Shown piece by piece: positions 1 to 64,000 of a stretch of DNA of 64,000 bases. The notes beneath the pieces are model-generated. The model was not told the origin of the DNA. It made no database searches and saw only the letters and a list, made by a program, of their open reading frames with translations. The number at the start of each line of letters is the position of its first letter. Within the stretch, counting starts at the first letter, position 1. The position numbers and the translations under genes are program-made. The DNA is from an uncultured delta proteobacterium. Lineage in GTDB: Bacteria > Desulfobacterota > Desulfobacteria > Desulfobacterales > Desulfosalsimonadaceae. The stretch covers positions 384,001-448,000 of the forward strand of contig CAWGYD010000001.1 in assembly GCA_963826785.1 (NCBI GenBank), written 5' to 3'.

Positions 1-936
<936 letters not shown>

Positions 937-1052
937 TCCATCAAAACAAATGCCGGGGGGGCACAACGCCCTCCCGGTAAATCCCCGATGAGCGGGGTTT
1001 ACCCCCGCTCCGCGCTGGCCTGATTCATCTGAATCGGGACACAAACTGCAAG

Positions 1053-1091
1053 AGCAAAGGGCCGCTTTTTCCCAAAAGCGGCCCTTTTGCT
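1053..1091 (+). terminator. Intrinsic terminator-like hairpin after thiolase
   Basis: Inverted repeat agcaaagggccgctttt / aaaagcggcccttttgct. Confidence 0.7.
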
Positions 1092-1287
1092 TCTCGATGC
1101 TGCAGTATCAATAGAAGACCTAAATTTTTCTTGAAAAACAAAAAATCCTGCCCTATTGCTTAATTATTATTTTCTTCGGCACCGGGGGATTTTACGCCAA
1201 TACCCATGGGCGGTATTTCAAAAAATGGCATGCTGTAAGTATTTTCCGGCCCGTCCTCTTTTCATCTTTTCATAAAGGATTCAGTTG

Positions 1288-1566
1288 ATGAAGCTTTACG
1301 TCGGCAATCTCGCCTACTCCGTCACGGAGTCGGACCTCAGCACAATGTTTGGTGAGTTCGGTGAAGTTTTAAGCGCAAAAGTCATTACGGATCGTTTTAC
1401 GGGCAAATCAAAGGGATTCGGCTTCGTGGAAATGGCGAACAAGGAGCAGGGCGAAAGTGCGATTGCCGCGCTTAACGGCAAGTCACATGATTCCAGGGAC
1501 ATGGTGGTCAACGAAGCCCGTCCCCAGGCGAAAAAAGAGTTCAAATCCGGCCCCAAGCGCTGGTAA
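1288..1566 (+). CDS. RRM-domain RNA-binding protein
   Basis: RNP2 KLYVGNL, RNP1 KGFGFVEM, VNEARP; AAGGA upstream. Confidence 0.95.
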   Translation: MKLYVGNLAYSVTESDLSTMFGEFGEVLSAKVITDRFTGKSKGFGFVEMANKEQGESAIAALNGKSHDSRDMVVNEARPQAKKEFKSGPKRW

Positions 1567-1616
1567 TTGCCGATGGTCTCGGCCTTGGCCGCTATTCTGT
1601 AGAAACGTAAGCGTCA

Positions 1617-1651
1617 AAAGGGGACTGCTGTCTTCAACGGTCCCCTTTCTT
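1617..1651 (+). terminator. Intrinsic terminator
   Basis: aaaggggactg...cggtcccctttctt hairpin with T-rich tail. Confidence 0.65.
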
Positions 1652-1700
1652 GTAATTCGCAGAAAACGCTGCGCACTGGATCAATTCAAGAGGAGCCGGC

Positions 1701-1916
1701 ATGGAAGTATGTACCTTAAATGAGTTTATGAAATCTATCCAGCCCTGGATCTCCGAGCAATATATTCGCAAAGCCTACCTGGATAATAACGGTGACTTCG
1801 TTCTGGCCTTCACGGACGGAGTGAAAAATGTCTACCGGGTGGCGGAATGTTCCCGGGACCAGCTGGTGGAGATACTCAAGGACATGGAGAAAGATGGAAT
1901 TGAGGTGTCCTTTTGA
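1701..1916 (+). CDS. Small hypothetical protein (71 aa)
   Basis: GAGGAG RBS; stop overlaps next start (TGATG); protein-like composition. Confidence 0.7.
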   Translation: MEVCTLNEFMKSIQPWISEQYIRKAYLDNNGDFVLAFTDGVKNVYRVAECSRDQLVEILKDMEKDGIEVSF

Positions 1917-2515
1917 TGAAGGCTCAGCTGCGATCCGCCGCGGCGTCCGTTTACATCACCATAGAAGCGATCGGCGACATACTGCTGCGGAAGAGCAGCC
2001 GCGCAAAGCACCTGCATCTGAGCATCCGGCCGTATGATGGGATCCAGGTGGCGGTGCCGGAAAACGTGACGTTTGAGGCCGCGGAAAAATTCGTCCGCTC
2101 AAAAACGGACTGGCTCAAAAAACATCTCCCCAAAATCCAGGCACTGGAAGCCGGGGCCGACCGGCTGCGGCAGGAATCGGTCATGGACCGCAAAACCGCC
2201 CGGGGCATCATCGTTGCCCGCCTGCAGGTACTCGCCGAAACATCGGGGTTTTCCTACAACCGGGTCTATGTCCGATCTCAGAAAACCCGGTGGGGAAGCT
2301 GTTCGGAGAAGAACAACATCAACCTGAACATCGCCCTGGCCTACCTCCCCCGGGAATTGATGGATTACACGATTTATCATGAACTGGTGCATACCCGTAT
2401 CAAAAATCACGGCCGCGGATTCTGGCAGGAACTGGAGAGACATGTTCCCGGTGCCAGGCAACTGGACCGTAAACTCTGCCGGTATCAGGCGGTTCTGTAT
2501 CTGAACAACCCTTAA
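1916..2515 (+). CDS. YgjP/DUF45-like zinc metallopeptidase-family protein
   Basis: KTRWGSCS and HELVH (HExxH) followed by NHGRGFW. Confidence 0.88.
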   Translation: MKAQLRSAAASVYITIEAIGDILLRKSSRAKHLHLSIRPYDGIQVAVPENVTFEAAEKFVRSKTDWLKKHLPKIQALEAGADRLRQESVMDRKTARGIIVARLQVLAETSGFSYNRVYVRSQKTRWGSCSEKNNINLNIALAYLPRELMDYTIYHELVHTRIKNHGRGFWQELERHVPGARQLDRKLCRYQAVLYLNNP

Positions 2516-2533
2516 TGTTTAATGAGGAGAGAC

Positions 2534-2755
2534 ATGGCGGAAGGCAAGATCACCCAATCCATGGCGAAGTTCTGCAAGGACACCTGCCCGGTCTGCACAC
2601 GGGCACGGGAAAACGGCCAGGGAATTCTGTATCAGCTGACCCGGGTCGAAGAGCACGTATGCCCGGCCTGCCGGTCCTACAAGAAAGTGTACGGGGTGCC
2701 GGCCCATGAAAAGATCGTAAAAAAGACCCGCGCCCGGCGAAAGAAGAAAAAGTAG
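2534..2755 (+). CDS. Small Cys-rich hypothetical protein with basic tail
   Basis: GAGGAG RBS before ATG 2534; CxxxCPxC and CPxC motifs. Confidence 0.7.
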   Translation: MAEGKITQSMAKFCKDTCPVCTRARENGQGILYQLTRVEEHVCPACRSYKKVYGVPAHEKIVKKTRARRKKKK

Positions 2756-2765
2756 CCCGGCTTCG

Positions 2766-2794
2766 TTGACCCTGCCGCTGCAGATTCCTATTAT
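2766..2794 (+). promoter_or_regulatory. Putative sigma70 promoter
   Basis: TTGACC-N17-TATTAT about 100 nt upstream of the 2895 start. Confidence 0.5.
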
Positions 2795-2894
2795 TTTACA
2801 AGATAGTCTCTATACACAAATGAGATAATTTGCCCGATTCGCGGGGTGTGGATGCGGATATGAACTGCACGTTTCCATAAAAAGGGGGGACTTT

Positions 2895-3512
2895 ATGGCT
2901 GTGATCACGATTGCACGCCAGTTCGGGGCCGGCGGGCAGACCGTCGGGCGGATGGTCGCTTCGCGGTTGGACTATCTTTTTCTCGATGATGCCATCATCC
3001 AGGAAATTTCCAGAAAAACCCGGGTGACCCAAGGGGCGGTCAAGGGAATGGAGTCGATGGCCGGCGGGTTTATTTCCCGCGTCATTACCGGCGCCATCAG
3101 CCGCAGCTATATGGAGCGGCTGATGGGTGACCGTGCGGGCTACATGGATGAAAACATCTATGTGGAAACACTGATTGCCGTCATCCGCGAATTTGCGGAA
3201 AAAGACAACGTGGTGCTCCTGGGGCGGGGCGGACAGTACGTCTTAAGGGATTTTGAAAATGCATACCATTTTCTGCTGGTGGCGGGAAAAGAGGATCGCA
3301 TCCGTTTTATGAAGAACACCTATCACCTTTCCGAATCCAATGCAGCCGGGGCCGTTGCGGACGGCAGCAAGCGGCGGGCCAACCTCTACTCCAAATTCGG
3401 AAGGACTGACTACAATGATCCGTCCCTTTACCACCTGATCTTAAACATGAGCAGGATCAGCGTTGAGCAGGCGGTTTTGCAAATCTGCAGCCTGGTGCAA
3501 AAGAGTTCCTGA
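2895..3512 (+). CDS. Cytidylate kinase-like family protein
   Basis: VITIARQFGAGG N-terminus, VLLGRGG, DPSLYHLILN. Confidence 0.9.
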   Translation: MAVITIARQFGAGGQTVGRMVASRLDYLFLDDAIIQEISRKTRVTQGAVKGMESMAGGFISRVITGAISRSYMERLMGDRAGYMDENIYVETLIAVIREFAEKDNVVLLGRGGQYVLRDFENAYHFLLVAGKEDRIRFMKNTYHLSESNAAGAVADGSKRRANLYSKFGRTDYNDPSLYHLILNMSRISVEQAVLQICSLVQKSS

Positions 3513-3538
3513 ACGAAACGAACTTTTTGCCCGAAAGT

Positions 3539-3862
3539 TCAGCAACAGGCTGACCGCGATTTCTTCCCTGCTTGCGTCGGTTCGATCACACAGCAGCATT
3601 CCGAACCTGAGCGGCCCAGAAACGAGTTGATGACCGCGGCCGCACACCCGACCCCGGCATCGACCCGGATCGCGTCCGCCGGGCAGTTTTTGGCGCAGGC
3701 CCCGCATTCCATGCAGGCATCCCGGTCCGCAATTTTAGCGCAGCCGTTTTCCAATTGAAAAACCGCGTGCGGACAGACCACCGTGCACATGCCGCAGCCC
3801 ACACAGGCACCTTCATCCAGTTTCAGTGTAACCACATCTTTCAGGTACTTCATCTCGTTCAT
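3539..3862 (-). CDS. hgcB: Mercury methylation ferredoxin HgcB
   Basis: Two CxxCxxCxxxCP motifs including the diagnostic CMECGAC; GVGCA; Cys-rich C-terminus; directly downstream of hgcA. Confidence 0.95.
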   Translation of the reverse strand: MNEMKYLKDVVTLKLDEGACVGCGMCTVVCPHAVFQLENGCAKIADRDACMECGACAKNCPADAIRVDAGVGCAAAVINSFLGRSGSECCCVIEPTQAGKKSRSACC

Positions 3863-3878
3863 TGTTTCTCATTGTTTT

Positions 3879-5048
3879 TTACATCTTTAAGGCGAAACCC
3901 ACCCACAGGATCAGGCCTGCGGCGGCGGCTGCGATCTGTGCCGGAACCGCCCGCTTCATTTCTTTTCTGACCCCGGAAAGCGACGTGTAGGTGGATGATC
4001 CGGTAAAATTCATTCCCAGAAAAGAACCTGCCGCCGCGGCCATCAGGGCCAGTGCGGCAAACGGCATCAGTGGGGGCAGACTTCCGGAGAGGCCGTCCCA
4101 CAGGAACATTACCGTGACCGCACAAACAAACCCTGCGGCGGCACCCTTGACGGAAAAGGACCTCCCGGGAAGCCACGGCAACAGCAGCGGGGTGAGCACC
4201 GTTCCCCCGGCCAGGCCCCCGACCAGAACAGCCAGGGCAAACAATCCCGCCCGGGGATCAAACGAATCCATCGGGGAAATCAGGCCGCCCAGGAGGAACA
4301 GAACGGGAGCAGCCAGCAAAACCCATTTCAAGGTCGGGACCAGCTCCATGGGGATCAGGGCCGCGCGTTCGGCGATGGGAAATGTTTTGCGCCGCATCTG
4401 CGGCGTGGCTTTTTCCCCGCAGTCCAGGAAGCGCGGGAGATCGGCAGCCTCCACCGGACCGTAAACAACCGAGAATCCGGATTGTTTCTTCACCATGTGG
4501 GCGGCGATTCCGGGAGCGCCCAACTGCGGCAGGATCAGCTTCCGGTGACTGACCACGGTGGAAAGTCCGCTGGCCCGGATTCGCAAAACCAGTTCATCCG
4601 TGCCGAAAGTGCCTTTTCCTGCGGCGCACCAGACATTGATGCCCCGGGTGTCCAGCACCAGCATCCATGCAGGGCGGCCGGAAAGCTGCGATCGGAGCCG
4701 GTCAAAGCTCATCTTGTAGTTGGCTGTCACCAGGACGGGGGACTGTTCATCCGGATTTCCGGCGGCATACAGCCCGGGGTCCACGGTATAGGTCATGCGG
4801 CCGATTCCCCACCGGGCTTTGACGGTGCCCCACCGGTCCGCAGGCTCAAGTGCGGTGGGAATCCGGGGGATCGGTCCGGATGCGGTTTCCACCTTTCCCA
4901 TGACAAAAGGCTGCGTTGCGCGGGGGCGTTCAAACTGAACCCGCTTCCGGGGCGGTCAGCAGGAAGCGGAGGAAGCCGGCTGGATTTCAGCCTCGTTTAC
5001 GGTCGCCGCAATATTGACCGGAAATTCATTCATGTCGGTTTTGGCCAT
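3879..5048 (-). CDS. hgcA: Mercury methylation corrinoid protein HgcA with N-terminal extension containing an in-frame UGA (probable selenocysteine), 389 aa
   Basis: Cap-helix motif NVWCAAGK, TANYKMSFD, C-terminal TM region with NFTGSSTYTSLSGV. ATG at 5048 (AGGA RBS) is in frame with the 4901 ATG, and the only stop between them is TGA 4956-4958, right after a Cys codon. Confidence 0.93.
4920..4944 (-). promoter_or_regulatory. Putative bacterial SECIS hairpin
   Basis: Minus strand, starting 11 nt after UGA: GCGG-GUUCA-[GUU]-UGAAC-GCCC-CCGC; G-starting apical loop 20 nt from the UGA. Confidence 0.6.
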
Positions 5049-5112
5049 TTCATTGTCCTGGATATGTTTTTACAAGGTATTCGAATCCGCCTGGATCCGT
5101 TCCGGGAACACT

Positions 5113-5140
5113 ATTTTAAGACATTTTCCGCTATTTTCAA
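5113..5140 (-). promoter_or_regulatory. Putative sigma70 promoter of hgcAB
   Basis: TTGAAA-N16-TAAAAT on minus strand, about 65 nt upstream of ATG 5048. Confidence 0.5.
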
Positions 5141-5297
5141 GATCAATCGTTATTTCGGCGGCCGCACTTGCTTCTTTCAGAACATATTTCCGAGGGGGGA
5201 TGCAACCCCCTTTTTTGCGGCTTTGCGAGAGAAAATTTCGCGTTTCATTTCATGGAAACGATCGGTGGCGTGAGCGGATCACCGGATGGGAATTTTT

Positions 5298-6713
5298 TTA
5301 CCGGGCAGGGGAGGCGCTTTCGGAATGGATTGAATTTCCGGTCGGTGACCGCTGATCCAAATGAAAGCAGCTTCCGGGTATGGATTTGACCCGCTTTTTG
5401 ACTTCGGCGCAGGCATCGTTGACCTCCAGGTACTGCCGGAAAGCCTGTTGGGACAGGTCCACCCCGGCCAGGCTGATGCTCATGATGGGAAAGACCATGT
5501 TGCGCTCCTGGCGGTCCTTGGCGGCGATGCATCCCGATTGGGCGTCCTTCTGGTCGTAAAAACGGGTGATTCCGTCGTCGAACCGGCGGATGATCTCCTC
5601 GCATACCCGCCGGCACTGATCGGAGCCGATCAGCAGGATGAAATCGTCTCCGCCGATATGGCCGATAAACCCTTGCTGCCCGTTATGTCCGGCGATGACG
5701 TCCTTGAAGATACCCGCGGTAAACCGGATCACGTCATCCCCCCGGGCAAATCCGTACTTGTCGTTGAAGGGTTTGAAGAAATCAAGGTCTGCATGGATGA
5801 CGCAGATGTCATGATTTTCTGATAGCGCCTGGTTGATCGCTTCGGCAACGGAGTTATTTCCCGGCAGGCCCGTGTTGGGATTGGCATCAAGGGCAAGGCG
5901 GTTGAGCATTTCCAGTTCAAGCATGGCAGTGCGGAGATTCAGGTGATTTTTCACCCGGACCTTGACGATTTGCGGGTTGATGGGTTTGATGACATAATCG
6001 ATGGCGCCGATGTCCAGGCCGCGGTATTCATCCGCTCCTTCATGCAGGGCGGTGATAAAGATCACTGGAATGTCCCTGGTTTTCGGGTTGGTCTTGAGCA
6101 GTTTACAGACGGCATACCCATCCATATCCGGCATCATGATATCGAGCAGGATCAGGTCCGGCGCGTTTTGCGCCACCATCCTGAGCCCCTGCCGACCGTT
6201 TTCGGCCACCAGTGTCTCGTATTCGGATCCCAGAACATCCACCAGGATGTCAATGGTGAGCGGATCATCGTCTACGATCAGGATTCTGTGCCTTGCCTTG
6301 GCCATTCGGTGCGCCGGCGGTGCGAATTTTTTTTCTTCCGTCTCGTTGCGCCTGATTCGGCTGATCGAACCCAGGACTTCAGCAAGCGCATCGTTGAATC
6401 GGGTGATGGTGCCGCTGTTTGCCGTCAGGTTCCCGTCAGCGGCCGCTTGTTCGAGGTCTGCCGCCGCGTGCTGCAGGGATTGTGCGCCGAAGATCGCAGC
6501 GACCCCCTTGATGGAATGGGCCGTGCGGCGCACCCATTTTAAATTATTTTTTTCACAGGCTCTCGTCATCAAGCGTACGGTCTGCCCGTATTCATGGTCA
6601 AACGTCTGGAGAAGAGAAATGCAAAGGTCATTGTTCCCCTTGAACCACCTCTGCATCTTTTCCATATTGATGCCCGGCAAGTGAGCGGGCAAATCGCCTG
6701 ACTGATTTTGCAT
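5298..6713 (-). CDS. Hpt-REC-GGDEF diguanylate cyclase/response regulator
   Basis: Hpt AHSIKGVA; receiver ILIVDD...LLDIMMP...KP; cyclase DLDFFKPFNDKYGF and GHIGGDDF; start could be GTG 6728. Confidence 0.9.
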   Translation of the reverse strand: MQNQSGDLPAHLPGINMEKMQRWFKGNNDLCISLLQTFDHEYGQTVRLMTRACEKNNLKWVRRTAHSIKGVAAIFGAQSLQHAAADLEQAAADGNLTANSGTITRFNDALAEVLGSISRIRRNETEEKKFAPPAHRMAKARHRILIVDDDPLTIDILVDVLGSEYETLVAENGRQGLRMVAQNAPDLILLDIMMPDMDGYAVCKLLKTNPKTRDIPVIFITALHEGADEYRGLDIGAIDYVIKPINPQIVKVRVKNHLNLRTAMLELEMLNRLALDANPNTGLPGNNSVAEAINQALSENHDICVIHADLDFFKPFNDKYGFARGDDVIRFTAGIFKDVIAGHNGQQGFIGHIGGDDFILLIGSDQCRRVCEEIIRRFDDGITRFYDQKDAQSGCIAAKDRQERNMVFPIMSISLAGVDLSQQAFRQYLEVNDACAEVKKRVKSIPGSCFHLDQRSPTGNSIHSESASPAR

Positions 6714-7018
6714 GCGCAATTTTCTCACAAAAAATGAATTTATATTTTGAATTGAAAAGAACCGGTGGAGACGATGAGAAGCATGGGCGGAAAAACCGCA
6801 GCATGCATATTAGATGAAATTACAAACTTACACCAAAATTCTAAAAATGCAATATCAGAGTGCGTTTTCCAAACAAATGCAAGGATTTTTGCAGATAAAA
6901 CCATAAAATGCAAATCCACTTTTGGTTTGATAAATATCACTATCCGGTATATCGGAGTTGGTTGATTCGATCGGCATCATGCCGTTAAATCGCAAGCAAG
7001 CTGTATGGAAGGGATAAG

Positions 7019-8104
7019 ATGATGGGCGATTCTCAAGTCAAGATCGGGATGTTGGATATCCGGGATCGCATCGGCGGGATGGTGGATGATCTTTTTCTGA
7101 TGCTCCCGAAGATGATCCGGCCCTTTATTCCCCTGCCGGACATGGACCGCAAGCTTTACGAGCGCCAGATCGACTTTTATTTCGATGCCGGGTACGTGGA
7201 CTCGCCTGTCGATTTTTTCAGGCTGCCCGAGGCGGTTCCGGAGGCCAGGGTCGTCTCGAGCACCCCCTTTTTGAGTGGAAAGCGTGAAGTTTATGCCTTT
7301 GACAGCGGTTATGAACCGGCAAACCCCCTGGTGGCCGACCGTTTTTCCGCTTTTTCCGAAAACAGGACCGCTTACCTGGTGAAGTGGTCCCATGGGGAGG
7401 AAGGCCGGAAAACCGTTCTCTGTCTGCACGGCTACATGCTGGGTGACCCGGACCAGGCCGAAAAGATGTTCAATGTCGCCCGGCTGCATCAGATGGGCCT
7501 GGACGTGGCGCTGTTCATATCGCCCTTTCACTGGCGGCGGGCGCCGGAATCGAAGGTGCATCGGGGCATTTTCCTGCAGCCCAATGACGTGGTCATGACG
7601 TGTGAATGTTTCGGTCAGGCCATGCACGACCTTTACCGCTCCATGCGATTCCTCAGGAGCCGCGGGGCGGCAGATATCGGCATTATCGGGGCCAGTCTGG
7701 GCGGCTACAACGCCGGACTGATCGCTGCATTGACCGATGCCGCTTTTTTTTCCGCATTGATGGTGCCGGCCGTGCAATTTACCGGGGGAAATTTCACCCC
7801 GGAAGCGGTCCGGCATCCTTTTCCCATAGAGGCCGAATTCATGGATCGGATCATGCAGGTATGGACGCTGCATTCACCGCTCAATTTCATGCCGAAGATC
7901 TCGAAGGAGCGGATTCTGGTCATCGCCTCAAAGGGAGATCAGCTGTGCCCCTTCGAACATGTGCTTGCCCTGTGCAGAAAATGGGGATGGCCCCCCCACC
8001 TGTTCATGACCGGCGGCCACTGGCTGATGTTTGATGCCAAGGCCCGGGGGCGGATGTGGTACCGCTTCCTGTCCGACATGGGATTTGTGTCCGAAGCCCC
8101 CTGA
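7019..8104 (+). CDS. Alpha/beta hydrolase
   Basis: LHGY oxyanion region, GASLGG nucleophile elbow, GDQL and GGH catalytic motifs. Confidence 0.85.
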   Translation: MMGDSQVKIGMLDIRDRIGGMVDDLFLMLPKMIRPFIPLPDMDRKLYERQIDFYFDAGYVDSPVDFFRLPEAVPEARVVSSTPFLSGKREVYAFDSGYEPANPLVADRFSAFSENRTAYLVKWSHGEEGRKTVLCLHGYMLGDPDQAEKMFNVARLHQMGLDVALFISPFHWRRAPESKVHRGIFLQPNDVVMTCECFGQAMHDLYRSMRFLRSRGAADIGIIGASLGGYNAGLIAALTDAAFFSALMVPAVQFTGGNFTPEAVRHPFPIEAEFMDRIMQVWTLHSPLNFMPKISKERILVIASKGDQLCPFEHVLALCRKWGWPPHLFMTGGHWLMFDAKARGRMWYRFLSDMGFVSEAP

Positions 8105-8113
8105 AGAAGATCT

Positions 8114-8248
8114 TTATCGGATCAGTCCCAGAATGCCGAAAATGATCAGGTACAGTGCGATGAAGTAATTGAGCAGTTTGGGCATGATCAGAATCAGAAT
8201 GCCGGTGATCAATGAAATGACCGCCTGGAGATCAAAATGGGGATTCAT
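8114..8248 (-). CDS. Small membrane protein, DUF3096-like (44 aa; absent from ORF track)
   Basis: Hand translation MNPHFDLQAVISLITGILILIMPKLLNYFIALYLIIFGILGLIR; AAAGGA RBS. Confidence 0.85.
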   Translation of the reverse strand: MNPHFDLQAVISLITGILILIMPKLLNYFIALYLIIFGILGLIR

Positions 8249-8328
8249 ATGATTTCCTTTCTGCAATAAATAGGGTTCGTCGAAAAACAAGGATTACCTT
8301 TGGCGCCGATCCATTCAAGTTTTGGGGT

Positions 8329-10434
8329 TCAGCTTTTCAGTATGGGAATATCGATCTGATCGGCGGCGGGCGGTGCCGTGATGTGACGGGCCTTAATGGC
8401 CAAATCCCGCACCCGCTTGAAATCCGCGTCCGTGAGCACACCCTCCAGCCCGGAGATGGAAGCCAGCTTCATTCCGTGCTTGAGCCCCATCTGATAGATT
8501 TCGCTGACCTTCTCCCATTTGATGTCTTTTCCCATGCTGAAATTTTCAAACCGGCCCTCCAGGGCCAGCACGATGGTTTCCGCCAGCGATGCGTAGGCGA
8601 CACCCGGCGGCAGCCCGATATCCTTCATTTCCGGCTGTCCGGGCAGGGTGATCTCGCCGGAAGCGATGATCAGAACATCCGGCCGCTTCCGGGCGTCCTT
8701 GACGGTGAAGTTGAGCGGCCGGTTGACATCGGTGATCACGCAGCCGGGTTTGACCTGCATGATGTCCAGTATCTTGCCGGTCCCGGTCTGCCCCGCGGTC
8801 ACGATGACGTCCATGTCTTCCAGGTACTTGTCCGAACGGGTGCTCACATGCACCTTGACGTTTTTGATTTCACTGATGATGGATTCTCGAAGGGCCAGCA
8901 GCTTGACATCATGGACATCCACCATGTAGACCTCATCGAATGCGGTGGCCAGGAGCTTGCTGCACACGGACCCCACGGCCCCGGTGGCGCCGATGACCAT
9001 GGTCTTGCCGTTTAGCTTTCGGCCCCTGGTCATCCTGAGCAGCCCCATTCGACGCACCGCCTCGGCAGCTGCCCACAGCGCTGCGGACGCGCTGTAGCTG
9101 TTTCCGGTGGTCACGGGAATTTCGGAAAATTTCGCCACGGTGACGCCGGCATCCCCGAGAGCTTTGGTGAGCGCACCCAGCCCCATGATCTGCGCGCCCA
9201 GGTTTTTGGCGATCCTGGCTGCCTTCACCAGCCGGGCATTGATGAACTCGGGGTCATGGGCCAGCATCTGGCGGGGGGTGGCGCCGATGGCGATCAGCCA
9301 CCCTTCGGCCTCTACCCCGGTGGGCGACTTGATCCCGGTAATCTTGGAATACTTGAACGGCGGGGAATAGGCCATGAGCTTTTCGATGGCGTTCATGCCG
9401 GTTTTCCGGGTCAGTTTCGAAATCAGCCGCACCGGTTTGAGTTTTTTCAGGTAATCCTGGCTCAGGGGGTGGACCACGAAGGCGAACCGGTTGACCCGCT
9501 TTTTTTCACCCGACGGATATACCACCCGCGGGTCCATGCGCAGATCGGAAATGACTTCCAGGAGGTCGTCGCTGGTCAGCGTTTCCGGCGTCTTGTCCAG
9601 TGCCGTCATGATCATGGCCTCAATCACGCTGACTCCCACGACTTTTTTGAGCATCTTCGGGGTGGTATCGATGATTGTATCCACCCCCCGCTCCCTGAGA
9701 AATTGAATCCGGTCGTCGTAGGCCGTAGACGTGATGACAGTCTTGCCTCCGAGTTCTGTGATGCCGAATTCACCGACAAATTTATAAAAATCATGATAGG
9801 GGACCACCACGACATTGGCCTGCTGGATGGCCCGGCGGATGATGAACTGCGTGTATGCGCGCAGAGGCATGGCATAGTCCGAGAATCTCCGGCTGGGCAC
9901 CCATTTCAGGATGGAGTGCAGTCCCCCGGCATAGAGTTTCAGGTCGTCCATGGACGTCAGGAACTTGGGGATGCCGTTTTCAAGGATGGGATCGCAGAAC
10001 ATGAGATTGGTCGTATACTCGGAAAGCGCCCGGGCCAGGGTGGCGTTGCTCATGCCGGACAGAAAGACGATCCGGCTGTTATTGAAGTAGCTGTTTCCCT
10101 GGGTATACTGGATGTGTCGGATGCTCCACTCATGGGTGACGGTCCGAAGGGCATCTCCGGCGGTGAACGGGGTGGACAGCCGGTCGGCCAGTTTACGGAG
10201 TTCCCGGGTCTTGTGGGCCATGAGCTGCTTCGAACCCAGCGCATAGGGAAACTGGATATACCCCAGGCCGATGGCATCCGCCTTCTGGTCCCATTCCTGG
10301 AGAAGTTCCGCGGTTTCATCGATATCGCCGTCCGTTCCGAATCTCAGGATGTGGAAGTCAACCTTCATGAACCGGGTTTTGAAATCGTAATCATCCTTGC
10401 GGGGGCCCATGCTGATATTGACGATGGTTTTCAT
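8329..10434 (-). CDS. Two-domain NAD(P)-dependent dehydrogenase; C-terminal half acyl-ACP reductase-like (predicted amino acid dehydrogenase family)
   Basis: FAFVVHP, MGLGALT, TTGNSYS, GATGAVG Rossmann motif, DVNRP; AAAGGA RBS before ATG 10434. Confidence 0.7.
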   Translation of the reverse strand: MKTIVNISMGPRKDDYDFKTRFMKVDFHILRFGTDGDIDETAELLQEWDQKADAIGLGYIQFPYALGSKQLMAHKTRELRKLADRLSTPFTAGDALRTVTHEWSIRHIQYTQGNSYFNNSRIVFLSGMSNATLARALSEYTTNLMFCDPILENGIPKFLTSMDDLKLYAGGLHSILKWVPSRRFSDYAMPLRAYTQFIIRRAIQQANVVVVPYHDFYKFVGEFGITELGGKTVITSTAYDDRIQFLRERGVDTIIDTTPKMLKKVVGVSVIEAMIMTALDKTPETLTSDDLLEVISDLRMDPRVVYPSGEKKRVNRFAFVVHPLSQDYLKKLKPVRLISKLTRKTGMNAIEKLMAYSPPFKYSKITGIKSPTGVEAEGWLIAIGATPRQMLAHDPEFINARLVKAARIAKNLGAQIMGLGALTKALGDAGVTVAKFSEIPVTTGNSYSASAALWAAAEAVRRMGLLRMTRGRKLNGKTMVIGATGAVGSVCSKLLATAFDEVYMVDVHDVKLLALRESIISEIKNVKVHVSTRSDKYLEDMDVIVTAGQTGTGKILDIMQVKPGCVITDVNRPLNFTVKDARKRPDVLIIASGEITLPGQPEMKDIGLPPGVAYASLAETIVLALEGRFENFSMGKDIKWEKVSEIYQMGLKHGMKLASISGLEGVLTDADFKRVRDLAIKARHITAPPAADQIDIPILKS

Positions 10435-10615
10435 GATGATTTCCTTTCTCTGGAAGCGTGCCCAACCGGGAAGTGGATCTCCTGGTACTGAAAAACTAAA
10501 GATCGACAGCAGGGATAAGCCGGCATACACGTCCGGTATGCAGGCCTATTCTCAAACATTATCCGGACCCTTGTCAAACAAAAGGAATATTGTCGATAGT
10601 TTTTCTGATTTCAGG

Positions 10616-11746
10616 CTAATGCCACTTGAAAATTTTAAGCCCGACCGAAAAGAAGAAGACGCCGGTGGCCAGAAGAATGGCCGCCGGAATCCAGATGTCG
10701 GCAAATCCAGCCCCTTCGATAAAAATGCTGCGCATGCCGTCCGTCAGCAGGGTCAGGGGGAGAAACCGGATGAAGGGAATGCTCCAGTCCGGAAAGTTGT
10801 GGTAGGAAAAAAAGATACCGGACAGAACGGTGAGGGGCAGGACTACGGCATTGATGATTCCGTTGCCGATCTCCGTATTGGCGGTGTGGGAGGAGACGAA
10901 AATGGCCAGCCCGCCGAAAGCGATGTTCCCGGCCAGGAATACGATCATCAGGGCGCCCGGATTCCCCTGGATGGTGATGTCGAAGACCATCCAGGCGACA
11001 AGAAACAGCAGGACCGCCTCGATAAAATTCATGAGCACCCGGACCGAGATCAGGGCCACCAGGAAATGCGATTTCTTCATGGGGGTGGCCACCATCCGGC
11101 GCAGCAGTTTCTTCGATCGGCGTTCGATCATGCCGTAGCTGATTCCCCACATGCACGACATCATGATGTCCACGGCAATCAGTCCGGGCACCAGAAAATC
11201 GATGTACCGGGTCCCGGGCACCGTCAAGGGGACAATCTCTGCCTGCGGCGGCGCTCCCCCCGGCGTTTGCATCCCCGCCATCAGGTTGGCCAGCTTCAGA
11301 TAGGTCAGCTGGGCATCCGGGTTTTTGGGATCAAAATAATACCGTATGCGGCCGTTTTCCTCCTTGACGATGAGGCTCAGGCTGCCGCGCTTGAGGCTCT
11401 TCAAGGCCTCCGGCCAGGACGTGCGGATAAACGTGAAGGTGGTATTTCCCATTGCGTCATTATTTACGGTCAGCTGATATCGCACGGGGGCTGTGCTTGT
11501 CTGTTCGGTGCGGTTTTCGAGAAACGATTCAAATGCGGATGCCCCGGATCCGGCGGGCGCCTGCCGGCTGTTTTGTTCAACGACGGCCACGCTTCGGACG
11601 ACCTCGGATTTCTGGGTAAAGGCGATTCCCAGCCCCAGGGCCATGAGAATGGGAAACACGATGCCCCAGAACAGCACCGCCGGCTGGCGGATGATTTCCT
11701 TGGCATGGGCGATGGTCAGCTGGATCAGCTGAAATAAATTGATCAT
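10616..11746 (-). CDS. ABC-2 type transporter permease
   Basis: FWGIVFP, RYIDFLVPGL, LSGIFFS, LPLT; start overlaps the ATPase stop. Confidence 0.9.
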   Translation of the reverse strand: MINLFQLIQLTIAHAKEIIRQPAVLFWGIVFPILMALGLGIAFTQKSEVVRSVAVVEQNSRQAPAGSGASAFESFLENRTEQTSTAPVRYQLTVNNDAMGNTTFTFIRTSWPEALKSLKRGSLSLIVKEENGRIRYYFDPKNPDAQLTYLKLANLMAGMQTPGGAPPQAEIVPLTVPGTRYIDFLVPGLIAVDIMMSCMWGISYGMIERRSKKLLRRMVATPMKKSHFLVALISVRVLMNFIEAVLLFLVAWMVFDITIQGNPGALMIVFLAGNIAFGGLAIFVSSHTANTEIGNGIINAVVLPLTVLSGIFFSYHNFPDWSIPFIRFLPLTLLTDGMRSIFIEGAGFADIWIPAAILLATGVFFFSVGLKIFKWH

Positions 11747-12707
11747 GATTCGGTCAGCCGTCTTCCGGTCATGGCAATGAACAGGTCGTCTAAGGTCTGG
11801 CGGCGGCATTCCAGATTTTTCAGGTGAATCCGGTTGTTTTTCAGAAAAGAGAGAAAATCCGGAAGCTGGTTTTCCATGTCGGTCAGGGTGATATTGCCTT
11901 TCCGGTTCTGTGCATCCCAGTCGACGGCAAAGGGGCAATTGCCCATCAGCCGGCTTATCGGCGCGGTTTCTCCGGGTTCGACCGAAAATTCGATGTATTT
12001 TTCATCGCCGCTGTCGCGCAGCAGCTGATCCAGCGTCCCTTCCCGCAGAATCTCACCATTGTCCATGATGATAATGGCGTCGCACAGTTTTTCCGCCTCT
12101 TCCATGTAGTGGGTCGTCAGGATCAGCGAGGTTTCGGACCCGGCTTTCAGGTTGAGCAAAATGTCCCAGATCTCCCGCCGGGCATTGGGGTCCAGGCCGG
12201 TGGTGGGTTCGTCCAGGAGCAGGATTCTGGGCCGATTGATCAGGGCGATGCCCAGGGCCAGCCGCTGGCGCTGGCCGCCGGAAAGATTGACCGTAAAGGC
12301 ATCGCGTTTGGCATCGAGCCCCACCAGATCGATAATTTCTTCCACCCGGTCCTCACGCAGGCCGTAAAAGCTGGCGAACAGGCGAAGGGTCTCCTTAAGG
12401 GTCAGCTTGTCGATGAACCGGGTCTCCTGCAGGGACAGGCCGATGATCCGGTGAATCTCATCCGCACTGTCTTTCCAGGACATGCCCATGACCCGGATGT
12501 CGCCCCGATCCGGCTGCTGAATCCCCTCGATCATTTCCACCAGGGTGGTCTTACCCGCGCCGTTGGGGCCCAGGATGCCCGTGAACTGCCCGGGATCGAT
12601 TCGCAGGCTCACCCCCCGGACCGCGTCGACGGTCCTGAAGGATTTGTAGACGTCATCGACTTCGATAACCGCGGCAGCTGCGCCGTCGTTTATGGAGATT
12701 CTTTCAT
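11743..12707 (-). CDS. ABC transporter ATP-binding protein (1-nt frameshift just after the start codon)
   Basis: GPNGAGKTT, LSGGQRQR, LLLDEPT. The frame continues upstream as VIEVDDVYKSFRTVDAVRGVS; ATG 12707 with AAGGAAG RBS needs one more A in ATGAAAGA to join it. Confidence 0.88.
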
Positions 12708-12738
12708 CTTCCTTTGTTCGTGATTCGAATCTGATTTG

Positions 12739-14391
12739 TCATCCCCCCGCCGACTCAAATGCCTGGCTGACGATCGCCTGGGCCTCCTGCTGGATCTTTT
12801 TCAGGTGATCCTTTCCCGAAAAACTTTCCGCATAGATCTTGTAAATCGCTTCGGTGCCGGAGGGGCGTGCGGCAAACCATCCGTTTTGCGTCACCACCTT
12901 AAGCCCGCCGATGGGCGCCTGGTTGCCCGGGGCGCGGGTCAGCGTGGCCGTGATCGGCTCGCCGGCCAGCTTGTCGGCGCGGATCGCTTCCGGAGACAGG
13001 TTTTTCAGGATATCCTTCTGCCGCCCACTGGCCGGCGCGTCCATGCGTTCATAGAAGCTTTGGCCGAACCGGTTTTCCAGATCCTTGTACAGCCCGGCAG
13101 GATCCCTGCCGGTTTTCGCCATGATTTCGGCGGAAAGCAGGTCCATGATGATTCCGTCCTTGTCCGTTGTCCAGACGGTGGCATCCTTTCTCAAAAATGC
13201 GGCGCCGGCGCTTTCTTCGCCGCCGAAGGCGCAGGTGCCGTCCAGCAGACCGTCCACGAACCATTTGAACCCCACCGGGACCTCGGAAAGGGTCCGGTCA
13301 AGGGATTTGGCCACCCGGTCGATCATGGAGGTGGAGACCAGCGTTTTGCCCACGGAAGCGGTTTTCGGCCAGCCGGGGCGGTTCTGGAAGAGATACCACA
13401 CGGCCACGGACAGGTAGTGGTTGGGGTTGAGCAGGCCCGCCTCCCGGGTGACGATGCCGTGCCGGTCCACATCCGGGTCGTTTCCAAAAGCGATGTCAAA
13501 GGAATCCTTGAGATGGATCAGACGCTGCATGGCATAGGGGGAGGAGCAATCCATCCGGATTTTACCGTCCTTATCCAGGGTCATGAAGGAAAAGGTCGGG
13601 TCAACGGTCTTGCTGACCACTTCAAGATTAAGATGATACTGCTCGGCGATGGGCTCCCAGAAGGCCACCGCCGCCCCGCCCAGGGGATCCACCCCCAGTT
13701 TGAGGCCGGCTGCGGAAATGATGTCCATGTCGATGATGGTTTTAAGATCGGCCACATAGGGGGCGATGTAGTCATACGATCGGACGTGGCTTGATTTCAT
13801 CGCCCTTTCAAAGGGTATCCGTTTAATGGCCGCGATATTTTCGGCCAGGAGTTCGTTGGCCCGTCCGGCGATGGCGGTGGTGGTGCCGGTATCGGCCGGG
13901 CCGCCGTGGGGGGGGTTGTACTTGAACCCGCCGTCTTCGGGCGGGTTGTGGGAGGGGGTAATCACCACCCCGTCGGCCAGTCCCTGTTTCCGGTTCCGGT
14001 TGTAGCTCAAAATCGCATGGGAAATGACCGGGGTGGGGGTGTAGCCGAACCCTTCCTGGACCATGACCGTGATGCCGGCGGCGGCAAACACTTCCAGGGC
14101 GGTGGCCAGGGCCGGTTCGGAAAGAGCGTGGGTATCCATTCCCAGAAACAGGGGGCCGTCGATTCCTTTGGATGCCCGGTGTTCACAGATGGCCCGGCTG
14201 ATCGCCAGGATGTGGTTTTCATTGAAGCTGTTCTTCAGCGAGGTGCCCCGATGCCCCGAGGTGCCGAAGGCCACCTTCTGACCCGGTTCTGAAACATCCG
14301 GCTGATGGGTGTAATATGCGGATACCAGCCGGGGAATATTGGCCAGAAGTTCATTCGGCGCCGGCTTTCCCGCCAGTTCATGTATGCTCAT
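12739..14391 (-). CDS. pgm: Phosphoglucomutase (alpha-D-glucose-1,6-bisphosphate-dependent)
   Basis: [45 protein letters not shown]. Confidence 0.96.
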
Positions 14392-14558
14392 ATTCCTCCT
14401 TTCCGGGTAAAGAGCCGTCGATTCCATGGCTGCAGAAGTCGGCTCGAAATGTCAAACCCTCATTTTCCCAGCATTAAATCATAAGTCTTGAAGAAGGACG
14501 ATGCCAGCGGATATCCTTCCGAACCGATTTGGATCGATTTGCTTTGATCGGATTTGCT

Positions 14559-15200
14559 TTAGCGGGGGGCATACGGGGGGACTGGGGGGGATCCGTTCGT
14601 TTTGGCGGCCGCATTTTTGTTTCTGCATTCACTGCCGGAAACGTCAGGCCCCCTTCCATCTCTGTCTGTTTCTCCCCGGTGCGTCTCCTCGCTGCATCCG
14701 GGCAGGGCCGCTGACTGATCATCGGGACGGCGCCAGAAGACCCGGACCAGGATATATCCGGCAACTGCGGCGATGCATCCCAGGATCATGCCGCCGGTCC
14801 AGACATAAACCGCGTTGGTGAACACCTGCCGGACCGGGCCGACCGGTTTGATATGCCCGGCGGCCAGAAATCCGGGGAGATGAGAAAAGACGAACCGGCC
14901 GATCCTGAATTCGACCACGTAAACATAAATCATGGTAAACGGATTGGTGATCCAGCAGGCGGCCAGGGCGATGGGCAGGTTGACCCGGAGCCAGATGGCG
15001 CAGATGGCGCTGATCAGCATCTGAAAGGGAATGGTGGGGGTAAAGGCGATAAACAGCCCCAGGGCCAGGCCGCCGGATATGGTTCGCCGGTTGATGTGCC
15101 AGATTTCCCTGTCGAAGAGCCGGTCCCCCAGCAACCGGTGGATCACTTCACCGCGAAGGCGTTCCTGGGCAAACACATACTTATCCAGCCATTTGTTCAT
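14559..15200 (-). CDS. DUF2062-like membrane protein
   Basis: GLALGLFIAFTP, RVNLPIALAACWITNPFT; hydrophilic tail of uncertain reality. Confidence 0.8.
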   Translation of the reverse strand: MNKWLDKYVFAQERLRGEVIHRLLGDRLFDREIWHINRRTISGGLALGLFIAFTPTIPFQMLISAICAIWLRVNLPIALAACWITNPFTMIYVYVVEFRIGRFVFSHLPGFLAAGHIKPVGPVRQVFTNAVYVWTGGMILGCIAAVAGYILVRVFWRRPDDQSAALPGCSEETHRGETDRDGRGPDVSGSECRNKNAAAKTNGSPPVPPYAPR

Positions 15201-15465
15201 TCTGATCTCCGGAAAAACAACCCGTTCAGGGCATCAGGCATCGCGCCCAAATACCGGCGCAAGAGGGCGGGCAAGGTGCATGAACAGGAAAACCGTGTCG
15301 AATTTCGAATTTGATCTGACATACAACAGATTTGCAGAGAAAATCAAATTAAAACAAAGGGCGCCTGTCCGGGTCGAAAGTCTCTGATTTTAGACGAACC
15401 GATTTGGTGAACAACTGAAGGACGGATACCGCTGCCGGATCGTTATGGCAGCAGTCGGAAGTAAA

Positions 15466-15500
15466 AAACCAGTTCCTCGATAAATTCGAGGAACTGGTTT
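15466..15500 (-). terminator. Terminator downstream of the TA module
   Basis: Perfect 15-bp inverted repeat aaaccagttcctcga/tcgaggaactggttt, 5-nt loop, T-run on minus strand. Confidence 0.75.
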
Positions 15501-15640
15501 ACGGGACAGGGGATGTTCCAACTTTATAACTGAGGCCTGATCGGAAATCTTATATCGATCACAAAACAGCCGTTTTGAAATACTTCTACGAAGCCGACAG
15601 ATGCATAAGGGCGTTTTCGTCGATGACGATAAAGAGGATT

Positions 15641-15904
15641 CTATTTTTTATAGACGCTCCCTCTAAATCCTACGATCTCGATGAATATTGTTTTGCGGAA
15701 TTCGTCGATGGAGTAGATAATCCGGATATCGCCCATCCGAATCCTGCAGCTTCCAGACAATTCCCCTTTCAGTTGCTTGACATTGGGTAGGTTGAACGGA
15801 TCTTCAGCCAGTTTTTCGAAGATTCGATTCAGACGGCCTGCAGTAGCATCATCGACCTGCTGGTAAAATTTAGCAGCCTTGCGAGCGAATTCGATCTTAT
15901 ACAT
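15641..15904 (-). CDS. Type II toxin, RelE/ParE family
   Basis: MYKIEF..KAAK, KQLKGEL, RIRMGDIRIIY, VGFRGSVYK. Confidence 0.9.
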   Translation of the reverse strand: MYKIEFARKAAKFYQQVDDATAGRLNRIFEKLAEDPFNLPNVKQLKGELSGSCRIRMGDIRIIYSIDEFRKTIFIEIVGFRGSVYKK

Positions 15905-16124
15905 TCCGCTTTATATTTTTCCAGCTCACGGTCCTTCCAGTTCGGATGTCTTCTTTGGCTTGGCGGTATTCTTCCATGAATCCGCTCATATAAATCAGTT
16001 CCTCTGTTGCCTTCTCATCGCTTTGTCTGAGATCTTCAAGGAAATCGAGTGCAATCTGCAACTTTTGTGGTGGAAGATGTTGAATAGTATCATGAATTCT
16101 GTCTTTTATTTCCATGGGTTTCAT
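15897..16124 (-). CDS. Putative antitoxin
   Basis: Small acidic ORF upstream of and overlapping the toxin; EDIRTGRTVSW tail typical of RelE partners. Confidence 0.75.
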   Translation of the reverse strand: MKPMEIKDRIHDTIQHLPPQKLQIALDFLEDLRQSDEKATEELIYMSGFMEEYRQAKEDIRTGRTVSWKNIKRNV

Positions 16125-16347
16125 AAGTGGCCTTCTTTTTCAGGTTTCCTCCGGTCTTGTTGCTTTTGGGGTATTTGGCAATTTCTGCAAAACTTTAATC
16201 TTTTGGTGCTTCATGAGGTGATTTTATTTAAAAGTTCAATATAAGCACTTTTTACATCAAATAATACGATAAATAAAGGAAAATGGCAGGGAGCGAATTC
16301 GGGCGTGAATTCAGGTGTGTCCCGGCTGTGCGCGAATTTCATCCGCT

Positions 16348-17718
16348 TTAAAACACCAGTTCCTCGACGAAATCAATGAGCTGGTTTAAGTTCCGGCAGG
16401 GGCGGATTTCGTGGCAGTAGGCCTTGTAGACGTTCATTTCGCTGTCGCCCGTGCCCCAGAATTCTTCGGGTTCCGGGTTGAGCCAGATCACCCGGCGGCA
16501 TCGGGCCCGCATCTCCTCCAGCAGCTGCTCCCGCGGATTGTGGTAGTTGGATCGGCCGTCCCCCACGATGATCAGGGTGGTCTTCTGGGTGAGCAGGTGC
16601 AGATAATCCCGGTGAAACTGGTGAAATACCTCCCCGTAGTCGGTCAGGGCATTCAAGTTGATGTCCGTGTCGGTGATCACCTTTTCAATGGCCCGGTTGA
16701 CCTCGTGCTTCTCGAAAATGTCGGTGATATTGATCGTGCTGCAGACAAAGGCGAAGCTCTTGACGTCGGAAAAGCAGTCCTGGAGCGAATAGATCATGTT
16801 GAGCATGAACCGGGCCGCGCTCCAGACGGATCCGGACACGTCGCACAGGGTGACGACCTTGGCCTTGCGCAAAGGCCGGCTGCGGTACTTGATCACGATG
16901 GGAATCCCCTGGAAGCGGCCGGCATGGCGCAGGGTCTTCTTGACATCGAGGGTCCCCTTGTTCCGGGAGGCATACCGGCGGGTCATGATGTCCTTCATCT
17001 TGCGCACCAGATGTTCGATCACCACCCGCATCTCGGCAATTTCGGCTTCCGAAAGGGAGGCAAAGGGGCGTTCCCCCAGCCCCTTGTAATGCGTATCGTG
17101 GGTCTTGACCTGCTTGAGCCCGTCATTGTAGGGCCGGGTCTCCTCGGAGAGCATCCGGGCCGCGGTATCCAGGCGGCCTTTCAGGTAATTGATTGCATCT
17201 GCTGCACCCGGCCCGGCGTTTCCCCCCTGGAGTTGGACCACCCGGTTTCGGGCGCGGTTGATCCGGAGCATGATTTCCAGCCGGCTGGAGAGCTGGCCCA
17301 GGTTGGATTTCACCGAGCGGGTGCTGTATTCTTCCTGGCTCTCCACCCGCTGGATCTCGGAGAGATAGCCGATGGGGTCTCCGGAGAGAAAGTCCAGCAG
17401 GGCCTGGCTGATGGCGTCGTCCTCGGTCCGGCCGGAAAGGGCCTCGAGCAGGTTTTCCATTTCAGGGGAGCGGCCGCTTTCGGGTACCGCTTGCGCCTGG
17501 GGCTGGACATCATGGAAAAACAGGTGGTAGATCCGGTCGAACGTGCGCTGCTCCCGGCGGCTCTTGGCGAAGTTGGCCCGCAGGGCCGCCTTGAACTGCG
17601 CCTCATCCAGCATATCGACCAGCTTTATCTGCCGTACGCAGTCGATGACCTCGGCGGTGGAGACCCGCAGCGTGGCGGTCCGGCAGGCCTCCACGAATTT
17701 GAGCATCACGTCGAGCAT
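16348..17718 (-). CDS. VWA domain protein, CoxE-like
   Basis: MIDAS CDVSGSV, TDYGEVF, GDGRSNY, WLNPEP...WGTGDS, CRNLNQL. Confidence 0.92.
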   Translation of the reverse strand: MLDVMLKFVEACRTATLRVSTAEVIDCVRQIKLVDMLDEAQFKAALRANFAKSRREQRTFDRIYHLFFHDVQPQAQAVPESGRSPEMENLLEALSGRTEDDAISQALLDFLSGDPIGYLSEIQRVESQEEYSTRSVKSNLGQLSSRLEIMLRINRARNRVVQLQGGNAGPGAADAINYLKGRLDTAARMLSEETRPYNDGLKQVKTHDTHYKGLGERPFASLSEAEIAEMRVVIEHLVRKMKDIMTRRYASRNKGTLDVKKTLRHAGRFQGIPIVIKYRSRPLRKAKVVTLCDVSGSVWSAARFMLNMIYSLQDCFSDVKSFAFVCSTINITDIFEKHEVNRAIEKVITDTDINLNALTDYGEVFHQFHRDYLHLLTQKTTLIIVGDGRSNYHNPREQLLEEMRARCRRVIWLNPEPEEFWGTGDSEMNVYKAYCHEIRPCRNLNQLIDFVEELVF

Positions 17719-17723
17719 GACGG

Positions 17724-18629
17724 CTACAGAAGCCTGCCGACGGCTGATTTCACCAGGGCCATGTCCGAACGGTACTTGCAGACCATGTTGAGGGTGTCGG
17801 AAATGATTTCCGGGGACAGTTCCCGGGCGTTTAGCACCATCAGGGACCGCGCCCAGTCCAGGGTTTCGGAGATGCAGGGCCGTTTTTTCAGATCCATTTC
17901 CCGGATGCGGTTGACGGCATTGATCAGCTGTTCGGCCAGGCATTCCTCGATTCCGGGAACCTTGAGCAGAAGAATCCGCTTTTCCAGCGTCTTGGGCGGG
18001 TAATCGATATATAAATGGATGCACCGCCGCTTCAGCGCATCGCTCATGTCCCGGTAGTTGTTGGAGGTCAGGATCACCATGGGGATGTTCTTGGCCTTGC
18101 GGATGCCGATTTCCGGGATGGAGACCTGAAATTCGCTCAGCAGCTCCAGCAGGAAGGCTTCAAATTCCGGGTCGGACTTGTCGATCTCATCGATGAGCAG
18201 CACCACCGGGTTGTCCGATGAGATGGCCTGGAGGAGGGGCCGGGCCAGAATGAACCGTTCCGAAAAAAAGGCATCCTCCTGCTGGGCGATCTTGTCCACG
18301 GCATCGGCCAGGCAGGTGGCCCCGGCGATCAGGTCGTTGATCTTCTCCTTGATCATCTGGGTGTAGAGCAGCTGCTTGGCATACTCCCACTCATAGAGCG
18401 CCTTGGCCTCGTCCAGCCCCTCGTAGCACTGGAGACGGATTTTTTTCCGGTTCATGCACCGGGCCAGGGCCCGGGCCAGTTCGGTCTTGCCGGCCCCGGC
18501 CGGGCCTTCCACCAGGATGGGCTTGTTGGTTGCCGCGGCCAGGAACACCACGGTGGCGATTTCCCGGGAGGGGATGTAATCCGCGCTCTCCAGCTTCTGC
18601 TGCACGTCCTCGACGCTGACAAACTCCAT
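17724..18629 (-). CDS. MoxR family AAA+ ATPase, CoxD-like
   Basis: EGPAGAGKTE, RLQCYEGLDEAKALYEWEY, LIDEIDKSD, SDALKRRC. Confidence 0.93.
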   Translation of the reverse strand: MEFVSVEDVQQKLESADYIPSREIATVVFLAAATNKPILVEGPAGAGKTELARALARCMNRKKIRLQCYEGLDEAKALYEWEYAKQLLYTQMIKEKINDLIAGATCLADAVDKIAQQEDAFFSERFILARPLLQAISSDNPVVLLIDEIDKSDPEFEAFLLELLSEFQVSIPEIGIRKAKNIPMVILTSNNYRDMSDALKRRCIHLYIDYPPKTLEKRILLLKVPGIEECLAEQLINAVNRIREMDLKKRPCISETLDWARSLMVLNARELSPEIISDTLNMVCKYRSDMALVKSAVGRLL

Positions 18630-18642
18630 TTAAGAATTCCTT

Positions 18643-19809
18643 TCAGATAAATGCTTTAATCCGATTCAAATATTCTAATCGGCATCGGTTTTCAATGTCA
18701 ATGAGCTTTGCCAGGGCACCGTTGAAATCGAGCCCGTCGATGGTAAATACGCCGTGGCCGTATACGATCACTCCGGGCTGGTGTGCCAGGGCGGACGGGA
18801 CCGTACGGCACAGCCCGGTCCGGCCGGTGCCCACTTCGCCTGATACCACCGGAAATCCGCAGACCTGCCGATTTTGCGGGCATGCCGCATGGCACCGGCC
18901 CCGGTTTTCACAGCCATGCATCTCGCAGTCCATGGATAAAATCACGGAAAATTTGGGATGGCCGTGCAGGATCGCCCGGCAACCGGTTGATTTTACAATT
19001 TCCAGGTGCGCGGGCAGTTCGCTGGAGGCGGTCATGCCGGTGCAGGAGGAGCCGTCCAGGGGGACCGGGTCGATGCAGCCGGTCAGGGCATCCAGAAACG
19101 CCCCGGTCTGGCTGATGTAGAGAAAATCGCCTAAAAGATACGAAATGTTGCCGAAGCTGGAATCCACCAGTTGCAGATCCACCACCTGCCGGCCGGCTTC
19201 CACCAGTGCCGCCGTAACCTGTTCTTCCGAATCAAACGGACCCCGGATCAGCTGCCCCGAAAATTCACAGCCGGGCGGCATTTTGCTTAAAACCTCTGTC
19301 AGCACCTGTCTTTTAACCGGGTCCAGGTTTCCGGCGCGGGCGTCGCGAAGCATATCGGTAAAAAATTTGACGAAACAGGCAAAGCAGACCGATGAATAGG
19401 TTACCGTCGGCTGTTCCAGACTGACCGATCCGTGGGCGAGCACACCGACTCCGGGGATAATGACGGATTTGCGGTTTCGAAGCTTGGCTGCGATGGGCGC
19501 AGTCGACAGGGCAGGGGCCACCGGCAGGTCGTGGAGAAAGGTGCGGGTTTCGCAGTCCTCAGGACAGACGGCATCGCCGGAGGTTGATGCCAGGTAGTCG
19601 ATAATGGTGCGGTAGGGTTCGGCCGGCCGGGCAAAAATCAGGGCATTGATGTTCATCTTCGAAAACAGGGGCAGCAGGACGGCTTGCGCCTCATGGCTGC
19701 GGTTGGTTTCGATTTGAGCATCCGCCATTGCCAGAAACAGATCCGTTTTTTTCACCAGGCCGGATCGGATGAGCCGGTTTTCAAAGGCCGCAAAATACGA
19801 ATAGTTCAT
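18643..19809 (-). CDS. Class II aldolase/adducin family protein (two-domain)
   Basis: GNISY, SSELPAH, HGHPK, HGVFT in the C-terminal half; start overlaps AOR stop (ATGA). Confidence 0.82.
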   Translation of the reverse strand: MNYSYFAAFENRLIRSGLVKKTDLFLAMADAQIETNRSHEAQAVLLPLFSKMNINALIFARPAEPYRTIIDYLASTSGDAVCPEDCETRTFLHDLPVAPALSTAPIAAKLRNRKSVIIPGVGVLAHGSVSLEQPTVTYSSVCFACFVKFFTDMLRDARAGNLDPVKRQVLTEVLSKMPPGCEFSGQLIRGPFDSEEQVTAALVEAGRQVVDLQLVDSSFGNISYLLGDFLYISQTGAFLDALTGCIDPVPLDGSSCTGMTASSELPAHLEIVKSTGCRAILHGHPKFSVILSMDCEMHGCENRGRCHAACPQNRQVCGFPVVSGEVGTGRTGLCRTVPSALAHQPGVIVYGHGVFTIDGLDFNGALAKLIDIENRCRLEYLNRIKAFI

Positions 19810-21544
19810 CGGGACAACCCCAGTTCGGCGGCTTTTTCCGATGTGGGGCGCCCCGTTTCATCCAGGCCCCGGATCCGGTAATAGGCGGCCCGGGCGGATA
19901 AAAACGCCTCCCGGTCGATGGCGCCAGGGCCGCCGGTTTTTTGGTGACCGACTTCGAAAAACCGCCCGGGCAGATCGTCTGATGCGGCGTTAAACCCGCA
20001 GGCCGCGTTCATGATCCGCTCCTGGTAGCAGATGCGTTCCCCGATATCGGCCAGGTCCTGGCCCGAGCTGGGATGCCCGGTCACCGCTGTATAGACTCTG
20101 GCGTATTCCTCCAGGGATGCGGCGAAAAAGATGAACTTGCAGGCGGTCAGGGAATCGGCCATGGCATTGACGTCTTCCTGCATCTTGATGATCCGGGCCT
20201 TTCCCGTAAAGGTGAAGCGGTCCGTGGGAACCGGTTTTCGCAGTATTTCATGGCTGATGGGATAGGCCCGCAGGTGGTATCCCCCCGGGTGGCCACCGCA
20301 TAGGCGAGCGCCATGCCGCAGGCGCCCCGGGGATCATAGGCGGGCAGTTCCAGGTGCTTTACCGACATGGCGGCTTCCGGTTTTCCCTTTGAGGTTGCAT
20401 ACCGGGCCGCTCCCTGGCCCAGCTCGATGCCGACCCCCCGTCGCAAACCGATATCGGTGAGCAGCGAAATCACCAGCGCCGGGGATGGCTCTATTTCGTT
20501 TATTTCGAAATGACAGGCCAGCACGGAAGCCGCGGAGATGGTGTCCATTCCCAGATCGTTGCAGATGCCGTTTGCCGCCATGACCGTGTCAAGTTCGGAA
20601 TTTCCGATCAGGGCGGAAAAGTGGGAAAGAGTTTCAAATTCCGGAAGATGGTGCCCATCGGTCGATTTTTTTTTGCACCGGATGTGGCATCCCGCACACC
20701 CTGTCTTCAAGGGGTGAAAGCGCTGGTGCAGGGCATGGGCGTTTGCGGTACAGGCCCCTTCGAACCGGCTTTGGGTGAAATTCCGGGTCGGCATCATATG
20801 CCGGCTGTCCATGAGATCATAGAGGGCGGGGGTGCCAAACCGGGAGATGCCGAACGGCCCTGAGATGGCCGGAGACGCCGACACCAGCCGGTAGATGTCC
20901 TCCCGGGCGTCTTTGAGCGCCTCCGGATCGGCCGTCCGGATGCGGCCGGAACCTTTGACGGTGATGTACTTGATGTTTTTGGCGGCAAAACAGCACCCGA
21001 TGCCGCCCCGGCCCGCCGCATATTCGCCGTCGATGATCAGGCCGGCATAAAGGACCCCGTTCTCCGCGGCAGGTCCGATCACTGCAGTTGCGCCCCCCGG
21101 TTTCAGGCGGGAAAGGACGGTGCTGACGGGTTGCCGGTTTAAATGCGGGCAGGCCGCAATAAAGATGCCGTGATCGGTGATTTCAATGCCGCAGACGGTT
21201 TTGCTGCGGCCGGTGATGATCAGCCCGTCAAGCCCCGCCTTTTTCAGCTGTGTGCCGAAAGTCCCCCCCACGGAGGAATCGCCCACCGTTCCGGTCAGCG
21301 GTGAGCGGGACATGACGGTCATGCGGCCGGAAGTGGGAGAGGCGGTCCCCACCAGCGGTCCGGTAAACAGCAGAATCGGCATGTCCGGGTTATCCCAGTC
21401 CAGGTGAGCAGAATCTTTTAAAAAATGGCCGGCCATGCCCCTGCCGCCGACAAACCGGCGGCACAGATCCGGGTCAAGCTCAGCCGTTTCCACCTGGTTG
21501 CGGGTCAGATCGATCAAAGCGATGCGGCCGCACCATCCGGACAT
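19806..21544 (-). CDS. Aldehyde:ferredoxin oxidoreductase family protein, 1-nt frameshift at about 20281-20286
   Basis: SPLTGT, IGPAAENG, AGRGG, KNIK, CAGCHIRC, DLGMD, YDPRG. Adding one G to the G6 run gives TRGGxHLRAYPISHEILRKP, which joins the 19806-20183 ORF. Confidence 0.9.
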
Positions 21545-21731
21545 GGCAATGCTTCCAATTTGAGGTGATTTCCATAACGCGCCTGGCGCAGGGGGCGATA
21601 TGGATAAGATAGCCCCCATTCTCACTTTTCGTCTACCACCGGACCTGAAATGCCGCAAGGCAAATCGGGGCGGCAAAATTAAACGATTTGACCTGATCTG
21701 AGGATTTTGTTAATTTTTAATCAAATTGAAA

Positions 21732-22415
21732 ATGGATATCGATGAGATTTTCTCAGAAATGGAAAAAAAAGGAGTCGACATGACGGTGAAGGGCGAAGAA
21801 GTCAAACCCCGGGGGGATCGGTTCGAGATGCTGACCGGCGATATTTCGAAAACGGAACCGGTCAGCATCGAGGCCATCGGCGATCGGATTCGGGGGCTGA
21901 GGGAAGGGCGGCGGATCAGCTTCGAGGAATTGTCCAACGTGACCGGATTCGATGTGGACCTGCTGAAAAAGATCGAGCGCAGCGAGGTCCAGCCCCAGCT
22001 GGGGACCCTGGTCAAGCTGTCCAAGGCCCTGGACAGCGCCTTTGCGCGCCTGGTCTCCGATGTGGGAAACAAGCTTTTTTCAATCACCCGGAAAAATGAA
22101 CGAAAAACGGTTTCCCGGTCCACTTCGGAAAAAGGGAAAAATCTGTATTCCTACCAGAGCCTGGCTCCCGAGGTGAAGGGGCGCCATATGGAAGCCCTGT
22201 TCGTCAAGCTGGAGGAAAACCCGGAGCAGGAAACCTCGGTTCACGACGGGGAGGAATTTATCTACGTGATCAGCGGCACGGTGCTGCTCAAGATCAATGA
22301 GGACCTTTTCGAACTGCAACCCGGAGACAGCGTTTACTATCTCTCCACCACCCCTCACATGGTGGCGGCCAAACAGGGGAGCGCCGATATTCTGGCGGTG
22401 ATTTACGGGGAGTGA
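21732..22415 (+). CDS. XRE-family HTH regulator with cupin domain
   Basis: IGDRIRGLRE HTH, PQLGTLVKLSKAL, HDGEEFIYV...GDSVYY..TPH. Confidence 0.92.
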   Translation: MDIDEIFSEMEKKGVDMTVKGEEVKPRGDRFEMLTGDISKTEPVSIEAIGDRIRGLREGRRISFEELSNVTGFDVDLLKKIERSEVQPQLGTLVKLSKALDSAFARLVSDVGNKLFSITRKNERKTVSRSTSEKGKNLYSYQSLAPEVKGRHMEALFVKLEENPEQETSVHDGEEFIYVISGTVLLKINEDLFELQPGDSVYYLSTTPHMVAAKQGSADILAVIYGE

Positions 22416-22445
22416 TTAAATTAATTTAAAATCTCCAGTTTAATT

Positions 22446-22480
22446 CTGCAGGGGCAGCCCCAACAGGGTTGCCCCCGCAG
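22446..22480. terminator. Hairpin between convergent genes
   Basis: ctgcaggggcagccc-caaca-gggttgcccccgcag imperfect inverted repeat. Confidence 0.5.
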
Positions 22481-22481
22481 C

Positions 22482-23393
22482 CTAATTTTCTTCTGTCTTG
22501 ATTTTACAGGAATACCCTTCCCATTTCTCGTCCACCTCTTTCTGGAGCGCCGCGATCTGATCTTCGCTGAGCGCCCTGAACCGCGACTGTGTTTCAAAAT
22601 ATTCCTTTACCGGACGCCGGGCCTTGCCCAGCAGTTTCTCCGAGGCGCCGGTGAGCCGGAATTTGCCATGATCAATCTCGTAGAGGTCGTATAACCCGGT
22701 TTCCACGGCCAGACGGCCGATTTTGACCGTATGTCGGGGATTGAATCCCCACCCGGCCGGGCAGGGGGTGTGCACATGGATGTACTTGGGGCCGGAAATG
22801 GTTTTTGCCTTGACGATTTTGTCATAGATGTCCAGTGGATAGGCGGCTGTGGCCGTGGCCACATAATCGAGGTGATGGGCCGCCATGATGGCGGGCACAT
22901 CCTTTTTCCGCTGCAGCTTGCCGCTGATGGGGGTGGTGGTGGTGATCACGCCCTGGGGAGTGGTGCCGGAGCGCTGGACCCCGGTATTCATGTAGGCCTC
23001 GTTGTCATAACAGATGAAGATGAAATTCTCGCCCCGCTCGCAGGCCCCGGACAGGGCCTGGAGGCCGATGTCGCTGGTTCCGCCGTCCCCGGCCCATGCA
23101 GCCACGGTGATGTCGTCTTTTTTCTGCGCCCTTAATGCCCCCAGCACGCCGGTGGCCGCAGCCGCAGTGGATGCAAAGGTTACGTTGAGGCAGGGGAGCT
23201 GGGTGGCGGCGATGGGATAGAGCCCCTGGAGCACGGTGAGACAGCTGGGGGGGACCACCAGGATGGTGTTTCTGCCCAGTGCTTTCAGACCGATGCGGTA
23301 GATGAGGCTCAGGCCGCAGCCGGCGCAGGCCCGGTTCCCCGGGTGGACGAGTTCGTCTTCGGGAAGGTTGAGTATGGTTGTCTTGGTTGTCAT
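22482..23393 (-). CDS. porB: Pyruvate/2-oxoacid:ferredoxin oxidoreductase beta subunit (TPP-binding)
   Basis: CAGCG, GDGGTSDIG, YDNEAYMNTGVQRS, PCPAGW. Confidence 0.92.
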   Translation of the reverse strand: MTTKTTILNLPEDELVHPGNRACAGCGLSLIYRIGLKALGRNTILVVPPSCLTVLQGLYPIAATQLPCLNVTFASTAAAATGVLGALRAQKKDDITVAAWAGDGGTSDIGLQALSGACERGENFIFICYDNEAYMNTGVQRSGTTPQGVITTTTPISGKLQRKKDVPAIMAAHHLDYVATATAAYPLDIYDKIVKAKTISGPKYIHVHTPCPAGWGFNPRHTVKIGRLAVETGLYDLYEIDHGKFRLTGASEKLLGKARRPVKEYFETQSRFRALSEDQIAALQKEVDEKWEGYSCKIKTEEN

Positions 23394-23460
23394 ATGGTTT
23401 CCCTGTCGATAAAGGGTTTTCAGGGTTATAGGGTAAAGGCGGCAATGATGAGCCGCTTGA

Positions 23461-23625
23461 CACCCCCCTGGCCCCCCTCAAGGGGGGAATTTTCTTTCCG
23501 GTGCTATTCTTTTAATACCCCTCAATGGACGATCGTCTTTCGGGTGTTCTTTTTTTTACCCCCCCTGAGGAGGGCCGATCGTCTTTCGGGTTTTCTCTTC
23601 TTAATCCCCTCTTGAGGAGGGGGTA
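23461..23625. repeat. Intergenic REP-like C/G-run hairpin and 46-bp-period tandem repeat
   Basis: cccccctcaagggggg hairpin; cgatcgtctttcgggt at 23530-23545 and 23576-23591, each followed by a T-rich stretch and cccc..tgaggaggg. Confidence 0.7.
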
Positions 23626-23631
23626 AGGCAT

Positions 23632-24824
23632 TTAAAGTTTAAGCCCGATCCACCGGGGTGTATCGCCGATCTGTTCTCTTTGGGTGCATGAACTCCGCAG
23701 CGCCGTCATCAGGTCCCCGGTTTTGATTTCCCGGCCGCCCAGGCCCAGGATGTAGTTATGGACGAAGGGCCGGTTGGCGGCAGGGTAAAGGGCCGCCTTG
23801 ATGTCTGCATAGAGCGCCCCCTGGTTGCCGTAGCTCAAAGCCTTTTCGAACACGATGGCACCCTTGGCATTTTTGAAATGATCGACGATGGCCTGGTCGG
23901 GAAAAGGCCGGTAGAGCCGCAAACCGGAAACGCCAACTAAGAGGCCCTCTTCCCGCAGGACATCTACCACGTCCCGCAGCTGATAGGAGAGCGATCCCAG
24001 GCAGATGGCGATAAATTCGGCATCATCGCACCGGTAGGCCTCGATGAAGGGATCGGTTCCCCGGTTGAAATCCCCCTTGAACTGCTTGCTGATCTCTTCC
24101 ACCACCGGGATGGCGCCGCGCATGTCCATGTGCAGGTTATGCCGGATCTCCATATATCCCGGTGCCATCTGGCCCCGGATATCCGGCCGGATATCGGGAA
24201 GGGTCACCGTGTTCAGGTTGGCCGGACATTTCGGGTCCAGCGCATAGGCCGGCTTGAAGGGGGGAGAAATTTGTCCACGGCTCTGGCCTCCGGGACCTCG
24301 AAGGGCATGTAGGTGTGGGACAGAATGTAGCCGTCGTAGCAGACCATGACCGGAACGCTGACGGTCTCGGCCAGGTAGAAGGCCTGTATCACCGTATCGA
24401 TGATCTGCTGGTGGTCGCAGGCATAGAGCTGAATCCACCCGGTGTCCCGCTGGGCGATGGAGTCCTGGTGATCGTTCCACACGGTCCAGGGGGCGCCGAT
24501 GCCCCGGTTCACCACGCACATGACGATGGGAAGCCGAGCGCCGGCGGCCCAGTGGAGCTGCTCATTCATGTAGAGCAGGCCGTTGGCGCTGGTGGCGGTA
24601 AAGGCCCGGGCACCGGTGCTTGAGGCGGCGATGCAGACCGACAGGGCGCTGTGCTCGCTTTCCACGGGAATGTACTGTGCTTTCATCTCGCCCCCGTCCA
24701 CGAGTTCGGAAAGCTTTTCTGTGAGCGGGGTCTGGGGGGTGATGGGGTAGGCGGCGATCACCTGGGCGCGGGAGAGTTTCACCCCGTAGGCGGCGGCCAC
24801 ATTGCCCGATTCAATCACATGCAT
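23632..24824 (-). CDS. porA: Pyruvate/2-oxoacid:ferredoxin oxidoreductase alpha subunit, 1-nt frameshift at 24259-24264
   Basis: AAYPITPQT, ESEHSA, TATSANGL; adding one C gives FLPPFKPAYALDP, which continues to RLYRPFP and GLGGRE. Confidence 0.9.
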
Positions 24825-24827
24825 GGC

Positions 24828-25133
24828 TTATTCCTCCTCCTTGATGAACACCGTTTCCTCCACCATGGTGATGGCGCCCACCGGGCATTCCTCCGCGCAT
24901 ATTTCGCACCCCTTGCAGTATTCGTAATCGATTTTCGGGGGAATGGTGCGGGAGATCACACCGTCAGGGCAGTAGAGCCAGCAGTTGAAGCAGGCTTTTT
25001 TATTGGATTTGGCAGGGATGCATTTGGTCAGATCGATCACCGGACGCACCACCCGCCAGGAACCGGTCCGACCGGCATCGCCCGGCCCGGGCTCGCTATG
25101 GGATTTATGGCATCCGAAATCCTTTTTTTTCAT
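24828..25133 (-). CDS. porD: 2-oxoacid:ferredoxin oxidoreductase delta subunit (4Fe-4S)
   Basis: TGSWRVVRPVID, CFNCWLYCP, CKGCEICAEECP. Confidence 0.92.
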   Translation of the reverse strand: MKKKDFGCHKSHSEPGPGDAGRTGSWRVVRPVIDLTKCIPAKSNKKACFNCWLYCPDGVISRTIPPKIDYEYCKGCEICAEECPVGAITMVEETVFIKEEE

Positions 25134-25696
25134 GAGATTTCTCCGATGAGGGTGTTTTCGTAGACGGTCCGGGCCGCCTTGGCATTTCGTTTGGGTTTGC
25201 TCTTTTTGAATTCAGCCTCGATGGCCGCCGCCAGTTCGTCGATGCCGATCAAGCCGGAAGCCTTGGCGAAGGCGCCGATGATGCCCGTGTTGACGATTCC
25301 CTGGGGAAGCCCCACGCCGGCGGCCAGCGTGGTAACGTCCGCGGTGGCGACTTTCATCCCCTTGAACGGGTAGGCATCGGGATGGCGGGGCGTGTTGATG
25401 ATGACCACTCCGCCCGGTTTGAGACCGCTGGTGACGCCCGCTTCTTCCACCAGCAGGTGATCGAGCACCACCACCATGTCCGGCGCGGTGATGGGGGACA
25501 GGTCATAGATCTTGTTTCTGGAGATTTTAAGCGAAGTCAGAACGGGCGCTCCCCGTCTTTCCGTACCAAAGGTGGGGGTCATGACCACTCCGCCGTACCC
25601 GGAGGCAAACGCCGCATTGGCCACAATTTTAGCGGCCGTGATCGCGCCCTGGCCCCCCCGGCCGTGCCATCTGATGGCAATGATATCGTCTCTCAT
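25130..25696 (-). CDS. porC: 2-oxoacid:ferredoxin oxidoreductase gamma subunit
   Basis: IRWHGRGGQG, FGTERRGAPV, NTGIIGAF. Confidence 0.92.
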   Translation of the reverse strand: MRDDIIAIRWHGRGGQGAITAAKIVANAAFASGYGGVVMTPTFGTERRGAPVLTSLKISRNKIYDLSPITAPDMVVVLDHLLVEEAGVTSGLKPGGVVIINTPRHPDAYPFKGMKVATADVTTLAAGVGLPQGIVNTGIIGAFAKASGLIGIDELAAAIEAEFKKSKPKRNAKAARTVYENTLIGEIS

Positions 25697-26116
25697 ATTG
25701 CGTCACCCAGTTTGATTCGTCGGTTTGTAAATCAGGGTTATTTCGAAGGAAACTTCAATTCATATCCCAATGCAGAAAAAAAATCAAGTTTCCATGGAAT
25801 TGGGTTTGGTGGCTATAAGCCTTTGATCTATAAAACAAAAAACATTATGTATCCGGACAGCGAATCTTTCGAAAAAGGTTGGGCATGGCATTGAGATTCA
25901 TGGAAATAAAATTGTTTGTCAACCTTTAATTCTCACCGGCCGAGGGCGTTTGAATTCATATAACCTGCTTGAATTTAGATGGTTTAATCGTCAACCCGGG
26001 GTGAAAACCAAACTTCACCCGTGTGTTAATTTTTCTTGATCATCAACCATAAAAGTTTTAGGGAGTAGAAATAACCCGTTTTCAAGTAAAAAATGAAATG
26101 AATCCAGCAGTTCTGA

Positions 26117-27190
26117 ATGGAGAAAAAGATGTCGATCAGGATCGTTGAGTCAAAAAGCCGCAAACCGCTGCCGAATGAAGGTGAATTGACTTTCGGCACG
26201 CAGTTTACAGACCATATGTTCAATCTGGATTACGACCGTAAGAACGGTTGGCATAATGCCCGGATCGAACCCTATCAGCCGATTGCCATGGACCCGTCCA
26301 CCATGGTGCTGCACTATGGCCAGTCCATATTCGAGGGGTTGAAGGCATATAAGACCCCCGCCGGCCGCGTCCAGCTGTTTCGGCCCGAGGAAAATTTCAA
26401 GCGCTTCAACCGGTCCGCGCACCAGTTGTGCATCCCGCCCATCGACGAGCGTCTGGCACTGGAAGCCCTCAAGAAACTGCTGGAACTCGATCTTCAGTGG
26501 GTGCCTTCCGCCCCCGGGACATCGCTGTATATCCGGCCCACCATCATCGCCATGGATCCCTACCTGGGCGTGCGGGCTTCCAACACGTACCGCTTCTTCA
26601 TCATCCTGTCGCCGGTGGGCGCTTATTATAAGGAAGGGTTCAACCCGGTGAAGATCTGGGTGACCGACAAGTATGTGCGGGCCGTGCGCGGCGGCATGGG
26701 CGAAGTGAAAACCGCCGGAAATTATGCGGCCAGCCTCTATGCCGGTGAAGAGGCCCACCAGAAGGGATTCACCCAGGTCCTCTGGTTGGACGGGGTGGAG
26801 CTGAAATATATCGAGGAAGTCGGGTCCATGAACATCTTTTTTGTCATCGATGACGAAATTGTCACCCCGTCCTTGAGCGGCAGCATCCTTTCGGGCATCA
26901 CCCGGGACACGGTCATCCAGATGGCCGAGTACTGGGGATCACCGGTGCGGCAGCGGCGGATCAGCATCGACGAAGTGGTCGCCGCACACGATGCGGGCAA
27001 GCTTCAGGAGGTGTTCGGATCCGGAACGGCCGCGGTGATCTCCCCTGTGGGGGAAATCAAATACAAGGACAGAGTCATGAAGGTGGGCAACGGCGAAGTG
27101 GGCCCGTGGGCGAATAAATTTTTCACCGCCATTACCGATATTCAGTTCGGCAGGGCCGAAGATCCCCACGGCTGGGTCATGCCGCTGTAA
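26117..27190 (+). CDS. ilvE: Branched-chain amino acid aminotransferase
   Basis: LHYGQSIFEGLKAY, SLYIRP, KTAGNYA, EEVGSMN, GTAAVISP. Confidence 0.96.
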   Translation: MEKKMSIRIVESKSRKPLPNEGELTFGTQFTDHMFNLDYDRKNGWHNARIEPYQPIAMDPSTMVLHYGQSIFEGLKAYKTPAGRVQLFRPEENFKRFNRSAHQLCIPPIDERLALEALKKLLELDLQWVPSAPGTSLYIRPTIIAMDPYLGVRASNTYRFFIILSPVGAYYKEGFNPVKIWVTDKYVRAVRGGMGEVKTAGNYAASLYAGEEAHQKGFTQVLWLDGVELKYIEEVGSMNIFFVIDDEIVTPSLSGSILSGITRDTVIQMAEYWGSPVRQRRISIDEVVAAHDAGKLQEVFGSGTAAVISPVGEIKYKDRVMKVGNGEVGPWANKFFTAITDIQFGRAEDPHGWVMPL

Positions 27191-27281
27191 AATAATATCC
27201 ATCCGGAAGGGCCATCCTTATTTTCCGGATATAAACCACAAATTGGCACATGCCGGCTGATGAAACCGCCGGTTTCCTTTC

Positions 27282-27311
27282 CGGGCGGAAAAGTCTCTTC
27301 TTTTCCGCCCG
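27282..27311 (+). terminator. Terminator-like hairpin after ilvE
   Basis: Perfect 12-bp inverted repeat cgggcggaaaag/cttttccgcccg. Confidence 0.55.
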
Positions 27312-27896
27312 AATTGTTTCCCCCCCCTCATTTCCGCCTTAGAACCGCTTTATGCGTGCGATAGAATCCTTATTTGATCTGCCACTACATAAGAGATACG
27401 GATTCATAGCGCATATTAGGGTTTTGCCGTAACCTGAATCCGGGTGCCGGCGCCTTTTCCCCACCGAAACGATCTTCTTTCCTCCTGATTTTTTCATCTT
27501 TTTATCCTACCCTGCCGGGGTTTTTTCCCATGAATGTCGTTCGAATATACATAAAAACTCTGCCGAAAATACCTGTCCTCATTTATTTCAAAGAAAATTA
27601 TTCCACGTTAAAAGTTCTATTAACATTGAGCACGTCCCCTTTTGGGATGTTCTCTTCTTATGGATACTGAAACCATGAGGCACTTTCTGGGACAGTGGGC
27701 ATGAATGAAGGCTTCAGCAGCAGATAAGCGGAAAAAAAAGTTTGCGGCGGTTGAGTTCCGGTGGGGGCTAACCTGAGGGTTCCCGGATGTGTGAAAAAAT
27801 TCCGGAGTTTTGACTTTTTGCAAACCGAAATTACCGGAATTGATGATCATGTCCTTTTTTAATTTACCACTATGAAAATAACGGGGGATTTAGACA

Positions 27897-28619
27897 ATGC
27901 GTTTTTCTCTGCGAAATCGCAAATCTGCGGCTGGAATCGGCACGGCGCTTCTACTGGTGATTTTTCTGATGGGATGCGCTTCTCAAAATGTGAAAACTGT
28001 CGATTTAACGGATAAATCGAATATTCCGGTCACTGTTTCGGAAACCGAGGTGGCATTATCCCCGGGAGATATCATCGACGTCAAGTTTCCTTATGCCAGT
28101 GAATTCAACGAAACGCTGACCATTCTGCCCAATGGGAAAATTATCATGCCCCTGGCCGGCGAGGTGATGGCCGCAGGCAAAACGCCCGTCGCCCTTCAAA
28201 AGGAACTTTTTGATATTTATTCAGGTCAGCTGCAGCATCCCGAACTCGCGGTTATTGTCCGTTCGCTATATGAGCGCCGGGTTTTCGTGGGCGGAGAAGT
28301 GAACACGCCCGGTGCGGTCCCTTTGCCCGGAAACCTCTCCGTGCTGGAAGCCATAATGGAAGCCGGCGGGTTCATCATGGATAACGCGGATGTCTCCGAT
28401 ATCCTGGTGATGCGCCAGCGAAACGGCGAAAAAGTCGTATTAGTGCTCGATTACGAGGATGTCCTGGATGGCCAGGCCGCAAACCAGCCTTTCTATCTTC
28501 AGCCCCAGGATGTGGTGTTCGTCCCCAGAAAAGGCATCGTCAATTTCGATGTGTGGGTGAGACAGCATTTCTGGGATCTTTTGCCGAACTTCGGTGTGGC
28601 ATACACATTTGGAAATTAG
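27897..28619 (+). CDS. Polysaccharide export lipoprotein (Wza/OPX family)
   Basis: Lipobox LMGC, LSPGDIIDV, PNGKIIMPLAG, VFVGGEVNTPG, LQPQDVVFVP. Confidence 0.92.
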   Translation: MRFSLRNRKSAAGIGTALLLVIFLMGCASQNVKTVDLTDKSNIPVTVSETEVALSPGDIIDVKFPYASEFNETLTILPNGKIIMPLAGEVMAAGKTPVALQKELFDIYSGQLQHPELAVIVRSLYERRVFVGGEVNTPGAVPLPGNLSVLEAIMEAGGFIMDNADVSDILVMRQRNGEKVVLVLDYEDVLDGQAANQPFYLQPQDVVFVPRKGIVNFDVWVRQHFWDLLPNFGVAYTFGN

Positions 28620-28646
28620 AAAGTCCAGAACGAAGGAAAAATCATT

Positions 28647-30160
28647 ATGCAAGATTTCAACGATTACAGCGTTTCCAAAAAAACATCCCTCAGAGATATC
28701 TTTTTCGTTCTCTTCAAGCATAAAAGCCGCATCGCCGTCTTTTTCCTGGGCATCATGCTGACCGCGAGCGTGGGGACGTTCTTCGCTTCCCGGATTTACC
28801 AGTCCGAGGCCAAGCTTTTCATCAACCTGGGAAGAGAAGAAGTGACGCTGGATTCCTCCGCGTCCAACCAGGGGCAGCGTCGGGTACAGGTCAGCCAGTC
28901 CCTTGAAAACCAGATCAATACCGAAGTCGATATCCTGCAGAGCCAGGAATTGCTGGAGCAGGTGGTAGCGAGCATCGGCGTGGGTGCCTTCATCAATGAC
29001 GGGGGCAAATACGGACCCGTCGGCAATTCCGCGGTGGATGAAATCCGCCTGAAACTCAAAAAGATGCTGGCCTTCCCCAAGCACGCCATTGCCAATTTCA
29101 TTACGCCATCAGCAGAATCCCGGACCCGGGGATGATCAGGTTACGGTCAAAAAGATCGCCAAGGACCTAAAGGACAGTCTCGATATCGAGTCCGTCAATG
29201 ACAGCAACATCATCGCGCTGATGTTTGAAGCGAAAAATCCCCAGCTGGCCCATGATGTGCTCCAGCAGCTCATCAATTTCTACATGGTAAAACACCAGCA
29301 GGTTCACGGAACGCCGGGATCATTCGAATTTTTCGAAAAGCGAAACCGCCAAATACCGGGAGCGGCTGGAAAAAACCGAACAGGAGCTCAGGGCGCTCAA
29401 GGACAGGATCAATATCTCCTCCCTTCAGGACCAGCGACGAATCCTTTCCGAGCAGACCGGCGCGATTCAACAGAAGCGCGAAGAAGTCGAAGCGGCTATC
29501 GCTTCGTATAAAGCCAAGGCAAACCAGGGCATAAACGAGTATTTTGATCTTTCAGTGGCAAGCGAATCGACCCGCTACCCCGAATCCAGCCTGGATGGCA
29601 TGCGCAAGCAGCTTTACGAATTGAAATTCAAGGAACAGGAACTTTTGTCCGTGTACAAGGCCGAAAGCGTTCCGGTTACAGAAATCCGGCGGCAGATCAA
29701 GGAGGCGGAATCGCTCCTCAAGAGGGCCCAGGAGGGGACCATTGAAGCACTTTCCGCAAAATCGGACGCACTGGGGCAGCAGCTGGCCAGGACAAACCAT
29801 GAATTGATCAAGCTCAATGATGCCGAGGTCCGGCTGGCCCAGCTGGAGCGTCAGAAGAAACTTCTGGAAGAAAAATATATCAAATATTCCGACAGTCTGG
29901 AGCAGACGCGGATCGACGAAGCCCTGAACATTGAAAAGATATCCAATATACGGGTAGCCCAGGCCCCTCTCATGCCGATTGCCCCCATACGGCCGAACAC
30001 GGGACTGAATCTGGTGATGGGGTTGTTCCTGGGCCTTTTCGGCGGGTTGGGACTGGCCTTTTTCCTGGAATACATCGATGAAAGCCTCCAGAAGCCGGAA
30101 CAGATCGAAGAGACACTCGAACTGCCGGTGCTGGGTTCGATCCAAAAAATGGTGAAATAA
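28647..30160 (+). CDS. GumC/Wzc-type polysaccharide co-polymerase with two +1 frameshifts (about 29118-29121 and 29336-29339)
   Basis: SLRDIFFVLFKHK + TM, YQSEAKL, INTEVDILQS; SNIIALMFEAKNP; coiled coil; PIRPN + TM + EYIDES..LELPVLG, spread over three successive frames. Confidence 0.85.
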
Positions 30161-30163
30161 AAA

Positions 30164-31570
30164 ATGTACCAGAATTTCTACCAGTTTTCCAGCAAACCGT
30201 TCGGCGTAACCCCGGATCCGAAATTTCTCTTTCTCAGCCACACCCACCGGGAAACCCTGGCATCGTTGATCTACGGCATACGGGAACGCAAAGGTTTTGT
30301 TGCCGTCATCGGTGAAGTGGGAACCGGCAAGACCACCCTTTTGAAGGCCACTCTGGAAAATCTGGATGACAATACCCGGTCGGCCTTTATCTTCAATTCA
30401 GACCTGGCCTTTGATGAAATATTGCACCATATCCTGGTGGATCTGGGTTTGACCGAACCGGAAAACGTGCTTCCCAAGTTCATGGCAATGGATCGTCTCA
30501 ACCGGTATGCCATCGATCGATTCTCCGAAGGCGGAAACGTGGTCATCATCATCGATGAGGCACAGAACCTGGACCTTCGCACCATGGAAAACCTGAGGCT
30601 GCTGTCCAATCTGGAAACCAGCCGGCATAAACTGGTTCAGATCATACTGTCCGGGCAGCCGGAACTAGATGACCTGCTGAGAAAAAAGGAACTCCGGCAA
30701 CTGGCCCAGCGGATCAACCTTCGCCGGTACATTTCTCCCCTGAGCGAGGATGAGACGTATCAATTTCTGGACCATCAGTTAAAAGTTGCCCAGTATCCGG
30801 GTGGCCGCCTGTTTGAAAAAGCCGCGCTCAAGCTGGTGTGGGAGTACTCCGGAGGCATTCCCCGGAAGATCAACATGCTTTGCGATAACGCCCTGCTGAT
30901 CGCATACGGCATGGGAAAGAAAAAGATCACCCCCTCGGTCATGCAGGAATCCATCCGTGACCTGAGCTGGAGCCCTTTTGCGGGCGGCGCTGCCGAAGGC
31001 GGCGGAAGTTCGCCGGAAACAGGCCGCAATCCCGGGCCGAACCCCAGGCACCGGTTTTCTCTTGCCGCCGGTATTTTGATGGCAACGCTTTTTCTCAGTG
31101 CAGCGGGGGCCGGCGTATGGATGTCCAGGGCATCGCTGCCCCGCCTTGCCGGCTTTTCATCCCAAAAGGGGGTTTCCCTGACCGCAGTCGGGGGCCTTCC
31201 CGCACCGATGATGCAAAAACAGCCAGCCGGTCAGGCTGAAACGGATGCGCCCGGGGTCCGGATGAAAAAACCCCTTGTGGAGACGCTCCCCCGGAGGTCT
31301 TCGGCACCGGTCGATGCCGGGGGTTCCCGGGAGGTGGTGATTCAAAAGGGGGACTACCTCTACCGGATCATCAAGGACGCATATGGAAAAGACAAGCAGA
31401 TGCTTTCCCTGGTGCTTAAGGCAAATCCCCAAATTGAGGACCCCAATCGCATTCTTCCGGGCCAGATCATTCGGTTGCCCGGATTAGACAGCCCGGAAAA
31501 ACCCGGCCGGATTGAGGAATATAACCTGACCAGTACAAAAAAACCCGTCTCGTCATCGGTCGAAGAATAA
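30164..31570 (+). CDS. ExeA/GspA-family AAA ATPase with TM and LysM domain
   Basis: PFGVTPDP, GEVGTGKTT, IIDEAQ, GQPEL, GIPRKIN; LysM IQKGDYL..ANPQIEDPNRILPGQ. Confidence 0.92.
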   Translation: MYQNFYQFSSKPFGVTPDPKFLFLSHTHRETLASLIYGIRERKGFVAVIGEVGTGKTTLLKATLENLDDNTRSAFIFNSDLAFDEILHHILVDLGLTEPENVLPKFMAMDRLNRYAIDRFSEGGNVVIIIDEAQNLDLRTMENLRLLSNLETSRHKLVQIILSGQPELDDLLRKKELRQLAQRINLRRYISPLSEDETYQFLDHQLKVAQYPGGRLFEKAALKLVWEYSGGIPRKINMLCDNALLIAYGMGKKKITPSVMQESIRDLSWSPFAGGAAEGGGSSPETGRNPGPNPRHRFSLAAGILMATLFLSAAGAGVWMSRASLPRLAGFSSQKGVSLTAVGGLPAPMMQKQPAGQAETDAPGVRMKKPLVETLPRRSSAPVDAGGSREVVIQKGDYLYRIIKDAYGKDKQMLSLVLKANPQIEDPNRILPGQIIRLPGLDSPEKPGRIEEYNLTSTKKPVSSSVEE

Positions 31571-31587
31571 AGGAAAGGAATGGTCGT

Positions 31588-32370
31588 ATGGGAAAAACAC
31601 ATCAGGCGCTGCAACGTGCTGAGAAGGAATATCAGGAAAAGTATCAGGTGCTGAAAGCGGACACCGACCGCGTCGATTCCCAGGAATCCCAGACCCGGAT
31701 GCCCACATTGCCATCGAAGTCAAAACCGCCGGTGCGGACCCGCGTCGAGGGATACCGGGATCAGTATGATTCCCTGAAAATCAATCTGTTCAGCCGATAT
31801 CCCGCGGAGCAGCTCAAGCTGATTGTATTCACCGGAACCGCATACGGAGACGGAAATTCCACTACGGCGGTGAACTTCGTCACGTCTCTTGCCAAAGACC
31901 CCAAGCGTTCCGTGTGCATCATCGATGCGAATATTCAGAAGCCGTGCCTCCATCAGGTATTCAACCAGGACCTGAAAGAGGGGTTGACGGATTTTCTGGC
32001 GGCGGAAAATGATGCTGAACCCAGAATGGCCAGGATACAGGAAAACCTGTTTTTCCTGAATTCGGGAAGCATCGGCAACCGTTCTTCCGGACTCTTGGAA
32101 TCCGCCAAATTCGAAGATTTCCTGGAAAAGGCGCGGGATCATTTCGACCATGTGATACTGGATTGCCCGCCGGTGTCCAATTTCCCCGAGACCCGCAGGC
32201 TGGCTTCAAGAGCGGACGGCGTCGTCCTGGTGGTTAACGCCGGCATCACCATGAAGAATGTGGCCCTGCGGGCAAAGCGGGATCTCAGCGAGGCCGGCGC
32301 CACTCTGCTGGGGGTGGTGTTGAACAAGAGGGAATATTTTATCCCCCGGTGGTTGTACTACAAGGTTTAG
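31588..32370 (+). CDS. CpsD/CapB-family tyrosine kinase-like protein (degenerate Walker A)
   Basis: GDGNST, IIDAN..KP, ILDCPP, ADGVVLVV, LLGVVLN. Confidence 0.85.
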   Translation: MGKTHQALQRAEKEYQEKYQVLKADTDRVDSQESQTRMPTLPSKSKPPVRTRVEGYRDQYDSLKINLFSRYPAEQLKLIVFTGTAYGDGNSTTAVNFVTSLAKDPKRSVCIIDANIQKPCLHQVFNQDLKEGLTDFLAAENDAEPRMARIQENLFFLNSGSIGNRSSGLLESAKFEDFLEKARDHFDHVILDCPPVSNFPETRRLASRADGVVLVVNAGITMKNVALRAKRDLSEAGATLLGVVLNKREYFIPRWLYYKV

Positions 32371-32450
32371 GGATTTATCCGTTTTTCTTCAGGATCAGAT
32401 AAATCAGGCCCGATCAACACAGTTCCGAAAAATACAGGCAGGAGGGGCTT

Positions 32451-33548
32451 ATGCGGCTCTTTGCAAATACATCAACCCTTAGACAGAAAAAATACAACGC
32501 CATTTATTCCAAGGAAAAATTTCAACTCGTACTGGACCAGGAGCGTGCCAGGGCGGACCGGAATGGAAACCCGTTTTCCTTGATTGTTCTCACCCTCGAA
32601 ACTGAGAGGGAACACGATGTTCACCGGCTTATTCAGACACTGAAAAACCGTATCCGTCTAATCGATCATCTGGGGTGGATCAGTCCCGGCCATATCGGCG
32701 TAATTCTCCCGGATACGCCTCATGAGGGCACAACTGAATTCATCAAGGATATTGAAAACAGGCTGGCATCGGAAAATCGTTTCTACTCCTATGAAATTTA
32801 CACCTATCCCAGTCACCAGATTGCCGGTGAAATCCTGAACCCGGAAATGCCGGCAGATGATAAAACCGCCGCACAGAAGGAAATTCTTCATTTTCTAGGC
32901 AGGCCGATTCCGGCCTGGAAGCGTTTCATCGACATCGTGGGGGCCGGCATGGCGCTGATTGTCCTGTCACCGTTATTTTTGATCATGGCGGTCTACATCA
33001 AGATCGTTTCCCCCGGCCCTGTTTTTTTCAGGCAGCAGCGCCTCGGATATCTCGGAAAACCGTTTGTCTGCTGGAAATTCAGAACGATGACCGCCGGGGT
33101 GGATCATGAAAAACATCGTGAGCATGTCTACAACCTGATCCGGAATGGCCAGAAGCTGACCAAACTCGATGACCAGCCCGACTCGGGCATTATCCCGTTT
33201 GGCAATATGCTGCGCAAACTCGGAATCGATGAACTTCCGCAACTGATCAACATCATGGCCGGGGACATGAGCATGATCGGCCCCCGGCCATGCATGGCTT
33301 ATGAAGCCGCCGAATTCGTCAACTGGCATTTCAGACGTTTTGATATTCATCCCGGACTGACCGGCCTGTGGCAGGTCAGCGGTAAAAACCGGACGACGTT
33401 TGAGGAAATGATGCGCCTGGATATCCATTACGGACGGAAACGGACGCTCTTTCAGGATATCATGATCTTTATAAAAACGCTGCCGGCGGTCATCCGCCAG
33501 GCAATAGAACCGAAAAAAGGGGAAATTCATGGAAAATCCGCCAATTAA
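32451..33548 (+). CDS. Priming sugar (phosphoglycosyl) transferase with N-terminal degenerate GGDEF-like domain
   Basis: KRFIDI, WKFRTM, IDELPQLIN, GPRP, PGLTGLWQV; N-terminal ERARADR..FSL..RLIDHLGW..ILPDT. Confidence 0.92.
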   Translation: MRLFANTSTLRQKKYNAIYSKEKFQLVLDQERARADRNGNPFSLIVLTLETEREHDVHRLIQTLKNRIRLIDHLGWISPGHIGVILPDTPHEGTTEFIKDIENRLASENRFYSYEIYTYPSHQIAGEILNPEMPADDKTAAQKEILHFLGRPIPAWKRFIDIVGAGMALIVLSPLFLIMAVYIKIVSPGPVFFRQQRLGYLGKPFVCWKFRTMTAGVDHEKHREHVYNLIRNGQKLTKLDDQPDSGIIPFGNMLRKLGIDELPQLINIMAGDMSMIGPRPCMAYEAAEFVNWHFRRFDIHPGLTGLWQVSGKNRTTFEEMMRLDIHYGRKRTLFQDIMIFIKTLPAVIRQAIEPKKGEIHGKSAN

Positions 33549-34554
33549 TGTTGCCGTTATCGGATGCGGATATTGGGGGCCGAATCTGATTCGTAACTTC
33601 TGGTCGCTTTCGGAATCCAACGTGGCGTTAGTCTGCGACAGGGATCAGAACCGGCTGAACCATATGAAAAAGCTTTACCATGTCGAAACAACCACTGATT
33701 ACCGGGAGGTATTCGAGAATCCGCAGATCGACGCTGTGGCCATTGCCACGCCGGTCTCATCCCATTATGAATTGGCACAGCAAAGCCTGAGGTCTGGAAA
33801 ACATACCTTCATCGAAAAACCGATCACAAGAACCACTGAGGAGGCCCGGAGCCTGGTCGGTCTTGCACAAGATCTAAACCGGGTGCTGATGGTCGGCCAC
33901 ACGTTCATCTATTCCAGTCCGGTCCGTAAAATAAAGGAAATCGTCGATTCGGGCGAAATCGGTCAACTGCTGTATATCAGCTCCCAGCGGCTGAACCTGG
34001 GGCTTTTTCAGAAGGACATCAATGTGGCCTGGGACCTGGCCCCCCATGACATATCGATCATCCTGTATATCATGGGCAAACAGCCCGAATCCGTAAACTG
34101 CCAGGGAAAAAATCATATCAGCGGTGCCATCGAGGATGTCACCAACATTTCCATGAATTTTCCCAACGGGGGATTTGCCACCATCCTCAGCAGCTGGCTG
34201 GATCCCAATAAAATCCGACGGATGACGTTTGTCGGAAGCAAGAAGATGATCCTTTACGATGACAATGAACCGCTGGAAAAGATCAGGATTTACGACAAGG
34301 GCGTCCAGGTGCCGGAATACTATGACACGTTCGGTGAATTCAATTATTCCTATCATTACGGGGATCTCACCGTGCCCTATATCAAGCAGGAAGAACCGCT
34401 CAAGGTTCAGTGCCAGCATTTTATCGACTGTATCCGTGAGGGAAAGAACTGCCTGTCGTCGGGAATTGAAGGGCTCAATGTCGTGCAGGTTCTGGAAGCG
34501 GCAAGCCACTCCCTCAGCAATGACGGCGTAAAGGTCAATATCCTGATGAACTGA
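33529..34554 (+). CDS. Gfo/Idh/MocA oxidoreductase (WbpB/WlbA-like)
   Basis: GCGYWGPNL, EKP, WDLAPHD. Confidence 0.9.
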   Translation: MENPPINVAVIGCGYWGPNLIRNFWSLSESNVALVCDRDQNRLNHMKKLYHVETTTDYREVFENPQIDAVAIATPVSSHYELAQQSLRSGKHTFIEKPITRTTEEARSLVGLAQDLNRVLMVGHTFIYSSPVRKIKEIVDSGEIGQLLYISSQRLNLGLFQKDINVAWDLAPHDISIILYIMGKQPESVNCQGKNHISGAIEDVTNISMNFPNGGFATILSSWLDPNKIRRMTFVGSKKMILYDDNEPLEKIRIYDKGVQVPEYYDTFGEFNYSYHYGDLTVPYIKQEEPLKVQCQHFIDCIREGKNCLSSGIEGLNVVQVLEAASHSLSNDGVKVNILMN

Positions 34555-34587
34555 TTGCAAATGATCCTGTCAGAAAATGGAGACAAC

Positions 34588-35130
34588 ATGAGTATCGGAA
34601 ACACCCTGCAGCGAATCGCCCCTGATGTCCGGCTGGGCAAGGAGGTTGCGATCTATGATTTTGTCAATCTTTACGGCTGCGAAATCGGCGATCATACCCG
34701 TATCGGGACTTTTGTCGAGGTTCAGAAAAACTCGCGTATCGGTCGGAACTGCAAAATCTCCAGCCACAGTTTCATCTGCGAAGGCGTGCACATCGAGGAC
34801 GAGGTATTCATCGGACACCATGTGGTGTTCATCAATGACCGGTATCCCCGGTCCGTGAATGCCGGGGGCGGCCTTCAGTCCGAGAGCGACTGGACATGCA
34901 TTGCCACCACGGTCAAAAAAGGCGCCTCCATCGGCTCCAATGCCACCCTGCTGTGCGGAATCACCATCGGTGAACATGCCATGGTCGGAGCGGGGAGCGT
35001 GGTCACCGCCGATGTGCCCGCGGGCGCCATCGTCGCGGGAAATCCGGCCAGGATTATCCGGATGGATGCAGCCTCCGGCAGGGCGATGGACGCATCTCCT
35101 GAAATGAAAGCGCTTCGGGAGCAAATTTGA
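34588..35130 (+). CDS. Hexapeptide-repeat N-acetyltransferase (WbpD/WlbB-like)
   Basis: VNLYGCEIG, FICEGVHI, NDRYPR, GASIGSNAT, GNPAR. Confidence 0.9.
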   Translation: MSIGNTLQRIAPDVRLGKEVAIYDFVNLYGCEIGDHTRIGTFVEVQKNSRIGRNCKISSHSFICEGVHIEDEVFIGHHVVFINDRYPRSVNAGGGLQSESDWTCIATTVKKGASIGSNATLLCGITIGEHAMVGAGSVVTADVPAGAIVAGNPARIIRMDAASGRAMDASPEMKALREQI

Positions 35131-35217
35131 CATATGAAAAACGAGCGGACAATCCCGCTGAAACAGCGCACATGTCCGGCTTCACCTCGGTAACTTTAAC
35201 CCGGAAATAGAGGATCA

Positions 35218-36342
35218 ATGCATATGACCGTTCCCTTTCTCGATTTAAAATCCCAGTACGCCCCGATTAAAGATGAAATCAGCGCTGCCATTTTTGAAGT
35301 CATTGATGATTGTGCATTTGCGGGCGGCCCCTATGTTGAGAAGTTTGAATCCGAATTCGCGTCTTTTTGCCGGTGCCGGGAGGCCGTGGGGGTGGGAAAC
35401 GGCACAGAAGCCCTGTGGCTCGCCCTGATCGCACTGGGGATCGGCCCCGGTCACGAGGTGATCACGGTCCCGAATACCTTCATCGCCACCACGGAAGCGA
35501 TCAGTTTCTGCGGGGCCACCCCCGTTTTTGTGGATATCGAGGAAAACACCTGCAATATGAATCCCGAACTGCTCAAGCGGGCCATCACCAAAAAAACCCG
35601 GGCCATCATTCCCGTGCACCTTTTCGGGCAGATGGCCGATATGGACCCCATTCTTAAAATCGCCCGGGATCACCACCTGTATGTGATCGAGGATGCCTGC
35701 CAGGCGCATGGCGCCGAATACCAAGGAAAAAGGGCGGGGTCCATGGGGGATGCCGGTTGTTTCAGTTTCTACCCGGGTAAAAACCTGGGCGCTTACGGCG
35801 AGGCCGGCGCGGTGGTGACCAGTGATCCCGCACTGGCGGACAAACTTCGTATCCTGCGGGACCATGGACAGCGCAAGAAATACGATCATGCCGCCATCGG
35901 CTGGAATGCGCGGATGGACGGCATCCAGGCAGCGGTCTTGAGCGTCAAGCTGAAATACCTGGACCAATGGAACGATTTGAGAAGGAAGCATGCCCGGATG
36001 TACATGTCGCTCCTTAAAGGCGTTCCCGAATTGACGCTTCCCCGGGAAGAAGAAAACCGGAAGCACATCTATCATGTGTTCGCCGTTAGACATTCGCATC
36101 GTGACATCCTGCAGGCGGAAATGGCCAATCGCGGCATCGCCTGCGCCATCCATTACCCGGTGCCGATTCATCTCCAGGATGCCTATTCCGGAATGGAAAT
36201 CAAAAAAGGACGGTTCCCCCTGGCCGAAAAAGCCGCATCCGAATTTCTCTCTCTGCCCATGTTCCCCGAACTCACCGGTGAACAGATCGAGACCGTCTGC
36301 GATGGACTGAAAATCTTCTGCCGCCATTCGAGCGCCAATTAA
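35218..36342 (+). CDS. DegT/DnrJ/EryC1/StrS aminotransferase (WbpE/WlbC-like)
   Basis: VHLFGQ, EDACQAHGA, SFYPGKNLGAYGEAG. Confidence 0.94.
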   Translation: MHMTVPFLDLKSQYAPIKDEISAAIFEVIDDCAFAGGPYVEKFESEFASFCRCREAVGVGNGTEALWLALIALGIGPGHEVITVPNTFIATTEAISFCGATPVFVDIEENTCNMNPELLKRAITKKTRAIIPVHLFGQMADMDPILKIARDHHLYVIEDACQAHGAEYQGKRAGSMGDAGCFSFYPGKNLGAYGEAGAVVTSDPALADKLRILRDHGQRKKYDHAAIGWNARMDGIQAAVLSVKLKYLDQWNDLRRKHARMYMSLLKGVPELTLPREEENRKHIYHVFAVRHSHRDILQAEMANRGIACAIHYPVPIHLQDAYSGMEIKKGRFPLAEKAASEFLSLPMFPELTGEQIETVCDGLKIFCRHSSAN

Positions 36343-36350
36343 AAGAACGG

Positions 36351-37298
36351 ATGATCCCCATGGTTTCCAACCGAGCAATGCTGAATCTGTATTACCTGAT
36401 CAAACCCTGCATCCCCCGGAAGTTTCAGATCAGGGCCAGGCGGCGGCTGTCCGAGATCATCAAGCAGAAAAACGGGGCCAGCTGGCCGATTTTGCCTGAA
36501 TCGGCCACCATTCCGTCCTGGTGGAAGGGCTGGAAGGATGATCGGAAGTTCGCCCTGATCCTGACCCATGATGCGGAATGGCAGTACGGGTTCGACAAAT
36601 GTGAATCGCTGATGGAAATCGAGAAGAACATGGGGTTCGTATCTTCATTCAACCTCGTGCCGGAACGCTACTGCATCGATATTGAAACCATCAACCGCAT
36701 CAAGGCGCAGGGGTTTGAGGTGGGGGTCCACGGCCTCAGGCATGACGGAAAACTGCTCCTGTCCAGGGAAATGTTTCTGGAGCGGTCCAAAAAAATCAAC
36801 GAGTATATTCGAAAATGGGGGGCGGCCGGGTTTCGGGCCCCTTCCATGCATCATGATCTGGAACTGTTCAAGCATTTAAACATCGCCTACGATGCCTCCA
36901 CTTTTGATACCGATCCCTTTGAACCGCAATCCGACGGGGTCCGTACGATTTTCCCGTTCTGTGTGTTAAACGGCTCCAGGAAGATCTGTTATTGGGAACT
37001 CCCCTATACACTGCCCCAGGACAGCACCCTGTATATCATTCTAAGGGAGGATTCAAACGCCATCTGGAAGAAAAAGGTGGACTGGGTCGCCCAGAACGGA
37101 GGGATGGCGCTTTTGAATACCCATCCGGACTATATGAATTTTTCCGGAAGCCAATTGGGTTTCGAGGAATACCCCCTGAAATTCTATGTGGATTTTCTGG
37201 ATTACGTAAAGACCAGATATGAAGGCCAATACTGGAATCCTCGTCCCGTGGACTTGGTTCACCATCTCAACCATGTATATCACAGCACCTTTAATTGA
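36351..37298 (+). CDS. Polysaccharide deacetylase-like protein
   Basis: LTHDAE, EVGVHGLRHD, GFRAP, ELPYTLPQD, THPDY. Confidence 0.7.
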   Translation: MIPMVSNRAMLNLYYLIKPCIPRKFQIRARRRLSEIIKQKNGASWPILPESATIPSWWKGWKDDRKFALILTHDAEWQYGFDKCESLMEIEKNMGFVSSFNLVPERYCIDIETINRIKAQGFEVGVHGLRHDGKLLLSREMFLERSKKINEYIRKWGAAGFRAPSMHHDLELFKHLNIAYDASTFDTDPFEPQSDGVRTIFPFCVLNGSRKICYWELPYTLPQDSTLYIILREDSNAIWKKKVDWVAQNGGMALLNTHPDYMNFSGSQLGFEEYPLKFYVDFLDYVKTRYEGQYWNPRPVDLVHHLNHVYHSTFN

Positions 37299-37375
37299 CC
37301 GTACCGTCCGGGGGGGTCTGATGAATATCGGAATCCGCGGACCGCTGCGGAAATGACGATATAAGAGGGCAGAAT

Positions 37376-38608
37376 TTGACTGATCGCCATAAAAAATCGC
37401 TCTGCATACTTCGCCACGGCTATTTCCCTCATGATTCGCGATTGATCAAGGAGGTCAATGCATTGATCGAGGCCGGATACAGCATCGACATCATCTGCCT
37501 CCGGCTGCCGGGTGAAAAATCGAGGGAAGTCAAAAAGAATCTGAGGATCTACCGGCTTCCCTACAAGCATCGGCGCAAAGGAATACTGGAGTATATCTTT
37601 CGATATCTTCTGTCGTTTACCATGATGTCGGCCATTGTCACCATTTTGCATCAAAAGCGCGGCTATGACCTGATCCAGGTCAATACCATGCCCGATTTCC
37701 TGGTATTCGCCACCTGGTACCCCCGTCTGACGGGCGCTAAAATCCTGCTGGATCTCCATGAACCGACCCCGGAACTCTGGAAATCCAAGTTCGAAAAACG
37801 CAAGATGCGCTTTTTGATCCGCTTCATGGAGCGTATCGAGCAGATGGCCATCTCCTATGCCGACCAGTCCATCACCGTCAATGAAACCATCCGGCAGCGG
37901 TTTATCGAGAGGGGTGCGGATGAAAAAAAGATTTCCATCATCCGCAATGTCCCCAGCGAGACGTTTCAGAAATCGGGGATCGCTCAGCTGCCGGAAGACC
38001 AGTTCAAGATCATCACCCATGGCTCCATCGAAAAGCGCTACGGCCATGAGTTGATTCTCCAGGCGCTCACACTGCTCAAGGACCGGATCCCCGGCATCCA
38101 CCTGTATATCGTCGGAGACGGGGAGGATGCCCCGCAGCTGCGCCAGAAAGTATCGGAACTGTCCCTTTCGGAAGATGTCACTTTTACCGGGTGGGTTCCC
38201 ATCGAAACGATCCCCCGGCTGATCGCTGCCGCGGATTTGGGGATCGTTTCCATCCTTCCCACCGCGTTTGGTGAACTGTGCCAGCCCAACAAGCTGTTTG
38301 AATATGTCGCGCTGCAGAAGCCGGTGGTCGCCCCTCGGCTGCCCGCCATTACGGAATCTTTCGATGACGATTCCCTGATATATTTTGAACCCGGAAATCC
38401 GGCGGACCTGGCAGACCGGGTCGAGGAATTTTACCGCAATCCCCAGATCAAATCCGAGTTGGCGCAAAATGCCTTCAGGGTTTACGAAAGGCTGAAGTGG
38501 AGCCGGGTGAAGACCGATTATGTCAAAGGGGTTGCATCCATGATTTCGGCATCCGGGTTGTTTGGACCGGCGCCGGCAGGAAAGGGCGCTGATGGATATC
38601 GAATATAA
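37376..38608 (+). CDS. Glycosyltransferase family 4
   Basis: DSRLIKE, DLHEP, VGDGE, PNKLFEY. Confidence 0.92.
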   Translation: MTDRHKKSLCILRHGYFPHDSRLIKEVNALIEAGYSIDIICLRLPGEKSREVKKNLRIYRLPYKHRRKGILEYIFRYLLSFTMMSAIVTILHQKRGYDLIQVNTMPDFLVFATWYPRLTGAKILLDLHEPTPELWKSKFEKRKMRFLIRFMERIEQMAISYADQSITVNETIRQRFIERGADEKKISIIRNVPSETFQKSGIAQLPEDQFKIITHGSIEKRYGHELILQALTLLKDRIPGIHLYIVGDGEDAPQLRQKVSELSLSEDVTFTGWVPIETIPRLIAAADLGIVSILPTAFGELCQPNKLFEYVALQKPVVAPRLPAITESFDDDSLIYFEPGNPADLADRVEEFYRNPQIKSELAQNAFRVYERLKWSRVKTDYVKGVASMISASGLFGPAPAGKGADGYRI

Positions 38609-40046
38609 ACAAACCGCAGATCCGGATCTGGTCCAGCGCCAGTGGATGGTTCCCATGATGTTTCTCATGGGGGGCCTGATCACCGGAATGATCATCCTCA
38701 AGCTGGCATGGCCGTTTCCCCTCGCGGTGCTGGCCGGACCGGCCGTGCTCGTGGTGTTCATTCTGAAGCCCCAGTATGGACTTTATGCCTTCTTCACCAT
38801 GATCATCCTGATGACCGAATATTTTCCGGAAACCGCGTCGGGCAAAAACATGTTCATCTTCAATGATGCCGATACCATTCAGGGGCTGCCGTCACCGTTG
38901 ATCATGTCGCTGCTGATGATGTTCACGGTCTTTTTTGCCTGGCGGTACTTCATCGAGAAAAAGCCGTCCGTCATCCCTCTGAGATATCTTTTCCTGCTGG
39001 TGGTCATCCTCACCCTGGCGACCCTGACCGGCATGCGAAACGGATGGGACCCCATCGATATCAGGGTCAATTTCATGGCGTTTCTTTTTCCGGCCTTCTG
39101 CTTCTATCTTTGCGTCAATATCCTGACGGAGATGAAGCAGGTCTACTGGATGGTCGGGATCATTTTTGCGGCCTGCGTGGTCAAGTCGGCCATTCTGGGA
39201 CTGTATTACCTCGAGGGGCAGGGCATTGTCATCGGTACCGCCCAGGCGGCCGTCACCTATGATCCATCCGACCTGATGGCGTTTTCCACCATGCTGCTGG
39301 TGGCCTTTGCCATCGTTTCCAAACGCGGCATCCGGTTGCGCCAGATCCTTCTGTTTCTGGCGGCCGCCGCACCGATCCTTTTTGCGGTGCTGTACTCGTT
39401 TCGAAGGGGAATCTGGATCGGAACCACGCTGGCCGTGGTCCTTTACTTTCTGATGAGCCCGCTTGCCACCAAGAAACGGATCATCCGGGGCCTTGTTCTG
39501 TTCACGCTTCTGCTGGCCATCCTGGGCAATATCGACCTGGGCGGAAGCAGCGGCTCCGGCAGCATCATCAACCGCCTGTCTTCCATTCTGGATGCAAAAC
39601 AGGACTCCAATCGGCATCATATGCTCGAGTCCCGGCAGGCACTCTCGGATATCTCCAAAAGCCCCCTTCTGGGGCTCGGCCTGGGATCGAAGCACAAACC
39701 GGTGAAATACATCGACTGGAGTGCGGACGAGCAGCCTGTCGGCACCGTGCACAACACATGGGTTCTGATCTGGATGAAAACCGGCCTGGTGGGCGTATTC
39801 TTTTTCCTGTGGGTCGGGCTGATGTATTTGCGCAGCATCGCTGTTATTGTGCGGCACAACAGGGATAACCGCTATCCGGTCATCCTGGCACTGGCTGCCA
39901 GTATCGGACTGTGGCTGATACAAAGCATCATCACCCCGATTCCCGATTATTATCATCGAAGCTTTCTCATCATGCTCTTCTCGGCCCTGGTGGTTTCATC
40001 TGCTCATATCCTGTCGAATTCATCGAAAGACCGGGTCGAGCGATGA
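38592..40046 (+). CDS. Wzy/O-antigen ligase family polymerase
   Basis: Many TM segments; SFRRGIW, PLLGLGLG, VHNTW..KTGLVG. Confidence 0.85.
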   Translation: MDIEYKQTADPDLVQRQWMVPMMFLMGGLITGMIILKLAWPFPLAVLAGPAVLVVFILKPQYGLYAFFTMIILMTEYFPETASGKNMFIFNDADTIQGLPSPLIMSLLMMFTVFFAWRYFIEKKPSVIPLRYLFLLVVILTLATLTGMRNGWDPIDIRVNFMAFLFPAFCFYLCVNILTEMKQVYWMVGIIFAACVVKSAILGLYYLEGQGIVIGTAQAAVTYDPSDLMAFSTMLLVAFAIVSKRGIRLRQILLFLAAAAPILFAVLYSFRRGIWIGTTLAVVLYFLMSPLATKKRIIRGLVLFTLLLAILGNIDLGGSSGSGSIINRLSSILDAKQDSNRHHMLESRQALSDISKSPLLGLGLGSKHKPVKYIDWSADEQPVGTVHNTWVLIWMKTGLVGVFFFLWVGLMYLRSIAVIVRHNRDNRYPVILALAASIGLWLIQSIITPIPDYYHRSFLIMLFSALVVSSAHILSNSSKDRVER

Positions 40047-40089
40047 ATCGCCCCCTCTTTTTTCCAGGAACTAAAGGATTGAAGGATCT

Positions 40090-41433
40090 ATGTTACAACG
40101 GCTGATACACGGCTCATTCTGGGCCACTTCGGAGAAAATGGTCTCGGTTTTTCTCGGGTTTGCCAGTTATTTTCTGCTGGCCCACCTGCTTTCGCCTCAT
40201 GAAATGGGCGCCTATTTTCTGACCATGAGCCTGGTGGCCCTTTCCGCCACCCTCGCCCAACTGGGTTTGAATCAGACCATTGTCCGCCTGGTGGCCGAAG
40301 CGGTTGGAACCGGCCGGCCGGGGCGTGCCGCCGCTGCGGTGAAGAAGGTCATGCTGTACGGGGGGGCCGGCGCCCTGGTGGTGGCGGGCATCCTGATATC
40401 GGGAGCGGGCCGGTGGGTGGCCGTGGAGGTCTTTCATTCGTCCTTGATGGCCCATGTCATGGTTCTGGCCGGGATCATGCTGATCATGACCACTTTTCAG
40501 GGACTGCTCAGTGAATCTTTCCGGGGATTCTATGATATCCGGTATGCCAGCATCTTCAGCGGCTTCTTTTCCACTTTGATCTCCATTCTCCTGTTTTTCA
40601 TCCTGTGGATGAAAACAGGCCATGCCGACCTGGCGACGGTGATGATCCTTTCCATCATCGGCGGGACCACCAGCAACCTGGCCGCCGCTTTTCTGCTGAA
40701 GCGGAAAGTGAATACCGTTGCCGGCAAGGATGAACTCAGGCGGCGGGAAATTCTAACCATTGCCTGGCCCATGCTGGTGACCAATCTGACCCTGTTCGTG
40801 CTCAACCAGATGTCCATATGGGTGGTGGGCGCATTCCTGCCGGAAAGCCAGGTGGCCGTCTACGGGGCGGCCCTGCGATTCGCCCTTCTGTTGGAAAAGC
40901 CCCTGCTGATCGCCAATGCATTTCTGCCGCCCATCATTGCCGAGATGTACTTTACCGGCCGGAAAACCGAATTGGAGAGAATCATCCGTACGGTGGCGGC
41001 CTTTGTGAGCATACCGGCGCTTCTTCTGCTGCTGGGGTTCATCCTGTTCGGAAAGATGATGCTGGGGATCATTTTCGGAGAATTCTACCAGTCGGGCACC
41101 ATCCTGCTGCTGATCCTGAGCATGGGGCAATTCATCAATGTCTGGTCCGGGTCCTGCGGCATCACCCTGATGATGACCGGACACCAGAAGTACATGATGG
41201 GCATCACGGTGGTATGCGGACTGCTGGGACTCGGCGCATCCATTATCCTCGTTCAGCTCTACGGCGCCCTGGGTGTGGCCATCTCTTTCAGTGCCACCCT
41301 CTCGACGCAGAATATTCTGATGCTGGTGTTTTGCCGGATCAAAACCGGTATCTGGGCATTTGCGCATTTTTCATGGCCCGCCTTCCGCCGTCTGATCAAG
41401 TCCGAGCCCTTAAACGAACCTGCAAGGCCCTGA
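40090..41433 (+). CDS. Wzx-type flippase
   Basis: Polytopic MOP-family pattern; LSPHEMG, LGLNQTIVR, VAVYGAALR, YGALGVA. Confidence 0.9.
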   Translation: MLQRLIHGSFWATSEKMVSVFLGFASYFLLAHLLSPHEMGAYFLTMSLVALSATLAQLGLNQTIVRLVAEAVGTGRPGRAAAAVKKVMLYGGAGALVVAGILISGAGRWVAVEVFHSSLMAHVMVLAGIMLIMTTFQGLLSESFRGFYDIRYASIFSGFFSTLISILLFFILWMKTGHADLATVMILSIIGGTTSNLAAAFLLKRKVNTVAGKDELRRREILTIAWPMLVTNLTLFVLNQMSIWVVGAFLPESQVAVYGAALRFALLLEKPLLIANAFLPPIIAEMYFTGRKTELERIIRTVAAFVSIPALLLLLGFILFGKMMLGIIFGEFYQSGTILLLILSMGQFINVWSGSCGITLMMTGHQKYMMGITVVCGLLGLGASIILVQLYGALGVAISFSATLSTQNILMLVFCRIKTGIWAFAHFSWPAFRRLIKSEPLNEPARP

Positions 41434-41465
41434 TCAGATAAAATCAAACACAGGAGCATTTTTTT

Positions 41466-42443
41466 ATGACCCAAACGGTGCCATATCCCATTCCGCTTTT
41501 CCTTTGCTCCCTGCCGCGCTCCGGCTCGACCCTGCTGCAGCGGATGCTGGCGGCCCATGCGCATATTTCGACGGCATCGGAGCCGTGGGTGGCACTTCCG
41601 TTTCTGTATGCCACCAGGACATCCGGGATCATGGCCGAATACAACCAGAAGGCGCTGCACGCGGCATTAAATGATTTTTTTGCCCAGCTGCCCAATGGAA
41701 AATCCGATTTTGATGCCGAGATCAGGACATTGATCCTCCGGCTGTACCGGAAAGCCTCAAAACCCGGCAGCATCTACTTTCTGGATAAAACACCCCGTTA
41801 TCTGCTGGTGGCCGAGGACCTGTTCAGATTGTTTCCGGATGCCCGGTTCATTTTTTTGTACCGGTCTCCTCTGGCGGTGGCTGCATCCATCATCGAGACC
41901 TTCGGTGAGGGAAGATACAATCTCCCCTATTACGCCGTCGATCTGTTCGCCTGTCTGGAAAACATGCTGACCTGCCAGGGCACTTATGAAGACCGGATCT
42001 GCCGGGTCAGATACGAGGACCTGGTGGAAGGCCCCGAAAGGCAGCTTTCTAAGATCGCAACCTATCTGAACCTTTCCTATTCGGACGCGCTGGTTTCCGG
42101 AGTGGCCGGAACCCGGCTGAGGGGGACCCTGGGGGATCGGACGGGCGCCGGCCAGTATGCCTCCGTCAGCACCGAACCCCTGGAAAAATGGAAAAACAGC
42201 CTGGGGAGCCCCCGGCGCAAAAGATGGTGCCGGCAGTATCTGCAATGGATCGGAGAGGCGCGCCTTATGCAGATGGGATATGATTTAAGCCACTTGAAAT
42301 CGGAGCTCGATTCGGTCCCTTTTCGATTCAAAACGTTTTTTTCCGATTTGCGGACTTCGGCCCGGCGGATGAAAACAGGCGCCGAGAAGGATCGAAGAAT
42401 CGCATACGACCATGACATCGTTGCCGTCCCCTCCGACGGATGA
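41466..42443 (+). CDS. Sulfotransferase
   Basis: 5'-PSB RSGSTLL, DKTPRY, 3'-PB YRSPLAVAAS, RYEDLV. Confidence 0.92.
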   Translation: MTQTVPYPIPLFLCSLPRSGSTLLQRMLAAHAHISTASEPWVALPFLYATRTSGIMAEYNQKALHAALNDFFAQLPNGKSDFDAEIRTLILRLYRKASKPGSIYFLDKTPRYLLVAEDLFRLFPDARFIFLYRSPLAVAASIIETFGEGRYNLPYYAVDLFACLENMLTCQGTYEDRICRVRYEDLVEGPERQLSKIATYLNLSYSDALVSGVAGTRLRGTLGDRTGAGQYASVSTEPLEKWKNSLGSPRRKRWCRQYLQWIGEARLMQMGYDLSHLKSELDSVPFRFKTFFSDLRTSARRMKTGAEKDRRIAYDHDIVAVPSDG

Positions 42444-42459
42444 AGGAAGCGCTGAAGCG

Positions 42460-43743
42460 ATGAACATCCTGATGCTCAATTTCGGACAAAAAGACCACGG
42501 CACCTGGTACCGGCCGCATGCATGGGCAAGCTACCTGGTCCGGGCCGGGCATGCGGTCACCATCATCTGCGTTTCCGCAAGCGAACGACTCCGGCGCCGC
42601 GTTTACCTGCAAAACGGGATCCGCATTATCGAAACGCCATACTTCATGAGCGGCAAATATGCCATGGATCGGCTCGCAGGCGCTCCCGGGTGGGGTATTC
42701 TGGATATCGCCATGCGGCTGGGAGAGATCAAAAGGCATCGCTACGATGTCATCCATTGTTTCGAGCATTTCATGAATGTGTCCATCCCCGCTTACCGCAC
42801 ACTGGTGAAAAAGCACAATCCGGCCGTTCTGGTATCGGACTGGTGCGATCTGTACAGCGCGGGCGGATTCAGAGATCAATACGGGTACCGGCTCAACCGG
42901 ATCTATTCCAGGGCCGGCCTGCCTCTGCGACGGCTGATGGATTTTCTGGAGCGCGACCTGCGCCGCCGGGCTTCGGCGGTAACGGTGATCAGCCGCTTTT
43001 TACAAGACCGCGCCACGGCGATGGGCGTGGACCCTCAAAAGGTTTTTCTGATCCGGGGCAGCGTGGATACCACGGCGGTGGCGGCCGTGGACCGGTCGGT
43101 CGCCCGGCGGCGGACCGGCCTGGCTATGGAATCATCAGTGCTGGGGTTCCTGGGGACCCACCAGTCGGACGTGGACTTTTCACTGGCCGCATTTCGCCGC
43201 GTGCTCGAGCGCAATCCCGGTGCGGTTTTTGTCATCATCGGGCGCATCAGCCCGGAGATCGACCGCCAAGTGCGCGCTTCTGGGATGGAAAATCGGATTG
43301 TCCAGACCGGATGGTGCTCCCAGGAAGAGATGATCGACTACCTGTCGGCCTCGGATGTCTTTGTCCTGCCCATGAAGCCCAATCCGGTGAACGAGGCCCG
43401 CTGGCCCAACAAGATCGGTGAGTACATGGCCATGGGGCGGCCGGTGGTCACCACCCGGGTCGGGGATGTGGCACAGATGATCGAGGAAGAAGCCATCGGC
43501 CGGGTGTCGGACACCGATCCGGAAGACTTTGCCCGACACATTTCATTTTTGATTGAAAATGAGCCGCTTTCGCTGGCCATGGGGGAAAATGCCCGGAAAC
43601 TGGCGGAGAAAAAATTTGATACCCGCGTCCAGGGCGCATTCGTGGAATCCCTGTATGATTCATTACTGGCGGAGGCGTCGGTCCGAAATCCGGCCGGAAA
43701 ACGGTTCGTGAAGGAAAAAGATAATGAAAAATGGCCCAACTGA
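42460..43743 (+). CDS. Glycosyltransferase family 4
   Basis: DVFVLP, PNKIGEYMAMGRPVVTTRVGD. Confidence 0.92.
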   Translation: MNILMLNFGQKDHGTWYRPHAWASYLVRAGHAVTIICVSASERLRRRVYLQNGIRIIETPYFMSGKYAMDRLAGAPGWGILDIAMRLGEIKRHRYDVIHCFEHFMNVSIPAYRTLVKKHNPAVLVSDWCDLYSAGGFRDQYGYRLNRIYSRAGLPLRRLMDFLERDLRRRASAVTVISRFLQDRATAMGVDPQKVFLIRGSVDTTAVAAVDRSVARRRTGLAMESSVLGFLGTHQSDVDFSLAAFRRVLERNPGAVFVIIGRISPEIDRQVRASGMENRIVQTGWCSQEEMIDYLSASDVFVLPMKPNPVNEARWPNKIGEYMAMGRPVVTTRVGDVAQMIEEEAIGRVSDTDPEDFARHISFLIENEPLSLAMGENARKLAEKKFDTRVQGAFVESLYDSLLAEASVRNPAGKRFVKEKDNEKWPN

Positions 43744-44767
43744 TCTGAATGCCCGATCCGGGCCGGACCTGAGCGTGGTCATCCCGACCTACAACCGGGC
43801 GGATTTTCTCAAAGAGACGCTCGCGCATCTGCTTGATCAATCTCTTGATCCGCACCGATTCGAGGTCATTGTGGTGGATGACGGATCAGAAGACGAGACC
43901 CTGGATATGCTTGCCGCATCCGGCCCGCAATGGGAGGAGCGTCTGGTGGTGTTGCGCCAAGACCACAAGTTTTCGGGGGCGGCCCGGAACCTGGGGGTGG
44001 CCCATGCCCGGGGCCGGGTTATCCTTTCCATGGACGACGATATCATGGCCGATGGCGACATGCTCCGGCACCATCTCCGCCTTCATGAAAAATACCCCGG
44101 CCGGAGCACCATGGTGATGGGACGGGTGATCACCGGCAGCCGGAAGATGGACCTTTGCGATCCGGACGACCGCACCGTCACCGCCATATCGAAAACCAAC
44201 CAGGGGGATGACATCCTGGACCCCAGCGCATTCACCACCCAGAATGCGTCCTTCAAGCGCCGGTTTTTTCAGGAATGCGGGGGGTTTACCCCGGGCTTGA
44301 AAAGACTCGATGATCTGGATCTGGCGTTTCGGATGAAAGCCGGATACGTGCGGCTCCTTTACTGCAAAGAGGCCGTGGGCACCCATGTGCGCCCGCTGGA
44401 GACGGTGGATGCGGTCATCGATATGGGAAAACTCTATGGCCGGACCCTTGCGGAAAACTATGATCGGCTCTCCTGGGTAAACCGTGAATTCGTCCGCCTG
44501 GGCGCCCGGTTCAACGGCGGCTGGGCACATTTCGTGGAATCGCCGTCCGGCTACATCAAAGATGCAGTTCGTCGCCTGGCGATCAATCGGCTGACCATTG
44601 GGGTATTGGTATGGGCCACCATGCGGCTGCCCCGCATCAATCCGCCCTCAAGGACCGTGGTCCGCTGCTGCCGTGAAATCTGGGCCTTTTATTATCGTCA
44701 TGAATTTGAACGGACCCGGAAGCGGCTTGCCGGCAAAAATCTTCGATATCAGGCGGAGAATTCTTGA
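43724..44767 (+). CDS. Glycosyltransferase family 2
   Basis: SVVIPTYNR, VVDDGSED, MDDD, DLDLAFR. Confidence 0.92.
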   Translation: MKNGPTDLNARSGPDLSVVIPTYNRADFLKETLAHLLDQSLDPHRFEVIVVDDGSEDETLDMLAASGPQWEERLVVLRQDHKFSGAARNLGVAHARGRVILSMDDDIMADGDMLRHHLRLHEKYPGRSTMVMGRVITGSRKMDLCDPDDRTVTAISKTNQGDDILDPSAFTTQNASFKRRFFQECGGFTPGLKRLDDLDLAFRMKAGYVRLLYCKEAVGTHVRPLETVDAVIDMGKLYGRTLAENYDRLSWVNREFVRLGARFNGGWAHFVESPSGYIKDAVRRLAINRLTIGVLVWATMRLPRINPPSRTVVRCCREIWAFYYRHEFERTRKRLAGKNLRYQAENS

Positions 44768-45814
44768 ATGGAAAATTTGCGCCAAAAAATTATTTTCATC
44801 TCCTGGAAAACGGGAATCCCCAGATCTGCGGGGCTGTCTGACGCCCTCGGTGCAACCCCTTATTATATTGAATACCTGCCCAATGCGCCAAAAGCCCTGC
44901 TCCCCTTGCGGTACCTGCTTCAGGCGGGAAAAACGATATCCATCATCATGGGGCAACGCCCGGACATCATTTTTGCCATGAATCCCCCCATCATATTGCC
45001 GCTGGTGGCCTACCTGGTCTCTGTATTTACGGGGGCGAAGCTCGTGATCGATTCCCATACCGGCGCGTTTATCGGCAAATGGGCGGCCTTTCTGCCCCTT
45101 CACCGGTTTTTGTCCAGGCGATCCCTCATGACCGTCGTGACCAATGACCATCTGAAACAGATTGTGGACGGCTGGGGAGCCAACGGGATCATTATGGAGG
45201 ATCGTCTGCCCGAACTCGGATGGGAAAAACCGCCTGTGATCACCCGCAGGCCGTCGGTCTGCGTGATCAATTCCTTTTCCAAAGACGAACCGCTGGGTGA
45301 AATCCTGTCGGCCGCCCGGAATCTTCCGGCATGTGATTTCTACATCACGGGCCGTCTTCCGGCCCGGACCACCCCTTTGTTTGAAAAAAAGACCCAGAAC
45401 GTGATCTTTACCGATTACATCCCCGATGCGGAATATGTGCGCCTGATCCGTTCCGTGGATGTGATCATGGTGCTGGTCAATACGGATCACACCATGCTGT
45501 GCGGGGCGTATGAAGCGGTGGCCGTGGAAAAGCCGCTGATCACCTCCGACTGGCCGGTGCTCCGGGAGTATTTTTCAAAGGGGACCCTTTATGTGGATAA
45601 CCGGCCGGTTCAGATCGAGCGCGCCATAGGGCAGGCCCTGAAACGAAAGCACAAGTTGTCCGCAGAGATGAAGGACCTCAAAGCCCTGATCCGGTCCCGC
45701 TGGGAAGCGCGATTCGCGGCCCTCACGTCCGCCCTGGGACAACCGTCGGGCCGCCGGTCAGCGACCCCGGCGACTTCCACCGGCCCCGCGTCCCGGCGGC
45801 TTTTTCCGTCATGA
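44768..45814 (+). CDS. Glycosyltransferase (GT-B fold)
   Basis: DSHTGAF, SKDEP, CGAYEAVAVEKPLITSD. Confidence 0.85.
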   Translation: MENLRQKIIFISWKTGIPRSAGLSDALGATPYYIEYLPNAPKALLPLRYLLQAGKTISIIMGQRPDIIFAMNPPIILPLVAYLVSVFTGAKLVIDSHTGAFIGKWAAFLPLHRFLSRRSLMTVVTNDHLKQIVDGWGANGIIMEDRLPELGWEKPPVITRRPSVCVINSFSKDEPLGEILSAARNLPACDFYITGRLPARTTPLFEKKTQNVIFTDYIPDAEYVRLIRSVDVIMVLVNTDHTMLCGAYEAVAVEKPLITSDWPVLREYFSKGTLYVDNRPVQIERAIGQALKRKHKLSAEMKDLKALIRSRWEARFAALTSALGQPSGRRSATPATSTGPASRRLFPS

Positions 45815-45824
45815 GGCGGGCGAC

Positions 45825-47657
45825 ATGAGAGCGGCCATCAAAACCCGGGTAAACGCATCCGGCCCCATATCCTCCCCGATTTTCATCCCCGATATTGAGA
45901 CCTCCCATCAGGTGTTTTCAGCCCTGGCCGATCAAGGATTTCCGCTTCAGACTGGAAAAAAAGGAGAAATTGCGCATCCAGGTGATTATCCCGTGGCCGT
46001 GGTGGACGGCCAGAGCGCTGCGGGAAGGGATGACTGGCTGGCATATGCGGCCGGCGGCGGCAGCCTGATGATGATCCACCCGCACGCTTCATGGGCGCAG
46101 GCCATTGGATTTTCAGGTCATATGCAAAGCATGGACAAAGCATGCCTGCGTTTTTCAAAAAGCCTGAACGATCCGATCGAGATACGCGGAAAGATCGACA
46201 CCTGGGGGAATGGGCCGGGAAATATCCTGGCAGGATTCACCACCGCATCACATGGGGGGCAGGGGCCTTTGTTGCCGGGCATTGTGGAGTTGCCTTTTGG
46301 AGAAGGCAGCATCCTGGTGCTCCTGTTTTCGCTTGACGGATACATCTGCTTCCTCCATCAGCGCAACCATGAAATCGCCATCGAGGCGGGGGTCGGCAGC
46401 GCGGAGCGGATTGCGATCTCTGGAATGGACCCGGCCTTCCTGCGCCTCCCCCAGATCGACCTGCTGATGGGTTTCTTGAGCGGATGGATCTGCCGTCAAC
46501 TGGATCGCGCCGACCGGCCCCTTCCCATGTTTGCGCCCCTGCCGGGAGGGCGCCGAAGCATGGTGACCTTCAGCTTCGATGATGTGGCCCCCAGCGGAAA
46601 ACCCGTGAGAGGTGCCCTTGAACGGCTGCGCCGGGCCGAACCGAAGGCTGTGGGCCGCCCGGCACTCGCCCGGAAGATTTTCGATGTGAAAGCGGTGGGG
46701 CGGCAGCTGGTTGGCTATCCGTTCAATTACAGGGAGCAGGCGCAGAAGCTGGTCTCTTTATTTAATCGATATGATGCCTCGGGAAGCGTTTACGTGCTGC
46801 CGTTTGCCGCATGTATACAGAACCGTCCCCGGATAACCGGTTTTTCGGGATTTTCGAAAAAGACCTTTGACCTGTTGATCGAAAACGGCTGGGATGTGGG
46901 AACGCATCTCAAACCGGGTCAGCTGTCGGATTACACAGCCATGCACCGGGCTTTTTGCGGTCGTTTCAGGGTCTCGCCCCGCGGGCACCGGGGCCATGAA
47001 CTGGGGTGGGTCGGCTGGGATGAGGATTTTTCGGAACTGGCGGACATGGGATATGCCTACGACACCACATGGAACTGGGGCGGCCACGGCGGGCTTGCCT
47101 GGGTGCTGGGAACGGCATATCCCTTCCATCCCCGGGACCGCCGGGGAAAGTCTTTATCCATTCTTGAAATGCCGGTAACCGCCTGGCTGGAAGATCTTTT
47201 TCAGGATGCCGACAGTAGCCTGAGGGCCATTGAACAGGCCATGGACCGGTATCCCGGCATATACCATTTCGGCGGCCACAGCAGCCTGATGGTGACCTCG
47301 TCGGCGTATGCCGGGCTGGTGGAGGACATCCTGTCCATGGCCACCCGGCGGCCGGATGCGGGAATTGACAAAAACGTCGGTCAACTGGCCGATTTCTGGA
47401 TGAAGCGGGAGCGCTCCGGCATCGACCGGTTGTTCTGGGATTTCAATTCAGCCTCGATTTCCTGCCGGGTGGAAAGTTTTTGCGATGACGGTCAATTAAA
47501 CCTGTACCTGCCCCGGAAATGGCGGGATCTGGTCCTCCGATCCGTTCTCATCGATCATAAAGCGGTCGTTTTTTCGGATACACCCACCGGCGCTGCCGTT
47601 ATTCCACTGGCAAAAGGCCTTCAGGAGATGACGGCCTTTTTCGGAGATATATCATGA
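45825..47657 (+). CDS. Hypothetical protein with polysaccharide deacetylase-like domain
   Basis: FSFDD, DVGTH, GHRGH, YDTT, GTAYPF; coupled within the EPS operon. Confidence 0.6.
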   Translation: MRAAIKTRVNASGPISSPIFIPDIETSHQVFSALADQGFPLQTGKKGEIAHPGDYPVAVVDGQSAAGRDDWLAYAAGGGSLMMIHPHASWAQAIGFSGHMQSMDKACLRFSKSLNDPIEIRGKIDTWGNGPGNILAGFTTASHGGQGPLLPGIVELPFGEGSILVLLFSLDGYICFLHQRNHEIAIEAGVGSAERIAISGMDPAFLRLPQIDLLMGFLSGWICRQLDRADRPLPMFAPLPGGRRSMVTFSFDDVAPSGKPVRGALERLRRAEPKAVGRPALARKIFDVKAVGRQLVGYPFNYREQAQKLVSLFNRYDASGSVYVLPFAACIQNRPRITGFSGFSKKTFDLLIENGWDVGTHLKPGQLSDYTAMHRAFCGRFRVSPRGHRGHELGWVGWDEDFSELADMGYAYDTTWNWGGHGGLAWVLGTAYPFHPRDRRGKSLSILEMPVTAWLEDLFQDADSSLRAIEQAMDRYPGIYHFGGHSSLMVTSSAYAGLVEDILSMATRRPDAGIDKNVGQLADFWMKRERSGIDRLFWDFNSASISCRVESFCDDGQLNLYLPRKWRDLVLRSVLIDHKAVVFSDTPTGAAVIPLAKGLQEMTAFFGDIS

Positions 47658-48472
47658 GAAACCATGCTGAAGAAAGCGTGTCAACATTTTACAATACAAA
47701 GGGATGGAAAACTGAAGGGGAAATTACTGAAGATGCCAAAAAATGGGAGGACTTGAGGGCGCACGCCCGGGCATATGTCAGCCGGTGCCGCTTAAGGATC
47801 TTGAGGCACATACCCGAAAACGGCATGAATATCCTGGACATGGCCTCCGGACCGATACAGTATAGAGAGTACCTGGCATTTTCAGAAAATTTCGAGAAGC
47901 GCTACTGCATCGATTTGTCATCGGATGCGTTAAGGCAGGCCGGAATGAAAATCGGGGCGCATGGCGTTTTTCTGCATGGCAGCTTCTTTGATATCGGCCT
48001 GGAGGAGAATTTTTTTGATTGTGCCGTCAGCCTTCACACCATCTATCATATGGACAAGGAAAGGCAGGAAGGGGCCGTACGCAAATTGCTCCATGTCACC
48101 AAGCCGGGAAAACCGGTCATCATTGTATACAGCAATCCCAATTCGATAATTCTGGCCGCAGAATCGTTTTTACGATTATTCAAAAGAGCGGCACCGTCTT
48201 TGAACAAGCAGAAGAACGAAGGAGAAAATGGGCAAAATCCGATTCTGTATTACCATGCGCACCCGATCTCATGGTGGCGCCGATTCAGCGACAGCGCGAG
48301 TGTGAAAATTCTGCCCTGGCGCTCATTTGATGCAGATACGCAAAAAAAGATTATACCGGATAACCGGACCGGCAGAAAAATGCTGGACATCCTGTTTGAC
48401 CTGGAAGACCGGTTCCCGAATTTTTTCGTCCGATTTTTTCAATATCCCATGATTATTCTTACAAAAAAGTAA
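47654..48472 (+). CDS. Class I SAM-dependent methyltransferase
   Basis: ILDMASGP, CIDLS, FDCAVSLHTIYH, TKPG. Confidence 0.88.
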   Translation: MRNHAEESVSTFYNTKGWKTEGEITEDAKKWEDLRAHARAYVSRCRLRILRHIPENGMNILDMASGPIQYREYLAFSENFEKRYCIDLSSDALRQAGMKIGAHGVFLHGSFFDIGLEENFFDCAVSLHTIYHMDKERQEGAVRKLLHVTKPGKPVIIVYSNPNSIILAAESFLRLFKRAAPSLNKQKNEGENGQNPILYYHAHPISWWRRFSDSASVKILPWRSFDADTQKKIIPDNRTGRKMLDILFDLEDRFPNFFVRFFQYPMIILTKK

Positions 48473-48556
48473 GGGGTTCTCATCATCTAACAGATCCGCT
48501 GCACGTGCGCGCGGGGTCAGGGGGGCACCCATCTGCCCCCTGGCTTATACCCTTAC

Positions 48557-48600
48557 AAAAAAACCGGCGCCGGACTCATGAGTCCGGCGCCGGTTTTTTT
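48557..48600. terminator. Bidirectional terminator (44-bp perfect palindrome)
   Basis: aaaaaaaccggcgccggactca|tgagtccggcgccggttttttt between convergent genes. Confidence 0.85.
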
Positions 48601-48618
48601 TGCTCCTACTTCGATCTT

Positions 48619-51600
48619 TTATTGAACAATGCGCAATCCCGTCGGGGGCGGCAGGGGCGGTTCATTGCATTCGTATGCGCCGATATCCGGGCTGCTGCCG
48701 TTAAACGGGAGGCCGACATTGATCCCCGCGTCCACCAGGTTGGCGGATCCTCCGGTGGGCTGGTAATACGGATCCGGTCGGACGCCCGATTTCATCAGGT
48801 CCGGATTGAGGCTGATGATGTTGCTCTGGGTGATCGCGCCGGCCCAGTCCATGACCCATGTGCCATTGTTGAAGTTGATGTTGTAGCTGAGAGTGACCGG
48901 ACCCATTCCCGAGCCGTTGGTGACCACGGCCTTGTCGGTATGGTTGACGAAGACGTTGTTCATGATGCGGACGCTTCCCAGTCTTCCGCCGTTCTTGCCC
49001 AGGTTGATCCCCTGCTTGTTGCCGTCGAAAACGTTGTTGTAGATACTGACATTGTCGACGGCCGTATTGATGTTGTTGGCGCTGACATGCACGCCGCCGT
49101 AGCTTCCGGCATTGGTGATCCGGTCGAAAATGTTGTTGCGGACCATGATATTTTTTACCCCGTCATCACCGCTCCTGTTGGCTCCCGAAGTCGCGCCCCA
49201 GATGGCGATGCCGTATTCCCAGGCGGAGCCGGAAAAATAATTGCCGTACACCTGCGCCCCCTGGACATCGGACATGATCTCCAGGGCGGGGGCGGGGGCA
49301 GTGGGCGTATATGACGCCTCAAAACGGTTGTTGTAGATTTCGTAGTTGACCGTCTGCCCCGTGCTGAGGCCATGGCTGCTGCCCCGGAGGGAAAACCATG
49401 AATCGGTGGTGTTGCTGTAGAATTTGCAGCCGTCCCTGTTTTCCCACATCTCGATGCCGATGACCGACCAGCCCTGGTCCCCCACCCGGATCACATTGTC
49501 GTAAACCTCGCAGGACTTGAACCAGAACGCGGTATGCCCGATGGCGGACCGCTTGGCGCCGTATGTGCCGTTGTTGTTGAAGGTGTTGCCGTGGATCTTG
49601 GCTCCTGAGAGCACGCCGGGATAGAGTTTGCAGTCATTAAAGGTATTGCTGTAAATATCGACCCCGGTGGCCCAGTCCGTGGAAGCGGGATCTACGCTGT
49701 ATACGGGGTTGTTATAGGCCCATGAGCAGGTGGCGGTGGTGGATGCGGTGCAGTCGTCCCGCCAGAATCCGCCATTGCTGTCGTCGTACCCGTATTTTCC
49801 ATAAACGGCCACCCCGTTTCCGGTGAAGTTGGCAAAGGTGCAGTTATGGATCTTCTGGTTGCTTCTTCCCCGGGAAAGAATGGCCATTCCGGACCGGTCC
49901 TGGCCGTTTAAGGTGATGCCGGAAATCTCATTGCCTCCGTTTACCGCCGGTACATTGCTGGCGGCGAGAATATAGGGGCTGGCACTGGTATTGATGGTGA
50001 CCTGGCCCGCTCCGGCGCCTTCGATGGATACCCCCCTCGCCAGCACGCACGGGGTGTTGTCCGTGTAGGTTCCCGCGTTCACATGAATTTTCACCCCGGA
50101 TTTCTTGACCAGGGAGCAGGCCCTGGACAGGGTGGCAAAGGGAGTGGCCGATGCGCCGTTTCCAGTGCTGTCGCTCCCCTTGATATCCACGTAATAGACC
50201 GCCAGATCGGGAATCGGCTGGGGGGTCGGATCCGGCGTGGGGTCGGGATTCGGAACCGGCGGGGCCTGGCCGTATTCATAAGCACCGATGTCGGGCCGTG
50301 CCCCCGCATAGGAAAGCCCCACGCTGGTTCCCGCGTCCACCACGTTGGCGGAAGCACCTGAGGCCAGATAGTAGGGATCCGGTCGGCTGCCCGATTTCTG
50401 AAGGTTCGGACTGGCGTTGATGGTGTTGCTCTGGGAAATCGCGCCGGCCCAGTCCCCCAGCCACAGGTTGTTGCCGGAATTGAAGTTATAGCTGACGTTA
50501 ATGGGCCCCATGCCCGAACCGTTGGTAACGATGGCCTTGTCCGTCTGGTTCATGAAGATGTTGTTCTTGATGTTGACGGTTTCCAGCCGGCCGCTTTCCT
50601 TGCCCATATTGACGCCCTGCTTGTTTCCGTCGAAAACATTGTTGTAGATGTCAATATTTCTCACCACGGTAACGGAAAAATTGGCATCCAGGTGGACACC
50701 CCCCAAACTGCCGGAGCCGGTGAGGCGGTCAAATACGTTGTTTCTGACCACGATATTTTCCAGGATGTCGCTGGTGCTCTTATTGGCGCCGGAAGTCGCG
50801 CCCCAGATGGCGATGCCGCTCTCCCAGGCGGAGCCGGAAAAATAATTGCCGTACACCTGCGCCCCCTGGATATCGGACATGATCTCAATGGCCGGGCAGG
50901 GGGTGGTGGGACCATAAGCGGCGATGAACCGGTTGTTGTAGATTTCGTAATTGAGGCTGTGGCCGGAACTCAGCCCGTGGGTGCTGCCCCGCAGGGAAAA
51001 CCAGGAATCGGTGGTGTTGTTGTAAAACTTGCTGGAGTCCTTGATCTCCCACATCTCGATGCCGATGACGGACCAGCCCTGGTTGCCCACCCGGATGATG
51101 TTGTCGTGAATCTCGACAGATTTATACCAGAATGCGGTATGGCCGATGGCGGAACGTTTGCCGCCGTAAGTTCCGTCATTGTTGAAGGTATTGCCGTAAA
51201 TCTTTGCTCCCGAAAGCACGTTGGGAAACAGTTTGCAGTCGTTGAACAGGTTGTTGTAGACCAGAACCCCGGTGGCCCAGTCGGTGGATGCCGGGTCCAC
51301 GCTGTACAGGGGGTTGTTGTAAGCCCAGGAACAGGTCTCGCGGGTACCGGAGGTGCAGTCATCCCGCCAGAAGCCGCCGTTGTTGTCGGTCCATCCGTAT
51401 TTTCCGTAAATGGCCACGCCGTTTCCGGTAAAATTGGCGAAGACGCAGTCGTGGAATTTCTGGTTGCTTCTCCCCCGGGACAGTATGGCCATTCCGGTCC
51501 GGTCCCCGCCCTCGAACTTGATACCGGAAATCTCATTGCTGCCGTCCACCACAGGGACATTGTTGGCCGCAATGATATAGGGGCTGGCACTGGTATTGAT

Positions 51601-51891
51601 GGTCACCTGGCTGGCGCCGGCGCCCTGGATGGAGACCCCCCTTGCCAGGACACACTGACCATTATCCGTATAGTTGCCGGCATTTACGATGATTCTGTCC
51701 CCGAAGCTGCCGGCGGTGGAACAGGCGCGGGAGAGGGTCCGCCAGGGGCTCGACTGGGACCCGCTGCCGCTGTCATTGCCGTTTGCGGCCACATAATAGG
51801 TGGCCGCAGAAACCGAAAGGGGCAGGATAAAACAACAGATGATGAAATATATGGCGATACGCGATTTTTTGAATGTCATTGCCTTGTTCAT
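48619..51891 (-). CDS. Large secreted protein with two tandem right-handed beta-helix (DUF1565/pectin-lyase-like) modules
   Basis: Signal peptide ending VSA; YYVAANGND..PWRTL; Asn ladders; PDIGAYE closes each module; Pro-rich linker; GGAGA RBS. Confidence 0.88.
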   Translation of the reverse strand: MNKAMTFKKSRIAIYFIICCFILPLSVSAATYYVAANGNDSGSGSQSSPWRTLSRACSTAGSFGDRIIVNAGNYTDNGQCVLARGVSIQGAGASQVTINTSASPYIIAANNVPVVDGSNEISGIKFEGGDRTGMAILSRGRSNQKFHDCVFANFTGNGVAIYGKYGWTDNNGGFWRDDCTSGTRETCSWAYNNPLYSVDPASTDWATGVLVYNNLFNDCKLFPNVLSGAKIYGNTFNNDGTYGGKRSAIGHTAFWYKSVEIHDNIIRVGNQGWSVIGIEMWEIKDSSKFYNNTTDSWFSLRGSTHGLSSGHSLNYEIYNNRFIAAYGPTTPCPAIEIMSDIQGAQVYGNYFSGSAWESGIAIWGATSGANKSTSDILENIVVRNNVFDRLTGSGSLGGVHLDANFSVTVVRNIDIYNNVFDGNKQGVNMGKESGRLETVNIKNNIFMNQTDKAIVTNGSGMGPINVSYNFNSGNNLWLGDWAGAISQSNTINASPNLQKSGSRPDPYYLASGASANVVDAGTSVGLSYAGARPDIGAYEYGQAPPVPNPDPTPDPTPQPIPDLAVYYVDIKGSDSTGNGASATPFATLSRACSLVKKSGVKIHVNAGTYTDNTPCVLARGVSIEGAGAGQVTINTSASPYILAASNVPAVNGGNEISGITLNGQDRSGMAILSRGRSNQKIHNCTFANFTGNGVAVYGKYGYDDSNGGFWRDDCTASTTATCSWAYNNPVYSVDPASTDWATGVDIYSNTFNDCKLYPGVLSGAKIHGNTFNNNGTYGAKRSAIGHTAFWFKSCEVYDNVIRVGDQGWSVIGIEMWENRDGCKFYSNTTDSWFSLRGSSHGLSTGQTVNYEIYNNRFEASYTPTAPAPALEIMSDVQGAQVYGNYFSGSAWEYGIAIWGATSGANRSGDDGVKNIMVRNNIFDRITNAGSYGGVHVSANNINTAVDNVSIYNNVFDGNKQGINLGKNGGRLGSVRIMNNVFVNHTDKAVVTNGSGMGPVTLSYNINFNNGTWVMDWAGAITQSNIISLNPDLMKSGVRPDPYYQPTGGSANLVDAGINVGLPFNGSSPDIGAYECNEPPLPPPTGLRIVQ
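48670..51800 (-). repeat. Intragenic tandem duplication, 1605-bp period
   Basis: For example, 49217-49265 is identical to 50822-50870; protein motifs repeat every 535 aa; boundaries approximate. Confidence 0.9.
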
Positions 51892-51991
51892 TATGTCTCC
51901 TGAATTCTTCGGCGCCAAATGGCCGATGACCATTTTTCGCCTGCATGTGCATTTTCAAAAGTATAGGATAATTTAAGTATTTATCAATCAG

Positions 51992-52036
51992 CCCGGCCGT
52001 GTCCGAAACATCATCGCCGTTTCGGACACGGCCGGG
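51992..52036 (-). terminator. Strong intergenic hairpin (terminator or mRNA stabiliser)
   Basis: 18-bp perfect stem cccggccgtgtccgaaac/gtttcggacacggccggg, 9-nt loop, just after the 52045 stop; no clear U-tract. Confidence 0.6.
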
Positions 52037-52044
52037 GCGGCCGG

Positions 52045-53418
52045 TCATTCGATAACGATATAGCCGACCACTTCCTTGGCGTGGCGGGTTTCTGAATCAT
52101 TGGATTTTTCTTCGGTGACCATGACGTCGATACCGGCGGTATTTTTATTCTGAAATCGTAGGTTTGCCGTGTCCCATCCTTTGATGGTCTGCATATCCGA
52201 TATGAAAACGGGATCAACGGAAAAGCGCCGGTCGAAGTAGATCCGGTAAAATGCATCGAGGACTGCATTTGGAGTTGCCGACACCTCATAGAAGTGGCCA
52301 TCCACGTAACCGGAGGAAGGCTCCCACGCGATATACGAGATGGTTTCCGTCGCATGGCCGTCCCTGTTCGCTTCCTGTTCCTGGAGCACGTAATCGAACC
52401 CGGATGTGCCGGCCTTGTTGCACCTGCCGGTGACGGCTTCGCCGCCGTTGAAGGTGACCACCGCGGAAAAAACCACCGGGGTTTGGTTAAATGTTTGCGG
52501 GAATAAAACGGTGCCGGATCCCGCTGTTTGAAATTTTCCGGCCTGGACCCGGGTGCCGTCGGTGAGCGTGTGGGCGCCGGCTTCCATGACCATGTACCCC
52601 ACGGTTTCATAAGCATGTGCCCCGTCGAGGTACTCCCATTCCTGTATGCGGATTTCAAAACCGATACTGCTGACATTGCGGATCCGAATGACCGCCGGTT
52701 GATTGCCGGCATAGCTCATGGGGCCGGCCACCACCACCGGATTGACAAAGCTTTTGGTCAGATCCACAAATGTCCAGTCGTGATTGATCACGACTTCACC
52801 GGCTTCAAATGCAAGCGCGGCCGCATTGTCGGCGGGGTTGGCCGGGTCTTTGCCCGCGGCGATTTCCGTGCCGTCATTGACGCCGTCATTGTCCGAGTCG
52901 GCATCCAGCAGATTGATGATGCCGTCCCCGTCAATGTCGGACTGCCAGTCATTTCCCCAGTAGAGAACTTCCTTGTAATCATTGATGCCGTCGGCATCCG
53001 TATCGGCCCGGTTTGGGTCCGTTCCGTAAGTTCCGCTCTCCTCGTCATTGGTCAGGCCGTCGCCATCCGTATCCGCCCGCGGCAGGGGCACATTGTAATA
53101 ACACTCCTCGGCAAAAGCGCTCTGAAGGCCCTGTTCATCCACGTTCGTGATCGTAAAGCCGTAAATGGCGCCTGCCGTAAGACCGGAAATGGTGCAGGTG
53201 GTCTGGCCGGCCGAATTGATGGTTATCTTGGGGGTGCTTTTGTAATTGGTGCCTGACTGTCCATAGTAGACGTTGTAACCGGCCACCCGCCCGTCATCAG
53301 GTCTATCCCAGCCGATCGTCACGTCGGCGGCATTCACTATGCAGGGATAAAACAGGATGAGCGGCAAAAGCAGGATGAAGAACAAAGAGTTGAAATTAAC
53401 CTTTTGTTTTCCGGACAT
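52045..53418 (-). CDS. Secreted protein: Fn3 domain, Ca-binding DxDxDG (TSP3-like) repeats, three H-type-lectin-like repeats
   Basis: Signal peptide; VTIGWD..GYNVYYG..ISGL..YGF; DTDGDGL, DTDADGI, DSDNDGV; repeats ending HAYETVGY / HATETISY / HAKEVVGY; AAGGAGG RBS. Confidence 0.85.
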   Translation of the reverse strand: MSGKQKVNFNSLFFILLLPLILFYPCIVNAADVTIGWDRPDDGRVAGYNVYYGQSGTNYKSTPKITINSAGQTTCTISGLTAGAIYGFTITNVDEQGLQSAFAEECYYNVPLPRADTDGDGLTNDEESGTYGTDPNRADTDADGINDYKEVLYWGNDWQSDIDGDGIINLLDADSDNDGVNDGTEIAAGKDPANPADNAAALAFEAGEVVINHDWTFVDLTKSFVNPVVVAGPMSYAGNQPAVIRIRNVSSIGFEIRIQEWEYLDGAHAYETVGYMVMEAGAHTLTDGTRVQAGKFQTAGSGTVLFPQTFNQTPVVFSAVVTFNGGEAVTGRCNKAGTSGFDYVLQEQEANRDGHATETISYIAWEPSSGYVDGHFYEVSATPNAVLDAFYRIYFDRRFSVDPVFISDMQTIKGWDTANLRFQNKNTAGIDVMVTEEKSNDSETRHAKEVVGYIVIE

Positions 53419-53487
53419 TAAATAAAATCCTCCTTGGTTGCTGTTGTATGCCGTGCGTCAACAGCACTCCGATGGAGGGTTGAATCG

Positions 53488-53572
53488 CCCGGCAGGCCCG
53501 CTGCCCTATTCTCGATTTGGAACTTAGGCCGGTGCCTTTGCGTTGCATTCTTTCGAATGAGTTGCCTTTGTC
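53488..53572 (-). ncRNA. Cyclic di-GMP-I (GEMM) riboswitch
   Basis: Minus strand AAAGGCAACUCAUUC-GAAA-GAAUGCAACGCAAAGGCACCGGCCUAAG...AGGGCAGCGGGCCUGCCG matches the GEMM-I layout: GAAA tetraloop, GCAAAG junction, CCUAA receptor; lies in a 5' UTR. Confidence 0.8.
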
Positions 53573-53642
53573 AGACGAATGGGTTCACTTGAGAATGACC
53601 TGTTGATTCAGAATCAGAAAATGATATCCATGGGAGGCTTAA

Positions 53643-53658
53643 TGCAATCGATGTGCCA
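53643..53658 (-). promoter_or_regulatory. Sigma54 (-24/-12) promoter
   Basis: TGGCACATCGATTGCA = TGGCAC-N5-TTGCA consensus, about 70 nt upstream of the riboswitch. Confidence 0.85.
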
Positions 53659-54008
53659 GACAGTCTGAGGCCGGCGTAAAACTTATGCTAAACTGATTTC
53701 AATTGAGCGATATCCGGGTAACTGAGTGTGGAAATACGCTTTTTTACAGACGGGATTATCATCTGAATGAATTAGACGATTGAAAAAGGATTATCTTATG
53801 ATGAAATGATTTTTCAGTTAGTTATCTACATGAAGGGGGCTATGAAAAAATAAAAAAGGAGATAATGGAGAGGTGGGGCGCCCTTTTTCAGGGACATGAT
53901 GAAATGTGTATTTTTGTGTAAGAATTTGAACAAAATGATACCGGCGGCGATGCGGTTTGAAGATAAAACCTTTCCCCGAGCGCATCGCGCCGGCAGAAAA
54001 AACGGTTT

Positions 54009-55451
54009 TTATTCCGCCTCATCCCCCGGCTGGACCGAGGTGGTCACCTGGAGATTGTATTTTTCAATCTTGGACTGCAGGGTAGGGCGGGAGAGGTTGA
54101 GCATTTTGGCCGCCCGGCTCCGGTTGCCCGCCGTCAGGTTCAGCGCTTCGCTGATGACGATGCTGCCGAAGCGGTCCATCAGGTAATTGAACATATCCTG
54201 GCGCTCCTCGCCGGACAGGATTTCCCGGACCCACTGGTGGGCCAGGGTTTCAATGGACCTGGCCTCTGCTGCCGGGGGTTCGACGGCATTGGAAATGGCA
54301 TGGGAGATGTCTTCCGGGCGCAGAGGATATCCCCGGTTGAATATCAGGGCCTTTCGAAGGGTATTGCCCAGTTCCCGGACATTGCCGGGCCAGAAATGCT
54401 TTTCGATCACCCGCCGGGCTTCCCTGGTGATTCCCGGGTTGTCGATTTTCATGTCAGCGGAATACAGGGTCAGGAAATAGTCGCACAACAAAAGGATGTC
54501 CGCCTCCCGGTTGCGCAGGGGCGGAAGCTCGATGGTGACCACCTTGAGCCGGTAATACAGGTCTTCCCGGAACCGTTCCTCCACGATGGCCCGCTCCAGG
54601 TTCCGGTTGGTGGCGGCAATGATCCGGACATCCACCGGAATGGGCTTGCCGCCGCCCAGCCGCTCGATGCTCCTTTCCTGGAGCAGCCTGAGGATCTTCG
54701 CCTGGATGGACAGGGGCATGTCCCCGATTTCGTCCAGAAACACCGTGCCGCCGTTGGCCTGTTCGATCTTGCCCACCCGGCGGTTGGCCGCACCGGTGAA
54801 GGCACCCCTCTCATAACCGAACAGTTCGCTTTCCAGCAGGGTTTCCGGAATGGCTACGCAGTTGATGACCAGGAAAGGTTTTCCGCCCCGCCGGCTGTGC
54901 TGGTAGATGGCCCGGGCCACCAGTTCCTTCCCGGTCCCGGATTCCCCCCGGATGAGAACGGTAGCATCCGTGGGCGCCACCCGGCCGATGGCCTTGTAAA
55001 CCTCCTGCATGGCATGACTGTTGCCGATAATGGCATCCGGGATAGCGGATTCCGGGTGGACGTTCATTTCCACCTTGGTCTTCATGAGGCGCCCGGCTTC
55101 CAGCGCCTGGCCGATCAGGGACAGGATAAGGGGAATGTCAAACGGCTTGAGCACGTAGTCGAAGGCCCCCAGCTTGGTGGCTTCGATGGCGGTCTCCGTC
55201 GTGGAAAACGCGGTCATGATCATCACCGGCAGCTTGGCATCGATTTTCCGGATTTCCTCGAAGGCCTTGAGCCCGTTGATTCCCGGCAGCCGGACATCCA
55301 TGATCAGAAGATCCGGGATCTCCTTTCGGATCTCCTCGATGCCCATCTCTCCGGTGGGGGCGGTGCGGATATGGTATCCCTCCTCCCGGAGCAGTTTGGC
55401 AAAACTCTGCCGCAGCTGATCATCATCATCAACGATCAGAATCGTACTCAT
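54009..55451 (-). CDS. Sigma54-dependent response regulator (NtrC family)
   Basis: Receiver domain, GESGTGKE, GAFTGA, WPGNVREL, Fis-type HTH. Confidence 0.96.
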   Translation of the reverse strand: MSTILIVDDDDQLRQSFAKLLREEGYHIRTAPTGEMGIEEIRKEIPDLLIMDVRLPGINGLKAFEEIRKIDAKLPVMIMTAFSTTETAIEATKLGAFDYVLKPFDIPLILSLIGQALEAGRLMKTKVEMNVHPESAIPDAIIGNSHAMQEVYKAIGRVAPTDATVLIRGESGTGKELVARAIYQHSRRGGKPFLVINCVAIPETLLESELFGYERGAFTGAANRRVGKIEQANGGTVFLDEIGDMPLSIQAKILRLLQERSIERLGGGKPIPVDVRIIAATNRNLERAIVEERFREDLYYRLKVVTIELPPLRNREADILLLCDYFLTLYSADMKIDNPGITREARRVIEKHFWPGNVRELGNTLRKALIFNRGYPLRPEDISHAISNAVEPPAAEARSIETLAHQWVREILSGEERQDMFNYLMDRFGSIVISEALNLTAGNRSRAAKMLNLSRPTLQSKIEKYNLQVTTSVQPGDEAE

Positions 55452-56929
55452 TTCCGCTCCTCCTTGCGTGCCGGCAGGATGATGGTGAAGACGGCGCCTT
55501 CACCCGGTTTGCTCTGAAGCGTCAGGCTGCCGCCGTGCTCCTCGATGATGCGGACGACGATGAACAGGCCGAGACCCGTTCCGTCCGGTTTGGTGGTTTC
55601 AAAGGGTTCCAGCACCCGGGTCTGGAGTTCCTCCGATATCCCCGGACCACTGTCGCTGACCCGGATCTTAACCGCGTGCCCGATGGATTCTGCCATGACT
55701 TCTTCTTCGCTGATGACGACGTCTCCCCCGTTTTCAATGGCCTCGCAGGCGTTTACGATCAGGTTGACGAACACCTCCTTCAGCAGTTCGGGATCGGCCT
55801 CGATGGCGGGCAGTTTTACCGGGCGCTTCCGGTGCACTTTCACCGAATGCAGGTCCAGGCGATAGGAAAGCAGATCGATGGTCATGTCGATGATGTCGGA
55901 GATGAGGACTTCCTGCTTTTTCAATTTGTGGGGCCTTGAAAATTCCAGGAAGTTGCGGACAATGTTATCCAGGCGCCGCATTTCTTCGGCGACCACTTCG
56001 AAGTCTTCCTTCTGGATCTCGGACAATTCCAGGTTCCGCTTCAGTGAGAACAGCCGCATGTTGATGGAGGTCATGGGATTGCGGATGCTGTGGGCCACTT
56101 CGGTGGCCAGTTTCCCCACCAGGGCCATTTTCTCCGAATTGAGCAGGAGGGCCTTGCTCTGCTGCAGTTCCGTCATCGTTCGGTCCCGGTCTTCCATCAG
56201 GCCGTGTACCCGCTGGCTGAGGACCCTGACCTCGTTGCCCGATTCGATGTTCTCATCGGGGTTGGCGGCCTGTATGGCGATCCGCCGGATGGGAATGATG
56301 ATCTGGGATATCAGGAACATGGCCAGCAGCCCGATCAACAGCAGGACGGCACCCATGAAGATCATGGCCGCGGTTACCAGCCGCCTGGCTTCGATCCGGC
56401 TTCTTTCCTGGGCTTTTTCAATCCGGGACTCATTGGTATTCTTGTAGATCATGGTGAGGTCGTTGAGTTCGGAAAACTGCCGGCGCACCTTCCAGTGGAG
56501 CCGTTCACCTGCTTCCCTGTCCCCCGTCCGGTACAATTCGATCACCTGGTCTTTTCCTTTTATGTATTGGGCATAATTTTCCCGGATCTGTTCGAGCAGT
56601 TTGCGCATGTCGTATTCGGGGTTGAGGGCGTAGGCGCGGTCCAGCCATTTCTGAAACGCCTGGCGGTGAACGGCCAGTTCATTGAGCCACTTGGGGTCGC
56701 CGTCTAAAAAATAATAGGTGACATACCCCTTCTGGTTGGCAAGCGCGGTGGCAAGTTCCCGGGAAACATCCAGGGCCTGCATGTCCCTGCTCACGACCCG
56801 ATGAAACAGTTCATTAAAGTGGCTTGCATACCAGATGCTGGTGATTCCCATGGCGAAGGTGACGCCCAGGAACAAAAACAGGATGATGAATATGCGGGTG
56901 GACAGCCCGGCTTTTTTCCATGCAATCAT
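55448..56929 (-). CDS. Membrane sensor histidine kinase
   Basis: Two TMs with helical periplasmic domain; H-box AHSIRNPM, NLIVNA, DSGPG, GTGLGL; overlaps the regulator. Confidence 0.94.
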   Translation of the reverse strand: MIAWKKAGLSTRIFIILFLFLGVTFAMGITSIWYASHFNELFHRVVSRDMQALDVSRELATALANQKGYVTYYFLDGDPKWLNELAVHRQAFQKWLDRAYALNPEYDMRKLLEQIRENYAQYIKGKDQVIELYRTGDREAGERLHWKVRRQFSELNDLTMIYKNTNESRIEKAQERSRIEARRLVTAAMIFMGAVLLLIGLLAMFLISQIIIPIRRIAIQAANPDENIESGNEVRVLSQRVHGLMEDRDRTMTELQQSKALLLNSEKMALVGKLATEVAHSIRNPMTSINMRLFSLKRNLELSEIQKEDFEVVAEEMRRLDNIVRNFLEFSRPHKLKKQEVLISDIIDMTIDLLSYRLDLHSVKVHRKRPVKLPAIEADPELLKEVFVNLIVNACEAIENGGDVVISEEEVMAESIGHAVKIRVSDSGPGISEELQTRVLEPFETTKPDGTGLGLFIVVRIIEEHGGSLTLQSKPGEGAVFTIILPARKEERK

Positions 56930-57265
56930 TTCATTCAACGTTTCATTGAATTTTAAAGGTCAAAGGATGTCGATTCCACGGGTTTACCGGCAACACCTGA
57001 TCATTCCAAAACACCAACACGATCTTTATGCAACAATTAAATGCAGCAAGTCGGATTGAACAGGCGCATTCTTTCGGCCGGGAAAAATCCGTCAATGCCT
57101 GCAAAATTTCAAGGTGGATTTTTTGCATTCGACCCCCTGGAGGCTTATACTTTTTCATCTGAAAGCGATCGTAAAGCATTTGGAATCCAAGTTGATCCTT
57201 GAAATTGGAGTTTCTGAAACATATCAGCGGTGCGATACATTTCCTAATTTAATGAAGGGTGTTTA

Positions 57266-57526
57266 ATGAAATCGATGGATTTGCTCAAAGAATTTATCGT
57301 CAACGAACTTATTTCAGATCCGACTGTTACTGACATCAGCGAAACCGAATCGCTGATCGAAAGCGGCATTCTCGACTCGATGGGAATCATGAAAATGCTC
57401 GATTTCATCGAGGCCAGTTTTTCCGTGAAGATATCGGATGAAGATATCACCCCGGAAAATTTTGAGAATTTAGAGGCGATTTGCGGTTTGATTGGCGACA
57501 GAACTTTCAGCAGCCAGGAAAATTAA
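57266..57526 (+). CDS. Acyl/peptidyl carrier protein
   Basis: LIESGILDSMG phosphopantetheine Ser; DITPENF. Confidence 0.92.
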   Translation: MKSMDLLKEFIVNELISDPTVTDISETESLIESGILDSMGIMKMLDFIEASFSVKISDEDITPENFENLEAICGLIGDRTFSSQEN

Positions 57527-58677
57527 TGGATTTCGACCTCTCGGACATGCAGCGGTCGCTTCAGAAAAGCATCACCGAATTCGCCCGCAGGGAACTAAAC
57601 GACGAGTTGGCGGAAACCGATGCGCAGGCCCGGTTTCCCATGGATAAATGGCGCCGGATCTGCGACATGGAGGTGATCGGCATCCCCATTCCCGAAGCCT
57701 ACGGCGGTCAGGGGGAGGGGATCCTCACGACCCTGGTTGCGATTGAGGCCCTTGGAAACGGATGCCGGGACAGCGGCCTGATCCATTGTCTGATCACCCA
57801 GATTCTGTGCGCCCTTCAGATCGCCCATTTCGGGGATGAAAAACAGAAACAACGATGGCTACCCGGCATTTGCCGGGGGGAGATCATCTGTTCCCAGGCC
57901 ATTACCGAACCGGATGCCGGGTCGGATACCCTGTCCATTCAGACCGCCGCAGAACGGATCGCCGCCGGCGGGTATGATCTTAACGGCACCAAGATATTCA
58001 TCACCAATGGCCCCATTGCCGACCTGGTGATCGTCTTTGCGGTCACCGACCCGGCTAAAAAAAACATGGCCGGGATCTCCTGCCTGCTGGTCGAGGACGG
58101 CCGGTCCGGATTTCGCCGGGGGCGTCCATTGGACAAGATGGGTTTGCGGACCCTTCAGAACGGTGAACTGGTGTTTACAGACTGCGGCGTCCCCGCGGAG
58201 AACCTGCTGGGCAAGGAAGGCCAGGGCGCGATGATCCTCAATGAAGCCATGCAGGTGGAGCGGACCCTGATCCCGGGTGCCCATATCGGCATCATGCAGA
58301 GAACACTGGATGCCTGCGTCAAATATGCCAATGGACGGCACCAGTTCGGGCAGCCCATCGGCAGGTTTCAGGCCGTCTCCCGGAAAATCGCTGAAATGCG
58401 CGTCAACCTGGAACTCGGCCGGTTGATCCTGTACAAGGCCGCCTGGCTCAAAGACCAGAAGAAAAGGGCCTACATGGAGGCATCCATCGCCAAGCTCTTC
58501 ATCAGTGAAAATCTGAAAAAAGCCTGCCTGGAAGCCGTCCAGCTGCACGGCGCCTACGGTTTCATGAAGGAATTTGAATTAGAGCGGGATTTGCGGGATT
58601 CCATTGCCGCCACCCTCTATTCAGGAACATCGGAAATACAAAACAATATCATCTCCAGTTTGTCAGGCTTGAAATGA
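57526..58677 (+). CDS. Acyl-CoA/acyl-carrier dehydrogenase (prolyl-PCP dehydrogenase-like)
   Basis: TEPDAGSD, NGTKIFITNG, KMGLR, RHQFGQPI, QLHGAYG, YSGTSEIQ. Confidence 0.9.
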   Translation: MDFDLSDMQRSLQKSITEFARRELNDELAETDAQARFPMDKWRRICDMEVIGIPIPEAYGGQGEGILTTLVAIEALGNGCRDSGLIHCLITQILCALQIAHFGDEKQKQRWLPGICRGEIICSQAITEPDAGSDTLSIQTAAERIAAGGYDLNGTKIFITNGPIADLVIVFAVTDPAKKNMAGISCLLVEDGRSGFRRGRPLDKMGLRTLQNGELVFTDCGVPAENLLGKEGQGAMILNEAMQVERTLIPGAHIGIMQRTLDACVKYANGRHQFGQPIGRFQAVSRKIAEMRVNLELGRLILYKAAWLKDQKKRAYMEASIAKLFISENLKKACLEAVQLHGAYGFMKEFELERDLRDSIAATLYSGTSEIQNNIISSLSGLK

Positions 58678-60329
58678 GCGCCACGCCGTTATTCCTCGTC
58701 CAGCAGTTCATTGAACAGTCCCATACCGGCTCAAACAGCGATGTCGCCCTGAGCGATCCGTCCTGCCAATTGACGTGGCAGGAACTGCGCAGCCGCACCA
58801 GCCGGTTGGCCCACTGCCTGAAAAAAAACGGCATCAGGCGCCAGGACCGGGTGGTCATCTGCCTTCAGCGGTCCGCGTGGTGTATCGTCGCCATGCTCGG
58901 CATTCTCAAGGCGGATGCCATTTATGTTCCCATGGATGAGAAAGCCCCGGATGAACGGATGCGCAAAATCATTCAGGACAGCAACCCGGGCGCTGTGATT
59001 TGCGATGACAAAACCATCGGAAGGATCAATGCCGTAATCGGCCTGACCGGGTTTAAGCCGGCCGTATTTCTGCTCAACAGCACTAAAATCCCTCCGGAAG
59101 GCATTGGCGCCAAACTGGTTGTCCAGCCGCAGATCGATGCCTGCGCACCATCGCCGCCGGTCTTTGAAAATATTGATGCGGATATCGCCTATATCCTTTA
59201 CACATCAGGCTCCACCGGAAATCCCAAGGGGGTCATGATCTCCCATGCCAATATTTTCAATTACATTGAGTGGGCGGCGGATTACCTGGAAATCACCAGC
59301 GACGATGTGATCCTGAGCACGGCGCCCTTTCATTTCGACATGTCGGTATTCGATATTTACTGCGCCCTCAAAACAGGCGCCCGGCTCGCCATCGCCTCCC
59401 CGGGGCTGCTCCTGTTTCCGAATCGACTGGTGGATTTCATGGAACGGGAACGGGTCACCATCTGGAAGGGGGTATCGTCACTGCTCATGTATATCGCCCG
59501 GACCGGGGCATTGAAGCCGGGCCGGCTGCCGCTGTTGCGCAGGATCCTGTTTGCGGGGGAGGTTCTGCCCACCCGGTACCTGATGGACTGGATGACCTGC
59601 TTTCCGGATAAAATCTTTTACAACGGCTACGGTCCCACGGAGGCCACCGGCATGTCCGCCTGCTACCGGGTGCCCGATATTCCGAAACGCCGGGAAGAAA
59701 TCATTCCCATCGGGAAGTCCCGGGCCAACACGGAGCTCTTCCTGCTGGATGAAGCCGGGCGGCCGGTTGCCCGGGGCGAAGTCGGAGAACTTTGCATTCG
59801 GGGGGCGGGCCTGTCTCCAGGTTATTGGAATGATGTGAAAAAAACCCGGGAAAAGTTTGTCCTAAATCCGGCAGGGGCGGCCGGGGATCGGATTTATAAG
59901 ACAGGAGACCTTTGCCGGATAAGGGCGGACGGCAATTTCGAGTACAAAAGCCGCATGGATGATCAGGTCAAATGGATGGGGTACCGGATCGAACTGGGTG
60001 AGATTGAAAATATCATGCGGGCCATGGATTCAGTCGAGGATGTGACGGTGGTCATGACCGGAGGGGAATCCGATGCGGATCGGGAAATCGTCGCCTTCGT
60101 CGAAGGCGTCTCCGGCGCCGGCATTAAAGATCTGATCAACCAGGTGAATTGCAGTCTTCCGGGTTACATGCGGCCCAGACGGATCATCCCCATCGACCGT
60201 ATCCCCCGCAACGAGCGGGGAAAGGTGGACCGGCAGGAATTGAAACGTTTTCATCTTCGCATCGGCCCGGCATTAAAGGATCCTCCGCGAAGGCCGCAAA
60301 AGAATCCGGGGCAGTCCGCCTCGATTTAG
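58674..60329 (+). CDS. Stand-alone amino acid adenylation domain protein
   Basis: AYILYTSGSTGNPKG, FDMS, NGYGPTE, GELCIRG, YKTGDL, GYRIELGEIE, GKVDR. Confidence 0.94.
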   Translation: MSATPLFLVQQFIEQSHTGSNSDVALSDPSCQLTWQELRSRTSRLAHCLKKNGIRRQDRVVICLQRSAWCIVAMLGILKADAIYVPMDEKAPDERMRKIIQDSNPGAVICDDKTIGRINAVIGLTGFKPAVFLLNSTKIPPEGIGAKLVVQPQIDACAPSPPVFENIDADIAYILYTSGSTGNPKGVMISHANIFNYIEWAADYLEITSDDVILSTAPFHFDMSVFDIYCALKTGARLAIASPGLLLFPNRLVDFMERERVTIWKGVSSLLMYIARTGALKPGRLPLLRRILFAGEVLPTRYLMDWMTCFPDKIFYNGYGPTEATGMSACYRVPDIPKRREEIIPIGKSRANTELFLLDEAGRPVARGEVGELCIRGAGLSPGYWNDVKKTREKFVLNPAGAAGDRIYKTGDLCRIRADGNFEYKSRMDDQVKWMGYRIELGEIENIMRAMDSVEDVTVVMTGGESDADREIVAFVEGVSGAGIKDLINQVNCSLPGYMRPRRIIPIDRIPRNERGKVDRQELKRFHLRIGPALKDPPRRPQKNPGQSASI

Positions 60330-60407
60330 AACATTTTCGTCATTGGTGGGGCTTATGAAAAAGGTTTTCCTGATTTCAGGTCTTCGATCAGATCCAGGCG
60401 GAGAAAC

Positions 60408-61457
60408 ATGATATCAAAAGACGAAGTCCGGAAATATCTTGGCATCGTTTATGATCTCAAACGCGAGTGTGCTTTTTATGATGTGCACGCCCATCCGTTT
60501 GAAATCTTCTACAACGAGGTGCAATATGCCCGGCATCCTTCCGATGAGCGGCTGTATGCATCTGACGGGACGGATTTTGCGGGGCCGGCAATTTCAGATG
60601 TTATGGCCGATACGGATGAAAGGAGCCGGTCGGTGCTTCGTCTGATTCGCCAGTCATCCGGATCGAGGGAGAAGCTGAGCGCCGCGTTCCGGCATACCGG
60701 CCCTCGTATATTTGAACAGCACGCGCTTCTCAGCGGAATCGATCACGTTCTGCTGCTTCCCGCCTGGCCGCCGGACGGCGCCAGTGACGCGCAAATGGCG
60801 CAAACGGCACGCATGTTTGTCGACGAAAACCTTTTTCTGCTGGCCGGGAGCATCCCCAGAACCGTTAAAATCGCAGACATTGCCACATACATGCAGGATG
60901 CGGCTGACCGGTTCTGCCTTCGGGCCGTCAAGCTGCATCCGAACCTGACGGGGATCAATCCGGTGGATGCATCGGGCCGCGAACGGATCGAAGCCATCCT
61001 GGATGCCTGCGGAAATTGCGGTCTTCCCCTGATGGTCCACGGGGGAATGAGCCCGGTGCTCAAAGACAGTCCGGCGGCGACCTACGGCATACTGGAAAAT
61101 CTGTCCCGAATCGACTGGGGAGCCGGCCGTGTTCCCGTGATCATTGCCCATGCGGGTTTTTACGGATATGAATTCGAGTCCGTCGATAAAGGTCGGTTGT
61201 CCGCGCTCAGGCGCCTGCTCGACCGGTGCGGCCAGGCCTGGGTGGATTTGTCCGGGCTGAACGTGGGCGTCATGTCGAAGGTCCTGGAAAACATAGGGTC
61301 ACACCGGATTCTGTTCGGGTCGGACATGCTCTATGAGGATCAGTGGCAGATGGTGGTCCGGACGATGTATGCCATCGATCGCTCGGGCCTGCCCCTGGAG
61401 GAGAATTTTATCCGGATAGCGGGGCGCAATCCCGCAGCCATATTTGCTGACAAGTGA
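60408..61457 (+). CDS. Amidohydrolase family protein
   Basis: DVHAH, VKLHP, VHGG, IAHAG, ILFGSD. Confidence 0.88.
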   Translation: MISKDEVRKYLGIVYDLKRECAFYDVHAHPFEIFYNEVQYARHPSDERLYASDGTDFAGPAISDVMADTDERSRSVLRLIRQSSGSREKLSAAFRHTGPRIFEQHALLSGIDHVLLLPAWPPDGASDAQMAQTARMFVDENLFLLAGSIPRTVKIADIATYMQDAADRFCLRAVKLHPNLTGINPVDASGRERIEAILDACGNCGLPLMVHGGMSPVLKDSPAATYGILENLSRIDWGAGRVPVIIAHAGFYGYEFESVDKGRLSALRRLLDRCGQAWVDLSGLNVGVMSKVLENIGSHRILFGSDMLYEDQWQMVVRTMYAIDRSGLPLEENFIRIAGRNPAAIFADK

Positions 61458-61554
61458 GTTTCATCAGAAGATAATGGTTTAATTACAGCTGTTTAGAAGC
61501 GGTGTGCGCGGTCCGGATCAAGGCCGCATGTGCACTATCATCAAGAGGACATAC

Positions 61555-62199
61555 ATGCTCGAATCGATTCAGATGCGGTTTTATCAGGTGCTGGAAACAT
61601 GGAAAACAGACGGGTTTGCCGCCGTCCGGCGGGAGTCGTTTTATGCCGGCCGGGAGGCGATCCTGACGGTAAAGGAACTCAATCGTCAAAAACCGCCCCG
61701 GGTCCCCCTCGATGCGACCGGTCTGAAGTGCATGGAATTGTCGGGTTTGCCCTCTGCCTATCAAAACCTGAAATATTCGCTGAAAAGCCGCCAGGTGAAA
61801 ATGATCCGAAATCTGAATAAAGGATACCAGGCGTTTGCGTTTGTCGGCGGCAACGAGGTCATCGGCGATGTCTGGCACTGCACGGGCGGCCGGGGGAAAA
61901 AGCCGGCACATCCCGATATGAAATGGCTGGGCATCGAGGAGCTGAAGGAAAACGAGGCCTATATGTTTGACTTCTATATCCGGCCGGACAAACGCAAAGG
62001 CGGCCTGATCAACACCGCCCTCGGCCATGCATTGAATACCTTGAAAGACAAAGGGTTTGAAAGGGTCTACGGCTTCTACATGGCCGACAATCTGCCCGCG
62101 CTGTGGATGCACCGCACCACCGGATACAGTGAAATCAACCGGGTCAGAATCAAGCGGCATCTTTTCGGCATTCATCCTGTCCGAACGATCGGGGCATAA
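61555..62199 (+). CDS. GNAT family acyltransferase
   Basis: YMFDFYIRPDKRKGG, DNLPALWMH..GY; AGAGGA RBS. Confidence 0.8.
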   Translation: MLESIQMRFYQVLETWKTDGFAAVRRESFYAGREAILTVKELNRQKPPRVPLDATGLKCMELSGLPSAYQNLKYSLKSRQVKMIRNLNKGYQAFAFVGGNEVIGDVWHCTGGRGKKPAHPDMKWLGIEELKENEAYMFDFYIRPDKRKGGLINTALGHALNTLKDKGFERVYGFYMADNLPALWMHRTTGYSEINRVRIKRHLFGIHPVRTIGA

Positions 62200-62302
62200 C
62201 CATAATATCGTATGATGCGCAGGATGGACGGTTCTCCGGGCGATACTTACAGTTCAGGAAAGATAATCTTTTTTTATTCCATGCGGACGAGGAGGCAGGT
62301 TT

Positions 62303-63226
62303 ATGATTCGATATTTCGGGACGGCAATGGCGCTAAAGAGTTTTTCGGTGTCCTCTCACACCAAGAAAATGTATCGCTTCCTGGGAAATTCACTCGGAGC
62401 GAAAAAACGCTCAGATACGGGGCTTTCGACGGAGTACATTGAACGAGCCAAGTGGATTTTGAATCTGTTCAATCAATTTGGCGTCTCATTGGATAATTCG
62501 AGATTTTTGGAATTGGGAACAGGCTGGATCCACTGGGAATCAACGATACTCAGCCTATTCGGCAATTCCGAGTTCACCCTGTTTGATGTCTGGGACAATC
62601 GGCAGCTGGATGCATTTAAGTCATACTTTTCGAGTTTAAATACCGTATTCGAGGAAGTTTTTGGCCGGGAGGAAAGTTTAAATCCCGCCCAATACGAACA
62701 GGCACGTGCAAAATTAGGCAAAATCGCGTCAATGAATGCCTACGCTCAACTATATGACTTTTTGAAATTCAATTACATCGTTGAGCCTTCGGGAAAACTT
62801 CATCATTTAGAAGATGATTCATACGAGGCCTGTTTCAGCTGGAATGTTTTTGAACACATACATGAAAGTATCGTTTCAGATTACATCCGGGACCTTTACC
62901 GTGCGCTTAAACCGGGCGGGTATTCCTTCCAGGCGATCAATATCAGTGATCACCTGGCAGACTATGAAGAAGGCGTCTGCAGAAAAAATTATCTCAAATA
63001 TTCAGATTTTACGTGGAAATTCTGTTTTGAAAATGATGTACAGTATTTTAACAGAATTCAGGCAAGTGAATGGCTGCGTCTTTTTCAACAGGCCGGATTC
63101 GAGTTGCTGGAAAAAGATTTCCTTTTCCAGCCGGTTCATTGCAGAATCAATAAAAAATATGAGAATCTGGATCGAAAAGATATCGAGTGCACGATGTTAA
63201 AAGTCGTCCACCGTAAACCTTCTTGA
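62303..63226 (+). CDS. Class I SAM-dependent methyltransferase
   Basis: LELGTGW, VFEHI, LKPGG, ISDH, NRIQAS. Confidence 0.85.
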   Translation: MIRYFGTAMALKSFSVSSHTKKMYRFLGNSLGAKKRSDTGLSTEYIERAKWILNLFNQFGVSLDNSRFLELGTGWIHWESTILSLFGNSEFTLFDVWDNRQLDAFKSYFSSLNTVFEEVFGREESLNPAQYEQARAKLGKIASMNAYAQLYDFLKFNYIVEPSGKLHHLEDDSYEACFSWNVFEHIHESIVSDYIRDLYRALKPGGYSFQAINISDHLADYEEGVCRKNYLKYSDFTWKFCFENDVQYFNRIQASEWLRLFQQAGFELLEKDFLFQPVHCRINKKYENLDRKDIECTMLKVVHRKPS

Positions 63227-63270
63227 TGAGTTGAATCCTCAATATTCGTAGTCAAGATGCGAAGTCATAC

Positions 63271-64000
63271 ATGATCGTTTGTAAAAATCCGAATCAAATG
63301 AATAATCCTGTCGATCCGGCCGTCTTTCCGGGCTGGGACGAAACCTTGGCCGCTTCGGATCAGTATTCCATTTTTCATTCGTCACCATGGGCAAAGGTTC
63401 TTCATGAAACTTACGGTTATGCGCCCCGGTATTTTTTGACCCGTTCGGGGGAGCGCTTCAACCTGCTGGTGCCGGTTATGGAAGTAAGCAGCAAGCTGAC
63501 CGGCCGCCGGGGCGTGTCGCTTCCCTTTTCGGATTATTGCGCACCCATCCTGCCCGAGGGGGTGCCGCCAATTCAGCTCATGGAAAACCTCGCTCAATTC
63601 GGGAGAAGGGCGGGTTGGCGATATGTCGAAATCCGGGCGGACCGGCCCATGTTTGAAGATGTAGCACCTTATGAGACTTTCCAGGGCCATTTCCTGCCGC
63701 TGCAGCCGGATACGGACCCGATTTTCCGTACCTTTCGCAAGGCCACCCAGCGCAATGTCAAAAAAGCCGTCAAAAGCGGGGTAGTTGTTTCATTTCACAC
63801 GTCCGCCTATGCGGTGAAGGAATATTACCGTCTCCATTGCCTCACCCGAAAGCGGCACGGTCTGCCCCCCCAGCCGTTCTTCTTTTTCAGCCGCATCCAC
63901 AAACACATCCTCGCGCCCGGAAAAGGCTTCATCGCTTTGGCCGAACATGGCCACCGCAACATCGCCGGCGCCGTTTATCTCACATTCCATCGGCAGTCGG
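63271..64000 (+). CDS. FemAB-like GNAT protein, 3' truncated (absent from ORF track)
   Basis: Hand translation IFHSSPWAKVLHETYGY..GVSLPFSDYC..RNVKKA..TRKRHGLPPQP; open to window end. Confidence 0.88.
   Translation, partial: MIVCKNPNQMNNPVDPAVFPGWDETLAASDQYSIFHSSPWAKVLHETYGYAPRYFLTRSGERFNLLVPVMEVSSKLTGRRGVSLPFSDYCAPILPEGVPPIQLMENLAQFGRRAGWRYVEIRADRPMFEDVAPYETFQGHFLPLQPDTDPIFRTFRKATQRNVKKAVKSGVVVSFHTSAYAVKEYYRLHCLTRKRHGLPPQPFFFFSRIHKHILAPGKGFIALAEHGHRNIAGAVYLTFHRQS

Follow-up and report, generated by a model that had tools for sequence, protein, structure and literature searches.

A probable selenocysteine HgcA with an unannotated N-terminal extension in an uncultured member of the Desulfosalsimonadaceae

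The hgcA gene of an uncultured delta proteobacterium, carried on the 64,000-nucleotide stretch of DNA analysed here (the window), raises the question of where its translation begins and how a stop codon within the extended frame is read. Gene callers start the gene at ATG 4901, and the protein is recorded in the public protein collection as the 340-residue form from that position. The same frame is entered 49 codons upstream, at ATG 5048-5046, and continues to the stop at 3881-3879 with a sole internal stop, a TGA at 4958-4956 that lies immediately 3' to a TGC (4961-4959). A preliminary description of the window had proposed this longer frame, with the TGA after a Cys as its only stop, and all of its coordinates and the predicted peptide hold. 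The gene is present in single copy in the genome. Its product scores 451 bits on the HgcA model NF040863 (cut-off 275) and has five hydrophobic segments; both the cap-helix Cys motif and the five transmembrane helices are present. The features of the gene are as follows.

3879..5048, minus strand: full-length hgcA (389 residues with predicted Sec31, 41.3 kDa; the form from 4901 is 35.9 kDa)
4902..5048, minus strand: unannotated 49-residue N-terminal extension of HgcA (from column conservation and pLDDT)
4959..4961, minus strand: TGC codon for Cys30 (Cys in 78 of 84 aligned proteins)
4956..4958, minus strand: in-frame TGA, putative selenocysteine (Sec) codon 31 (60 of 94 loci, the present one counted, have TGA here in the alignment)
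4899..4901, minus strand: Met50, the gene callers' start (no Shine-Dalgarno sequence upstream; Met in only 2 of 60 TGA loci)
4614..4637, minus strand: cap-helix motif N-V-W-C-A-A-G-K with the cobalt-binding Cys141 (columns invariant or nearly so)

Cys141 is the equivalent of Cys93 in HgcA of Pseudodesulfovibrio mercurii ND132, for which the cobalt-binding role is given in the available part of PMC7305189.

Homologous loci were used to ask whether the TGA is conserved. The best 80 of 562 confirmed relatives were combined with 19 places in 31 genomes of the same family or order; four of these places had no cap-helix motif and one (L088) duplicated L030, and after their removal the set comprised 94 loci including the present one. 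Because the ranking used the extended query, the sample is biased to close and extended forms. A TGA was found 106-108 codons before the cap helix in 60 of the 94 loci, where the residue pair would be CU in 55, GU in two, and SU, QU and TU in one each. Another codon at like spacing was found in 16 loci (10 CC, four CxC, one CS and one CR), 14 of them with Cys-Cys or Cys-x-Cys. Eleven loci had a different spacing (eight CC at 111, one CU at 112, one CC at 102 and one doubtful GU at 113), and seven received no call, five being motif-less and two having no cap helix in the retrieved piece. Similarity among the HgcA sequences runs through the UGA site, and CU aligns there with Cys in the non-Sec homologues. 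The comparison suggested in the preliminary description, a search of homologues for Cys followed by Cys or Sec, bears out its reading, with Cys conserved in 78 of 84 aligned proteins and Cys pairs in 14 of the 16 non-TGA loci. It had also called the arrangement rare, and here it erred: the TGA occurs in 60 of 94 loci of a set biased to close relatives, and most HgcA proteins are selenoproteins according to the accessible text of Haft and Gwadz (bioRxiv 10.1101/2022.07.06.499078). The predicted Cys-UGA arm is common in this lineage.

The site is without CU and without a Cys pair in seven homologues (L010, L018, L044, L047, L066, L078 and L081). The hgcA gene of L047 appears frameshifted. L044 has TCA (Ser) at the Sec site, yet its hairpin of the kind described below is perfect, and its sister L080 has TGA; the Ser codon may be either a recent loss or a sequencing error. 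In five loci the putative Sec has no Cys before it and the hairpin is intact (L031 and L082, GU; L038, SU; L062, QU; L067, TU).

Conservation within the extension is uneven. Residues 1-28 are variable (column conservation 0.21), S-C-U-P at 29-32 is conserved (0.70), and residues 42-49 (0.69) approach the core of the protein (0.76); P42 and Q46-P47-F48 are conserved and lie within the folded domain. In an AlphaFold2 model built on an 84-row alignment with Sec read as Cys, mean pLDDT was 88.8, with values below 50 at residues 1-31 and 97 at residues 41-50. Since residues 41-50 are modelled so confidently, the folded domain begins before Met50, and a start at 4901 would therefore cut off folded residues. 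The model also places Cys30 and Sec31 at the end of what is predicted to be a flexible arm. A search of PDB sequences matched only corrinoid Fe-S proteins and no HgcA chain. No Shine-Dalgarno sequence was found before ATG 4901, and the present locus is one of only two among the TGA loci with Met at the equivalent position. When ATG alone was counted (GTG and TTG excluded), the first one after the UGA lay 53-55 codons on, inside the domain, in 37 of the 60 TGA loci, and 55 of the 60 have an in-frame ATG upstream of the UGA. Comparison with homologous sequences thus supports the upstream start, and hgcA almost certainly begins 49 codons before the position chosen by gene callers, with one UGA read as selenocysteine.

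Two candidate expression signals precede ATG 5048.

5056..5059, minus strand: Shine-Dalgarno-like AGGA, 7 nt before ATG 5048
5113..5140, minus strand: sigma70-like promoter candidate TTGAAA-16-TAAAAT (consensus match only, 10 of 12)

Both had been pointed out in the preliminary description. The ribosome binding site is where it was said to be, at 5059-5056. The promoter-like site is likewise present at 5140-5113, but is weak when taken alone, as two such sites were found in the region and shuffled sequences gave 0.7 ± 0.9. It falls in the gap after the upstream gene (5298-6728, minus strand), which encodes an Hpt-REC-GGDEF protein, and there is no ArsR-like gene before hgcA here. The upstream ORF is one that we take to be ArsR-like in 16 of 87 clustered hgcA loci, and presumably MarR-like in 12. 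A second ATG at 5053, in another frame, opens a 7-codon ORF (5030-5053, minus strand) that overlaps the hgcA start region; it stands just 2 nt away from the AGGA and is probably incidental.

Decoding of UGA as Sec in bacteria would call for a SECIS element shortly downstream, and a SECIS-like hairpin had been noted at the following position.

4920..4944, minus strand: putative bacterial SECIS hairpin (conserved core 4940-4928, loop G at 4935)

This hairpin is the minimum-energy fold (-9.8 kcal/mol), with the loop G 20 nt after the UGA. Its stability by itself is at chance level, with z from -0.21 to +0.90 in four of four folds against shuffles, so that its significance can come from homologues only. 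In these, positions 18-22 counted from the UGA pair with 27-31; the stem has 5 bp, and G is the second of the four loop nucleotides. At least four of the five pairs can form in all 59 other TGA loci, versus two of the 16 non-TGA loci. Because the TGA loci themselves had supplied this register, a separate bSECIS-like filter, written from the bacterial SECIS model in PMC13188914, was applied; it requires a hairpin 16-37 nt beyond the UGA, with G as the first or second loop base and an energy of at most -7.5 kcal/mol. The present hairpin passes, against a background of 155 of 1050 ordinary TGA stops of the genome (15%), as do 49 of the 59 other TGA loci versus two of the 16 non-TGA loci. Among 54 aligned sequences, both sides change in six of seven pairs. 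The covariation score of 0.234 was reached in none of 500 shuffles and lies above all slid controls, in a statistic that kinship inflates. RNAalifold returns the same 5-bp stem; an Rfam scan of 3300-5400 gave nothing at E <= 1. By these alignments the predicted SECIS element is conserved with the UGA, lost with Cys, and covarying.

The present copy departs slightly from its relatives. Its 3' arm is shifted by one base, leaving a 4-bp core (4940-4937 with 4931-4928) in which four pairs are kept, and the loop is 5 nt, or 3 nt if an A-U pair closes it. The segment 4928-4940 has one loop base more than in any of the 59 homologues, and the frame is restored a few bases later, which may reflect a natural change or two nearby assembly indels. 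In two DNA sequencing runs with small shares of this genome no read spans 4780-5400, and both this base and the TGA at 4956-4958 are known from the assembly sequence alone. With the bacterial SECIS consensus, as given in PMC13188914, the element shares a loop of 3-9 nt located 19-20 nt after the UGA, an energy within the -7.5 kcal/mol limit, and a G among the first two loop bases with U after it; it differs in that the upper stem has only 4 bp before a bulge.

These data bear on the idea that the UGA arose by sequencing error, stands by chance before a genuine start at 4901, or points to another genetic code. The many indel errors of the assembly (see below) and the chance-level stability of the lone hairpin would be in keeping with it, but the same TGA with a covarying hairpin in 59 other loci all but refutes it. 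In addition, long ORFs in this genome end in TGA more often than in any other stop (1050 of 2112), and hgcB does so too. We regard such an explanation as extremely improbable. The selenoprotein reading of the preliminary description is upheld by the UGA in 60 of 94 loci, by the covarying hairpin and by a family prediction already in print, and Sec is very probably inserted into HgcA by SelB.

The genes for Sec decoding in the host present a less regular picture. The genome assembly comprises 4.43 Mb in 11 contigs and is 87.8% complete. Of the expected selA, selB, selC and selD, the tRNA-Sec gene (selC) is intact at C2:46605 (75 bits versus a gathering score of 47); selA (C3:45278-46644) is in two frames, being one base short relative to six relatives; and neither selB nor selD was found in the incomplete assembly. 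A second 96-nt tRNA-Trp call at C1:229358 was rejected, since it lies inside a long ORF and pairs poorly. Of what the preliminary description named as refuting, a genome without Sec machinery, half is seen here, and assembly gaps and indels explain it. These gaps could mean that the Sec system is decaying in the host, the UGA now being a true stop with HgcA either unmade or restarted at 4901, and the Met at 4901, where most relatives have none, and the lengthened hairpin loop would fit such decay. Among 25 relatives at least 90% complete, all have selB and selD, and 24 have selA. However, the conserved selB-flanking genes of six relatives have no orthologue in the assembly, nor has the selD-flanking gene block of two of four relatives (L122 and L124); we take the neighbours of selB and selD in the relatives to be purM, tsaD, hemW, gmk, uvrA and others. 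A survey with 238 proteins from 400 kb of one relative, 127 of which had a scorable orthologue, found 13 of the 127 orthologues frameshifted, selA among them, although one or two of the 13 may be shadow frames. Indels are thus common in this assembly and, with about a tenth of scored orthologues affected, its apparent pseudogenes are to be distrusted.

Further putative Sec sites were sought with three family searches (MvhD-like, HdrA-like and formate dehydrogenase), so that the count is a lower bound. At least 11 UGA codons at Cys-equivalent sites were found, four, five and two in the respective families, most with a hairpin.

C4:350226, C8:41782, C6:660732 and C1:61886: Sec-type UGA in MvhD-like genes
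C6:94415, C8:38680, C4:347150, C1:799401 and C1:66211: Sec-type UGA in HdrA-like genes
C3:220975 and C1:515833: Sec-type UGA in formate dehydrogenase genes

At two of the MvhD-like sites U belongs to a CCxxU-type motif close to the N-terminus, and at two to a G-U-H motif. The loop AGGU, common in hgcA hairpins, recurs in three of the HdrA-like UGA hairpins. Two more TGAs (a second site in the C3 formate dehydrogenase gene and one in a C5 hdr gene) were not counted, being out of frame or terminal. The tRNA-Sec gene and these 11 other sites are intact. Because loss of Sec decoding would have cost the cell core UGA enzymes, gaps and indels are the simpler account, and the lack of selB and selD and the split in selA look technical, like assembly defects. 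With the absence of a Shine-Dalgarno sequence before 4901, and the folded residues that a start there would remove, we consider decay of the Sec system very unlikely.

The preliminary description stated, correctly, that HgcA with a CU extension had been predicted before. In the accessible text of Haft and Gwadz, 20 of 20 HgcA genes could be extended through one UGA, with PCUGP in all; a 2026 review lists HgcA NF040863 with the motif CU (PMC13188914), and PMC11588087 cites the J Bacteriol 2023 version of the prediction. As far as that text of Haft and Gwadz describes them, their proteins share with the present one a single in-frame UGA upstream of the annotated start and directly after a Cys, Cys-Cys counterparts in other homologues, an adjoining hgcB, and a length of 363-400 residues (389 here). 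The pentapeptide differs: it is SCUPP here, in what we call the xCUP lineage, instead of PCUGP, although their Fig. S7 may include xCUP forms. Among our 94 loci PCUGP occurs only in L097, and the UGA lies 107 codons before the cap helix here versus 111-112 in the (C)CGP/CUGP type. Whereas Haft and Gwadz could not confirm a SECIS element by server, by the available account, a covarying one is seen in the present lineage. In its corrinoid domain, cap-helix Cys and five membrane helices the protein resembles HgcA of ND132, as described in the accessible parts of PMC11588087 and PMC7305189. No experimental test of the Sec residue in HgcA was found in the literature searched, which mostly excluded subscription journals. 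Judged on sequence features, the predicted seleno-HgcA is a member of the published family in everything but the exact pentapeptide, host machinery aside. The CU extension is thus already published, and what is added is the xCUP subtype with a demonstrable covarying SECIS.

The distribution of Sec and Cys forms indicates repeated exchange. A quick tree built from 91 core sequences forces six or more changes (of no assigned direction) on well-supported branches, for the Sec and for the Cys labels alike. Loss of the Sec system as the source of the Cys forms was rejected, as none of the 50 hosts tested, which cover 50 of 80 loci, lacks both selA and selB. Among 23 hosts without an aligned UGA, 20 have selA and 20 have selB; among 27 UGA hosts the counts are 25 and 24. 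Eight genomes of the family or order carry the CC form at spacing 111; each of them has matches to selA and selD, and seven also to selB.

The gene following hgcA encodes its presumed partner.

3539..3862, minus strand: hgcB, dicluster ferredoxin (NF040864, 119.5 bits versus a cut-off of 99), the next gene after hgcA

HgcB has two 4Fe-4S motifs and a Cys, not Sec, at the Cys73-equivalent site. Its tail (3539-3620, minus strand) contains CCC and a terminal CC, with five Cys after the Cys73 equivalent, and a five-Cys tail is found in 49 of 61 loci with UGA-type hgcA. ND132 HgcB, in the available descriptions, is likewise a dicluster ferredoxin with Cys73 and a terminal Cys pair; three more tail Cys are present here. 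The gene ends in TGA, its relatives in other stops. A terminal Sec in HgcB was considered and rejected, the TGA being an ordinary stop with no SECIS-like hairpin after it.

The explanation that best accounts for the locus as a whole, and in which we place high confidence, is a selenocysteine-containing HgcA made from ATG 5048, with an accessory metal-gripping arm, in a genome whose sel gaps are assembly defects. Translation would start at ATG 5048, and SelB with Sec-tRNA, acting on the hairpin at 4940-4928, would insert Sec at codon 31. The product would be a protein of 389 residues that acts together with HgcB and has a flexible Cys30-Sec31 arm, a corrinoid domain and five membrane helices. 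Mercury is held more tightly by selenolate than by thiolate. There is about an even chance that the HgcA arm is an accessory soft-metal grip, by analogy with the Cys-Cys tail of HgcB. In HgcB, full methylation requires the terminal Cys pair, for which a role in delivering Hg to the corrinoid has been proposed (PMC7305189). The arm might take up Hg(II) thiolates or the methylmercury product and pass them to or from the corrinoid; it could improve Hg capture at trace levels with no strict need for it in catalysis, and Cys-Cys could substitute. The preliminary description had likewise supposed that the CU tail captures Hg(II) or MeHg. Lysates with a 37-kDa ND132 HgcA produced in E. coli show Hg methylation, according to PMC11588087. 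From the size of this protein, the construct used in the ND132 biochemistry was presumably the short form without the arm. Because the 37-kDa protein is active in lysate and seven homologues do not have the pair, the arm is probably not essential for methylation.

The Sec residue could also be inserted for a purpose other than mercury: native redox or cofactor chemistry, another soft metal or metalloid, or coupling to selenium supply. We give such a role a definite but lesser chance. The arm is dispensable or altered in some homologues and Sec and Cys have been swapped repeatedly, as the tree of 91 sequences requires; moreover, a 2026 preprint, as far as it was available, reports dechlorination of CCl4 by HgcAB (10.64898/2026.04.26.720869), and in the accessible part of PMC7305189 Hg methylation is generally not regarded as detoxification. 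On the other hand, metal-handling proteins, and HgcB too, repeatedly carry vicinal CU or CC pairs on flexible tails, and the five variants with Sec only suggest selection on the selenol itself.

Whatever the arm binds, synthesis of HgcA in this organism is rather likely to depend on selenium, because without Sec-tRNA the early UGA would stop translation and no good restart lies behind it. Against a functional need stand the five homologues with Sec and no Cys, and the Cys forms in Sec-competent hosts. It is possible, but doubtful, that in the xCUP lineage selenium gates Hg methylation twice, with no HgcA made without Sec-tRNA and the Cys-Sec arm being the real site of Hg delivery. Were this so, selenium would promote methylmercury formation at trace levels besides antagonising it, whether hgcA is of CU or CC type would predict how a methylator responds to selenium, and published HgcAB biochemistry would have used a truncated enzyme.

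Public gene calls of this hgcA start at the wrong position, which is corrected here. The lineage offers a clean case for comparison: its SECIS covaries and goes with the UGA, an internal start is not conserved, and Sec and Cys have been exchanged repeatedly in hosts able to make Sec. The supply of selenium would directly influence how much methylmercury is formed if the arm handles mercury or the UGA gates translation.
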